NCBI RefSeq assembly: GCF_902713615.1
Contig: NW_024055498.1
Location: forward strand, 1,454,527 to 1,518,526
Direction of reading: 5' to 3'
From: Scyliorhinus canicula
Taxonomy: Eukaryota
Length of the DNA: 64,000 bases
The notes under the pieces were generated by a model, which made no database searches, was not told the origin of the DNA, and saw nothing but the letters and a program-made list of their open reading frames with translations. The position numbers and the translations under genes are program-made. Below are positions 1 to 64,000 of this stretch, one piece after another; the first letter of the stretch is position 1, and each line of letters starts with the position of its first letter.

Positions 1-112
1 GCAGCGCTGTAGGAAATGCTCAGGAAGAACAGGGTGATGAATGTGGAAGCGGTTGTCCAGATGTTGCCGTTATCATCCTCATCGTCTTCAGTCCAGGTGT
101 GGTCTGTGGTAT
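1..112 (-). CDS. IGHM: IgM heavy-chain transmembrane exon TM1 (runs off the window edge)
   Basis: The minus strand has acceptor ...ccccgtAG (113-114), then phase-1 (D)TTDHTWTEDDEDDNGNIWTTASTFITLFFLSISYSAA. This is an acidic spacer plus the conserved Ig membrane (CART) motif WTTASTF..LF.LS..YS. It is in frame with the internal donor of the Cmu4 exon at 3522. Confidence 0.95.
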
Positions 113-288
113 CTACGGGGATAGAGCCGAATAAATATAATCAGATTGTTTGTTAATACACGTTTTGTTTTTAATATTCTCGTTTCATTTTCTCCCGCTG
201 CTAATTCATTCTTTAATATATTTGTCATTGCATATCTACTGTTGAGTTCATGACACTCAGAAATCGATCTCTTTAACTTTTTTCTTCC

Positions 289-445
289 AATTAAGGGGCA
301 AGTTAGCCTGGCCGATCCACCTACCCTGCACATCTTTGGGTTGTCGGGGTGAGACCCACGGGTCACGGGGAAAGTCCACAGGGACACAGACCCAGGAGCG
401 GGATCGTGAGGCAGCAGTGCTAACCATTGCGTCACCGTGCCGCCC
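289..445 (-). mobile_element. HE1/V-SINE-type SINE, partial
   Basis: Reverse complement of the tRNA-like head and the V-SINE core (ccaaagatgtgcagggtaggtggatcggcc). Boundaries are approximate. Confidence 0.8.
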
Positions 446-469
446 TTGCCTGACGTTTGTGTTTGTTCT

Positions 470-1860
470 TTATCATTTGTGTCTGTCTAGATGCGAAATT
501 CGTGTTTCTTTACTCTTCATTTGTGTGTCCCGATGTCTTTATAAGTGTCATTGTGTGTGTCCATGTGTCAATGAGTATTGATCTGTGCATCTGTGTAAAT
601 TTATCTTAAGTCAGTATGTTTTTATGAGTGTTTTATTCTGTGTGTTTGTGTGTTGAAATCTATGTTTATATATTAATGCCTGTGTTAATAAGTTTATACT
701 TCCCTGCCCAGTAATTAAAGTGTTAATGTGTCTTTATACGTTCAACATGCATGTCAGTGTCTTAATGTTTGTGTCTGGATAAGTGCGTTGCGTGTGTGTG
801 TGTTTGTTGATGCGTGTAATTCATCATAGAATCATCATCGGATAATCCTGATTTAGCCGAACGAGGCTATTCGGCCCATTGAGTCTGCACTGACCCTCCC
901 AAAGAGCAGTCTGCCTGGACGCATGCCCCCGCCCTGTCCCCAGAACCTGGTAACCCCACCTAACGTTGTGGGCACTAAGGGGTAATATAGCCTGGCCAAT
1001 CCACCGAACCTGCACATCTTTGGACTGTGGGAGGAAACCGGAGCACCGGAGGAAACAGGAACAGACACCGGAGAACGTGGAAACTCTACACAGACAATCA
1101 CCCAAGGCTGGAATTGAACCCGGGTTTATGGCGCTGTGAGGCAGCAGAGCTATTTATGCGTTGATGGTTATTTATAACTCTCTATTGATGTGTATTGATG
1201 ACTCTATGTGTATTCATATGTGTTCGTGTTAGCGTGTGTACGAGTCGGCTAATATGTGTCTCCGTGTGTCCATAAGTGTGTTAATGTGGATTACTGTCTC
1301 TGAATGGAAATATTTCTGTCATCGTGAAATTCTGCTAATGTATATGTTATTTGTTATATTTGTGTTTAATATTCTTCTGTCAGCCTGCTTGTCTGGTTTT
1401 ATATGTTTGTGTATCTGTGTGGACATGTGGCTGCATGTGTCTGTTTGTGTACATTTGTGTAGCCACTTGTGTGTGTGGATTTGTGTGTCTATGTGTGGAT
1501 GTGCTCGTGTGCCTGTCTCTGTATAAATGTGGGCTTGTTTGTGTTTATGTGCATGTTTGTGAATTTGTGCGCACGTTTGCGTGTGTTTTTGTGTCAAAAT
1601 ATGTGTGATTCGTTGTGCCTGGGTGTATGTTTATGCATGTGTGTCTATGTGTGTGTCCATGTGTGTGTTTGTGTCTACATGTGAGCGTGTGTATGTTTGT
1701 GGGTCTGTGTGCATATATGTGTAGTGTCTGTGTCTGTTTATCTGTCTGTGTATCTGTATCAGCTGCCTGTAGCTTTGCCAGTTGTGGGTATTATTGATAC
1801 CGATGTAGAACATGTTGAACTTTCTGCATATAAATGTGTTTTGTGTGAGTTGCAAGCTGA
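470..1860. repeat. TG-rich low-complexity/degenerate microsatellite tract, interrupted by a SINE at about 825-1150
   Basis: Dense degenerate (TG)n/(TGTC)n sequence. The C/V-rich and H/T-rich ORFs called here are artefacts of this composition. Confidence 0.85.
825..1150 (-). mobile_element. HE1/V-SINE-type SINE
   Basis: Near full-length copy with V-SINE core and CR1-like 3' tail (gggccgaatagcctc...tctatg). The same family recurs at about 5455-5760, 9215-9535, 19950-20260, 38640-38950, 42320-42525, 43575-43920, 46850-47030, 55810-56020 and 61800-62075. Confidence 0.85.
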
Positions 1861-2229
1861 CATCAGGTGACCTAATGCAAAAATACAAGGAGGTGCCTCA
1901 GGAGAGAACAGTGAAACCCCAGCGAGAATTCAATCACCATCTGGATTTGGATTCTGGGGAATCGGTCTCAGCAGACGGATAAGAGGAACAAGGGGGCTAA
2001 AAAAATACATCTTGATCATGATGGTCTTTTGCACCCGTCAGCCAGTAAGCTACATGCCGTCTTGTAATGTCAGTAACTGAGTTCTTAGTCCAGAGAACCG
2101 TTTACTTCCAAACTCCCTGCTTGGGGACTGGGAAGATATTGAGTTAATAATCTCCCTCTCTCTGGTCAGCTCAGCAAATTGCCTTTGGGTTCTCCCTGCT
2201 GGAGGTGGAGATACAGAGAGTTCATTCAT

Positions 2230-3010
2230 CACCTTCCTCCTCTTTTGGTCGGGAAAGTGGAGGTAAAGTGGGTTAGTATTGCCCCTTTGCTCTCTTTGTT
2301 GGGGAAGTGTGGGTCCAGTGGATTAAATAATGGCCATCCCCATCTCATTGTTGGAAGCGGGTGTACAGTGGATTAACTCAGGCCCCCACCGATTCTTTGT
2401 TGGTGAAGTGGGGGCACAGTGTGTTAACTAATGCCCCTCCCCCTCTCTTTGCTGGGGAAGTGGGGGTACAGTGGATTAACTAATGCCCCTCCCCCTCTCT
2501 CTATTGGTGAAGTGGGGGTCCAGTGGATTAACTAATGCCCCTCCCCCTCTCTCTGTTGGGGAAGTGGGGGTACAGTGCGTTAACTAAAGCCCCTCCCCCT
2601 CTCCCTGTTTCGGAATTGGGGGTACAGTGCATGAAGTAATGCCCCTCCCCCTCTTTGTTGTGGCATTGGGTTACGGTGGATTAACTAAAGCCCCTCCCCC
2701 TCTCTCTGTTGGTGAAGTGGGGGTCCAGTGGATTAACTAATGCCCCTGCCCCTCTCTCTATTGGTGAAGTGAGGGTACAGTGGGTTAAATAATCCCCCTC
2801 CCCCTCCTTCTGTTGAGGAAGTAGGGGTACAGTGCATTAACTAATGCCCCTCCCCCTCTCTCTATTGGTGAAGTGGGGGTCCAGTGGATTAACTAATGCC
2901 CCTGCCCCTCTCTATTGGTGAAGTGAGGGTATGGTGCATTAACTAATGCCCCTCCCCCTCTCTCTATTGTGGAAGTGGGGGTACAGTGGATTAACAATTT
3001 CACTTTCCCC
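2230..3010. repeat. About 52-bp minisatellite, about 15 copies
   Basis: Unit TGGATTAACTAATGCCCCTCCCCCTCTCTCTATTGGTGAAGTGGGGGTCCAG repeated in tandem, degenerating toward the left end. Confidence 0.92.
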
Positions 3011-3460
3011 TCTCTTTGACTGGCGATTGTTGGTCCATGATTCTGTGTGACTCTCAATCCAGTTCCCAGTGGGTCTGATCCAGCAACTTAAAGCTGACGT
3101 TAATTTTAAAGGGATGGACAATGAGAGAAGCAGGAACACCGAAATCTAAATGTGATGAGTTTGTTTGTCTGAAATGGGAAATTGTCCGATTTCTCCTCAG
3201 CGGGAGGAAAGTCAATGAAGATATTTTGCTGAATCCTGGAATGAATGAGCTTTGTTCTGTCTCTAACCCAGGGTGCATCTGAGCTGGGAGCACTGGTTGT
3301 ATCAGACTTGGGGCCGAGACCTGTAGAAACCCGGGTCTCATTGAACAGATCTGATATCAGCAAAGTGGAAGCTCCATTAATTAAGCGGATGTGTATTTAA
3401 ATCACAATTGGAGGAAAAAACCTTTATGATTTTTATTTTAGTTCGAAATGCAATAGATTC

Positions 3461-3852
3461 TCATTGACATGAATTAACGGTGTCCATCAGAGCGAGGGAA
3501 ATGTTCACAAAACTGGGTTTACCGCTGGATTTATCAACCGTTCTGTTGATGATCTTCAAGGGGATGGCTTCATGTCCCACCACACAGGAGTAAGAAGCGC
3601 CGCTGGCCCACTCCTCCGCTGCAATGGATAACAGGATGTACATGAAGAAGGAGCTATTGCCGTTCTCCGCCATCACCTCGGTGTTCTTGTAGTTCCCGGG
3701 ATTCACCGGCTTGTCATTGACGGTCCCCTTGACGAAGATCTCTCGGGGGGAGAAACCTCTCACTAAGCAGCTGAGGGAGACGAATCTCTGAGCGGAGACG
3801 TCTTCAGCCGGGGGCAGGAGGACAGAGACGGACGGTTCCCGCGGGTTGGGAT
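3461..3852 (-). CDS. IGHM: IgM Cmu4 exon with secretory tailpiece, orphan (open frame; conserved Trp changed to Gly)
   Basis: Acceptor ttttctgcAG, then (D)[129 protein letters not shown]. Internal G/GTAAA membrane donor at 3522 and AATAAA at 3432-3437. The sequence matches what I recall of shark IgM CH4 and tail. Confidence 0.93.
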
Positions 3853-4146
3853 CTGCAGAAAATGTACATTAAATGTCAATAAAATGGGGAATTCCGGAGA
3901 CAATGGAACCGCGGGTTCGATGTGGGAGAAATGTGTTTTGTGTTGGATTTTAAAGGTTTCCATTTTCCACTTTGGGATCTGTCCGGGTTCCCAGCTCGGA
4001 GCAGAGGTGGACACAATCCTTTTCCCTGAGAATTTACGGATTATGGATTCGAAAGTTTCAGGAAGTGTACAGCAAGGAAACAGGCCATTCGGTCCGCCTG
4101 TTCTGTGCTGGTGTATAAACTCCACACCAGGCTCCTCCCACCTTAC

Positions 4147-5017
4147 CCCAAGAGGATTGGAAAACTGCCAATGTAACACCCTTATTCGAAAGGGAGGGAG
4201 TCAAACACAGGTAACTATAGGCCAGTGACCTTAGTAGCTGAGCATTTAGACAAACAGAGTATAATCAAGCAGGGTCTGCACGGCTTCATGAAGGGTAAAT
4301 CATGCCTGACAAATTTATTGCAATTCTTTGAGGTAATAACGAGAAGAGTAGAGAGAGGGGGACCAGTCGATGTAATCTACATGAATTTCAAAACTGTGTT
4401 TAACAAGTGAATGCACTATTCCCACGGCTGCAGATACAAAAATATAAAGGCAAGTGGTGAGGTTACAGAGGGACAGAGACAGCGTGAGTTACTGAGTAAA
4501 AGCTTGGCAGACGGAACATAATGTTCGTAAATGTTAGGTTAGACACTTCGGGAGGAGGAGGAACATAACGGAATATTATTTAGACGGCGAAAGACTGGAG
4601 AAAGCTGAAGTAACGGGGGAATTGGGGATCCTCGTGCAGAAACCACACAAAGCAAGTTCTGCAGGTAATATGGAGACAAATTGAATTTTGATATTTATTT
4701 AAAAGGGAATAGAATATAAACATGGGGACGTCTGGCTAAAACTATACAAGGCGTTAGTTAGACTACACCTGGTATACTTTGAATAGTTTTGCTGCCCTTA
4801 CCTAAGGAAGACAGATTGGTTTTGAAGGCAGTCCAGAGAAGGATCAGGAGGTCGATCCCGAGTATGGAGGGATTTTCTTATGGGGAGAGGTTAAGTAGGC
4901 TGGCTGGACTTATGGGCGTTTAGAAGAATGAAGGCGGCCTAATCGAGACATGAAAGATTCTCAGCGACCTTCATAGGATAGTCGCTGAGAGCTTGTTTTC
5001 CCTGTGGGAGCGTCTAG
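4147..5017 (+). mobile_element. Decayed CR1 LINE ORF2 (RT) fragment, 3' end missing
   Basis: PEDWKTANVTPL, KQGLHGFMKGKSCLTNLLQFFE and VDVIYM motifs. It ends abruptly at the GxSR motif and abuts a V remnant. Copy at about 18625-19515. Confidence 0.85.
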
Positions 5018-5090
5018 ACAGACACTGCCACCTACTTATGTGCAGTGGACACACAGTGAACTGAAGACCATTCAGCGCCGTACAAACATT
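5018..5090 (+). pseudogene. TRAV: 3' remnant of a TCR alpha/delta-type V segment with intact 23-RSS
   Basis: Reads TDTATYLCAVD, then CACAGTG (5052-5058), a 23-nt spacer and ACAAACATT (5082-5090). The 5' part is absent. Confidence 0.85.
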
Positions 5091-5294
5091 TGCTGGGGTG
5101 ATTCCGAAAGTGCAGTTATCAGAGAGCTGGTCTTTTAACAACTTTCTCCCTTGGATATGCCCCTCAGTCACACAATCAGCGAGATCTGTTCCTGATTTGG
5201 ATTGACTCTTTCATATCAGAAGGGCCAAAGTCCATTTAAATTCAATTATTTTCTGTAACTCACACCAAGACAGCATGTCCTCGGTGAAATGAAA

Positions 5295-5405
5295 GGAAAA
5301 TGAAATGAAAATCGCTTATTGTCACAAGTAGGCTTCAAATGAAGTTACTGTGAAAAGCCCCTAGTCGCCACTTTCCAGCGCCTGTTCGGGGAGGCTGGTA
5401 CGGGA
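5295..5405 (-). mobile_element. Second tRNA-derived SINE family with (TTTCA)n tail, partial
   Basis: Family members carry A box/B box (TAGCACACTGG, GGTTCAATTCC) on the minus strand. Other copies lie at about 13889-14082, 19785-19900, 30887-31058, 37528-37708, 49125-49300, 53718-53905 and 57092-57268. Confidence 0.8.
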
Positions 5406-6390
5406 GGCTGGTGGTTCTTTAAGATAATAGTCATCATGCTGTTCGGTGAGTCAGTATTCAAATGACCTACAGCGCAGAAAGACACCATTCGGTCTATCGA
5501 GTCTGCACTGACCCTCTGAAAGAGCACTCTGCCTAGGCCCACTCCCCGCCTTATCCCCATAACCCCACCTAACCTTTGGACACTAAGGGGCAATTTAGCA
5601 TTGCCAATCCATCTGACCTGCACATCTTTGTGAGAAGATACCGCAGCATCCGGTTGAAACCCAGACGGACACAGGGAGAAAGCGCAACCTCCATACAAAC
5701 AGTCTCCCTTAGCCAGTCCCTGGCACTGTGAGGCAGGAGTGTTAACCACTGTGCCACCGTACTGCCCTAGATTTACCAGGATGTTGCCTAGATTGGAGTC
5801 TTTTAGCGATGAAAAGAGGTTGGTTAGGGCTGGGGATTTGTCCTTACAGCAGAAAAGGCTGAGGGCGGAGAGATTGTGATGTTCAATATTATTAGGGACA
5901 TAGGTAGAGTAGATAGGATGAAAAGATTCATTTAGATGAGCACTTGAAAAGGCGACGGACCAGGTTCTGAAAAACGGGATTAAAATAGAAAGGTTCTTCA
6001 TTACCGGGACAGACATGATGGGCCGAAGGGTCTAGTCTTGTGCTGTTAAATACTATGACTAAGGAATCTGATGCAGGGAAGCTGGCGGTGGCGCCACATG
6101 ACCGCCTCTCCTTTGGTCAAAGAAGGCACAGGAGAGACTTTACTGAGTTGCTCAAATGCAAAGTGGTTCTGTTTATGAAGGTCGCCCGGAGCTGTTTCCA
6201 CTGCAGACCCTTGGATAATACATGGATCGAGGACAAATACAGCCGAGGAAAATTCCATTCATTCATACACCGCGATGTGTTAAACTATAGAAGGCGGAAA
6301 CTAAATAATGGCGGAAGAAGATTCAACGCCAACTTTAAGAAGAAAACTGTGCACAAATGTAACGGGAATTACCGGGGTATGTAGAAAATG

Positions 6391-6780
6391 CCGTTTTTGA
6401 AAGAGGAATAGGGTAACTCTTTCAAAGTGTCTCGGGAAATATAGATCGTGTGGCCTCATCCCTGGCTCTAAGATTCTAGATTCTCGTCCGTCATCTCACT
6501 TCCGATCTATTTCTTCTCAGTGCCTTGCACAGTGAGCAGGTGCAGGATGGTCACGGTTTAGTGAAGATTGAACCGTCGCTATTTCCGCTCCATCAGTTCC
6601 GAGTGCAGCTGAGAGTCACCGCACACTTCACTCAATATTCAGACTGCGGTACAGCTTCCGGTTGCTGCTCTCACTCTGACCCAATTGTCTTACTGGAGAG
6701 ATTGCTGCTTGTGGTTCATTCCTCTCATTGGTCGGATCAGCAGGGCGGTGATCTGTATTTCTGTCTCTAACCGAGCGTTT
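6391..6780 (-). pseudogene. Heavily decayed V-like remnant with degenerate RSS
   Basis: The minus strand reads ...VTLSCT... and ...I*NLRARDEAT..., followed by CACTTTG, 22-23 nt and (T)CAAAAACG. It is paralogous to 9540-9870 and 14950-15360. Copy at about 20886-21276. Confidence 0.5.
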
Positions 6781-6814
6781 CTTTCATTGTAGAATCATAA
6801 ACTAAAGAAGGATT

Positions 6815-7319
6815 ATGAGAAACCATCTCGCTTCGCTCCTCATTGTTTTCTTACTTCTCAGTAAGTATTTCCTTCCCAGTAACACTCCATTCTCTTCCTG
6901 ACTGCTGTAAACGAGATGTTATTGTTGGTAAAATGACAATGATCATGTTATTGATGGTTGTGTTGCTTAATGTGAGGCTGACTCTGATTGTCATTATCGC
7001 TGTTACTTCTGTTAGAATGGAGCCACCAAGACTCCGTGGAGCAAAAGAAACCTGAAATAACGGTTAAAGAGAAAAGTGAAGTTACATTAACCTGCACCTT
7101 GAAAACAGGCGAGCCTAACCCCTATGTGTACTGGTACAGTCAGCAGCCCGGGAAAGCTCCAAGCTACATGCTTCGATTTATTGGACTGGCTGAGCAAAGG
7201 AACACCGACCTCAACGATCGGTTTTCTTCTACATTTGATAAAAAGAACAAGACTACCGAGCTAACGATCAGTAACACAATGATACCCGACTGCGCCGTGT
7301 ATTTCTGTGCCATGCAGCC
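6815..7319 (+). CDS. TRAV: TCR alpha/delta-type V gene segment (leader + V exon), intact
   Basis: Leader 6815-6860 (MRNHLASLLIVFLLL, A/GTAAGT) and V exon 7016-7319 (WSHQDSVEQKKPEITVKEKSEVTLTC...VYWYSQQPGKAP...DCAVYFCAMQP), with C23, W41 and C104 present. RSS follows. Confidence 0.93.
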
Positions 7320-7359
7320 CACACTGCTACAGAGATACAGTGGACCCCGGACAAAAACC
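7320..7359 (+). promoter_or_regulatory. Recombination signal sequence (24-nt spacer variant of the 23-RSS)
   Basis: CACACTG (7320-7326), 24 nt, ACAAAAACC (7351-7359). Confidence 0.88.
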
Positions 7360-7366
7360 CCACACT

Positions 7367-7398
7367 GGCAGTTCCAGCTGCTGCACAGCAGGGGGCGC
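7367..7398 (+). promoter_or_regulatory. Putative CTCF-binding element (upstream motif + core) directly behind the RSS
   Basis: GGCAGTTCC, 6 nt, TGCACAGCAGGGGGCGC. Also present at 21863-21894 and, in the other orientation, at 32960-32991. Confidence 0.65.
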
Positions 7399-7509
7399 GT
7401 CCTCATTGATAGTTCAGTTGCACAGTGAGAGTGACAAAAATTGGGGGAAAAATCACAACACTCAAAATCATCAATAGTGGGGCCCACCTGCACAGTTATA
7501 TCAGTTTAC

Positions 7510-8390
7510 ATAGAACATAGAACAGTACAAGCCCTCCAGGCCACGATGTTGTGCCGACCATTTATCCGATTATAAGATCAACCTAACCTGCTGTCCATGT
7601 GCCTGTCCAAGAATCGCTTAAACGTCCCTAATGACTCTAACTCCACCACCTCCGCTGGCAGTGCATTCCACGCACCCACCACTCTATTTATAAAGAACCT
7701 ACCTCTGACATCTCTCCTCTACCTTCCTCTAATCATCTTAAAATTATGTCCCCTCGTGACAGCCATTTCCGCCCTGGGGAAAAGTCACTGGCTATCCACT
7801 TTATCCATGCCTCTCATCACCTTGTACACCTCTATCAAGCCACCTCTCTTCCTTCTTCGCTCCAGTGAGAACATCCCTAGCTCCCTCAACCTTTCTTCAT
7901 AAGACATGCCCTCCACTCCAGGCAGCCTCCTGGTAAATCGCCTCTGCACCCTCTCCAAAAAAATCCACATCCTTCCTATAATGAGGCAACGAGAACTGGA
8001 CAAGATATGCCAAGTGTGGTCTAACCAGGGTTTTATTAAGCTGCAGCAAAACCTCGCGACTCTTAAACTCATTGCCCATGTTAATGAAAGCCAACGCACC
8101 ATACGCCTTCTTAACAACCCTATCAACCTGCGTGGCAACTATTGAGGGATCTATGTAGGTGGATGCCAAGATCCCTCTGTTCCTCCACACTTCCAAGAAT
8201 CCTGCCTTTCACTCTGTATTCAGCACTCAAATTCGACCTTTCAAAATGAATCATTTCACATTTATCTAGGTTGAACTCCATCTGCCACTTCTCAACCCAG
8301 CTCTGCTTCTTGTCAGTGTCCTGTTGTAACCTGCAACAGCTCTAGACACTATCTACAACTCCACCAAATGTTGTGTCATCGGTAACTCAC
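7510..8390 (-). mobile_element. CR1 LINE 3' fragment
   Basis: ERVQRRFTRRLPG.EGMSYEERL..LG.FSLERRR motif and a (CATAGAA)n-type tail at the left end. Copy at about 22007-22880. Confidence 0.9.
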
Positions 8391-8609
8391 ATTTATAAGA
8401 GATGTAGGATTGATGAATCGATCGGCGAAACTTTAACTCCTGCTACTTGTTCCTATCTTAGTGTACAGACCCACTCATTCAGTAAACTATCAGGTCTCAC
8501 TGAAAGACAATAAATGCAGTAATTTAGATTCATGTAGAGCTTTTCACACAATAAAATGCCCCAACGAGTTTCACAGGAACATAGGGACATATTAGGTCAT
8601 ATGATCAAC

Positions 8610-8760
8610 AACTTGGTCAAAGAGTTTGGTAAGGTGATTGGGGACGACCAAACAGGGTTTGTTAAAGGCAGGCAGCTGACAGCCAACGTGAGAAGATTGC
8701 TTAATGTGATTATGATGCTCCCGACGGACAAGGAGGTGGAGGTAGTGGTGGCTCAAAACC
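8610..8760 (+). mobile_element. Short L1-clade RT fragment
   Basis: DQTGFVKGRQLTANVRRLLNVIM. Copy at about 23105-23255. Confidence 0.75.
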
Positions 8761-9059
8761 CCAGAAGGCAGAACTATGGCTTTCGGACATGTCAAGTTTT
8801 CTGGGTATGGAAAAAAATCAGGTTCACCTTGAGGGGATCTGTATTGGGGTTCGCCCGAAGGTGGCAACCATTCATCGACTTCTTTGCGGGAGAGTCAACG
8901 TCAGCAGGGGGGGGGGGGGGGGGGGGGAGAGATTAGAGTAGAGTAGGAGGGCTAAATAGGCGGATAGTGTCTATGTGAGAGGAGCGGGTATGTGCATTAT
9001 GGTTTGGTTGAAGTGTTGGTTTTCCGTTGATGTTTGCATGTTTCTGTAATCTGACAATT

Positions 9060-9211
9060 ATGCTAAATTTGTGGAAATCATCGCTGGAATATTCCGTCTA
9101 AATCCTGGGAATGCCAAATATTAAAAGGACAAGATTACGGAGCTAACGACCAGTAACACAATGATTTACCACAGCGCCGTGTATTTCTGTGAGCGTCACG
9201 GGAGCACAGTG
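9060..9211 (+). pseudogene. TRAV: Internally deleted V pseudogene; heptamer kept, spacer and nonamer displaced by a SINE
   Basis: KDKITELTTSNTMIYHSAVYFCE closely resembles FR3 of the V at 7016-7319. CACAGTG lies at 9205-9211 and is followed immediately by an HE1-type SINE head. Copy at about 23560-23709. Confidence 0.8.
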
Positions 9212-9539
9212 CGCGGTCCGGTAGCACGGTGGTTCGCGCTGTTGCTTCACAGCTCCTGGGTCCCAGGTTTGATTCCCGGCTTGGTTCACTTTCTGTGCGG
9301 AGTCTGCACGGTCTCCCCGTGTCTGCGTGGGTTTCCTCCGGGTGCTCCGTTTCCACCCACACTCCAAAGATGTGCAGGTTCGGTGGATTGGCCATGCTAA
9401 ATGTTCACAACGGTTGTGTTTGGTTGCGCAGATGGGGTGGAGGTGTGGGCTTGGGTGGGGTGCTCTTCCCGGGGGCCGGTGCGAACTCGATGGGCCGGGT
9501 GGCCTCCTTCTGCACTGTGGATTATGTGAAGTTATGAAA

Positions 9540-9870
9540 TAGGGGCAGGAAGGCTAAATTCAATCTGGTCCCTTCTCGCCGGAGGGAAGTGCCTTCCCTC
9601 TATATTGTTCTCAGTGACTTGAGCAGTGAGCAAGTGCAGGTTACCCCTCGCTACTTCCGCTCCCTCACTTGCGACTGGAGCTGATAGCCGCCGTACACTT
9701 TTTTTTATCAGTTTAGAGTCTGTGGTGTCCGCGGTCACTGTTTCCGTTTGTTGATCTCGCTCTAACAAAATTGTGATATTCTAGACATTGCTGTCGCTGC
9801 TCGATTCCTCTCATTGGTCTGAGCAACAGTGCAGTGGCACCTGAATCTGTATTTCTGCTCTGACAGGTAA
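9540..9870 (-). pseudogene. Heavily decayed V-like remnant
   Basis: The minus frame GNLHLLTAQVTENNIEGRHFPPARRDQIEFSL resembles V FR2-CDR2-FR3. It is paralogous to 6391-6780. Copy at about 24520-24845. Confidence 0.4.
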
Positions 9871-10349
9871 TTGCCTGGGAGCAACTAAGTCAGGAACTGT
9901 CACGGGGAACCGCCACTCAGCTCTCCTCAACATCTCACCTCATGGGAAAAAAACATTCTCCCCTCCGGGCAGCCTGCACGGTTCATGTTGCGTCCGATTG
10001 GAGAGAATCTGCACAGCAGCACAGGTAGAAGTGATCTCAATGTGACTCACATACAGATAAATCCCTGTACATAAATATATATTGTTAGCGATCGAGGCAC
10101 AGCACGGTTGAGCTGTCTGACCACAGAAAGAGGAAGGATCTACAATAGTGTAGACAGCTCAATGTAGCAGCAGGAGCGGGGTACTGACGATCAGACCAGG
10201 CCCTGTTCAGCTCAGCAGAGACGGCCAATCCTCTGATCGCCAGAGGCGCTTGGGAGAAAGACAACATCAGTAATATTGCTCCCCGTGACAGTGCAGCAAA
10301 TCTGTAAGGACGATACAACTACAAGGCGGTGGCGGTACCGGGCGTTCAT

Positions 10350-12752
10350 TTTTTTTTTATAAATGTTTTTATTCAGTTTTCGTATTTTATATTGAACAAA
10401 TTACAAATTGTTAGGAGAGAGAAAAAAAACAAACAAACAAAAACAAACACGCAAAAATTAACATACATATTTACAGGTAAGCATCTTCGTAGTGGTAACT
10501 GCGCCCCCCCCCCCCCCTCAACATGTTTATTTAGCTTGGTTTTGGGCCTTAGCTAACCATCAAACCCCCGTAACGAACCTGTAGCCCCCCCCCCCCTCCC
10601 GCTACCTTCCCCCGACTATTCTTCCTCTTGTACATTGGCCACAAATAGGTCCCGGAACAGTTGCATGAATGGCTCCCACGTTCTGTGGAAGCCGTCGTCC
10701 GACCCTCGGATGGCAAATTTGATTTTCTCCATTTGGAGAGATTCCGAGAGGTCGGACAGCCAGTCCGCAGCTCTGGGCGGTGCTGCTGACCGCCAGCCAA
10801 ACAGGATTCTACGGCGGGCGATCAGGGAGGCAAAGGCAAGGGCATCCGCCCTCCTCCCCAGGAATAGATCTGGCTGTTCTGAAACCCCGAAGACCGCCAC
10901 TATCGGGCATGGCTCCACCCTCACTCCCACCACTTTGGACATTACCTCGAAGAAGGCTGTCCAGTACTCCACGAGTCTGGGGCAGGACCAGAACATGTGG
11001 GCGTGGTTGGCCGGGCCTCTTTGGCACCGTTCACATCTGTCTTCCACCTCCGGGAAGAACCTACTCATACGGGTTCTTGTTAAGTGGGCTCTATGTACCA
11101 CTTTTAGTTGCGTCAGGCTGAGCCTTGCGCACGTGGAGGTGGAGTTGACCCTATGCAGTGCTTCGCTCCAGAGTCCCCACCCGATCTCCATCCCCAGGTC
11201 GTCCTCCCATTTCCTCCTTGTTGCGTCCAGTACGGTGTCGTCCCTATCTACCAGTCGGTCATACATGTCACTACAGTTCCCTTTCTCTAGGATACTTGCG
11301 TCCAGTAGGTCTTCCAGTAGTGTCTGTCGTGGCGGTTGTGGGTACGTCCTTGTCTCCTTTCGTAGGAAGTTTTTGAGCTGCAGGTACCGTAGCTCGTTCC
11401 CCCCAGCTAGCTGAAATTTCTCTGTCAGTTCGTCCAGTGTTGCGATCCTGTCGTCCGTGTATAGGTCCCTGACTGTCAGTGTCCCCCCGTCCTGCCTCCA
11501 CCTTTTGAAGGTGGCGTCGGTCAGTGCTGGTTTGAACCTATGGTTGTTGCAGATGGGAGCCCTGTTCGACATTTTGGTCAGGCCAAGTTGCTGCCGCAGT
11601 AGGTTCCAGGATTGGAGGGTGGCTGTCACCACTGGGCTGCTGGAGTGTTTTTTGGGTGGGGATGGGAGTGCTGCCGTGGCGAGGGCCCGGAGGGAGGTTC
11701 CCATGCAGGAGGCCTCGTCCGCACGCACCCACTCAGCTTCCGGCTCCTGGATCCATCCCCTTACTCGCTCGGCTGTTGCTGCCCAGTGGTAGAATTGTAG
11801 ATTCGGGAGGGCTAACCCTCCCCTGGTTTTTGTTTTTTGTAAGACCTTCTTTGGGATCCTAGCATTTTTACCCCCCCCATACGAACGCCATGATGAGTTT
11901 GTCCAGCGCTTTGAAAAAGGCCTTGGGGATGTAGATCGGAATGGATCTAAACAGGAAGAGGAACCTGGGCAGTACGTTCATTTTGATCGTCTGAACTCTC
12001 CCGCGAGGGAGAGCGGGAGTGTGTTCCATCTTTGCAGGTCCTTTTTAACTTCCTCCGTCAGGCTGGTGAGGTTCCATTTGTGGATCCCTTTCCAGTCATG
12101 GGCTATTTGGATCCCCAGGTAGCGGAATTTATGTCGGGCTTGTTTGAACGGCAGCCCCTTTAGTGCTGCCCCCCCCCCCCCCCCCCCCCCCCCCCTTGCG
12201 GGTGTAATGGGAAGATCTCACTTTTGCTCATGTTGAGTTTGTAGCCCGAGAAGGCTCCAAACTCTTCAGGAGCGCGATGATTCCGTCCATGCTGCTTTGT
12301 GGGTCCGAGATATAGAGGAGCAGATCATCCGCATAGAGTGAGACTCTGTGCTCTCTACCTCCCCTTCGGATCCCCCTCCAATTTTTTGCTGCCCTGAGCG
12401 CGATTGCTAGCGGTTCGATTGCTAGTGCGAACAGCAGCGGGGACAGTGGGCATCCTTGTCTGGTGCCCCTGTGCAGCTGGAAGTATTGGGAGTTGGTATT
12501 GTTGGTCTGTACACTCGCCATGGGAGCGTTGTACAGGAGCTTTACCCAAGCTGTAAACCCTGTTCCAAGCCCGAACCGCTCCAGTACCTCTATGAGGTAT
12601 ATCCATTCGACTCTGTCGAAGGCCTTTTCTGCGTCCAGGGAGACGATCACCTCTTGTGTTCTCTCCCCGGAGGGGGTCATTATCACGTTCAGCAGGCGCC
12701 TGATGTTCGCGGTCAGCTGTCTACCTTTGACAAAGCCCGTCTGGTCCTCTGT
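10350..12752 (-). mobile_element. 5'-truncated L1-clade LINE (RT + C-terminal zinc knuckle), copy-1-specific
   Basis: ORF2 pieces 12228-12836 (DAEKAFDRVEW, QGCPLSPLLF, YADD) and 10616-11728 (CERC...HAHMFWSC). Poly-A end at 10350 and 15-bp TSD GTACCGGGCGTTCAT at 10335-10349 and 12753-12767. The empty site is at 25311-25325. Confidence 0.95.
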
Positions 12753-13417
12753 GTACCGGGCGTTCATGACTTGTGGATTTATCCGAGCGACGGGAGTTTT
12801 ATCGCCCTCACCGTGAGCCGCTCCCCTCTGAAGCAAGTCCGGTATCTGAGTGACTCCCTCGCAGCAGGTAAGAGGTGAGTTTTTGATCGAAAAATCGATT
12901 TTCTACTGAAGCCTAAAGCAAACAAAATGGTCCTACATGATGATAATAATCGTGTTGCTCCGTGAATTGTTGAAATTATTATTGTAAATTTCATGTGTTA
13001 AATACAACAGCAGAGTTCGAAACATTCTCTGTTTTGTTACAGGTACGTACGGGAGACTCAGCGGCCTTGGGCTAATCTGAGTCAACGCGTCTGGAAGGGC
13101 AAACTCTAATTTCCGGCGACATTATCTCAAACACAGAGAGCTGTTATTACCCCCTGCTGAAACGCTGGATTTCCAAGTTCTAATTTACCATCTACATCGC
13201 GGCTGGAGATGATTCTCGTGATTTCGCAAATTGATCCTCTGTTCACCCGCAGAAGAGCGGAAACACCAATATAACTGTCCGATAAATAGACCTGACTGAG
13301 TTCCTGAATCCAGGATCAAACAATTCCCGCAGACAGGAGCAGGAAAGCAGACTTAGTGGGGCTGTACATACTCGCTGAGGTTTTGGTACGGGGCTCCAGC
13401 TGCTCTCTAACGCTGTG

Positions 13418-14131
13418 CCTCACTGCACAGTAATAGACCGCCCCGTCATCCACACTGAGGCCGCTTATATTGAGGTAACCGTTCTGTTTAGACTTGTCAG
13501 CAGCCGCCAGATATCGTCCTGAAACTTTATCTTCCTTCAGAGCAAATACATTGGTAATAATCCAGATTGGTGGCTGTGCCGCTTTCTTATGATACCATTG
13601 CATGTACTGCATACCGGAGTCTGTATATTCACAATGCAGCCTCACCGAACCCCCTTCTGACACGATGTTTGTTACCGGTGATTGAGTTACTGGATCTGCG
13701 CTTAGTCCGCCTGCGAAGGGAGAGAAACGAAACATCAATAATTCTAAACATAATTCATCTACATTTGTTTTTATATGTGTGAGTTTGTGGAAACTCAACT
13801 CTACTCATCATGTGGATATTTTTGATCGTTAATTATATTAAATGTAATTCCAATCTATAACCTGCTAATCTGATTTTATGAACATTATTCAATTCAATTC
13901 AATTTCAATTCAAATCGCTTATTGTCACCAGTAGGCTTCAATGAAGTTACTATAAAAAGCCCCTAGTCGCCACATTCCGCCGCCTGTTCGGGGAGGCTGG
14001 TACGGGAATTGAACCGTGCTGTTGGCCTGTCTTGGTCTGCTTTAAAAGCCAGCGATATAGCCCAGTGTGCTAAACCAGCCCCTTATCCATTACTTACCGT
14101 CCAACAGCGCCGCCATTATTAGCAGCAACAT
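13418..14131 (-). CDS. TRAV: TCR alpha/delta-type V gene segment (leader + V exon), intact
   Basis: Leader 14098-14131 (MLLLIMAALLD, G/GTAAGT) and V exon 13418-13710 (GLSADPVTQSP...VRLHCEYTDSGMQYMQWYHKK...DDGAVYYCAVR). RSS CACAGCG-23-ACCAAAACC at 13379-13417. A SINE sits in the intron (13889-14082). Confidence 0.92.
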
Positions 14132-14255
14132 GTCTGACTGATTCTCTCTGAGTGAATGGGACTGGAATAAGCCAGAGATTGAGAGGAGGAGAGGGAACCC
14201 GGGCTCTGTTCAGCTCGTTGTTCCACCCTCACACTGCAGGGGGCCGGCCCCATTG

Positions 14256-14265
14256 TGACATCACT
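14256..14265 (-). promoter_or_regulatory. CRE-like TCR V promoter decamer AGTGATGTCA
   Basis: Lies about 125 bp upstream of the leader ATG, with a CCAAT box nearby. Conserved in copy 2 at 26894-26903. Confidence 0.55.
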
Positions 14266-14949
14266 CTGACCCCAACACCTATTGGTTTTGACAATGCCGT
14301 CACGGAACTTCATCATCCCCATGTTTGGAGGTGGTGCCCTCTGGTGCCGGATTAGTTTCATTCCTGTTTGAATGCAGCCACTGAATGGATTCAGGGTGTA
14401 TTGAAATACACAAGAAGACACCAATGTTTCCCAGAAATCTAAATTGGATCTGCTACGAAACAGTTTTTACTGCTGTTGATGTTGATGTCAGAAAGGGATG
14501 CTTAATCGATGAAATTTTTGCTCGCCGTTTCTTTCCAAATCCGGTGCATGACAAATGAGAAGTAGTGTCAGGACGTTGGAGAAAGTGCGCAAGTTATATT
14601 TTTAAAGATTACCAGGGACGAGGGCCGTTTATGCAAAAGACCCAGAGAACGTTGGCTTCATTTACCTCTCACAAAAGAGTTAGAAGGAAGACTCAATCGT
14701 TTTGCTGAAAAATATGCCATTTCGAAGCGTAGATCGTCTGTAATTGTTCCCATTAGCAGCGGTTCAAATGACAAATCACCCGATTTCATGGAACAATATG
14801 ATAGAGAATGATGTATTTATTCATAATATTCCGATTTGTTAATATCTAGAACACCACGCGTAAAATAATGACAGAAGAAGATTCAACAGCAAATTTCAAA
14901 AGGGCATTGTCATAATGTGAAAAGGGAAAGCAATATGGAAGATTTGGGG

Positions 14950-15360
14950 TGCGAAAGACGATTGGGATAACATTGTCAAACAGACATGTGCACGGTAAGC
15001 CGAATGCTCGTTCCGTTCCCTAATTTTCGATAATTCTGGGCGATTCATGCCAGTCCCCCACTAATTGTTCTCATTCACTTGAGCAGTGAGCAGGTGCAGG
15101 ATGGTCACAAGTCTCCAGAGATTGAACCGTCGCAATTTCCGCTCCGGCAATCCCCCCTGCAGCTGATACCAGCCGCACAGTCTGACTAGTTTAGAATCTG
15201 CGGTGTCCCGGGGCGCAGCTTCCGTTTGCTGTTCCCATTTTCATTCTGAAACGATTGTGTTGTTGGGGACATTGCTGCCCATGACTCATTCGTGGCATCG
15301 GATAGGTCAGCAATGTAGTGGTCGGGGAGTGTGTATTTCTACTCCAGCTGATCAGTTCAT
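14950..15360 (-). pseudogene. Heavily decayed V-like remnant
   Basis: Clear nucleotide paralogy to 6391-6780 (cttgagcagtgagcaggtgcaggatggtcac...attgaaccgtcgc), including the flank at 14860-14910 versus 6300-6350. Copy at about 27575-27990. Confidence 0.4.
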
Positions 15361-15711
15361 CCACTGAAGAGGGACTAATTCAGGATCTTCCTGGTTCTTC
15401 TTCTCAACATGATCTGACTTCTCAGAAAATCTTTCCCTCATTTTAGAACTCCATTATCCCCTGATTGATCTTTTCACCCAAATATCACTGATTCTACTTG
15501 TTTGTCCAACAATCCCATTTTCCTCAAACCCGTGGGGCACTCCGTATTTCATTTCAATTTTTGTAATTTATCACAATTTCCTCTTCAGTTACCGTACCTT
15601 ACCACTGCCTGCCTATTACCCCTCCTATTTAGACCGTAGACAGTTAGTATGGCCAGTGAGAAGCTCTTCTCCTCAGAAACTCTGGAATTAGCAACACAAC
15701 AACATAGATTT

Positions 15712-16496
15712 TTTTTATTGGATTGGATTTGTTTATTGTCACATGTACCGAGGTACAGTGAAAAGTATTTTTCTGCAAGCGGCTCAACAGATCATTCAGT
15801 ACATGGGAAGGAAAGGGAATTAAACAAAATTCAAGAAAATACATAATAGGGCAACACAAGATATACAATGTAACTACATAAGCATTGGCATCGGTTGAAG
15901 CATACAGGATGTAGTGTTAATGAGGTCAGTCAATAAGAGGGTCATTTAGGAGTCTGGTGAGAGTGGGGAAGAAGCTGTTTTTGGGTCTGTTCGTGCGTGT
16001 TCTCAGACTTCTGAATCTCCTGCCCGATGGAAGAAGTTGGAAAAGTGAGTAAGCCGGGTAGGAGGGATCCTTGATTATGCTGCCCGCTTTCCCCCGGCAG
16101 CGGGAGGTGTAGATGGAGTCCATGGATGGGAGGCAGGTTCATGTGATGGACTGGGCGGTATTCACGACTCTCTGAAGTACCTTGCGGTCCTGGGCCGAGC
16201 AGTTGCCATACCAGGCTGTGATACAGCCCGATAGGATGCTTTCCATAGTGCATCTGTAAAAGTTGGTAAGGGTTAATGTGGACATGCCGAATTTCCTTAG
16301 TTTCCTGTTGTGCTTTCTTGGTGATAGCGTCGACGTGAGTGGACCAGGACAGATTTTTGGTGATGTGCACCCCTAGGAATTTGAAACTGCTAACCATCTC
16401 CACTTCGGCCCCGTTGATGCTGTCAGGGGTGTGTACAGGACTTTGTTTCCTGAAGTCGATGACCAGCTCTTTAGTTTTGCTGGCATTGAGGGAGCA
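15712..16496 (-). mobile_element. Rex1/Babar-type LINE 3' fragment, copy-1-specific
   Basis: FKFLGVHITKNLSWSTH and LFQLLPSGRRFRSLRTRTNRPKNSFFP motifs, with a (AATCC)n tail. Absent at the matching position (about 29200-29220). Confidence 0.8.
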
Positions 16497-17955
16497 CTCC
16501 TTCCACGCGATAGACTGACCCTTAAAGGGGAATGTATGTGCCCTTGTCTTAAAAACACAATGACATTGACATTCCGCCTAAGAAACGTGAGATACTTGTT
16601 TTCTAAGCATCTTTTGGTCCTCTCTACATTATATGAAAATAACCATATAAGAAATAGCATCGAGCGTAGATCAGTTGACCCTTTGAACCTTCAGTAAGAT
16701 CATAGTTGATCAGATTGCTGCCGTAGGTCCAATTTCCTGCCCTTCAGAAACGGCAACTCGCTTGAAAATAAGATGCTTCCGTGGAGATGAATAGCAACCT
16801 CATTTTTTTTCAATGAGGGACAGTTGAAAATATCCACCTTGCAAAAGTGTCCGTGACGGGAAGTGAGAAAGGACAGTCGCTGAATTCAATTTATCTCATT
16901 ATCCTCCGAACGTTTCGACTGATTTGGAACCATTTGCCAATGTTTCTGACAAACTGCTGGGTCCAATTAACGAATTATCTGCATTCAGTCATGCCTTATT
17001 AATAACTGTAATTTGCAATGAAATATATATCGAAAGCTGTCACTTGATTACAATAATGGTCTATCTACCAATGTTTGCTTTGTGTGTGTGTATGTGTGTG
17101 TACATGTGTGAATGTGTGTGTATGTGTGCATGTGTGTTTATGGTTGTGTCAGAGAATGTATGTGTCTGTTTGAGTATGTGTGTGCTTGTGTGTCTGTTGT
17201 ATATGTGTGTTGTATAAGCGTGCGTGCATGTGTTCTTTATTGCCTTCCTTATAGGCGTATGCGTCTGGAAGTGTTTATTTGTCCGTCTCCACGTCTGTTT
17301 CTCGGCGTCTGCAGTTATGCTTATTTTACCAAAACTTGATGCAAGACAGCGCTACCAGATAATTTGGAAAAGATTTTTCACAGCAAATATTTTCAATGCA
17401 TTTAAATTACTTCAACTAATCAAGCCATTGTGTGCACAGTTTTTAATTCTGATCGTGCGCATAATGTTTGTCACGTTATTAAGTTTGGAATTATTAAAGG
17501 GCCATATCAAACCAGGAATTGCTTCATTTTCAACCTCGTCAAATATTGCAAGAGATGGAATGAGAGAAGCTCCCAGGGGGTGTGATACAGCAACTTAAAT
17601 CTGACATTAATTTTAAAGGGATGGTCAATGAGAGAAGCAGGAACACCGAGATCTAAATGTGATGGGTTTGTTTGTCTGAAATGGGAAATTGCCCAATTTC
17701 TCCTCAGCGAGAAGAAAGTCAATGAAGCTATTTTGCTGAATCCTGTAATGAATGAGTTTTGCTCTGTATCTGAGCTGGGAGGTCTGGTTGTATCAGACCT
17801 GGGGACGAGACCTTTAGAAATCCGGGTCTCATTGAACAGATCCAATATCAGCAAATTGGAAGCTCCATTAATTAAGCGACTGTATATTTAAATCACAATT
17901 GGAGGAAAAAAACTTTATTATTTTTATTTTAGTTCGAAATACAACCAACAGATTC

Positions 17956-18335
17956 TCATTGACATGAATTAACGGTGCCCATCAGAGCGAGGGAAATGTT
18001 CACAAAACTGGGTTTACCGCTGGATTTATCAACCGTTCTGTTGATGATCTTCAAGGGGATGGCTTCATGTCCCACCACACAGCGCGCTGGCCCACTCCTC
18101 CGCTGCATGGATAACAGACTGTACATGAAGAAGGAGCTATTGCCGTTCTCCGCCATCACCTCGGTGTTCTTGTAGTTCCCGGGATTCACCGGCTTGTCAT
18201 TGACGGTCCACTTGACGAAGATCTCTCGGGGGGAGAAACCTCTCACTAAGCAGCTGAGGGAGACGAATCTCTGAGCGGAGACATCTTCAGCCGAGGGCAG
18301 GAGGACAGAGACGGACGGTTCCCGCGGGTTGGGAT
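17956..18335 (-). pseudogene. IGHM: Duplicated orphan IgM Cmu4/secretory exon with compensated frameshift (net -12 nt); no TM exon downstream
   Basis: Acceptor intact and Trp retained (VKWTV). Small deletions totalling 12 nt replace [13 protein letters not shown] with MQRRSGPAR and restore the frame before CVVGHE...[20 protein letters not shown]. Confidence 0.88.
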
Positions 18336-19514
18336 CTGCAGAAAATGTACAATAAATGTCAATAAAATGGGGAATTCCGGTGACAATGGAACCGCGGGTT
18401 AGATGTGGGAGAAATGTATTTTGTGTTGGATTTTAAAGGTTTCCATTTTCCACTTTGGGATCTGTCCGGGTTCCCAGCTCGGAGCAGAGGTGGACTCAAT
18501 CCTTTTCCCTGAGAATTTACGGATATTGGATTCGAAAGTTTCAGAAAGTGTACAGCAGGGAAACAGGCCATTCGGCCCAACTGTTCTGTGCTGGTGTACA
18601 AACACCACACCAGGCTCCTCCCACCTTAGTTCCAAAGGATTTGGGAACTGCCAATGTAACACCTTTATTCAAAAGGGGAGGGGGTCAAAAACAGGTAACT
18701 ATAGGCCAGGGACCTTAGTAGCTGAGCATTTAGACATACAGGATATAATCAAGCAGGGTCTGCACGGTTTCGTGAAGGGTAAGTCATTCCTGACAAATTT
18801 ATTGCCCTTATTTGAGGTGATAACGAGCAGGCTGGAGAAGGGGGAATCAGTAGATGTAATATACATGAATTTCGAAACTGTGTTTAATAAATGAATGTAC
18901 TATTCCCACGGCTGCAGATACAAAAATAGGTAGAAAGGCAAGTGGTGAGGACATAAAGTCTGCAGCGGGACAGAGACAGCTTAAGTTACTGAGTAAAAAC
19001 TTGGCAGATGGAACATAATATTGGAAAATATGAGGTTAGACACTTTGGTTGGGGTAAGAACATAACGGAATATCATTTAGATGTAGAAAGACTGCAGAAA
19101 GTTGAAGTAACGGGCGAATTGGGTGTCCTCCTGCAGAAACCACAAAAAGCAACTTCTGCAGGTAAAATGGAAACAAATTGAATGTTGACATTTATTTCAA
19201 AGGGAATAGAATAGAAACATGGGGAAGTCTGGCTCAAATTATACAAGGCATTAGTTAGACTACACCTGGTATACTTTGAATAGTTTTGCTGCCCTTATCT
19301 AAGGAAGACAGATTGGTTTTGAAGGCAGTCCAGAGAACGATCAGGAGGTCGATCCCGAGTATGGAGGGATTTTCTTATGGGGAGAGGCTAAGTAGGCTGG
19401 CTGGACTTATGGGCGTTTAGAAGAATGAAGGCGGCCTAATCGAGACATGAAAGATTCTCAGGGACCTTCGTAGGATAGTCGCTGAGAGGTTGTTTCCCCT
19501 GTGGGAGCGTTTAG

Positions 19515-19587
19515 ACAGACACTGCCACCTACTTATGTGCAATGGACACACAGTGAACTGAAGACCATTCAGCGCCGTACAAACATT
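19515..19587 (+). pseudogene. TRAV: 3' V remnant with 23-RSS (copy 2)
   Basis: DTATYLCAMD, then CACAGTG (19549-19555), 23 nt and ACAAACATT (19579-19587). Confidence 0.85.
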
Positions 19588-21310
19588 TGCCGGGGTGATT
19601 CCGAAAGTGCAGTTATCAGAGAGCTGGTCTTTTAACAACTTTCTCCCTTGGATATGCCCCTCGGTCACCCAATCAGTGAGATCTGTTCCTGATTTGGGTT
19701 GACTCTTTCATATCAGAAGGGCCGAAGTCCATTTAAATTCAATTATTTTCTGTAACTCACAAGACAGCATGTCCTCCGCGAAATGAAATGAAAATGAAAT
19801 GAAAATCGCTTATTGTCACAAGTAGGCTTCAAATGAAGTTACTGTGAAAAGCCCCTAGTCGCCACATTCCGGCGCCTGTTTGGGGAGGCTGGTACGGGAG
19901 GCTGGTGGTTCTTTAAGATAATAGTCATCATGCTGTTCGGTGAGTCAGTATTCAAAAGACCTACAGTGCAGAAAGACACCATTCGGTCCATCGAGTCTGC
20001 ACTGATCCTCTGAAAGAGCACTCTATCGAGGCCCACTCCCCGCCTTATCCCCATAACCCCACCTAACCGTTGGACACTAAGGGGCAATTTAGCATTGCCA
20101 ATCCATCTGACCTGCACATCTTTGGAGTGTGAGACGATACCTCAGCATCCAGTTGAAACCCAGATGGACACAGGGAGAAAGCGCAACCTCCATACAAACA
20201 GTCTCCCTTAGCCTGTCCCTGGCACTGTGAGGCAGCAGTGTTAACCACTGTGCCACCGTACCTCCCTAGATTTACCAGGATGTTGCCTAGATTGGAGTCT
20301 TTTAGCGATGAAAAGAGGCTGGTTAGGGCTGGGGATTTGTCCTTACAGCTGAAAAGGCTGAGGGCGGAGGGATTGTGATGTTCAATATTATTAGGGACAT
20401 AGGTAGAGTAGATAGGATGAAAAGATTCATTTAGATGAGCACTTGAAAGGCGACGGACCAGGTTCTGAAAAACGGGATTAAAATAGAAAGTTTCTTCATT
20501 ACCGGGACAGACATGATGGGCCGAAGGGTCTAGTCTTGTGCTGTTAAATACTATGACTAAGGAATCTGATGCAGGGAAGCAGGCGGTGGCGCCACATGAC
20601 CGCCTCTCCTTTGGTCAAAGAAGGCACAGGAGAGACTTTACTGAGTTGCTCAAATGCAAAGTGGTTCTGTTTATGAAGGTCGCCCGGAGCTGTTTCCACT
20701 GCAGACCCTTGGATAATACATGGATCGAGGACAAATACAGCCGAGGAAAATTCCATTCATTCATACACTGCGATGTGTTAAACTATAGAAGGCGGAAACT
20801 AAATAATGGCGGAAGAAGATTTAACGCCAACTTTAAGAAGAAAACTGCACAAATGTAACGGGAATTACCGGGGTATGTAGAAAATGCCGTTTTTGGAAGA
20901 GGAATAGGGTAACTCTTTCAAAGTGTCTCGGGAAATATAGATCGTGTTGTCTCATCCCTGGCTCTAAGATTCTAGATTCTCGTCCGTCATCTCACTTCCG
21001 ATCTATTTCTTCTCAGTGACTTGAAAAGTGAGCAGGTGCAGGATGGTCACGGTGTAGTGAAGATTCAACCGCCGCTGTTTCCGCTCCATCAGTTCCGAGT
21101 GCAGCTGAGAGTCACCGCACACTTCACTCAATATTCAGACTGCGGTACAGCTTCCGGTTGCTGCTCTCACTCTGACCCAATTGTCTTGCTGGAGAGATTG
21201 CTGCTTGTGGTTCATTCCTCTCATTGGTCGGATCAGCAGGGCGGTGATCTGTATTTCTGTCTCTAACCGAGCGTTTCTTTCATTGTAGAATAATAAACTA
21301 AAGAAGGATT

Positions 21311-21815
21311 ATGAGAAACCATCTCGCTTCGCTCCTCATTGTTTTCTTACTTCTCAGTAAGTATTTCCTTCCCAGTAGCACTCCATTCTCTTCCTGACTG
21401 CTGTAAACGAGATGTTATTGTTGGTAAAATGACAATGATCATGTTATTGATGGTTGTGTTGCTTAATGTGAGGCTGATTCTGATTGTCATTATCGCTGTT
21501 ACTTCTGTTAGAGTGGAGCCACCAAGAGTTCGTGCAGCAAAAGAAACCTGAAATAACGGTTAAAGAGAAAAGTGAAGTTACATTAACCTGCACCTTGAAA
21601 ACAAGCGATTCTAGCCCTACTGTGTACTGGTACAGTCAGCAGCCCGGGAAAGCTCCAAGCTACATGCTTCGATTTATTGGACTGGCTGAGCAAAGGAACA
21701 CCGACCTCAACGATCGGTTTTCTTCTACATTTGATAAAAAGAACAAGACTACCGAGCTAACGATCAGTAACACAATGATACCCGACTGCGCCGTGTATTT
21801 CTGTGCCATGCAGCC
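21311..21815 (+). CDS. TRAV: TCR alpha/delta-type V gene segment, intact (paralogue of 6815-7319)
   Basis: Leader 21311-21356 and V exon 21512-21815 (WSHQEFVQQKKPE...TCTLKTSDSSPTVYWY...YFCAMQP). RSS CACACTG (21816-21822)-24-AGAAAAACC (21847-21855). Confidence 0.93.
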
Positions 21816-23731
21816 CACACTGCTACAGAGATACAGTGGACCCCGTAGAAAAACCCCACACTGGCAGTTCCAGCTACTGCACAGCAGGGGGCGCGCCCTC
21901 ATTGATAGTTCAGTTGCACAGTGAGAGTGACAAAAATTGGAAGAAAAATCACAACACTCAAAATCATCAATAGTGGCGCCCGCCTGCACAGTTATACCAG
22001 TTTACATAGAACATAGAACAGTACAGGCCCTCCAGGCCACGATATTGTGCCGACCATTTATCCTATTATAAGATCAACCTAACCTGCTGTCCATGTGCCT
22101 GTCCAAGAATCGCTTAAACGTCCCTAATGACTCTAACCACCACCTCCGCTGGCAGTGCATTCCACGCACCCACCACTCTATTTATAAAGAACCTACCTCT
22201 GACATCTCTCCTCTACCTTCCTCTAATCATCTTAAAATTATGTCCCCTTGTGACAGCCATTTCCGCCCTGGGGAAAAGTCTCTGGCTATCCACTTTATCC
22301 ATGCTTCTCATCACCTTGTGCAGCTCTATCAAGCCACCTCTCTTCCTTCTTCGCTCCAGTGAGAACATCCGTAGCTCCCTCAACCTTTCTTCATAAGACA
22401 TGCCCTCCACTCCAGGCAGCCTCCTGGTAAATCGCCTCTGCACCCTCTCCAAAAAAATCCACATCCTTCCTATAATGAGGCAACGAGAACTGGACAAGAT
22501 ATGCCAAGTGTGGTCTAACCAGGGTTTTATTAAGCTGCAGCAAAACCTCGCGACTCTTAAACTCAGTGCCCATGTTAATGAAAGCCAACGCACCATACGC
22601 CTTCTTAACAACCCTATCAACCTGCGTGGCAACTATTGAGGGATCTATGTACGTGGATGCCAAGATCCCTCTGTTCCTCCACATTTCCAAGAATCCTGCC
22701 TTTCACTCTGTATTCAGCACTCAAATTCGACCTTTCAAAATGAATCATTTCACATTTATCTAGGTTGAACTCCATCTGCCACTTCTCAGCCCAACTCTGC
22801 TTCTTGTCAGTGTCCTGTTGTAACCTGCAACAGCCCTAGACACTATCTACAACTCCACCAAATGTTGTGTCATCGGTAACTCGCATTTATAAGAGATGTA
22901 GGATTGATGAATCGATCTGCGAAACTTTAACTCCTGCTACTTGTTCCTATCTTAGTGTACAGACCCACTCATTCAGTAAACTATCAGGTCTCACTGAACG
23001 ACAATAAATGCAGCAATGTATATTCATGTAGAGCTTTTCACACAATAAAATGCCCCAACGAGTTTCACAGGAACATAGGGACATATTAAGTCATATGATC
23101 AACAACTTGGTCAAAGAGTTTGGTAAGGTGATTGGGGACGACCAAACAGGGTTTGTTAAAGGCAGGCAGCTGACAGCCAAAGTGAGAAGATTGCTTAATG
23201 TGATTATGATGCTCCCGGCGGACAAGGAGGTGGAGGTCGTGGTGGCTCAAAACCCCAGAAGGCCGGGCTATGGCTTTCGGACATGTCAAGTTTTCTGGGT
23301 ATGGAAAAAATCAGGTTCGCCTTGAGGGGATCTGTATTGGGGTTCGCCCGAAGGTGGCAACCATTCATCGACTTCTTCGCGGGAGAGCGAGCGTCAGCAG
23401 GGGGACTGGGGGAGAGGGGGAGGAGAGAGATTAGAGTAGAGTAGGAGGACTAAATAGGCGGGTAGTGTCTGTGGGAGAGGAAATGGTATGTGCATTATGG
23501 TTTGGTTGAAGTGTTGGTTTTCCGTTGATGTTTGCATGTTTCTGTAATCTGACAATTATGCTAAATTTGCGGAAATCATCGCTGGAATATTCCGTCTAAA
23601 TCCTGGGAATGCCAAATATTAAAAGGACAAGATTACGGAGCTAACGACCAGTAACACGATGATTTACCACAGCGCCCTGTATTTCTGTGAGCATCACGGG
23701 AGCACAGTGAGCGGTACGGTAGCACGGGTAT

Positions 23732-24201
23732 CACATGGATGATCCCAGGAATGGTAGGCCTAACATACGATGAACATCTGAGGATCATGGGATTATATTC
23801 ATTGGAGTTTAGGAGGTTGAGGGGAGATCTAATAGAAACTTACAAGATAATGAATGGCTTGGATAGGATGGACGTAGGGAAGTTGTTTCCATTAGCAGGG
23901 GAGACTAGGACGCGGGGGCACAGCCTTAGAATAAAAGGGAGTCACTTTAGAACAGAGATGAGGAGAAATTTCTTCAGCCAGAGAGTGGTAGGTCTGTGGA
24001 ATTCATTGCCACAGAGGGCGGTGGAGGCCGGGAGGTTGAGTGTCTTTAAGACAGAAATTGATAAATTCTTGATTTCTCGAGGAACTAAGGGCTATGGGGA
24101 GAGAGCGGGTAAATGGAGTTGAAATCAACCATGATTGAATGGTGGAGTGGACTCGATGGGCCGAATGGCCTTACTTCCGCTCCTATGTCTTATGGTCTTA
24201 T
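23732..24201 (+). mobile_element. CR1 LINE 3' fragment nested in a SINE head, copy-2-specific
   Basis: GLYSLEFRRLRGDLIETYK motif, a (TCTTATGG)n tail and flanking GGTAT repeats (23727-23731/24202-24206). The SINE is uninterrupted in copy 1. Same subfamily as 48210-48830. Confidence 0.9.
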
Positions 24202-25973
24202 GGTATGTCGCGCTGTTGCTTCACAGCTCCTGGGTCCCAGGTTTGATTCCCGGCTTGGTTCACTGTCTGTGCGGAGTCTGCACGGTCTCCCCGCGTCTGC
24301 GTGGGTTTCCTCCGGGTGCTCCGTTTCCGCCCACACTCCAAAGATGTGCAGGTTCGGTGGATTGGCCATGCTGAATGTTCACAACGATTGTGTTTGGTTG
24401 CGCAGATGGGGTGGAGGTGTGGGCTTGGGTGGGGTGCTCTTTCCGGGGGCCGGTGCGAACTCGATGGGCCGGGTGGCCTGCTTCTGCACTGTGGATTATG
24501 TGAATCTATGAAATAGGGGCAGGGAGGCTAAATTCAATCTGGTCCCTTCTCGCCGGAGGGAAGTGCCTTCCCTCTATATTGTTCTCAGTGACTTGAGCAG
24601 TGAGCAAGTGCAGGTTACCCCTCGCTACTTCCGCTCCCTCACTTGCGACAGGAGCTGATAGCCGCCGTACACTTTTTTTTTTATCAGTTTAGAGTCTGTG
24701 GTGTCCGCGGTCACAGTTTCCGTTTGTTGATCTCGCTCTAACAAAATTGTGATATTCTAGACATTGTTGTCGCTGCTGCATTCCTCTCATTGGTTTGAGC
24801 AACAGTGCAGTGGCACCTGGATCTGTATTTCTGCTCTGACAGATAATTGCCTGGGAGCAACTAAGTCAGGAACTGTCACGGGGAACCGCCTCTCAGCTCT
24901 CCTCAACATCTCACCTCACGGGAAAAAACCATTCTCCCCTCCGGGCAGCCAGCACGGTTCATGTTGCGTCCGATTGGAGAGAATCTGCACAGCAGCACAG
25001 GTAGAAGTGATCTCAATGTGACTCACATACAGATAAATCCCTGTACATAAATATATACTGTTAGCGATCGAGGCACAGAACGGTTGAGCTGTCTGACCAC
25101 AGAAAGAGGAAGGATCTACAATAGTGTAGACAGCTCAATGTAGCAGCAGGAGCGGGGTACTGACGATCAGACCAGGCCCTGTTCAGCTCAGCAGAGACGG
25201 CCAATCCTCTGATCGGCAGAGGCGCTTGGGAGAAAGACAACGTCAGTAATATTGCTCCCCGTGACAGTGCAGCAAATCTGTAAGGACGATACAACTACAA
25301 GGCGGTGGCGGTACCGGGCGTTCATGACTTGTGGATTTATCCGAGCGACGGGAGTTTTATAGCCCTCACCGTGAGCCGCCTCCCTCTGAAGCAAGTCCGG
25401 TATCTGAGTGACTCCCTCGCAGCAGGTAAGGTGAGTTTTTGATCGAAAAATCGATTTTCTACTGAAGCCTAAAGCAAACAAAATGGTCCCGCATGATGAT
25501 AATAATCGTGTTGCTCCGTGAATTGTTGAAATTATTATTGTAAATTTCATGTGTTAAATACAACAGCAGAGTTCGAAACATTCTCTGTTTTGTTACAGGT
25601 ACGTACGGGAGACTCAGCGGCCTTGGGCTAATCTGAGTCAACGCGTCTGGAAGGGCAAACTCTAATTTCCGGCGACATTATCTCAAACACAGAGAGCTGT
25701 TATTACCCCCTGCTGGTACGCTGGATTTCCAAGTTCTAATTTACCATCTACATCGCGGCTGGAGATGATTCTCGTGATTTCGCAAATTGCTCCTCTATTC
25801 ACCCGCAGAAGAGCGGAGACACCAATATAACTGTCTGATAAATAGACCTGACTGAGTTCGTGAATCCAGGATCAAACAATTCCCGCGGACAAGGACAGGG
25901 AAGCAGACTTAGTGGGGCTGTACATGCTCGCTGAGGTTTTTGTACGGTGCTCTAGCTGCTCTCTAACGCTGTG

Positions 25974-26769
25974 CCTCATTGCACAGTAATAGACCGCCCC
26001 GTCATCCACACTGAGGCCGCTTATATTGAGGTAACCGTTCTGTTTAGACTTGTCAGCAGCCGCCAGATATCGTCCTGAAACTGCATCATCCTTCAGATCT
26101 AATAACTTGCTAATAATCCAGATTGGTGGCTGTGCCGCTTTCTTGTGATACCATTGCATGTAATCCATACTGGAGTCTGTATATTCACAATCCAGCCGCA
26201 CCGAATCCCCTTCTGACACGGTGTTTGTCACCGGTGATTGAGTTACTGGATCTGCGCTTAGTCCGCCTGTAAAAGGAGAGAAACGAATCATCAATAATTC
26301 TAAACATCATCGGCAGAAAGGGAAAAACGGTTTGGTTGCTAGACTGATAGCGCGGAGGGGGGGGGGGGGGAGGGAGAGTGGGGGGGTGCGCGCGGGGGAG
26401 GGCGTGGGGAGGTTTTTCCAGGGGGGACTTGTGGTGTTATAATTTAAAATGTAATAGGGGTAAATGTTTGTATCGAAAAATTTCAATAAAAATTATTTAT
26501 AAAAAAAAAAATAATTCTAAACATAATTCATCTATATTTGTTTGTATATGTGTGAGTTTGTGGAAACTCAACTCTACTCATCATGTGGATATTTTTGATC
26601 GTTAATTATATTAAATGTAATTCCAATCTATAACCTGCTAATATGATTTTATGAACATTATCCATTACTTACCGTCCAACAGCGCCGCCATTATTAGCAG
26701 AGTGAGACTTCTTACTGTGCTCACCCCAGTCCAACGCCGGCATCTCCACATCATTATTAGCAGAAACAT
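25974..26769 (-). CDS. TRAV: TCR alpha/delta-type V gene segment with an in-frame extended leader (paralogue of 13418-14131)
   Basis: Leader 26673-26769 (97 nt, open) and V exon 25974-26266 (...VRLDCEYTDSSMDYMQWY...AVYYCAMR). RSS CACAGCG-23-ACAAAAACC at 25935-25973. Confidence 0.88.
26308..26509 (+). mobile_element. Short poly-A-tailed retro-insertion (L1-type 3' end) in the V intron, copy-2-specific
   Basis: 15-bp TSD AATAATTCTAAACAT at 26293-26307 and 26510-26524. The empty site is at about 13737-13751. Confidence 0.85.
26701..26751 (-). mobile_element. 51-bp Penelope-like terminal fragment inside a V leader exon
   Basis: Reverse complement of the element end at 28280-28330. 12-bp TSD CATTATTAGCAG at 26689-26700 and 26752-26763. 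Confidence 0.9.
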
Positions 26770-28277
26770 GTCTGACTGAATCTCTCTGAGTGAATGGGAC
26801 TGGAATGAGGCAGAGATTGAGAGGAGAAGAGGGAACCCGCGCTCTGTTCAGCTCAATGTTCCACCCACACACTGCTGGGGGTAAAGCCCATTGTGACATC
26901 ACTCTGACCCCAACACCTATTGGTTTTGACGGTGCGGTCACGGAAGTTCATCATCCCTATGTTTGAAGGTGGCGCCCCCTGGTGTCGGAGTAGTTTCATT
27001 CCAGTTACAATGCAGCCACTGAATGGATTCAGGGTGCATTGAAATACACAAGAAGACACGAATGTTTCCCAGAAATCTAAATTGGATCTGCTACGAAACA
27101 GTTTTTACTGCTGTTGATGTTGATGTCAGAAAGGGATGCTTAATCGATGAAATCTTTGCTGCCCGTTTCTTTCCAAATCCGGTGCATGACAAATGAGAAG
27201 TAGTGTTAGGACGTTGCAGAAAGTGCGGATGTTATATATTTAAAGATTACCAGGGACTAGGGCCGTTTATGCAAAAGACCCAGAGAACTTTGTATTCATT
27301 TATCTGTCACAAAGGAGGTAGAAGGAAGACACAATCGTTTTGCTGAAAAATATGCCATTTCGAAGCGTAGATAGTCTGTAATTGATCCCATTAGCAGCGG
27401 TTCCAATGACAAATCATCCTGATTTCATGGAACAATATGATAGAGAATGATGTATTCATTCATAATATCCCGATTTGTTAATATCCAGAACACGACGCGT
27501 AAAATAATGACAGAATAAGATTCAACAGCAAATTTCAAAAGGGGATTGTCATAATCTGGAAAGGGAAAGCAATATGGAAGATTTGGGGTGCGAAAGACGA
27601 TTGGGACAGCATTTTCAAACAGGCATGTGCACGGTAAGCCGAATGCTCATTCCGTTCCCTAATTTTCGATAATTCTGGGTGATTCATGCCAGTCCCCCAC
27701 TATTTGTTCTCACTCACTTGAGCAGGGCGCAGGTGCAGGATGGTCACAGTCCTCAAAAGATTCAACCGTCGCTATTTCCGCTCCGGCAACCCGCCTGCTG
27801 CTGATACCAGCCGCACAGTCTGACTAGTTTAGAATCTGCGGTGTCCCGGGGCGCAGCTTCCGTTTGCTGTTCCCATTTTCATTCTGAAACGACTGTGCTG
27901 TTGGGGACATTACTGCACATGACCCATTCGTGGCATCGGATAGGTCAGCAACGCAGTGGTCTGGGACTGTGCATTTCTGCTCCAGCTGATCACTTCCTCC
28001 ACTGAAGAGGGATTAATTCAGGATCCTCCTGGTTCCACTTCTCGACATGATCTGACTTTTCAGAAACTCTTTCCCTCACTTTAAAACTCCATTCTTCTCT
28101 GACTGATCTTCCCCCCCCCCCCCCCCAAATATCACTGATTCTACTTGTTTGTCCAACAATCCCATTTTCCTCAAACCCGTGGGGCACTCCGTATTTCATT
28201 TCTATTTTTGTAATTTACCACAATTTCCTCTTCAGTTAACTCACGGGGCCACTGCCTGCCTATTACCCATCCTATTT

Positions 28278-29114
28278 ATGATGTGGAGATGCCGGCGTTG
28301 GACTGGGGTGAGCACAGTAAGAAGTCTTACAACACCAGGTTAAAGTCCAACAGGTTTGTTTCAAACACGAGCTTTCGGAGCACGGCTCCTTCTTCAGGTG
28401 AATGGAGAGGCTTGTTCCAGAAATGTTTATATAGACACAGTCAGAGATGCCCCGGAATGCGAGCACCTGCAGGCAATCAAATCATCAAAGATGCAGAGAG
28501 AGAGGTAACTCCAGGTTAAAGAGGTGTGAATTGTCCCAAGCCAGTTCAGTCGGTAGGCCTCTGCAAGTCCAGGCTTGTTGGTGGGGGCCGAATGTAATGC
28601 GACATGAATCCCAGATCCCGGTTGAGTCCGCATTCATGCGTGCGGAACTTAGCTATAAGTTTTTGCTCAGCAATTTTGCGTTGTCGCGTCTCCTGAAGGC
28701 CTCCGGGTCAGCATTCTACAAGGAGGCCTTCAGGAGACGCGACAACGCAAAATTGCTGAGCAAAAACTTATAGCTAAGTTCCGCACGCATGAATGCGGAC
28801 TCAACCGGGATCTGGGATTCATGTCGCATTACATTCGGCCCCCACCAACAAGCCTGGACTTGCAGAGGCCTACCGACTGAACTGGCTTGGGACAATTCAC
28901 ACCTCTTTAACCTGGAGTTACCTCTCTCTCTGCATCTTTGATGATTTGATTGCCTGCAGGTGCTCGCATTCCGGGGCATCTCTGACTGTGTCTATATAAA
29001 CATTTCTGGAACAAGCCTCTCCATTCACCTGAAGAAGGAGCCGTGCTCCGAAAGCTCGTGTTTGAAACAAACCTGTTGGACTTTAACCTGGTGTTGTAAG
29101 ACTTCTTACTGTGC
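28278..29114. mobile_element. Penelope-like element (PLE) arranged as a 393-bp inverted repeat, copy-2-specific
   Basis: Arms 28312-28704 and 28722-29114 with a 17-nt loop. It encodes a GIY-YIG-type C-terminus (SILQGGLQETRQRKIAEQKLIAKFRTHECGLNRDLGFMSHY). TSD (C)CCATCCTATTT at 28266-28277 and 29114-29125; the empty site is at about 15618-15630. Confidence 0.85.
29026..29060 (+). ncRNA. Minimal type-I hammerhead ribozyme motif in the PLE repeat (mirror copy 28366-28400, minus strand)
   Basis: CAC-CTGAAGA-A-GGAGC(CGT)GCTCC-GAAA-GC-TC-GTG. It contains the CUGANGA and GAAA cores, stem II, a palindromic AGCT stem III region and a 3-bp stem I. Confidence 0.6.
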
Positions 29115-30773
29115 CCATCCTATTTAGACCGTAGACAGTTAGTATGGCCAGTGAGGAGCTCTTCCCCTCAGAAACTCCGGAATTAGCAACACAACAACAT
29201 CGGCTTTTTTCATCAGTCCTTCCACGGGATAGACTAACCCCTCAAGGGGAATGTATATGCCCTGGTCTTAAAAACACAATGACATTGATATTCCGCCTAA
29301 GAAACCTGAGATAATTGTTTTGTAAGCAGCTTTTGGTCCTCTCTACATTATATGAAACTAACCATATAAGAAATAGCATCGAGCGCAGATCAGTTGACCC
29401 TTCGAACATTCAGTAAGATCACAGTTGATCAGATTGCGGCCGGAGGTCGAATTTCCTGCCCTTCAGAAACGGGAACGCGCTTGAAAATAAGATGCTTCCG
29501 TGGAGATGAATAGCAACCTCATTTTTTTCCAATGAGGGACAGTTGAAAATATCCACCTTGAAAAAGTGTCCATGACGGGAAGTGAGAAAGGGCAGTCCCT
29601 GAATTCAGTTCCTCTCATTATCCTGAGAAATTTTTCGACTTGTTTTGAACTATTTGCCAATGTTTCTGACAAACTGCTGGATCCAATTAACGAATTATCT
29701 GCATTCAGTCATGCCTCATTATTAACTGTGTAATTTGCTATGAAATGTATATGGCCTGTCTGCCAATGTTTGCTTTGTGTGTGTGTGTCTGCGTGTGTGA
29801 ATGTGTGTGTATGTGTGCATGTGTGTTTATGTTTGTGTGAGAGAATGTATGTCTGTTTAAGTATGTGTGTGCTTATGTGTGTGTTGTATGTGGGTGCGTG
29901 CATGTGTTCTTTATTGCCTTCCTTTTAGGCTTATGCGTCTGGAAGTGTTTATTTGTCCGTCTCCACGTCTGATTCCTGGTGTCTGCAGTTATGCTTATTT
30001 TACCAAAACCTGATGCAAGACAGCGCTACTAGGTAATTTGGTAAAGATTTTTCACAGCAAACATTTTCAATGTATATAAATTACTTCAACTAATCAAGCC
30101 ATTGTGTGCACAGTTTTTAATTCTGATCGTGCGCATAGTGTTTCTCACGTTAAGTTTGGAATTATTAATGGGCCATATCAAAACCAGGAATTGCTTCACT
30201 TTCAACCTCGTCAAATATTGCAAGAGATGGGATGAGAGAAGAGTGAGCAAGGTAGAAAGTGATACTGACAAAAAATGGATGGTGCAAGGAGAGAGAGAGA
30301 CAAGCACATGGAAGGAGTGCACAGGGGGACAATGAGAGAGAGAGAACGATTGAAAGCAAAACTTTAAGCAGAAGGTCAAGAAAGAGAAAGATACCGAAAT
30401 AGGTTTAGCCACACTGGGTAACGGTTACATATGTTTAACTGTAAGTGTGATCCTCTGCTTGAGTGTTTGTATGAATGCGTTTGCGTGTGCGTCTGGTGTG
30501 TGTGTAAGTGCATCGACAGAGCGACAGCCATAAACGGATTAGTACGGAAAGAGCTTTGAGTGTTCATGCAGTAATCGGGCACCTGCATCACTGATTGGTT
30601 CGTCGTTCGTCCCATTTCGGAGAGAGCGGCCAATCCTCTTCCTTGGCAGCTGTCCCTCAGATTCACAATAAACGAAGCATTCCCCGTTCCGTGTTCACTC
30701 TTCAATGTCAGTCTAAAACATTCGGAGTATTTAAAACATTCTGATTGGTTAGCTGAAATCTAAGCCATCAACC

Positions 30774-31358
30774 ATATTTCTCCTATGCCATTTCCCGGTA
30801 ACGATGGTCGTGCTGCCCGGTGAGTGGATTGCTGAGTCGTTTCCATATTCCATTATTTGCATTTACTCTGACGTCTGGCACAGGTGAAATGAAAATGAAA
30901 ATCGCTTATTGTCACAAGTAGGCTTCAAATGAAGTTACTGTGCAAAGCCCCTAGTCGCCACATTCCGGCGCCTGTTCGACGAGTCTAGTATGGGAATTGA
31001 ACCGTGCTGCTGGCCTGCCTTGGTCTGCTTTAAAAGCCAGCGATTTAGCCCACTATGCTTTGTTTCAGAATTTGTGGAAAGGATTCAATGTCCCATAGAT
31101 GATTCAGGAAGGACAGACCGTAACACAAAACTGCAATTACTATACATCGGATAGCTATCCCTACCTCTTTGATACATTCGCTATTCTGCAGAAGCTCCGG
31201 GATATTTACTGAGAAGGTATGGCAAGGGGCAGGGGGTCAGTTCTCCAGAATTCCGACCAGGACAAGGAAACAGTTGCTTTAGTTATTAGTTGAGCTTCTG
31301 TCCCTGACTCTGCCGTGTTTCTCTGTGCGCTGAGATGCATTCAGTCCGTACAAAAATC
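30774..31358 (+). pseudogene. TRAV: TCR alpha/delta-type V pseudogene
   Basis: 46-nt leader 30774-30819 starting ATA (IFLLCHFPVTMVVLP, G/GTGAGT), with a SINE in the intron. Exon from 31069 reads QEGQTVTQNCNY...YLF / YIRYSAEAPGYLLRRY / ETVALVIS*ASVPDSAVFLCALR with frameshifts. The heptamer is deleted; nonamer ACAAAAATC at 31350-31358. Confidence 0.85.
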
Positions 31359-31859
31359 GGCACGGCACTGTCATCCCCTCTCACTGAATCGGATCACGAA
31401 AGTGTAGCTCAGATTCACATCTCAGATCAAAACCAATTTGTAAAATAGCTGTCAGCAGAACCCAAACTGAGAAGGCAACGCTGTTGTGCATGAAACTGAG
31501 CCCTACACCAGATACACTGCAGAGGCCAGAAAGGTGTTCCTGGGAATGTGGATAACAAAGTGAAGGTATGAGGGAGCTTCAGCATTGCTGTTCCACCACA
31601 AGCAGGAGAGTGCGCATGCGTCAGTGCTTCCGCCTGAGGAAAGTCAGACTGCAGTCTCTCTGAATTCAGTCTGTACTATCTGTGATGTCAGTCTGCCGGT
31701 TCTTTGTGACGTCAGAGGTACCCTTCTGGAACCGGTATCCTGACGTTTTCGTTGGTTTGTTGGCAGTATTTGGTTTGAGAGGCTGACAGTGCTGCTCATA
31801 TTACTGCCCGAGATTCTGTAGAACCCCCAAACAGACAGGAGTACTGAGCTACTGTCCAA

Positions 31860-32190
31860 GGTAAACGTACAGGGGTAAGACTGCTTTCCATCACAATTCC
31901 CACAGACAGAACGCAGTAATAGACGGTAGACAGTCAGCTGCCGCCCCTTGAAGCTTCAACGGGCGAATTGAGTTGAGGTCTCGAATTCTACCGATAAATA
32001 TGGTTTGGCAAAACTTTCATTTACCCACCCAGAATTTCTGCAGTGCAACTTCGCGCGCTGTGTATCTCTACCCTTGAAGTCAGAATAAATAATGAAGCTG
32101 ATGTTGCATATACCTTTTTCAGTTTTCCCTTCTACAACTGTGTTTAGATCTAAGGATAGCAACTGACAAACAGAGCCTCCATGACCTAGA
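31860..32190 (-). pseudogene. Decayed V pseudogene
   Basis: GHGGSVCQ...TVVEGKTEKGICN...STVYYCVL, with a degenerate RSS (AATTGTG-23-ACGTTTACC, 31860-31898). Confidence 0.65.
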
Positions 32191-33038
32191 TCTAAATCCA
32201 TATTCAAACAAGGAATTATCAGACCGGCGGGTGTTTAATATTCTGATTCATACCCTATTTTGGAAATTAGAGAAAATGCGAAAGGTGTTTAGTCCACAAT
32301 TATCTGTCAGGAATATTCCCACAATATCCTGATGCTAAGTCATATTCTGCTTGCTATCCGCTCTCTCAAAGGAGAGTTGAGTATTTGAAGATACCGATCG
32401 CTATCCCACCATCAATAATCTGCTGTAAGGTCTCAGGATTCTATCAACTCACTGCCATTTGCTCGCAGTGCGGTTGTGAAACGGATGAATAGTGAAGTGA
32501 CTGCGAATGAACAGAAACATATTATAGAAATAAAAAGACACTCCAAAAGGCCATGAACATCGAGGGAAATTGATGCATGGGAGTGTGTTTTAACACTCGA
32601 TGTTCCTAATTTGTAAATTTCAATCTTTTCATTAATACAGTCCAGACAACTAAAAAACGCTGTTCATATAGAGTTTGTGCGCGGTCGTGATCACAAGGAT
32701 CGGTATACTAACGGGGAGACGGGGAGAAAGCTGCACAATAAGTCAGACAGACACAGAAATAACATCAAAAGAAAAAAACGAGGTGACACCAGAAATTAAT
32801 TTGTGACTCTCATTTTTATTACAGCTGTGAGCTGAAAGCAACTACTTTAATTCCCTAAGTGGCCCTTGCCTGGTTTTGTTGGGTGCCCCGTCTTGCTCTG
32901 AAATTATGAAATGTCTCGTTGGCTTTCACTGTGGAGGTTGAATGTTTATCGGCGAGAGACCGCCCTCTGGTGGGCAGTAACTGGAACTCTCAGTGTGGGG
33001 TTATTGTACGGCAGCTGCTATATCTCTGCAGCAGTGTG

Positions 33039-33487
33039 GGCTCCATGGCACAGAAATACACGGCGCAGTCGGAGAGAAGGGCCCCGGTGATAGTTAAAGG
33101 AACCGTTGTGCTTTCTTTATGCAAACCCGCCAAGAACCTGGCTGGTAAATTTGGAGAATTCTTTACGTCCCCAGAGCTATATATTGCCATTAAATATTTT
33201 GGAGCTTTCCCCGGATACTGGATGTACCAGAACAGAGTTCGAAGAGCAGCTGTCGAGTATCTACAATCCAGTGTTACGTTCTGTCCTTCCAGAACCTTTA
33301 ATTCAGATCGATCCTGGAACACTGCGTCTTCGCCATTTGTTCCTGTAAAAGACAAATAATGTTTCAAACGTCTGGGAGTGAACATAACATATGGAACATG
33401 TGCATGTGTGATATTGAATATTATAGTAAATATTGACTCACTGGGCAGGATGCTGAGAATCACCATAAAGCAATATGAGGAGAACAT
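33039..33487 (-). CDS. TRAV: TCR alpha/delta-type V gene segment (leader + V exon), intact
   Basis: Leader 33442-33487 (MFSSYCFMVILSILP, A/GTGAGT), a 99-nt intron, and V exon 33039-33342 (TNGEDAVFQDRSELKVLEGQNVTLDCRY...LFWYIQYPGKAP...DCAVYFCAMEP). RSS CACACTG-24-ACAATAACC at 32999-33038. Confidence 0.94.
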
Positions 33488-34973
33488 GGCGCCTGGTTTA
33501 AAGTTGGAAAGAAATAACATCATGTTTGAAGTAAGTTGCAGTTCTAGTCTGATATTAAAGAGTAATCTCCAATCACCTGCAGATTTCACGCAATGTGATT
33601 CTGATGGGCGTTTCCCAAGGTCAGGATTGGCTAGTCCCTCAGTGCTCGTGAGAGTCGGGCACCAATCGTTTTTGCTTTTGGACTCATGAACTCCTTTAGC
33701 ATTTTCATTGCCTTGGTGTCGCACAGCTTTCTTTTCGTGTCTGTCTCTCTCTGCTGTTCGGCTTCTCTGTCGGTATCTCGCTTCTCTCTCTCTTTCTCTT
33801 TCTCTCTCACACACACACACACAAACTTTCTCTGTCTCGTTTTCGTTCTTTCACATGGCATTCAAGTTCAGAGAGTCGAAAATAAAATTCATCTCAAATT
33901 GCCGTTTCAACGAATTCACCAACCAAGGTCCAGTGAAGGGACCCGGTGACGTGATGTGGAGACAATAAGGTCGGAGACACGATTTGAGACAAACGAACAG
34001 ATAACAACATAGAGAGAATCAAAGGAACATAGTGAGTAAAAAAGCATAAACAAGATGCAGGAATTCAAAATGGGAAGAAAAATAAGACATAAATAATAAT
34101 ATATTAATTAATTGAGAAAATTATATAATCAATTGAATATAACACGACACGTGTCAAAATAAGTTACTTCACTGCGATTTAAACATAATTTAACATTAGT
34201 TCCTGTGTATATTCACCTGCATTAAAGTACATTATAATAGTAATAAAGAGGAACCCGTAACCGCTCCCACCGCAGTAAACAGACACACGATGCTGGAGCT
34301 CTTTGATGGGAGGAACTTTAAATTATACAAGATGATAACTACAGTTCAGACGCCAGACTAAAATGGAGGCAGCAAACTTCTAATGTATGTTAAATAAATG
34401 TATGTTCAATTACAAGTTTCAGATACTAAACTGGCAGCGTATATCCCCGTCCTGTGCATATGCCACGAACAACACAGAGATCATTTCCCTGAGTGCCACA
34501 GTAGAATCTTAATCAAACTCGACTCCCTTCACTACCACCCCTAGCCCCACCCCCGCTCCCCATACCCTTCCCGGCAGCCAGTTCAATTTATTCAGTGACA
34601 GAGACTGAAATAAATAGAACATCTTCATCTGCATCCAAACTGATAATTCTTCCAGGGAACAGTTTTCAGGACAATTATTGATTAAACAGTCGCTGAGGTC
34701 AATTAGAGATCAAATTTACCGTTCTGATTTTTACCGTTCTGTTAGTGATCAGCGAAATGTACGGTTAGATTTTCAGCCTCTGCAATAAACACAGACTTGT
34801 GATTACAGAAATAATATCAGGCCAATCAGACGCAGCTCTGGAGGCGATGTTCCTGTCATATGTTCCGCAGGAAGTGGCTTCAGTCAAGCTTCAGCCAATA
34901 GTCTCAGTTTTTGTTTAATTTTGCACAGGTTTCTGAGATGAATAAAAAATCTCTAGAAAATGCTGAAGCAACA

Positions 34974-36378
34974 ATATCGCTCTCCGTTCTCACAATGGTC
35001 TGGGTTATATTAATTATCTGTAAGATGTTTAATTTTTTTACGAGTTTCTCTTTGGTGTAATAAATTTGACAAATGGAAACTTGAGGAGGAAAAATCTATA
35101 CTGACTCTGGGTTATGATCGATTGCGAGCATTTCTGGTCACTTCCTCATCGGTCGAACATGGGGACACAAAACACAATAGAAAAAACACACGACAATGGC
35201 GAATCTGTAACTGAGAGATTCCACCCATTAAGGAAAGCTGTACAGACTGGCGTCCCCTCCTCTAATGAAAGTAAGACTCAGAAGTAAACAAAGAGGCTGC
35301 TCCAAACTGAAGAAGAATTTCAATAAGAGGTACTTGGACAAGTCGCTAATACTTATGGATGATTCTAAAACTAACATTCATAAATATAAGAGATCCAACA
35401 TGATCCAATCTGGAAATCAAGAGAAACATCTTTATCAGGAGAGCGGTTAGAAAGTAGAACTCACAAGGAGCAGTTGAGATTGGTGAAGATGCAATAAGGG
35501 GCAATAGGTAAGCAGGAGAGGGAGAAAGGGCAGGGAAGTTTTCCTGATTCACCGAGATGGAGTGGAAGGAACATTGACCAGTTCAGCTGAATAGCTTCTT
35601 TGCGCTGGAAACTCGTTTAGTTTTAGATAACACGAACTGACTTAGCACCCTCAGTACAGTTCAGTTGAATGTTTAATCGACGATTTCCGCTTTCATTACG
35701 TGCTCAATGTCTGAGCGATGGAGATTCTGTGACTCAGCGGGAATCCTCACTCACACAGACAGAGAGAGAAGATGTCACTTCAACCTGTACTTATACCGAG
35801 GATGCTTATTATTTATTCTGGGACCGTCAATACCCAGACAGACTGCCCGAGTTTGCGGTCCGGAGGCACACAGTAAGAAGTCTTACATCACCAGGTTAAC
35901 GTCCAACAGGTTTGATTCAAACCACTAGCTTTCGGAGCACTGCTCCTTCCTCGGGTGAATGAAGAGGTGGGTCCCAGAAACATATATATCCACAAAGTCA
36001 ATGATGCAAGATGATACTTTGAATGCCAGTCTTTGCGGGTAATTAAGTCTTTACAGGTCCGGAGGGAGAAACTGGTGAGAGGGATAATCACAGGTGAAAG
36101 AGGTGTGAATTGTCTCAGGTGAGGACAGTTGGGAGGATTTCGCAAACCCAGGCCAGATCATGGGGGTGTGTGTAATGCGACATGAATCCAAGGCACACGG
36201 GCGGCGTTGCTGAGTTGACGGCGGATTTCGCTCAGGACCGGTTTTCTGATGCAGTCCAGCAGTCAGACAAGTTGTACCAATTGACCATCTCGGAGATGCG
36301 GCTGTCTGACACCGCTGTCTGTTAGTATGCACAGGGTCTCACAGTGATGGGAATGAGGGAAAATCTCGAATAAAAACT
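34974..36378 (+). pseudogene. TRAV: TCR alpha/delta-type V pseudogene split by a Penelope-like insertion
   Basis: 46-nt leader 34974-35019 starting ATA. Exon from about 35709 reads DGDSVTQ...TCTYTEDAYYLFWDRQ...VRRHT[insert]GGVAELTADFAQDRFS...SDTAVC*YA. RSS CACAGTG (36340-36346)-23-ATAAAAACT (36370-36378). Confidence 0.85.
35872..36190. mobile_element. Penelope-like fragment inserted in V CDR2
   Basis: Shares the end sequence agtaagaagtcttac...ccagg with 28312 onward. 8-bp TSD AGGCACAC at 35864-35871 and 36191-36198. Confidence 0.85.
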
Positions 36379-37279
36379 GCCGCAGGTTTCTGGGTCACAG
36401 CCGCTGTCTGTTGAAGGTTGTTTACAACAGCGGCTCAGACACTGACACGTGAATACATTCCTGTGAGCACAGACTCCGAACACAATCCACATAAACACCA
36501 TCTAACATAGTTCACATCAAAGACAGGTTCCATCTGATTATTCCATCCATTGTCCGAGGCAGGAATTTGCGGCTGTTTGTTTGGGCATCTCCAGGAACTC
36601 GCCACGAAAATTGTGAATGCAAAACGCTGCAGATGGTCTGGAACTTGGTATGTTCCTGATTCGATGTTTCAGAAAGAGCTCTTGACAAGCAACAAATAAT
36701 GTTGGCTTTGATATATCGGCAATAGTGTAAACTGAAGCCCGCCAGCTGAGGAACATTCTATTAACTACAGTACCCTGATTATGACGCTCACAACGTTAAA
36801 TTCCTTCCACATAATACAACGAAGAATTCTAAACATAAACAAGCACAAACAGGTTATTTTCAGGACATGATTTGAATCTGATGAACAATGATTAATAAGT
36901 AAGTGGCCTCTAAAGACAGGCTTGGTGTGTTTCAGGCACAGGAAAATCAGCTGAATACAAACGCCTCATTGAAAAGAGCACCAGCTAGTTTGCTATAATC
37001 ACAAGACGCGTTTGGGAAATCCAAACACATCGGATACATCTTTATGCACGTACAAAGCCTGTTCTGTGTTTCTGCACTTCTCAGTGTTATATACCTACTG
37101 CTGTATGTACCTGTTGTGTTAACCTGTTTTAACGGCTGGAAGGCAATATCACATCTTTAGCTAAGCGTTTATTTCGTAATATCTTCAATTTACAAAGTGG
37201 CATAGATTCTCCAAGCACATCTTTACATTATGCTCAAAATTGATTCGATGTAAAATGAACAGAGGAAACCTTTCCCAAA

Positions 37280-37780
37280 GGGCAGTACGGTAGCACAAGT
37301 GGTTAGCACTGTGGCTTGACAGGGTCCTAGGTTCGATTCCCCGCTGGGTCACTGTCTGTGCGGAGTCTGCACGTTCTCCCGTGTCTGCGTGGCCTTCCTC
37401 CAAATGTTCCGGTTTCCTCCCACTGTCCAAAGGGGTGCAGGCAAGTTAGGTGGATTGGCCATGCTAAATTGCCCTTAGTGTCCAAACCGGTTAGGAGGGG
37501 TTATTGGGTTACGAGGATATGGTGTAAGGGGCTGGTTTAGCTCACTGGGCTAAATCACTGGCTTTTAAACAGACCAAGCAGGCCAGCAGCACGGTTCGAT
37601 TCCCGTACCAGCCTCCCAGGACAGGTGCCGGAATGTGGCGACTAGGGGCTTTTCACAGTAACTTCATTGAAGCCTACTCGTGACAATAAGCGATTTTCAT
37701 TAATTTCAAGTGAGAGCTTACGTTGGTCGCGCCGGACACGATGGGCTGAATGGCCTCCTTCTGTACTGTATGTTCTGTGT
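37280..37780 (+). mobile_element. HE1-type SINE with a nested second-family SINE (37528-37708)
   Basis: Head and core at 37280-37527; the tail resumes at about 37709. Confidence 0.8.
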
Positions 37781-37994
37781 TCAAAATTGTACCTGTTACA
37801 CTAGGCTTGTTAACCTTTTGGATTTATTTGAAGACAGAGGAATCTGCTGCTAATTTTGGAAAGTCCAGGTCCCAACCCCCCCCCCCCCCCCCACACACGC
37901 CCCACCTCGCACACACAGTCTCCCACCGGCTCTTCCCTCTGTTACACCACAGAGTTGTTTTTGTACGAGGCCCCCTCAGGTTGCTGTCACTGTG

Positions 37995-38490
37995 TCTCTC
38001 AGTCCGCAGTAATACACCGCGCTGTCAGACAGCCGCAGCTCCCGCATGGTGAATTTCCCCTCACTGTTCGAAATATCCAGAGATGCAGAAAATCGATTTC
38101 CCACACCCACAGTTCTGGAAACTGCACCGGAATTAGGAACGTTAATCAAGAAGATGGGGCCTTTCTCCCGATCCAGGCGGTACAGCTGTAAGGAATATGA
38201 AGCAGCAATGGTCGGATAGCTGTAATTAATCGTCACCGAATCTCCTTCAAACGTTGTCAGTGTAACCGGTTCCTGTGAGACTGAATCTGTACCTGCAGGA
38301 ATTTAGAGGTACATTTCTGTTATATTAATGTCATCAAGGTACCGGCATATTTTGCAAATATAGAGAATAAACAGTTAAAGGGAAGATTACTATGTCAGTA
38401 CAACATGAAAGTGCAAATTGTGTAACTTGCGCTATTACCGGTTAAGAGAGCCGCAGCTGAGAGGAATGAGTAAAAAGTAACTCCCAACAT
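37995..38490 (-). CDS. TRAV: V gene segment with open frame and canonical RSS but lacking Cys23 and Trp41
   Basis: Leader 38439-38490 (MLGVTFYSFLSAAALLT, G/GTAATA) and V exon 37995-38292 (TDSVSQEPVTLTTFEGDSVTINYSY...LQLYR...SDSAVYYCGLR). RSS CACAGTG-23-ACAAAAACA at 37956-37994. Confidence 0.85.
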
Positions 38491-40509
38491 GTCCACAGAA
38501 CAGATGGTGGATTTGAACAGAGGGAGTTAAACCTGAATTGTTTTAGTTCAGACTCTATGCCGATTGGCTCATTCCTGACAGTCAACAGGTGACAACCAAT
38601 CAGCTCACAGTTCTTTTGTCCTGCAAGGAATAGAATGACAGAATCCCGACAGTACAGAAGGAGGCCATTCTGCCCATACAGTCTGCACCGTCCCTTCGAA
38701 AGACCGTCCTATCTCGGGCGAATTTCCATATTCTTCCTGAAATTCCACCCTAAGGGGCATGCTCCCTTAGCATGGTCGCTCCAGCTAACCTGCACATCTT
38801 TGCACTGTGGGAGGAAAGCAGGAGCACCCGCGGGAAAGCCACGCAAACACTAGGACATTGTACAAACTCCACACGGACAGATACCCGAGGTCGGAATCGA
38901 ACCCGTGTCCCTGGCCATGTGAGGCAGCAGTGCTAACCACTATTCCACCTTGCCGCCCAATCAGATTAACGTCCATTTGTTTTCCGCCAATCCACGACGT
39001 CAGAGCAATGAATATCGAACCACTTGAATTGTTCCCACAACAGTTAATTGCACAGAAGAAATAGAAGATGATAAGAAATAGGATTTCGCGTGGGCCATTT
39101 GGTCTTTCTAACCTGCTCCGCCATTCAATAAGATCCTGATTGTTTGACCTGACATTCAACATCCTGAGCTATCCAAAAATTCCTTATTACCTTAATATTC
39201 ATAAACCCATCAACATCTGTTTTTAAGGAACTCACCAACTAAACAACAATGACTGTCTCGTGGAATAAGAATAAGGCGGGCATTAAACGCAATGTTGTTT
39301 CATTATCAGGGAGATAGTTTTGATGCTGAAAGTTACGGAGATTTCATGTTTTGAAGGAATTCCATCGAACTCTTCTCCATCCATCAGAAAGCTTCATTGG
39401 AGAGGAGGCACTAGAGAACAATGTGGCCAATGAGTGTTTTGGTGTCTTTGCTTTTCGGAATCTTATGATATTGGCTTTGCTTGTTTTAGTCATCTCTATA
39501 CCTTTGTCTGTTTGTCCATTCCACTGTCGATACATCTGATTTGCATTTACCAATCTGCTGTTGTATTCACTTGATCGATTCTCTTCATCGATCCTAATCT
39601 ATCTACATCTCTAGCTGTCTCAATCTTCCTGTAAACCTTTCAAAAATAGCTTCGATTCTGTCAACTTGTGTCTGCTTTCAATGAGTTACCTGTGAACATT
39701 GGCGTTGTCTGGGTGAATCACCCCCTGCCTAATAATATTTACGAGAATGTTCCAGAGATAAGCAACTTTATTTACGAAGATGGATTTGATAAGTTGCGAC
39801 TGCTGCCCTTGATGAGCAGGTTAAAAAGTGATCCGAGAGAGGTATTGCAAATCATGACGGTTCTAGACAGAGTAGATATGGAGGAACAGTTTCCATTGGT
39901 GGGAGGATCGAGAACCAGAGGGAACAGATTGAAGGTAATTGGGAAAGGGTTGGGGGTGAGGGGGGGGGGGGGGGTGGGGGTGGGGGGGTGGTGGGGGGTG
40001 GTGGGGGGGGGAGGGGGGTGGGGGGGGGGGTGGGGGGGTGGGGGGGGGCGTGATGAGGGAGGTGGTTCAACTGATGCTTTCAAAGGGAATTGGATTGTTG
40101 CCTCAAATGGAAAATCAATGCTAGTTTACAGAGAAATGAGTGGTGTTAGATAAATCACCCCTTTATTCGGCCAGCACATGCATGCCTGGTGGAAAGGTCT
40201 TCTGCATTGCAAACACCCTCTGACTATGTTTAAAGGGGCGGCAGTGGGTTAGCGGTAATGTCACTGGGCTAGTAATTGAGATGGCTAGCCTAATTCTCTG
40301 ACACTATGTGTTCAAATCCCACAACAGCTGAAAGATGAATTGTAAAATATAAATAAATGGCATGGGTTTGAGAAGGTCAACAAATGTTGGTCTAGCCAGT
40401 GAGGCCCACACCCCATGACATTTTGTTTCAATCAGAAATTGCAATACTAAAGTTTGGCCAGTTGGGGGCAGTGACACTGTGGTTGCTGACATTATGTGAA
40501 GCAGAGATT

Positions 40510-41045
40510 AGAACATAGAACATTACAGCGCAGTACAGGCCCTTCGGCCCTCGATGTTGCGCCGCCCTGTGAAACCCTTCTAAAGTCCCTCTACACTATT
40601 CCCTTGTCGTCCATATGCCTATCCAATGACCATTTGAACGCGTTTAGTGTTGGCGAGTCCACTACTGTTGCAGGCAGGGCATTCCATGACCTTACTACTC
40701 TCTGAGTAAAGAACCTCCCTCTGACATCTGTCCTATATCTATCTCCCCTCAATTTAAAGCTATGACCCCTCGTGCTGGACATCACCATCCGAGGAAAAAG
40801 GCTCTCGATGTCCACCCTATCTAATCCTCTGATCATTTTGTATGCCTCAATTAAGTCACCACTTAACCTTCTTCTCTCTAACGAAAACAGCCTCAAGTCC
40901 TTCAGCCTTTCCTCATATGTTCTTCCCTCCATACCAGGCAACACTCTTGTAAATCTCTTCTGTACCCTTTCCAATGCTTCCACATCCTTCCTATAATATG
41001 GCGGCCAGAACTGCACACAATACTCCAAATGCGGCCGCACCAGAG
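40510..41045 (-). mobile_element. CR1 LINE 3' fragment
   Basis: RPHLEYCVQFW...ERVQKRFTR...GDLIEAYK motifs and tail. Confidence 0.92.
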
Positions 41046-43931
41046 TTTTGTTTCAATTATTACGACAATGGACCCTGTCTGGGTTCAAATTAAACGAGAC
41101 ACCGTATTAGGCTAGCTCAGTTGGTTAGACAGCTAGTTTGTGATGCAGTACCTGGCCAACAGCACGTGTTAAATTCCCGTACTGGCTAAGGTTATTCCTG
41201 AAGGACTTGCCTTCTCAATCTTGCCCCTGGCCTCAGGTTTAATTCCCACCAGCTAGTTCTCCCCCTCAAAGAGGAAAGCAACCTATGGTCACCTGGGACA
41301 ATGGCGAGTTTATCTCTTAGGCTCGGTCACGTTTCTGATATTATGACTGCAGAGCACAGTTATGACCGTACACGGCTGAATCCCAGCTGTTAGCATGTTG
41401 AACCAAGGCCCTCTTTATATTGCACGCAGCATTCAGGAAGTTACAATAGCACTGAATTATACCTCGGCTAATATGAAAATGGTCCATGCCCAATTGTTAC
41501 TTCACGAGACCCAGCATCCACTGATACTAAATCTAAGCATGTTCCTCTTTGTATTACATGAGGCTCTGTCTCAATAATTTCTTTAAGGTAACCTGCCACA
41601 TTCCTCAGCATAGTGGTCTGTGCCAAACCATCTTTAGCTGCTTTATCAATTATCTTCCTTTACTCATAAAGTCAGAAATGAGGATGTTCTCTGTTGATTG
41701 CACAATATTAAACCATCATTCGCGACCCCCTCGCAGCCTATGAACAACGCAACAAGATCGGGTCTACACTCAGGTTTGACTGATAAGTGACAAGTATAGG
41801 CAATGACCAAGAGAGGATCAAACCATCGCCACTTGACATTGAATGGAATTACCATCGCGGAATCCCCCAATATCAATATTCTGGGGGTGACCATTGACCA
41901 GAAACTGAAATCGAATAGCCCAATAAATACGTTGTCTACCAGAGCAAGTCAAGTCTCGGAACACAGGACAAAACAGCCTCTTTGATTGCTATCACTTCCA
42001 CAAACTTCCAATCGTTGAACCACCGACGAACAGTGTCAGATCATGTAACATATACAAGATGTACTATAGAAACTCACCATGACATGTCTTCCAAACCTAG
42101 GACCGCTTCCATCTTGAAGGACAACACGAGAAAACGCATGTATTTGTGTGATCAAAATCGTAGAAATATTTTGAACATTAATAAAAGGAATAGGTCAAAG
42201 ATAATGCAGGCATCAGGATCAAATTCCGAAGTGACAGGAATACAGATTCCAGAAATAATAATGGAGAATTAGAGCATTAAAACTTTTTTTTTTTAAAATT
42301 TTTTTTTAAAATTTAGGTTATCCAATTATTTTTTCCAATTAAGGGGCAATTTAGTGTGGCCAATCCACCTAACCTGCACATTTTTGGGTTGTGGGGGCGA
42401 AACCCACGCAGACACGGGGAGAATGTGCAAACTCCACACGGACAGTGACCCAGAGCCGGGATCGAACCTGGGACCTCAGCGCCGTGAGGCGGTTGTGCTA
42501 ACCACTAGGCCACCGTGCTGCCCTAGAGCATTAAAACTTGAATGGCGGTGGACTATTTGTACATACATTACAGAAGCAGCGTTTTGTCCACTCTTATTTT
42601 AGGAGACGCAATTAAAATACCTAAGTAATTGCTGACTATGAAATTACTAAATACAGGGTCTAATGCAATTTTGATAGGTACAACTTGCAGTGCATGACTG
42701 AAAACTTCTCTGGATCGAGTCTGATGCTGACACAGTGAGTATCTAGTGCAGCCAATCAAAGTTGGTTTTCAAATAATGGCATCTGTGTGAGAGACAGCGA
42801 ACATTGACACAACAGCAAATGATTTCCTAATGTTGCATTAGAGTCAGGCACCATTGCAATGTGAATTGGATGAAGTTAGTGTCAGACAGATAAAACCCGA
42901 AATTGCTGGAATTCCTCTGCATGTCAGGCAGAATGTGAGGAGAGAAACAGAGTTCACGTTTCATGTCTCTGACAGAACATCAGCACCTGGTTCATCGACC
43001 TGAAACTAACTATTTCTCTCTGAAAATGCGACCCGCCGGGGTAACACATTTGGCAGCACTTCTGTTTCTGAGCTGTTTGACCTGGGTCCAAATTCTACTC
43101 CAGGATTTGTTGACCATGGAAGGAGTGTTTGTAAAACTGAAATAGGTTATTAATCAGCCTCCAATATCCTTTAACCTCTCCGCACCTTCATGCCAGAGTG
43201 GAAAGAATGTGAATGTACGAAAAACAAACGGATTTTCCATCCGCTTTCTGACCTGTTGAGTCTTTGCAGCAGCTTCTGTGTTTATTTTAGATTTCTAGTA
43301 TATGTGGTGTGTTACCTTTGTATTGATGTAATGGGAACTGCGGACAGATCATGTCGGCATCAAGTCATGGTGGTACGCTTAACCTCTGAGTCAGAAAATT
43401 GTGGGTGCAAGTCCAAGTCCGGAGCCCCGACCACATAATGTGGTCAATTCTCACCGTGATAGTTTAGATGAAAATCCTTGGTGTCTATTGTCCATTATTT
43501 CCATTAACGGGGTCATACAGCGGGCCAGTACAATAATCACCACAGAGACCGGCTCCAGTGCATTATTAACAGCACGGTAGCATTGTGGATAGCACAATCG
43601 CTTCACAGCTCCAGGGTCCCAGGTTCGATTCCGGCTTGGGTCACTGTCTGTGCGGAGTCTGCACATCCTCCCAGTGTGTGCGTGGGTTTCCACCGGGTGC
43701 TCCGGTTTCCTCCCACAGTCCAAAGATGTGCAGGTTAGGTGGATTGGCCATGATAAATTTCCCTTAGAGTCCAAAATTGCCCTTAGTGTTGGGTGGGGTT
43801 ATTGGGTTATGGGGATAGGGTGGAGTTGTTGACCTTGAGTAGGGTGCTCTTTCCAAGAGCCGGTGCAGACTAGATAGGCTGAATGGCCTCCTTCTGCACT
43901 GTAAATTATATGATTCTATGATTAACATAGG

Positions 43932-44090
43932 CTGCCGAGCCCGGGGTCAGACTGGGGTCTGGTATAATAATAATCACAGAGACCGACTCCAATGTATCAA
44001 TAACAGAGACTGCCGGGCCCGGGGTCAGACTGGGGTCTGGTATAATAATAATCACAGAGATCGGCTCCAGTGTAGCAATAACAGAGACTG
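43932..44090. repeat. Two tandem copies of a 78-bp unit
   Basis: Units start at 43932 and 44010. A related sequence occurs at 43510-43560. Confidence 0.85.
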
Positions 44091-45139
44091 TTGATAATAT
44101 GAAGGGAGGCAAGGAGCCTAATTTGATTAGGAAGTAAAACTGTAAGAAAGCAAAAATGCTTCGGCCCTCAGTCCAGTCTGCCGTACAGTAAAACCAATTG
44201 GAAACATTAATGAGAGAGATTCGTGTGACTGACTCCACCTGAGATCTTTTATAACCAATAGAAGGACAATCCAGAGATTGTCCAGAGATTTCTGATATCT
44301 GAGTGATTATTGTGTATCTGTCAGAGGAACTGAAAACATATTCTTACCCACAGTTTTCCATCTACACAAGCATGCATAAGCCGAATCCGGCAGTTTTACG
44401 GAGGCTAATGTTTAAATCACCAAATTGGGAGTCAAACTTAAAAATTCAAAACCTCATCTCAGGAGGAATTAGTGCCACTAAAGATAATTATGCTTTTTCG
44501 AAGCCGGTTCTATCCAGTGTGACTTTCTTCACAGAGTGGATTGTAAACAGCAATGAACCTCTGAAATATTCCTGACAATTATCGGCATACACCCAGATTC
44601 TGTGAAAAGATAGGGTTAGCAGCGGGCAAAGCTGTATAATGATTGCTTTTTAGTCGGCCTCAATTAAGGACACACGTAGATACAGAAAAGATGCTGGGAC
44701 AATGATTATAGATGAGCCATCCAACTGGATACAGAGTAAAAATGAGCGAAGAAATTTGAAGAGAAGATTGAAAGACGCTGTGTTGAGAGAGAAAAGCTGA
44801 GAAACAGTAAAAATAAATTACACAGAGAGAAGGAGAATAATAAAATAGTGAAAGGGAGCAAGATATAATTTCCTGGCTTCAGAGAACCGGGGAAACTCAG
44901 TGACTGATCCACTGACCATCCAGTTATGTCCTGGAATGGAAGCTTTGAACAGATCACAACAGGTTCATTTATAAATGTCACCACAATGTGATCTGTGTGA
45001 CTCTGTCCTGACTCTGTGGGCAGATATAAGCCGCATTAACAGATGCTCTCACCAGATTGTGGTCCCTGGATTTATTTTCTGTTCAGAAGTGAGATGTGCG
45101 GTTTGGAACCGGCAGCAGAGAAACAGGAAGTTGTGACAA

Positions 45140-45225
45140 AGATCTATCTATCTCTGTCTATCTATCTATGTATCTATCTATCCGTCTATCTATCCGTCTA
45201 TCCGTCTATCTATCCGTCTATCTTT
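45140..45225. repeat. (TCTA/TCCG)n microsatellite
   Basis: Directly visible. Confidence 0.9.
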
Positions 45226-47969
45226 TAGACAGCCTTTATGTTTTTCATTCATTTACGGGACACGGTGCCATTGACTGGGTCAGCAATTATGGCCCATTCC
45301 AAGTTGCCATTCAGAAGGTGGTGGTGAACTGCCTTCTTGAATCGCTGCAGTCCCTGAAATGCAGTTACAGCTATACTGCTATTAGCGAGAGAAATCCAGC
45401 ATTTTCACCCAGCCACAGTGAAGGAACGGCGATATATTTGTAAGACAAGATGGTGAGTGACTTGGAGAGGAATCTCCAGTTGGTGGTGTTCCAAAGTATC
45501 TGCTGCTCTTGTCCTTGCTGACGGTTGTTGCCGTGGGTCTGGTAGGTGCTGAATATGAAACCTTGATTGGTTCCAACAGTAAATCTTGTAGATGGCAACA
45601 ATCAAGCTTTGACCTTGATGGTGTAAAGTTTCTTGAGGTTTGTTGAAGCTGCACTTCAGACACGTGGAGAGTATTCCATTACACTTCTGACTTTTGCTTT
45701 GCAAATAATGGACAGGCTTTGGGCAATCGGAACGTGAGTCACTCGCCGTAAGATTTGAATTGCTCCGGCAGGTACAGTATTCCTCTGGCTTGTCCAGTTC
45801 AGTGTCCGGTCAATGACAGCCCCCAGGATGTTGATTGTGCGGTAATCAATGCAAATAAATCTGGTGCACTATTCTGTGTGGTAGGAACGTTTGTTACATA
45901 AAGTGAGACACAGAAGACTTCAGCCGTGAATAAAACAGAGTCTAACAAAATAATATCAGAGAGTGGACGTCACATAATATAAATGGAGACTTGGTGCAGT
46001 TTTACAAATGCTCCGAAATTGTCACTTCCAGCATGTACAGCAGCACGGATTCATGCGTCATTTAATTAACCTGCATATTATGTCATTTTAACAGATACAA
46101 GGTCTAATGCAGTAATGATTAAAGAAGAGTCAATTGAAGTAGAGAGAGGTGTTGCTCAGTATATTTCTGAATGTGACTGCAGCTATTTGTTAAAACAGTA
46201 AACACAGTCTCGTGCAGTCATAACTTAGAAAGGGTGAATTGTAGTATGTATAGAAACATGGTCCTTCTTATTCAAATGTTTAACTGCAGAGAGCATTACA
46301 TACACAGATACAATGCTGAGGGAAAGATAAAACGAAACCTGGTCCTGTACAATCATTCCAGAGACAAGACCCAGGGTAATAAAACTTGTAACACGGTTAA
46401 GTACAGTGATAACTGAAGCAGGGATGAATGTAATGCTACGAAACAGAGTTTGCAGTAAAATATAAATAAATACATGGTCTAACTACAAGTAAAAACGCAA
46501 CTAGAGTAAATTATAGAGGCCACAGAAGCGTGATCTAATGTATTAATAACTGATATATTATCGAAAGATATAAACACCGAGAGGGTCTAATTGAGAGAGA
46601 ACTGAGAAAGGACCTACTTTACTTTAAACAGAGATACGGAGGATTGCTGGAATAAATGAGATGGAACCCATTGCACGATTAATAACGGTATTGTCTCTCA
46701 CAGTAATAACTAAAACAGAGCGCAGCGTAGCATTTACAGGTACAGAAACTGGCAATAAATAAACAAAGCCGGCGGTGTACCGGAATTACTAAAACAAGGC
46801 CTTGATAAATACAAGTGGAGACAGTGCAGTGCAGTGGAAACCGAGAATTTCATCCCACAGTCCAAAGATGCGCAGGTCAGGTGGATTGGCCATTCTAAAA
46901 GATTTCCCCTGAGTGTGCAAAAGGTAGGTGATGTTATGGGGATAGGGTGGAGGGGTGGTCCTCAGTTAGGTCCTCAGACTCGATGGGCCGACTGGCCTCC
47001 TTCTGCACTGTCGGGATTCTATGATTCTTTGAAAAGACCCGGATTCACAATAACTGGGTCAGGGTTCTAATGCAGTGGTTACTGTTACAGGGTAAATATT
47101 CATAGTAACGGAGACAGGGTGTGCAGCAATGATTAATGGAGGGAAGTCCAGAATCAGGGACACAGTCTAAGGAGATAGATGTGGAGAAATTTATTGACCT
47201 CGATTGGTGAGCCTGTGGAATTTTCTGCCACACAAAACAGTTGAGGCCAAAACTTTGTATGTTTACTGAAAGGAATTATATATATAGTTCTTGTGGCTAT
47301 AGGGATCATAGGATATGGAGGGAAAACGAGAACAGTTTACTGAGTTGGATGATCAGCCACGATCAGAATGAATGGAAGAGCAAGTTCAAGAGGCCGACCG
47401 GCCTACTCCTTCACCTATTGTCTCTGCTTCTATACTTCTATATTTCTATGTACTGCAACAAAGCATAAATTATATATAAACAGAAACAGGATCTGCTACA
47501 GTAATTCCTGAGACAGGATCTAGATTAATATAAACTGAGACAAGGCCGAGTGCAGTGATTTCTGATGGGGGGGGGGGGGGGGGGTGTTCAGTAATGTAAA
47601 TTTAGACAGGGTTCTCGAGCACTAATTGCTGATAGAGCGTCGAGATTAATATAAAGTAAGACAGATTCTAGTGCCGTAATTATTGATGCAGGGTCTAGCT
47701 TAACGAAAACTGAGATAATATCTAATTCAGAGATTACTGATTCAGGGTATACATTCGTACAAAGCGAGACAGGTTCGATTGCAGGGACGGCCCAAGATTA
47801 ATGTTTATCAATGTCGGGCCGAGTGTGGTGTTCACTGTTACACGGTTGAGATTATATACATTAAGACATATGTGCGCTTTTTTCTGAGTCTTTGTGTGTG
47901 CGGACATTTTCACACCAAACTCCTGCACAAATAAATCCTTTGTTTTATACACCAATTAATGGGACGGAG

Positions 47970-48975
47970 TATGGGGAACTTTACTCTCCACATACCCTGC
48001 GTTTTTCCTGCTCTGCAAGTATTTGATGGTCCGGCAAAGAGGAAGGTTTACTCTGTTCCTTACATGTGCTTTACCTGTCCTTCACATGTTAGATGGCGGA
48101 TGTTGTGGAGGGGGCTTTGCTCTGTACTGTACCTGTCCTTCGAGTATTTGAGGGGAGATTGTTAAGGGAAGTTTACTCAGTACCTAAATGTTTACTGTTG
48201 GGGCCATAAGACCATAAGACCATAAGACATAGGAGTGGAAGTAAGGCCATTCGGCCCATCGAGTCCACTCCGCCATTCAATCATGGCTGATGGGCATTTA
48301 AACTCCACCTACCAGCATTCTCCCCATAGCCCTTAATTCCTCGCGACATCAAGAATTTATCTATCTCTGTCTTGAAGCCATTTAGTGTCCCGGCCTCCAC
48401 TGCACTCCGCGGCAATGAATTCCACAGGCCCACCACTCTCTGGCTGAAGAAATGTCTCCGCATTTCTGTTCTGAATTTACCCCCTCTAATTCTAAGGCTG
48501 TGCCCACGGGTCCTCGTCTCCTCGCCTAACGGAAACAGTTTCTTTGCGTCCACCCTTTCTAAGCCATGTATTATCTTGTAAGTTTCTATTAGATCTCCCC
48601 TTAACCTTCTAAACTCCAATGAATACAATCCCAAGATCCTCAGCCGTTCATCATATGTTAGACCCGCCATTCCAGGGATCATCCGTGTGAATCTCCGCTG
48701 GACACGCTCCAGTGCCAGTATGTCCTTCCTGAGATGTGGGGCCCAAAACTGGACACAGTACTCCAAACGGGGCCTAACCAGAGCCTTATAAAGGCTCAGT
48801 AGCACATCGCTGCTTTTATATTCCAACCCTGGGAGTGTATAATGGGACAGGTTTCAGGAAGCTTTATTCTTTATCTGATCCTGTGATGCATTTGGCCTGA
48901 GTGTTTGCTGGTTCAGTGTGCAGGAAGCTTTGCTCTGTATGCAACCCCGTACTGTACCAGGCCTGCGAGAATTCG
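47970..48975. repeat. Decayed satellite-like tandem repeat split by a CR1 insertion
   Basis: Recurring ...gctttactctgta...ctgtacctgtcc...gagtgtttgatgg... units on both sides of 48210-48830. Confidence 0.55.
48210..48830 (-). mobile_element. Young CR1 LINE 3' fragment
   Basis: Uninterrupted 181-aa ORF2 C-terminus and a (CATAAGAC)n tail. Confidence 0.93.
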
Positions 48976-49554
48976 ACGGAATAGTTTAGACAAGCAGAGC
49001 GTTACTAAAGCTGTCCTTGGAATTCTGATGGGACACGAGGAATGGAGAGGTCTGGGACAAATATCTTAATGTCTGTGTCATATATGAAAAGTGGGGAAAA
49101 TTGATGTTCAGGTGATTATATAGGGGCTGGTTTTGCACAGGGCTAAATTGCTGGCTTTGAAAGCAGACCAAGCAGGCCAGCAGCACGGTTCGATTCCCGT
49201 ACCAGCCTCCCCGAACAGGCGCCGGAATGTGGCGACTAGGGGCTTTTCACAGTAACTTCATTTGAAGCCTACTCGTGACAATAAGCGATTTTCATTTCAT
49301 TAAAGGGGCAGGAGCAGAATGTGTAGAACAGTGACTAAGGGACAGAATACAGTGTAGATGTTAACAATTGTTTCAGATTGGGTGGGGTACAGAGTGTTAT
49401 TCTCCAGTGGGTAATATTAGCAGCACTGCTTTTTCTGTTATATATTAATAGACAGGACTCGGAACTCGGGTTCACAGGATATCAATTGAAATGTTGCATT
49501 TGTCTCCCAAATTGACAATGTAGTAAACAGGGAAGACGATTACATACATAGATA

Positions 49555-52330
49555 CATAGAAGTTCGGAGAAGGAGGAGGCCTTTTGGCCCTTCGAGCCTG
49601 CTCCGCCATTTATCACGATCATGGCTGATCATCCAACTCAATAGCCTAATCCAGCTTTCTCCCCATAGCCTTTGATCCCATTCTCCCCAAGTGCTATATC
49701 TTGCCGCCTCTTGAACATATTCAATGTTTTAGAATCAACTATTTCCTGTGGTAATGAATTCCACAGGCTCGCCACTCTTTGGGTGAAGAAATGTCTCCTC
49801 ATCTCTGTCCAAAATGAATCCTGAATCCTTAGGCTGTGACCTCTGGTTCTGGACACACCTATCATCGGTAACATCTTCCCTGCATCTACATTGTCTCGTC
49901 CTGCGGGAATTGTATCAGTCTCTATGGGATCCCCACTCATTCTTCTGAACTCCATCGAGAACAATCCTTACATAGTCAATCTCTCCTCATATGACACTCC
50001 CGCCTTCCCTGGTGTTGTAACAAGGATGCGTCCAGCCTGGCTGCAACAGGTCACTGTTTTTTTCATGTACACAGGCAGATAGGTGGCAGCTAAAATTCAA
50101 TGCTGAGAAGTAATGTATTAAATCTAAATATTGGGGGGAGGGCGGTCGGTTGCATGAAAAATTAGAAAACCAAAGTTAAAAGAGAAGGTGAGAGTGCAGG
50201 GTAATGATCAGGACATTAACCGAGTAAAACGGGCCGAGGGCTTAGGGGAGGTTAGTAAAGTTTCCTGAACACGTACTAGAGTACGGAGTACGGATAGAGG
50301 CGTGTATGCAACTTCAGGCACAGCAGAAAAAGGGACAACGATGAGAAGGGATGGTCAACGCAGAACTGAGGGTGTTGTACCTAAATGTGGGCAGTATACG
50401 GAACAAGGTAAATGAACTCATTGCACACATTGAAATTGGCATGCATGGAAAAAGGGGGCGGGGTTACATTGTGAGTATGGAATGAAATTAACTCGATAGC
50501 AAGAAGCAATTAAGAGTCCGAAGGTGTAGAAGAGTTGACGAATCGCAAAGGAAAAAAGACCCTGATGTGAGGTATGTACAGGCCCCTAGCCGTAGTCAGA
50601 ATGTGGGGCACAATATCAATCAGCAGATAGAAAAGGCACATAAGAGAGGAAATATTATAATAATCATGGGGGCTTCAATATAGAGGAGGACAGGGAAAGT
50701 CAGTTTGGTAGCAGATCCCAAGAAAAGGAATTTTGTGAAATATCGACGAGATTTTTTTTGGAGCAGCTTGTGATAGATCCCAGTTGGGAACAGGTAATTC
50801 TGCATTTGGTGATGTATAATGAGACTTGAGTAGGGAATTTAAGATGAAGGACCACTCACGGGCAATGACAACAATATGATAGAATTCACCCTGCAGTTTG
50901 GGAGGTAGAAGCTGTAATGAAATGTAACGGTATTCCAATTGAATAAAGGTAACTACAAAGATAAAGGGAAGAGCTGGCCAGGTTTGATTGGAAAGGGAGC
51001 CCAGCAGGGAAGACAGTGGAACAGCAGTGGCAGGACGTTTTGGGGATTATTCACGAGGCACTGCAAAAATTAATCCCAAGGAGGAGGAACCATGCTGAAG
51101 GGAGGACAGGGCATCCATGGTTGAAAAGGGAAGTCAAGGACAGCAGAAAAGCAAAGGAATAAGCATGCAATGTGGCGAAGATTAATGGGATGTCGGAGGA
51201 TCCGGAAGCCTTTAAAGGCTGATGTAATGTAAAAGCTAATAAAGATTTTATTATTACCTTTGAACTGAGGGCACTGATGCTACGTTTTCAGATGATGCTC
51301 AGATACGTAGAGGGACAGATGGTGCTGAGGAAGCAGAGAGGCTGCAGAAAGACCTGGTCAGGCTAAGAGAGTGTGAAAAGCAGTGGAAGATGGAATACAA
51401 TGTAGAAAAGTGTGAGGTTCTGCATTTTGGAGGAAACAGAGAGTATTTTCTAATTGGGGTAGAGCTTATGAAATCAGAAGCTCAAATGCACTTAGGATTT
51501 CTAGTTGACGATTCTCTTAAGGTTAACATGCAAGTTCAGTTGGCAGCTTGGAAGACAAATGCAAGGTTAGCATTCATGTCGCGAGGGCTATATTACAAGA
51601 GCAGAGATGTAACTGTTGAGGCTCTGTAAGGCTCTGATCAGACCCCATTTGGAAAATTGTGAGCAGTTTTGGTCGCCTTATCTAAGAAACGATGTGCTGG
51701 CCTTGGAGAAGCTCCAGAGGAGATTCACAAGACTGATCCTCGGAATGACGGACTTGTCATATGAGGAGCGGTTGAGGACTCTGGGTCTGTGCTGGATAGA
51801 GTTTAGAAGGATGAGGCGCCGTGTGGGGAGTGGGGCGCGGGGCGGGGAGTGGGGGTGGGGTCACACTGAAACTTACAGAATAGCGAGAGGCCTAGTAGGT
51901 GAAACTAGAACCCGAGGGCACAGCCTCAGATTTAAGGGACGATCCTTCAAAACTGAGAAGAGGATACATTTATTCAGGCAGGGGGTCTTGAATCTGTGGA
52001 ACTCATTCCCGCAGAAGGCTGTGGAGGCCAAATCACTGAGTGTCTATAAGATAGAGGCAGACAGGTTATTGATTAATAAGGGGGCCACGGATTATGGGGA
52101 GAAGGCGGGAAAATGAGGATTAGAAACATAACAGTCATGATTGAATGCGGAGCAGACTCGATGGACTGAAAGGCCGGGTTCTGCTACTATGTTTTATGAT
52201 TTTATGGTAGGAAGACAATCTATGGACGATATTAGAATAGATAGGTGCTTGATTGTCGTTGCAGAAATGATCGGTGGAAGGGCATCTTTCTATACTGTAA
52301 AACTCTCAGACTCCATGGCCCTATGACAGA
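49555..52330. mobile_element. Cluster of decayed CR1 LINE fragments (minus at 49555-50010; plus at about 50330-52230)
   Basis: EFRRMSGD, RPHLENCEQFWSPYL and MEYNVEKCEVLHFG motifs, interrupted by stops and frameshifts. Confidence 0.8.
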
Positions 52331-52350
52331 GTCCAAAGCAATGATCACTA

Positions 52351-53680
52351 ATACAAAGAACAAAGAAAATTACAGCACAGGAACAGGCCCTTCGGCCCTC
52401 CCAGCCTGCGCCGATCCAGATCCTTTACCTAAACCTGTCGCCTATTTTCCAAGGATCTACTTCCCTCTATTCCCGCCCGTTCATATACCTGTCTAGATGC
52501 CTCTTAAATGATGCTATTGTGCCCGCCTCTACCACCTCCGCTGGCAAAGCATTCCAGGCACCCACCACCCTCTGCGTAAAACACTTTCCATGCACATCTC
52601 CTTTAAACTTTCCCCCTCTCACCTTGAAATCGTGACCCCTTGTAATTGACACCCCCACTCTTGGAAAAAGCTTGTTGCTATCCACCCTGTCCATACCTCT
52701 CATAATTTTGTAGACCTCAATCAGGTCCCCCCTCAACCTCCGTCTTTCCAACGAAAACAATCCTAATCTACTCAACCTATCTTCATAGCTTGCACCCTCC
52801 ATACCAGGCAACATCCTGGTGAACCTCCTCTGCACCCTCTCTAAAGCATCCACACCCTTCCGGTAATGTGGCGACCAGAACTGCACGCAGTATTCCAAAT
52901 GTGGCCTCACCAAAGTCCTATACAACTGTAACATGACCTGCCGACTCTTGTACTCTATACCCCGTCCGATGAAGGCAAACATGCTGTATGCCTTCTTGAC
53001 CACTCTATCGACCTGCGTTGCCAACTTCAGGGTACAATGGACCTGAACTCCCAGATCTCTCTGTACATCAATTTTCCCCAGGACTCTTCCATTGACCATA
53101 TAGTCCGCTCTTGAATTAGATCTTCCAAAATACATCACCTCGCATTTGCCTAGATTGAACTCCATATGCCATTTCTCTGCCCAACTCTCCAATCTAACAA
53201 TATTTTGATGTATTCTCTGACAGTCCTCCTCGCTATCTGCAACTCCACCAATCTTAGTATCATCTACAAACATGCTAATCACACCACCTATACCTTCGTC
53301 CAGATCATTTATGTATATCAAAAACAACAGTGGTCCAAGCACGGATCCCTGTGGAACACCACTAGTCACCTTTCTCCATTTTGAGACACTCCCTTCCAGC
53401 ACTACTCTCTGTCTCCTGTTGCCCAGCCAGTTCTTTATCCATCTGGCTAGTACACCCTGAACACCATACTTTTACCATCAACCTGCCATGGGAAACTTTA
53501 TCAAACGCCTTACTGAAGTCCATGTATATGACATCTACAGCCTTTCACTCATTAATTAACTTTGTCACTTCCTCAAAGAATACTATTAGGTTTGTAAGAC
53601 ATGACCTTCCCTGCACAAAACCATGCTGCCTATCACTGATAAATCTATTTTCTTCCAAATGTGAATAGATCCTATCCCTC
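52351..53680 (-). mobile_element. CR1 LINE, RT to 3' end
   Basis: GVPQGSVLGPLLFLIYINDL, FVDDTK and full C-terminus in a 311-aa ORF. Confidence 0.93.
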
Positions 53681-53904
53681 AGGGGTACAGGGTGTAGATG
53701 AACCTAAATTGAGATTTAAATGAAATGAAATGAAAATCGCTTATTATCACGAGTAGGCTTCAATGAAGTTACTGTGAAAAGCCCCTAGTCGCCACATTCC
53801 GGCGCCTGTCCGGGGAAGCTGGCACGGGAATTGAACCGTGCTGCTGGCCTACTTGGTCTGCTTCAAAAGCCAGCGATTTAGCCCAGTGAGCTAAACCAGC
53901 TCCT

Positions 53905-54900
53905 GAGTCCCATGCAGTGATTACTGATACAGGGTCTAGATTAACATAAACAGAGACAGGTTCGAGTGCAGCGATTACTGATACAAAGTTTCATTAACTT
54001 AAATGAGATAGGATCTAAAGCAGTGATTATTCATACAGTATCTAGAATATTATAAACTGAGGTAGGGTCTATTGCAGTCATTCCTGGTCAAGGTCTGGAT
54101 TAATATACGTGTAAATAGTTGATTAAAAATGTGGTTGATGAGGCCGGTAATGGGATGATTTTAATAAGGGAATTGAGGTAACGAGGAGTAGGGAATGAAT
54201 ACCAGAGCTGAGGACCGAGACATATGAAGATATCGCAAAATCAACCAAATAATTCTGAAGATAACAATACGCCTTGATCGATTGGAGTTGCAAAAATTAA
54301 GAAAAATGTTTCACATGCATACCTACACAAACGGCCAATACGCTTTTGCAGCCATTTTAGTTGCTCTTCTTAACCAGATGAGTGTTGTATGATTGGGTGG
54401 ACATTTCTCCTATGGGTGCCCACCATTACCATCGTGGCGATACTGTGAGAACACGGTTCTGTCTAACTCTGCCAGTGCACAGGTGATCGGTTAATATAAA
54501 TCGAGGCAGGAAAATAATCATCATCGTGAAAAAAAACTTTCCAATCGATAGAGTATAACACAAGAGTAAATTCATCATTTTGAACAAAACAGAGATTTCC
54601 ACAAAATTTTGGAAATTGCAGTGCACCGGTGTTCACATGTAGACATGTCTCTCAAGACCAATTCATTATTGGGATAGTGGTAAAGTATTCAACTCAATAT
54701 TGCCCACATGATAGCAGAGGAAATACACATTTAATACAACTACTTATAGATATTAACATGAATTAACATAATCTCAAAATCAACGATGATTGCACTTGGA
54801 GAAACAAGCAAACATGTCCAATAATTTATAATATCCAGACAGGTAACAGGAACATGGTCCGGTGTAATATCAACAGAGACAGGCCTTGGTGTAATGTGAA
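53905..54900 (+). repeat. Older segmental duplication, paired with about 62920-63880
   Basis: Collinear diverged match (e.g. gaattgaggta..gaggagtagggaatgaataccagagct at 54170/63178). It continues as 55735-55770 and 56020-56090 versus 63895-64000. Confidence 0.8.
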
Positions 54901-57499
54901 GATACAAATTCCTGTGGAATATCATAGAGGCGGAACTTAATGTGATCTAATCCTATGTATGTTCTAGCGTATTATTAATTGAGTGCAGCACAAACAGTAC
55001 AGTGTAGTATAGACAGGGACAGGGGTTACTTTAATAGAGATAAAGACAGGGTCTCATTTAACATGAGAATAAACAGATTTGATGTAATACAGTGACAGAG
55101 AAAATAGAGCTGGGGTAGACCATTCTGCCCTTCGAGCCTGCTCCGCTATTCATTATGATCATGGCTGATCATCCACCTTAGTAACCTGTTCCCACTTTCC
55201 CCCATATCATTTGGTCCCTTCAGAGTTTTGATCCCCAAGAGCTTTATCCAACTCCTCCTTGAAAACATACAATACTTTGGAGTCAACGTCGTTCTGTGGT
55301 AGAGAATTCAACAGGTTCACAACTCCCAGGGTGAAGATATTACTCCTCATCTCAGTATTAAATGGTTTACCCCGTATCCTTAGATTGTGACCCCTGGTTC
55401 TACCTTCCCCGCCATCGGACACATCCTTTCTGCATCTTCCCTGTCCAGTCCTTTTACAATTTGATAGGTTTATAATGAGGGGGAAATTAATATTTCATAA
55501 ATTAGTGTCTTCTGATTTCTGACCCTCCTGCCAGTGAATCAACTTTATTCCTAATTAATCAAACAAAGCCATTCATAATTTTGACCATTTTTACCACGCC
55601 TCCCAAAAACTGCTCGGTTCGAAGGAAAACAATCCGAGCTTCCAACCAATGTGACCGTGCAGCTCATGCAGTGTGAAGACCCAGTTGTATATATGTTTCT
55701 GCCTTGCTTGTGTTCAGATGCTATTTTTGGAATTACTGACATTTTATATGGAGCCAGTGGAATTACCGCTCACTATTACCATCGTGTCCGAATTAGACAC
55801 AAGACGGGGGCAGCATGGTCATGCAGTTGTTCGCACTGCTGCCTCACGGTGCCGAGGTACCAGGTTCGATCCCGACTCTCGGTCCCTGACTGCGTGAAGT
55901 TTGCACATCCTCCCCGTGTCTGCGTGGGTTTCACCCCCAAAACCCGAAGATGTACAGGGTAGGTGGATTGGCTGCGCTAAATTGCCCCTTGATTTGGAAA
56001 AAATTAATTGGGTACTCTAAATTTATAACAAGAATAAGACACAAGACGAAGAAAAGACTAGCCTCTGAAAATTAAATTGACCCATGTAAGGCTGCACCCA
56101 GAATAAGAACTTTAGATACACTGAGCAATATTTCAGAATGTAATGTCAACATGCAAACCATGATAGGTTAACAGTCTTGTCTCAGTGGAATCAATATCAC
56201 TTCTCATAACAGATACCTGAGCCCATGACCCAGATGTGATCCAATGCACGAGTATTTTATGTTTCAGTTGTTCCATCTTTTAGATGTGATGATATTACAG
56301 TCCTAGGGGTGCTTCGCAATATATTACTGGACTGGTAATCTGGAGGCATAAACTATAAATCCAGAGACTCGAATACAAATTCCACCAGGGCATATTGCAA
56401 TGATGTGAGCAGCTTTGGTCTCCTCACCTCAGGATAGATATTTTGGAGGCAGTCCAGAGAAGGTTCATTAGGTTAATCCCGGGTGTGGATGGATTTTCAT
56501 CGGTAGCTGGAATTTCACAGCACAAAAAGAGGTTCTTCAGCACATCGCTACTGCGCCTGTCATCAAATAGAGAGGAATCCGGCCGTGGAAAGTCTTGAAA
56601 CACAGACCTCTCGGTTTGCAGTGAAAAACGTTGACCAATTGCACCACAGAGACTGACATGAGGAGAGTCTAAGTTGGGAAGACCTACACGCATTGGTGTT
56701 TTGAAGAATGAGAGGCGAACTTACTGAGATATGTAGTATTTTCAAGGAGCTTGACAGTGTGGATGCTCGAGGTTGTTTCTGCTTGTGGGAGAGTCTGGGG
56801 CCGTAGGGCACCATCTCAGATTAAGGTGTCGCTCATTTCAGACGTGGATGAAGAGGAATTTCGTCTCTCAGAGGGGAGTGATTCTATGGTGCAGAGAATT
56901 GGAGAGGCCGGGTCAATAAATATGTCCAAGACTGTGACAGACATATTTTCATTAGTCAGGGAATCAAGGATTATGGGGATAAGGCGGAAAAGTAGAGTTG
57001 AGGATTTATTAGATCAGCCACGATCTCATTGAATGGCAGATCATATTCCATGGGCCGAATGGCCAACTTCTGCTCCTACATCTTATAGTTTGAAAATGAA
57101 AATCGCTTATTGTCACGACTAGGCTTCAATGAAGTTACTGTGAAAAGCCCCTAGTCGCCACACTCCGACACCTGGCCGGGGAGGCTGGTACGGGAATTGA
57201 ACCATGCTGCTGGCCTGTTTGGTCTGCTTTAAAAAGCAGCGAATTAGCCCAGTGAGCTAAACCAGCCGCTGGTTTTATGGCAGCTGGGGGACTTTCAATT
57301 GAATGAATTAATAAATCAGAAATAAAATTGTTGCGTCATTCATAATACTCATGAAGCTAGCGAAATTTTCCAAAGGCCAGCAGGTTCACCAATATCCTTC
57401 AGGAGAAGAAATCTTCCCTGCTTACCCTATCTCTGATATTGCCGAGCAGGCCAATCAGTTCAAGGTCTGCTGCCACAGAAAGTCAGATGTGAATTCAAC

Positions 57500-60400
57500 C
57501 GGGATGGTGCAGGCGGGAGGGATTCAGATTTCTGGATAACTGGGGCTCTTTCTGGGGAAGGTGGGACCTCGATAGACAGGATGGTCTACATCTGAACCTA
57601 GGGGGGGGAGATTTGTTAGTATACTTTGGGGGGGTTTAAACTAATTCAGCAGGGGCATGGGAATCTGGATTGTAGTTTTGGGGTACGGGTGATTGAGAGT
57701 AGAGAGGTCAGGAGCACAGATTTGACTTCGCAGGAGGGCGCCAGTGTTCAGGTCGGTGGTTTGAAGTGTGTCTATTTCAATGCCAGGAGTATACGAAATA
57801 AGGTAGGGGAACTGGCAGCATGGGTTGGTACCTGGGACTTCGATGCTGTGGCCATTTCAGAGACATGGATAGAGCAGGGACAGGAATGGTTGTTGCAGGT
57901 TCCGGGGTTTAGGTATTTTAGTAAGGTCAGAGAAGGGGGCAAAAGAGGGGGAGGTGTGGCGCTGCTGGTCAAGGACAGTATTACGGTGGCAGAAAGGATG
58001 CAAGATGGGGACTCTTCTTCCGATGTAGTATGGGCTGAGGTTAGAAACAGGAAAGGAGAGGTCACACTGCTGGGAGTTTTCTATAGGCCACCTAATAGTT
58101 CTAGAGATGTAGAGGAAAGGATGGCGAAGATGATTCTGGAAAAGAGCGAAAGTAACAGGGTAGTTGTTATGGGAGACTTTAACTTTCCTAATATTGACTG
58201 GAAAAGATATAGTTCGAGTACATTGGATGGGTCGTTCTTTGTACAATGTGTGCAGGAGGGTTTTCTGACACAATATGTTGACAGGCCAACAAAAGGTGAG
58301 GCCACTTTGGATTTGATTTTGGGTAATGAACCAGGCCAGGTGTTAGATCTGGAGGTAGGTGAACACTTTGGAGACAGTGACCACAATTCGGTGACCTTTA
58401 CATTAGTGATGGAAAGGGATAAGTATACCCCGCAGGGCAAGAGTTATAGCTGGGGGAAGGGCAATTATGATGCCATTAGACATGACTTAGGATGTGTAGG
58501 TTGGAGAAGTAGGGTGCAAGGGTTGGGCACACTGCATATGTGGAACTTGTTCAAGGAACAGCTATTGCGTGTTCTTGATCAGTACGTACCAGTCAGACAG
58601 GGAGGAAAGGGTAGAGCGAGGGAACCGTGGTTTACCAAAGAAGTGGAATCTCTTGTTAAGAGGAAAAAGGAAGCCTATGTGAAGATGAGGCGTGAAGTTT
58701 CAGTTGGGGCGCTTGATAGTTACAGGGAAGCGAGGAAGGATCTAAAGAGAGAGCTAAGACGAGCAAGGAGGGGACATGAGAAGTCTTTGGCAGGTAGGAT
58801 CAAGGAAAACCCAAAAGCTTTCTATAGGTATGTCATAATAAAAGAATGACTAGGGTAAGAGTAGGGCCAGTCAAGGACAGTGGTGGGAAGTTGTGTGTGG
58901 AGGCTGAGGAGATAAGCGAGATACTAAATGAATACTTTTCGTCAGTATTCACTCAGGAGAAGATAATATTGTGGAGGAGAATGCTGAGACCCAGGCTAAT
59001 AGAATAGATGGCATTGAGGTGCGTAGGGAAGACGTGTTGGCAATTCTGGACAAGGTGAAAATAGATAAGTCCCCGGGGCCTGGTGGGATTTATCCTAGGA
59101 TTCTCTGGGAAGCCAGGGAAGAGATTGCTGAGCCCTTGGCTTTGATTTTTAGGTCATCATTGGCTACAGGAATAGTGCCAGAGGACTGGAGGATAGCAAA
59201 TGTGGTCCCTTTGTTCAAGAAGGGGAGTAGAGATAACCCCGGTAACTATAGGCCGGTGAGCCTAACGTCTGTGTTGGGTAAAGTCTTGGAGAGGATTATA
59301 AAAGATACGATTTATAATCATCTAGATAGGAATAATATGATTAGGGATAGTCAGCCATGGTGTTGTGAAGGGTAGGTCATGCCTCATAAACCTTATCGAG
59401 TTCTTTGAGAAGGTGACTGAACAGGTGGATGAGGGTAGAGCAGTTGATGTGGTGCATATGGATTTCAGTAAAGCGTTTGATAAGGTTCCCCACGGTCGGC
59501 TATTGCAGAAAATACGGAGGCTGGGGATTGAGGGTGATTTAGAGATGTGGATCAGAAATTTGCTAGTTGAAAGAAGACAGAGAGTGGTGGTTAATGGGAA
59601 ATGTTCAGAATGGAGTTCAGTTATGACTGGCGTACCACAAGGATCTGTTCTGGGGCCGTTGCTGTTTGTCATTTTTATAAATGACCTAGAGGAGGGCGCA
59701 GAAGAATGGGTGAGTAAATTTGCAGACGACACTAAAGTCGGTGGAGTTGTAGACAGTGCGGAAGGATGTTGCAGGTTACAGAGGGACATAGATAAGCTGC
59801 AGAGCTGGGCTGAGAGGTGGCAAATGGAGTTTGATGTGGAGAAGTGTGAGGTGATTCACTTTGGAAAGAATAACAGGAATGAGGAATATTTGGCTAATGG
59901 TAAAATTCTTGGTAGTGTGGATGAGCAGAGGGATCTCGGTGTCCATGTACATAGATCCCTGAAAGTTGCCACCCAGGTTGATAGGGTTATGAAGAAGGCC
60001 TATGGTGTGATGGCCTTTATTGGTAGAGGGATTGAGTTCCGGAGCCATGAGGTCATGTTGCAGTTGTACAAAACTCTCGTACGGCCGCATTTGGAGTATT
60101 GCGTACAGTTCTGGTCGCCTCATTTTCGGAAGGACGTGGAAGCTTTGGAACGGGTGCAGAGGAGATTTACAAGGATGTTGCCTGGTATGGCTGATGGACT
60201 TGAGGTTGTTTTCGTTAGAGAGAAGAAGGTTAAGAGGTGACTTAATAGAGGCATACAAAATGATCAGAGGGTTAGATTGGGTGGACAGCGAGAGCCTTCT
60301 CCCGCGGATGGAGGTGGCTAGCACGAGGGGACATAGCCTTAAATTGAGGGGTAATAGGTATAGGACAGAGGTCAGAGGTGGGTTTTTTACGCAAAGAGTG

Positions 60401-60595
60401 GTGAGGCCGTGGAATGCCCTACCTGCAACAGTAGTGAACTCGCCAACATTGAGGGCATTTAAAAGTTTACTGGATAAGCACATGGATGATAAGGGCATAG
60501 TGTAGGTTAGATGGCCTTTAGTTTTTTCCATGTTGGTGCAACATCAAGGGCCGAAGGGCCTGTACTGCGCTGTATAGTTCTATGTTCTATGTTCT
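57500..60595 (+). mobile_element. Near full-length CR1 LINE (ORF1 esterase tail, ORF2 endonuclease + RT), frameshifted
   Basis: DGLHL-type ORF1 end, APE endonuclease (YFNARSI, ISETW, GDFN, SDH), RT (GVPQGSVLGP, FADDTK) and a (TTCTATG)n tail. Confidence 0.93.
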
Positions 60596-63500
60596 AAGTG
60601 CACCTTATCTAAAAGGTGGTTCACATCCGGCTTCTCAGGATGGACAGTTAATGCTGACTTTGCCAGTGAGGGCTATATTCCGAGAATGAATGTTAAAAAC
60701 TGTGCAAAGTGCTGCAGATTCCGGAAATGTAAAACAAAAACAAAACAAAAGGCTGCTCAGCAGGTCAGTGAGCAGAGAGAGGAACAGATTCACATTTCAG
60801 GCATAATTGTAAAGAGTAGAGCTGCTTTTCCCAGTATCTTGGACCAACATCCGTTCTTGAACTAAAATCACAGATTAGCTGGTCACTTATCACATCTCAG
60901 TTTGTGGGAGCTTGCTGTGCGCAAATTCTCCGCTCTGTTTCCGACATTACAGCAGTGACTAAATTCAACTAAAATACATCAGTGAGTTTTAAGGGCGTTG
61001 GGGTGACCTGAAGTCGGGTAAAGCGTTTTACAAAAGCAAGCTCTTTTCAAACGTTTACATTTTAAAATGCAGGTTGCAATATGTTGAAAGATCTGAGATT
61101 AACGTGACTATGGGTCACTCCTCTGCCAGATGTTTTAATTTATCTCCTTTAAATCGGTTAATGTTTCAATTAAATTAATATTCAGTGGAATAACAGCCTG
61201 GTTAAAGATGATTTATTAATTGAGGCATCAGAACTTTCAGAATTAATACTTAATTTAAATTTATTTTTTCATTTCAATTAAGTAACATCTGTTCTAATGG
61301 ATGTTTCTATACGTTTCAACCAACTGTCAATATTCTTAAAATAAACCGCTATTTTAAGTTGAACCTAATCAATAAATGACTGTTTATCTCGTTTTGTTGA
61401 TGCAAACAGTTCATTGTAACCAGTGAGGCGTTTATGTAAATAAACACAGAAATAGAAGTCTCAGATTAGATTATACACTGACAAAAGCACAACAACTATT
61501 TCCCCACCGACACAGCACAGAAATAGAGGCAAACGACGCAAATAGATCAACGGATTCCAGTAATGATTGTTTTTGACATTTGATTCTTCATCAGTTATAT
61601 GAGAAAAAGGTCATCATGATATCCATGTTCAGAATTAGGAAAGATTCCCTCTAATCTCGAAATATAGTTACATGCAAAATATGTTCATAAAGTTTTCCAG
61701 TTCTCCTGCATCTGATACCTGTCCCTTTTTCCTATCTGGTTCTGTCTCATGTCTCTCCACAATGGGTCATTGCCTTTAATCGACAACATGACAATTGACA
61801 ACTGTGTGGAGTCTGCACATCCTCCCAGTGTGTGCGTGGGTTTCCTCCGGGTGCTCCGGTTTCCTCCCACAGTCCAAAGATGTGCGGGTTAGGTGGATTG
61901 GCCATGCTAAATTGCCCGTAGTGTCCTAAAAAGTAAGGTTAAGGGGGGGGGGGGGTTGTTGGGTTACGGGTATAGGGTGGATACGTGGGTTTGAGTAGGG
62001 TGATCATTGCTCGGCACAACATCGAGGGCCGAAGGGCCTGTTCTGTGCTGTACTGTTCTATGTTCTACTGTTCTATGAAGTCAACATGTGCCGAATATAA
62101 TCTCTCAGCGCAATCTCACCCCATTGGCTTCCAACTAAATGGATCGAATCCAATTAATTGGAATACATAGAGGGAGTTTTACTCTAAAATGTGATTGGAG
62201 CATTCAATTACCCTGTAGTGTTTAATGAGAACTGTGGAGAAACATTTACCGTGTGTCTACCCTGAGCTGAAGAGGGTGGTGAGGATTTGATGTGGCAGTG
62301 CCAAAGGATCTTTCCCTCTTTCTAACCAGGCTAACAGAGATAGATAGTTTCTTGATTAATAAGGGATCAAGGGTTATGGCACGAAGGCAGGAGATAGACT
62401 TTTCGAAACATAATAGTCGTGATTGAATGTGGAGCGAACTCGATTGGCCTAATCGTCGAATTCTGCTCCTGTGTCTTATAGTTTTATGGTAAGAAGACAA
62501 TCTATGGACTATCTTAGAATAGATAGGTACCTGATTGCCATCGCAGATATGGTGGGTGACGGGCATCTTTCTGTATTGTAAACCTCTAACTCTCCATGAC
62601 TCTAAGACAAGGTCTAAAACGATTTTCACTCACATAGGGTGGAGATTAACCGAAACTAATCTAATAATATTTTTATCACAAGTAAGCTGACATTAACACT
62701 GCAATGAAGTCACTGTGAAAAGATCCCAGTTGCCACATTCCGCCGCCTGTTTGGGTACACAGACGGAGAATTCAGAATGTTCAAATTACCGAACAGCACA
62801 TCTTTCGGGACTTGTGGGAGGGAGCCGGAGCACCCAATGGAAACCCACAAAGACATGGGGCGAACGTGCCGACTCCGCATAGACTGGGACTCTGGCGCTG
62901 TGAAGCAATTGTGCTACTGAGATTGGATCTAGTGCAGTGATTACTGATGCAAGTTCAAGACTAACGTAAACCGAGACAGGTTCTCGTGCAGACGAGATTA
63001 CCCTTAAATGATATAGGATATAAAGCAGTGATTATTGATTCAGGGTCTGGAATATTATAAACTGAGGCATGCTCTATTGCAGTCATTCCTGCTGCAGGGT
63101 CTGGATTAATATATGTGTCAAGACTTATTAGGTCAGATGATTAAAAACTTGGTTATTTGGGATGATTGTATTAAGGGAATTGAGGTAAAGAGGAGTAGGG
63201 AATGAATACCAGAGCTTAGGGCCGAGACGCATGAAGACATCGCAAAGCGAAACAATTAATTCTGAACATAACTTAACGTCTTGATAAATTACAGTTGCAA
63301 AACCCAAGAACAATATTTTATATGCACACCTATGCGAACGGCCAATTCCTTTTTGAAGTGAAGTCACTTGCTCTTCTTAACCAGATGAGAGTTCTATGAT
63401 TGGGCGGACATTTATCCTGTGGGTGCCAATCTGGTGATTCTGTGAGAGCACTGTTCTGTCTAACACTGCCAGTATATTAGGCGTTTAGTGAATATAAAAC

Positions 63501-64000
63501 GAGGCAGGAAAAGAATCCTCACCATGAAACAACTTTCCAATGGATAGAGTGTAATACAAGAGTAAATTCATCGTTTTGAACAAAACAGAGATTTCCATTA
63601 ACTTTTGGAAATTGCAGTGCAGCGATGTTCACATGTAGACCTGTCCCTCAAGCCCAGTTCATTACTGGGACGGTGGTAAAATATTAAACTCAATATTACC
63701 CACATGATAGCAGAGCAAATACACATTTCATAGAACTACTTATAGGTATTAACAAGAATTAATATAATCTCCAAATCAACAATGATTGTACTCGTACAAA
63801 CAAGAAAATATATAATATAATTTATAATATCGAGACAGGCAACAGGAACATCGTTCGGTGTAATATAAACAGAGACTGGTGTGCTATTTTTAGAATAACT
63901 GATATTTTATATGGAGCCAGTGGAATTCCCATTCATCCTGTCACAATAAGACCCAAGACTAGTAAAATACCAGCCTCTGAAAATTAAATTGACCCATGTA

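Follow-up and report, generated by a model that had tools for sequence, protein, structure and literature searches.

A broken IgM minicluster, probably a decaying pseudogene, fused to a TCR alpha/delta-type V gene tip in Scyliorhinus canicula

What is the 3' end of an IgM gene doing next to a fragment of a T-cell receptor (TCR)-type V gene in the genome of the catshark Scyliorhinus canicula? The locus lies at the start of a 64,000-nucleotide stretch of contig NW_024055498.1 (positions 1,454,527 to 1,518,526), hereinafter the window, and the initial annotation left two answers open: an IgM cluster edge that a deletion had eroded, or an Ig constant region and membrane module captured by a TCR locus. 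Interspersion as such is part of the known elasmobranch antigen-receptor complex, in which IgH clusters are linked to TCR alpha/delta and TCR alpha/delta-type V exons lie between IgH clusters, as already published for sharks, the catshark included (Flajnik et al. 2025, PMC12227049). In line with that part of the published account, the window's contig and many others show an alternation of IgM clusters with TCR alpha-like V genes. The oddity of the V array reported in the initial annotation was overstated, given that the V family involved co-occurs with IgM clusters on many contigs.

RESULTS

An IgM 3' end and its missing upstream part

The IgM portion of the locus consists of the following features (window coordinates):

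1-112, minus strand: IgM TM1 exon, with the acceptor AG at 113-114 and about 36 nt more outside the window start
113-3460, minus strand: Cmu4-TM1 intron and 3'UTR, with homology to the corresponding intron of intact clusters
3432-3437, minus strand: AATAAA poly-A signal of the secretory form, 24 nt past the stop codon
3461-3853, minus strand: Cmu4 exon, open, with the secretory tail and stop codon, encoding 130 aa
3854-5015, minus strand: 3' remainder of the Cmu3-Cmu4 intron, with homology to about 37 clusters

The orphan Cmu4 matches the C1-set domain (Pfam, E = 4e-18) and is identical to Cmu4 of an intact cluster on C39 in 127 of 130 residues. It carries S15P, W43G and S73I; the Cys pair of the domain is kept, and the invariant Trp is replaced by Gly (W43G). 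The splicing and processing signals noted at first reading are all in place: the splice acceptor (CTGCAG/AT), the internal membrane donor (CG/GTAAAC, GT at 3522-3521), the poly-A signal, and the penultimate Cys of the secretory tailpiece, which also has an N-glycosylation site. TM1, estimated initially to lie 3.4 kb downstream, is found at 3.35 kb; a tblastn search with the C39 TM1 recovered the complete exon at C106:1454490-1454639, with 50 of 50 aa identical. The intervening intron includes TG-rich simple sequence (~1200-1800) and a tandem array with a unit of ~51 bp (~2230-3015). Homology to the C39 cluster spans 12.4 kb, through Cmu4 and TM1 and past them into the native 3' flank, where a LINE insertion of ~3 kb is located downstream of the orphan TM1.

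The remnant is therefore colinear with the cartilaginous-fish IgM minicluster (VH-D1-D2-JH-Cmu1-4-TM1-TM2) in Cmu4, tail, membrane donor, poly-A signal, TM1, both flanking introns and the 3' flank, with 86-90% DNA identity to the intact clusters of this genome and 97-98% in the exon. Unlike these clusters, it lacks VH, D, JH, Cmu1-3 and ~530 bp of the Cmu3-Cmu4 intron, besides carrying W43G. Searches with the C39 exons as queries (tblastn and blastn) revealed no Cmu1-3, VH, D-J region or JH motif in the window, in agreement with the initial annotation, and the same searches were equally negative in the 50 kb left flank (C106:1404527-1454526). In a functional minicluster, VH, D, JH and Cmu1-3 would be expected no more than about 20 kb upstream and in matching orientation; none was found there, so that the locus is not an ordinary cluster with Cmu1-3 in order upstream, one of the two findings named at the outset as capable of overturning the proposal. 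The closest Cmu1-3 belong to a complete IgM cluster 121 kb off on the opposite strand (the cluster sits 105-130 kb to the right).

The surviving native intron measures 1.16 kb. Within it, at ~4072-5000, lies a degraded LINE fragment that encodes reverse transcriptase sequence on the plus strand. The initial annotation had described about 200 bp of intron followed by a truncated CR1 element. The LINE fragment exists, but it is also present inside the Cmu3-Cmu4 intron of about 37 intact clusters and is accordingly a normal part of the intron rather than foreign sequence. In the C39 cluster, which is intact, the position corresponding to the breakpoint falls inside this old LINE fragment, ~530 bp past Cmu3.

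The junction with a V gene

At the far end of the intron, the IgM homology gives way to a V-gene end on the plus strand:

5015/5016, no strand: breakpoint between IgM intron and V gene, a sharp end of homology
5016-5051, plus strand: TCR alpha/delta-type V end, the last 36 nt (..DTATYLCAVD)
5052-5090, plus strand: intact RSS23 of the V tip, with heptamer CACAGTG (5052-5058), 23-nt spacer (5059-5081) and nonamer ACAAACATT (5082-5090)

All 37 scored IgM loci lose homology to the window at 5015-5017, that is, within 2 nt. On the other side, the V tip with its RSS aligns over 96 bp with intact V genes elsewhere at 87% identity, and matches to ~40 intact V genes cover its tail, RSS and 3' flank; the native 3' flank of the V gene runs to at least 5462 and is interrupted by a SINE at ~5297-5411. 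The "beheaded" V gene of the initial annotation is thus real. Intact paralogs (L029-L031) match the V-set domain (Pfam, E = 9e-12), and their top single-domain PDB matches are almost all TCR alpha chains. PDB searches with two V genes from the window gave mostly multi-domain scFv matches, which are weakly diagnostic, and the single protein homolog retrieved for the V family was an unnamed one of 95 aa. A profile search with PF09291 (TCR alpha constant domain) gave no match in the genome, with the control genomes equally silent. As judged from these sequence matches, the junction partner is a TCR alpha/delta-type V gene, of which only the FR3 tip and the RSS23 are retained in the window.

The junction shows microhomology of at most 2 nt (CT), possibly with 1 inserted nt, and the RSS heptamer is 36 nt away. 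RAG-mediated germline rearrangement was rejected as the source of the junction, since the break falls 36 nt inside the V coding end rather than at the heptamer border of the RSS, which is intact. No CACAGTG/CACTGTG heptamer was detected in the ~100 nt 5' of the breakpoint in the aligned intact intron. We likewise rejected the possibility that an IgM fragment had inserted into a V gene, as the V head is not found to the left of the IgM 3' flank.

Three diverged copies of the junction

Only three loci span the junction: the one described above (copy 1), a tandem copy in the window and contig C105. The tandem copy arose within a 14.5-kb tandem duplication and includes the following features:

17568-23727, no strand: tandem duplicate of 3061-9229, with 94.9% identity and the junction at ~19512/19513
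17959-18336, minus strand: second orphan Cmu4 (copy 2), with 1-nt and 11-nt deletions, and D124G in the tail

Copy 2 lacks TM1 and most of the Cmu4-TM1 intron, and the two deletions scramble ~10 codons ahead of the second Cys of its Cmu4. Contig C105 carries a one-unit version, which resembles copy 1 on the left side and copy 2 on the right side; the invariant C1-set Trp is retained in both copy 2 and the C105 copy. The three copies of the junction differ by 2-8%, on both sides of it.

An assembly artifact, that is, a chimeric joining of an IgM cluster with a V-gene region, might be suspected in such a repeat-rich, multi-copy region, all the more so because the junction is unbridged in public Logan contigs from low-coverage runs: no contig from two DNA runs (one of them under a second species label) bridges 5015/5016, in a data set where single-copy sequence is barely represented. 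However, the window contains zero N, and the identical junction was assembled three times in diverged copies, a recurrence that is not expected of a chimera, so that an artifact is hardly credible. Because it is shared by three copies with 2-8% divergence, the junction is, on sequence comparison, real and old rather than a misassembly.

Origin of the remnant

Taken with a probability of roughly 0.82, our reading is that the locus is a non-functional remnant of an IgM minicluster: a structural break within the Cmu3-Cmu4 intron left its 3' part fused to the FR3 tip of a V gene that stood head to head with the cluster. We infer this earlier head-to-head arrangement of an IgM minicluster and a TCR alpha/delta-type V gene for the present site; elsewhere in the genome, as judged from match coordinates, V and IgM genes are arranged head to head on C328 and C284. 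The simplest event would be a single end-joining deletion that took VH-D-D-J-Cmu1-3, the intergenic DNA and all of the V gene except 36 nt, and left the 3' part, namely, the remainder of the intron, Cmu4, the TM exons and the native 3' flank. The broken locus would have been copied later, giving rise to the 14.5-kb tandem duplication and the C105 unit, with subsequent drift of the copies. The first of the two answers originally proposed, a cluster edge eroded by deletion, fits the sharp break at 5015/5016, the native 3' flank, the failure to find a reciprocal junction and the decay described below.

We infer a deletion in preference to a more complex rearrangement. In the case of an inversion, or a rearrangement more complex still, the missing 5' half, with VH-D-D-J and perhaps also Cmu1-3, would survive elsewhere, attached to the V head. 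A possible candidate is a V-D-D-J cassette without visible C exons on the opposite strand, 72-82 kb to the right (C106:1526958-1536783). However, this cassette does not include Cmu1-3. It shares 98% identity with the 5' part of the complete cluster next to it and stops precisely at a 13-N gap, and may therefore represent a recent duplication or an effect of the assembly. Furthermore, no V head of the broken family was found within 204 kb, and none of the 40 scored loci has a Cmu3 intron that ends at the reciprocal point, which together argues against a simple inversion. We consider such an origin unlikely.

Decay, evolutionary rates and expression

Copy 1 and the C105 copy still have an open Cmu4 with all splice and poly-A signals. 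These intact features in two of the three copies, along with the TM1 sequence identical to that of an intact cluster in 50 of 50 aa and an exon that evolves more slowly than its flanks, could be taken to indicate a functional module, whose Cmu4-TM would serve the V genes around it or other IgM clusters (switch-type recombination between clusters being one conceivable route) or act as a gene conversion donor. Several observations speak against this possibility. Upstream of the orphan Cmu4, there is no leader, J or donor in the same orientation, and the nearest element is the inverted V tip. Copy 1 no longer has the invariant Trp, and copy 2 carries deletions. The dN/dS ratio is ~0.5 in the orphan Cmu4 compared with ~0.06 in intact clusters, and the ratio of nonsynonymous to synonymous changes is 7:4 in the orphans compared with 1:5 in intact clusters. 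All seven raw RNA reads at three copy-1 diagnostic sites carry the canonical letters (very low depth, from one run with the tissue unlabeled), so that there is no orphan-specific read among the seven. Hence, a functional module appears very improbable, and the second of the original answers, capture by the TCR locus, is unsupported.

Given W43G in copy 1, the deletions in copy 2, the dN/dS of ~0.5 and the exclusively canonical RNA reads, the IgM remnant is probably non-functional, a decaying pseudogene. We see here neither a new receptor architecture nor an Ig/TCR hybrid.

The slow evolution of the orphan exon calls for an explanation of its own. Since the formation of the junction, the exon has accumulated 10 changes in 381 sites compared with 140 in 1,532 sites of its own flanks, a rate of ~0.3x. 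Residual selection could account for this difference, but the N:S ratio looks neutral and agrees better with gene conversion by intact clusters or with a mutation rate that is low locally. Moreover, ~230 bp of intron next to the orphan Cmu4 are conserved as much as the exon, which favors homogenization over selection at the protein level, again counting against a functional module. The slow change of the exon itself hints at sequence homogenization between the clusters. The low exon rate relative to the flanks would also be explained if the orphan Cmu4-TM were kept similar through a role in IgM, either as a gene conversion partner or as an acceptor that gives a Cmu4/TM end to VDJ-Cmu1-3 of another cluster; we regard such a role, too, as highly improbable.

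Relation to known Ig pseudogenes and cluster linkage

Partial or truncated copies of Ig genes, known as pseudogenes or orphons, occur in vertebrate genomes. The remnant resembles these in being a partial Ig gene without the parts required for expression that was duplicated later and is gathering damaging changes. Two features set it apart: it has stayed in its native region instead of moving to another chromosome, and the partner at its breakpoint is a TCR-type V gene. The part of the elasmobranch account that bears on this point describes linkage of whole clusters and mentions no broken cluster fused to a V fragment (PMC12227049).

The precisely mapped breakpoint, present in three copies, documents the loss of a cluster in this region, apparently by end-joining and not at an RSS. 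For genome annotation, the locus is of practical value: TCR-type V genes are interspersed among the dozens of IgM clusters in shark genomes, where broken pieces of this kind can be taken for Ig/TCR chimeras in gene models.

An isolated 3' part of an IgM gene

The window (C106:1454527-1518526), which comes from a 4.22-Gb shark assembly and contains no Ns, carries on its minus strand the 3' part of an IgM gene. As the initial annotation had it, Cmu4 is open, with its acceptor, membrane donor and poly-A signal, and is followed downstream by TM1. The exon encodes 130 aa and a stop, begins with DPNPREPS, matches the Pfam C1-set domain (E = 4e-18), and is identical at 127 of 130 residues to Cmu4 of the intact IgM cluster mapped here on contig C39. 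The acceptor (CTGCAG/AT), the internal membrane donor (CG/GTAAAC) and the AATAAA are visible in the nucleotide alignment. TM1 crosses the window start, is full-length in the genome and matches C39 TM1 at 50 of 50 aa.

Features of the window, the reference IgM cluster and the V gene family
3461-3853 (-), Cmu4 of copy 1
3432-3437, AATAAA
112 (-), first base of TM1
~4072-5000 (+), decayed LINE reverse transcriptase fragment
5016-5090 (+), V tip (..DTATYLCAVD) and RSS23
5052-5058, heptamer CACAGTG, followed by a 23-nt spacer
5082-5090, nonamer ACAAACATT
6988-7320 and 21484-21815 (+), V gene, one per duplicated unit
13319-13804 and 25875-26307 (-), V gene, one per duplicated unit
C39: VH 62634; JH ~64193; Cmu1 75799; Cmu2 76300; Cmu3 77245-77583; Cmu4 end 79721; TM1 ~83160
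L029, C328:22122-25389, V family locus
L030, C460:750108-753377, V family locus
L031, C348:82500-85767, V family locus

The reported lack of Cmu1-3, JH and D was confirmed in the window and extended to the 50 kb on its left: no VH or Cmu1-3 (tblastn), D-J region (blastn, both with C39 queries) or JH (motif search) was found there, the sole matches being Cmu4 cross-hits and unrelated V genes (26-39% identity). In the 3' direction the locus stays homologous to C39 through TM1, over 12.4 kb, broken by a ~3-kb insertion with a LINE reverse transcriptase ORF. Past this IgM 3' flank, the next 40 kb on the left (C106:1415919-1445830) are filled with LINE reverse transcriptase ORFs and several long ORFs of the C2H2 zinc-finger type; neither V nor C exons of Ig or TCR were detected in them.

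A sharp break in the Cmu3-Cmu4 intron

Window positions 1-6000 match about 25 IgM clusters in the genome at 86-90% identity, and every match ends at 5015-5017, the counterpart of C39 position 78106, 530 bp 3' of Cmu3. With a 200-bp probe centered on the junction, 37 of the 40 scored loci ended at probe positions 100-102 (window 5015-5017); the three that span it are copy 1, window ~19413-19612 and C105:1531696-1531895. The LINE fragment, previously described as a truncated CR1 after about 200 bp of intron, is common to the Cmu3-Cmu4 introns of intact clusters, so 1.16 kb of native intron remains and the break merely cuts the fragment's 3' end.

The ~230 bp of intron directly 5' of Cmu4 (3854-4084 and equivalents) are 94-99% identical, about the exon level, whether intact clusters are compared with one another or with the orphans; farther upstream, the intron is 81-95% identical.

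The sequence beyond the break was correctly described as a beheaded TCR V. About 40 loci elsewhere match the tip, the RSS and 450 bp or more of the 3' flank; they hold intact V genes, each made up of a leader and a ~91-aa V exon (...WYRQYPDQ...TDTATYLCAVE). Pfam assigns the family to V-set, and nearly all of its top single-domain matches in the PDB are TCR alpha chains. Many family copies share contigs with IgM clusters, 50-250 kb apart and in varied orientation. Flajnik et al. (PMC12227049) describe linkage of IgH clusters to TCR alpha/delta and place TCR alpha/delta-type V exons among the IgH clusters, so that in this region one would expect to see an IgM fragment next to V genes of this kind.

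The junction is real, precisely mapped and old. The same junction occurs in three diverged copies, which rules out a chimeric assembly. Segment 3061-9229 is duplicated at 17568-23727 (94.9% identity), within a tandem duplication (3061-30241) whose ~14.5-kb unit carries at least two V genes in addition to the orphan Cmu4 and the junction. Contig C105 (1510000-1539999) is colinear with the window and has one unit only, its left part resembling copy 1 (97.6%) and its right part the copy-2 unit (97.4-98.5%), as unequal recombination would be expected to leave it. In a tree based on shared derived substitutions, copy 1 groups with the C105 copy, to the exclusion of copy 2.

Origin of the junction

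With microhomology of at most 2 nt, possibly one added base and a position 36 nt from the heptamer, the junction bears the signature of end-joining rather than that of RAG cleavage. A single deletion between an IgM cluster and a V gene arranged head to head would account for all observations, and such pairs, judged from match coordinates, are present on contigs C328 and C284. C106:1404527-1608526 contains no V head belonging to the broken family, and none of the 40 scored loci has a Cmu3 intron ending at the reciprocal point.

A V-D-D-J cassette at C106:1526958-1536783 (+), with a JH motif (..YWGQGTMVTVT) at 1534341, cannot be accepted as the missing 5' half, because it matches the 5' part (1554000-1563889) of the neighboring complete cluster at 98% identity and stops exactly at a 13-N gap (1536784), which may account for its apparent lack of constant exons. 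That cluster (C106:1559900-1584064 (+), 105-130 kb to the right, counted from the window start) has VH, Cmu1-4 and TM1, and its Cmu4 is identical to that of C39 (130/130). The JH-Cmu1 intron of the C39 cluster holds a ~6.5-kb simple repeat (67853-74347), which gives long open 'SLTHTH' stretches in more than one reading frame.

Signs of decay in the orphan Cmu4

Compared with a consensus built from four intact clusters, copy 1 carries S15P, W43G and S73I, W43 being the invariant C1-set Trp; the C105 copy carries N3K and S128L; and copy 2 shows S89R and D124G besides deletions of 1 nt and 11 nt. Changes in the three orphans total 7 non-synonymous and 4 synonymous (dN/dS ~0.5), against 1 and 5 in the intact clusters (dN/dS ~0.06); these are small numbers. 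The orphan Cmu4 locus is probably a truncated pseudogene remnant, not a new Ig/TCR module. Of the two origins initially proposed, the eroded edge of an IgM cluster agrees with the sharp break, the native 3' flank and these signs of decay; capture by the TCR locus is disfavored by W43G, the deletions and the lack of a leader, J or donor upstream of Cmu4 in the same orientation.

After the junction arose, the exon changed ~0.3 times as fast as its flanks (10/381 versus 140/1532 sites). The high-identity tract covers the exon and ~230 bp of neighboring intron and is also seen between intact clusters; from this sequence pattern, we read the slow exon as likely reflecting homogenization (gene conversion) or a mutation rate that is low locally; selection on the protein is the less likely reading. 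Transcription of the orphan was assessed through its diagnostic variants: all seven of seven reads from an oligo-dT RNA run carry the canonical letters at three copy-1 diagnostic sites, and RNA-type contigs agree, which argues weakly against orphan expression.
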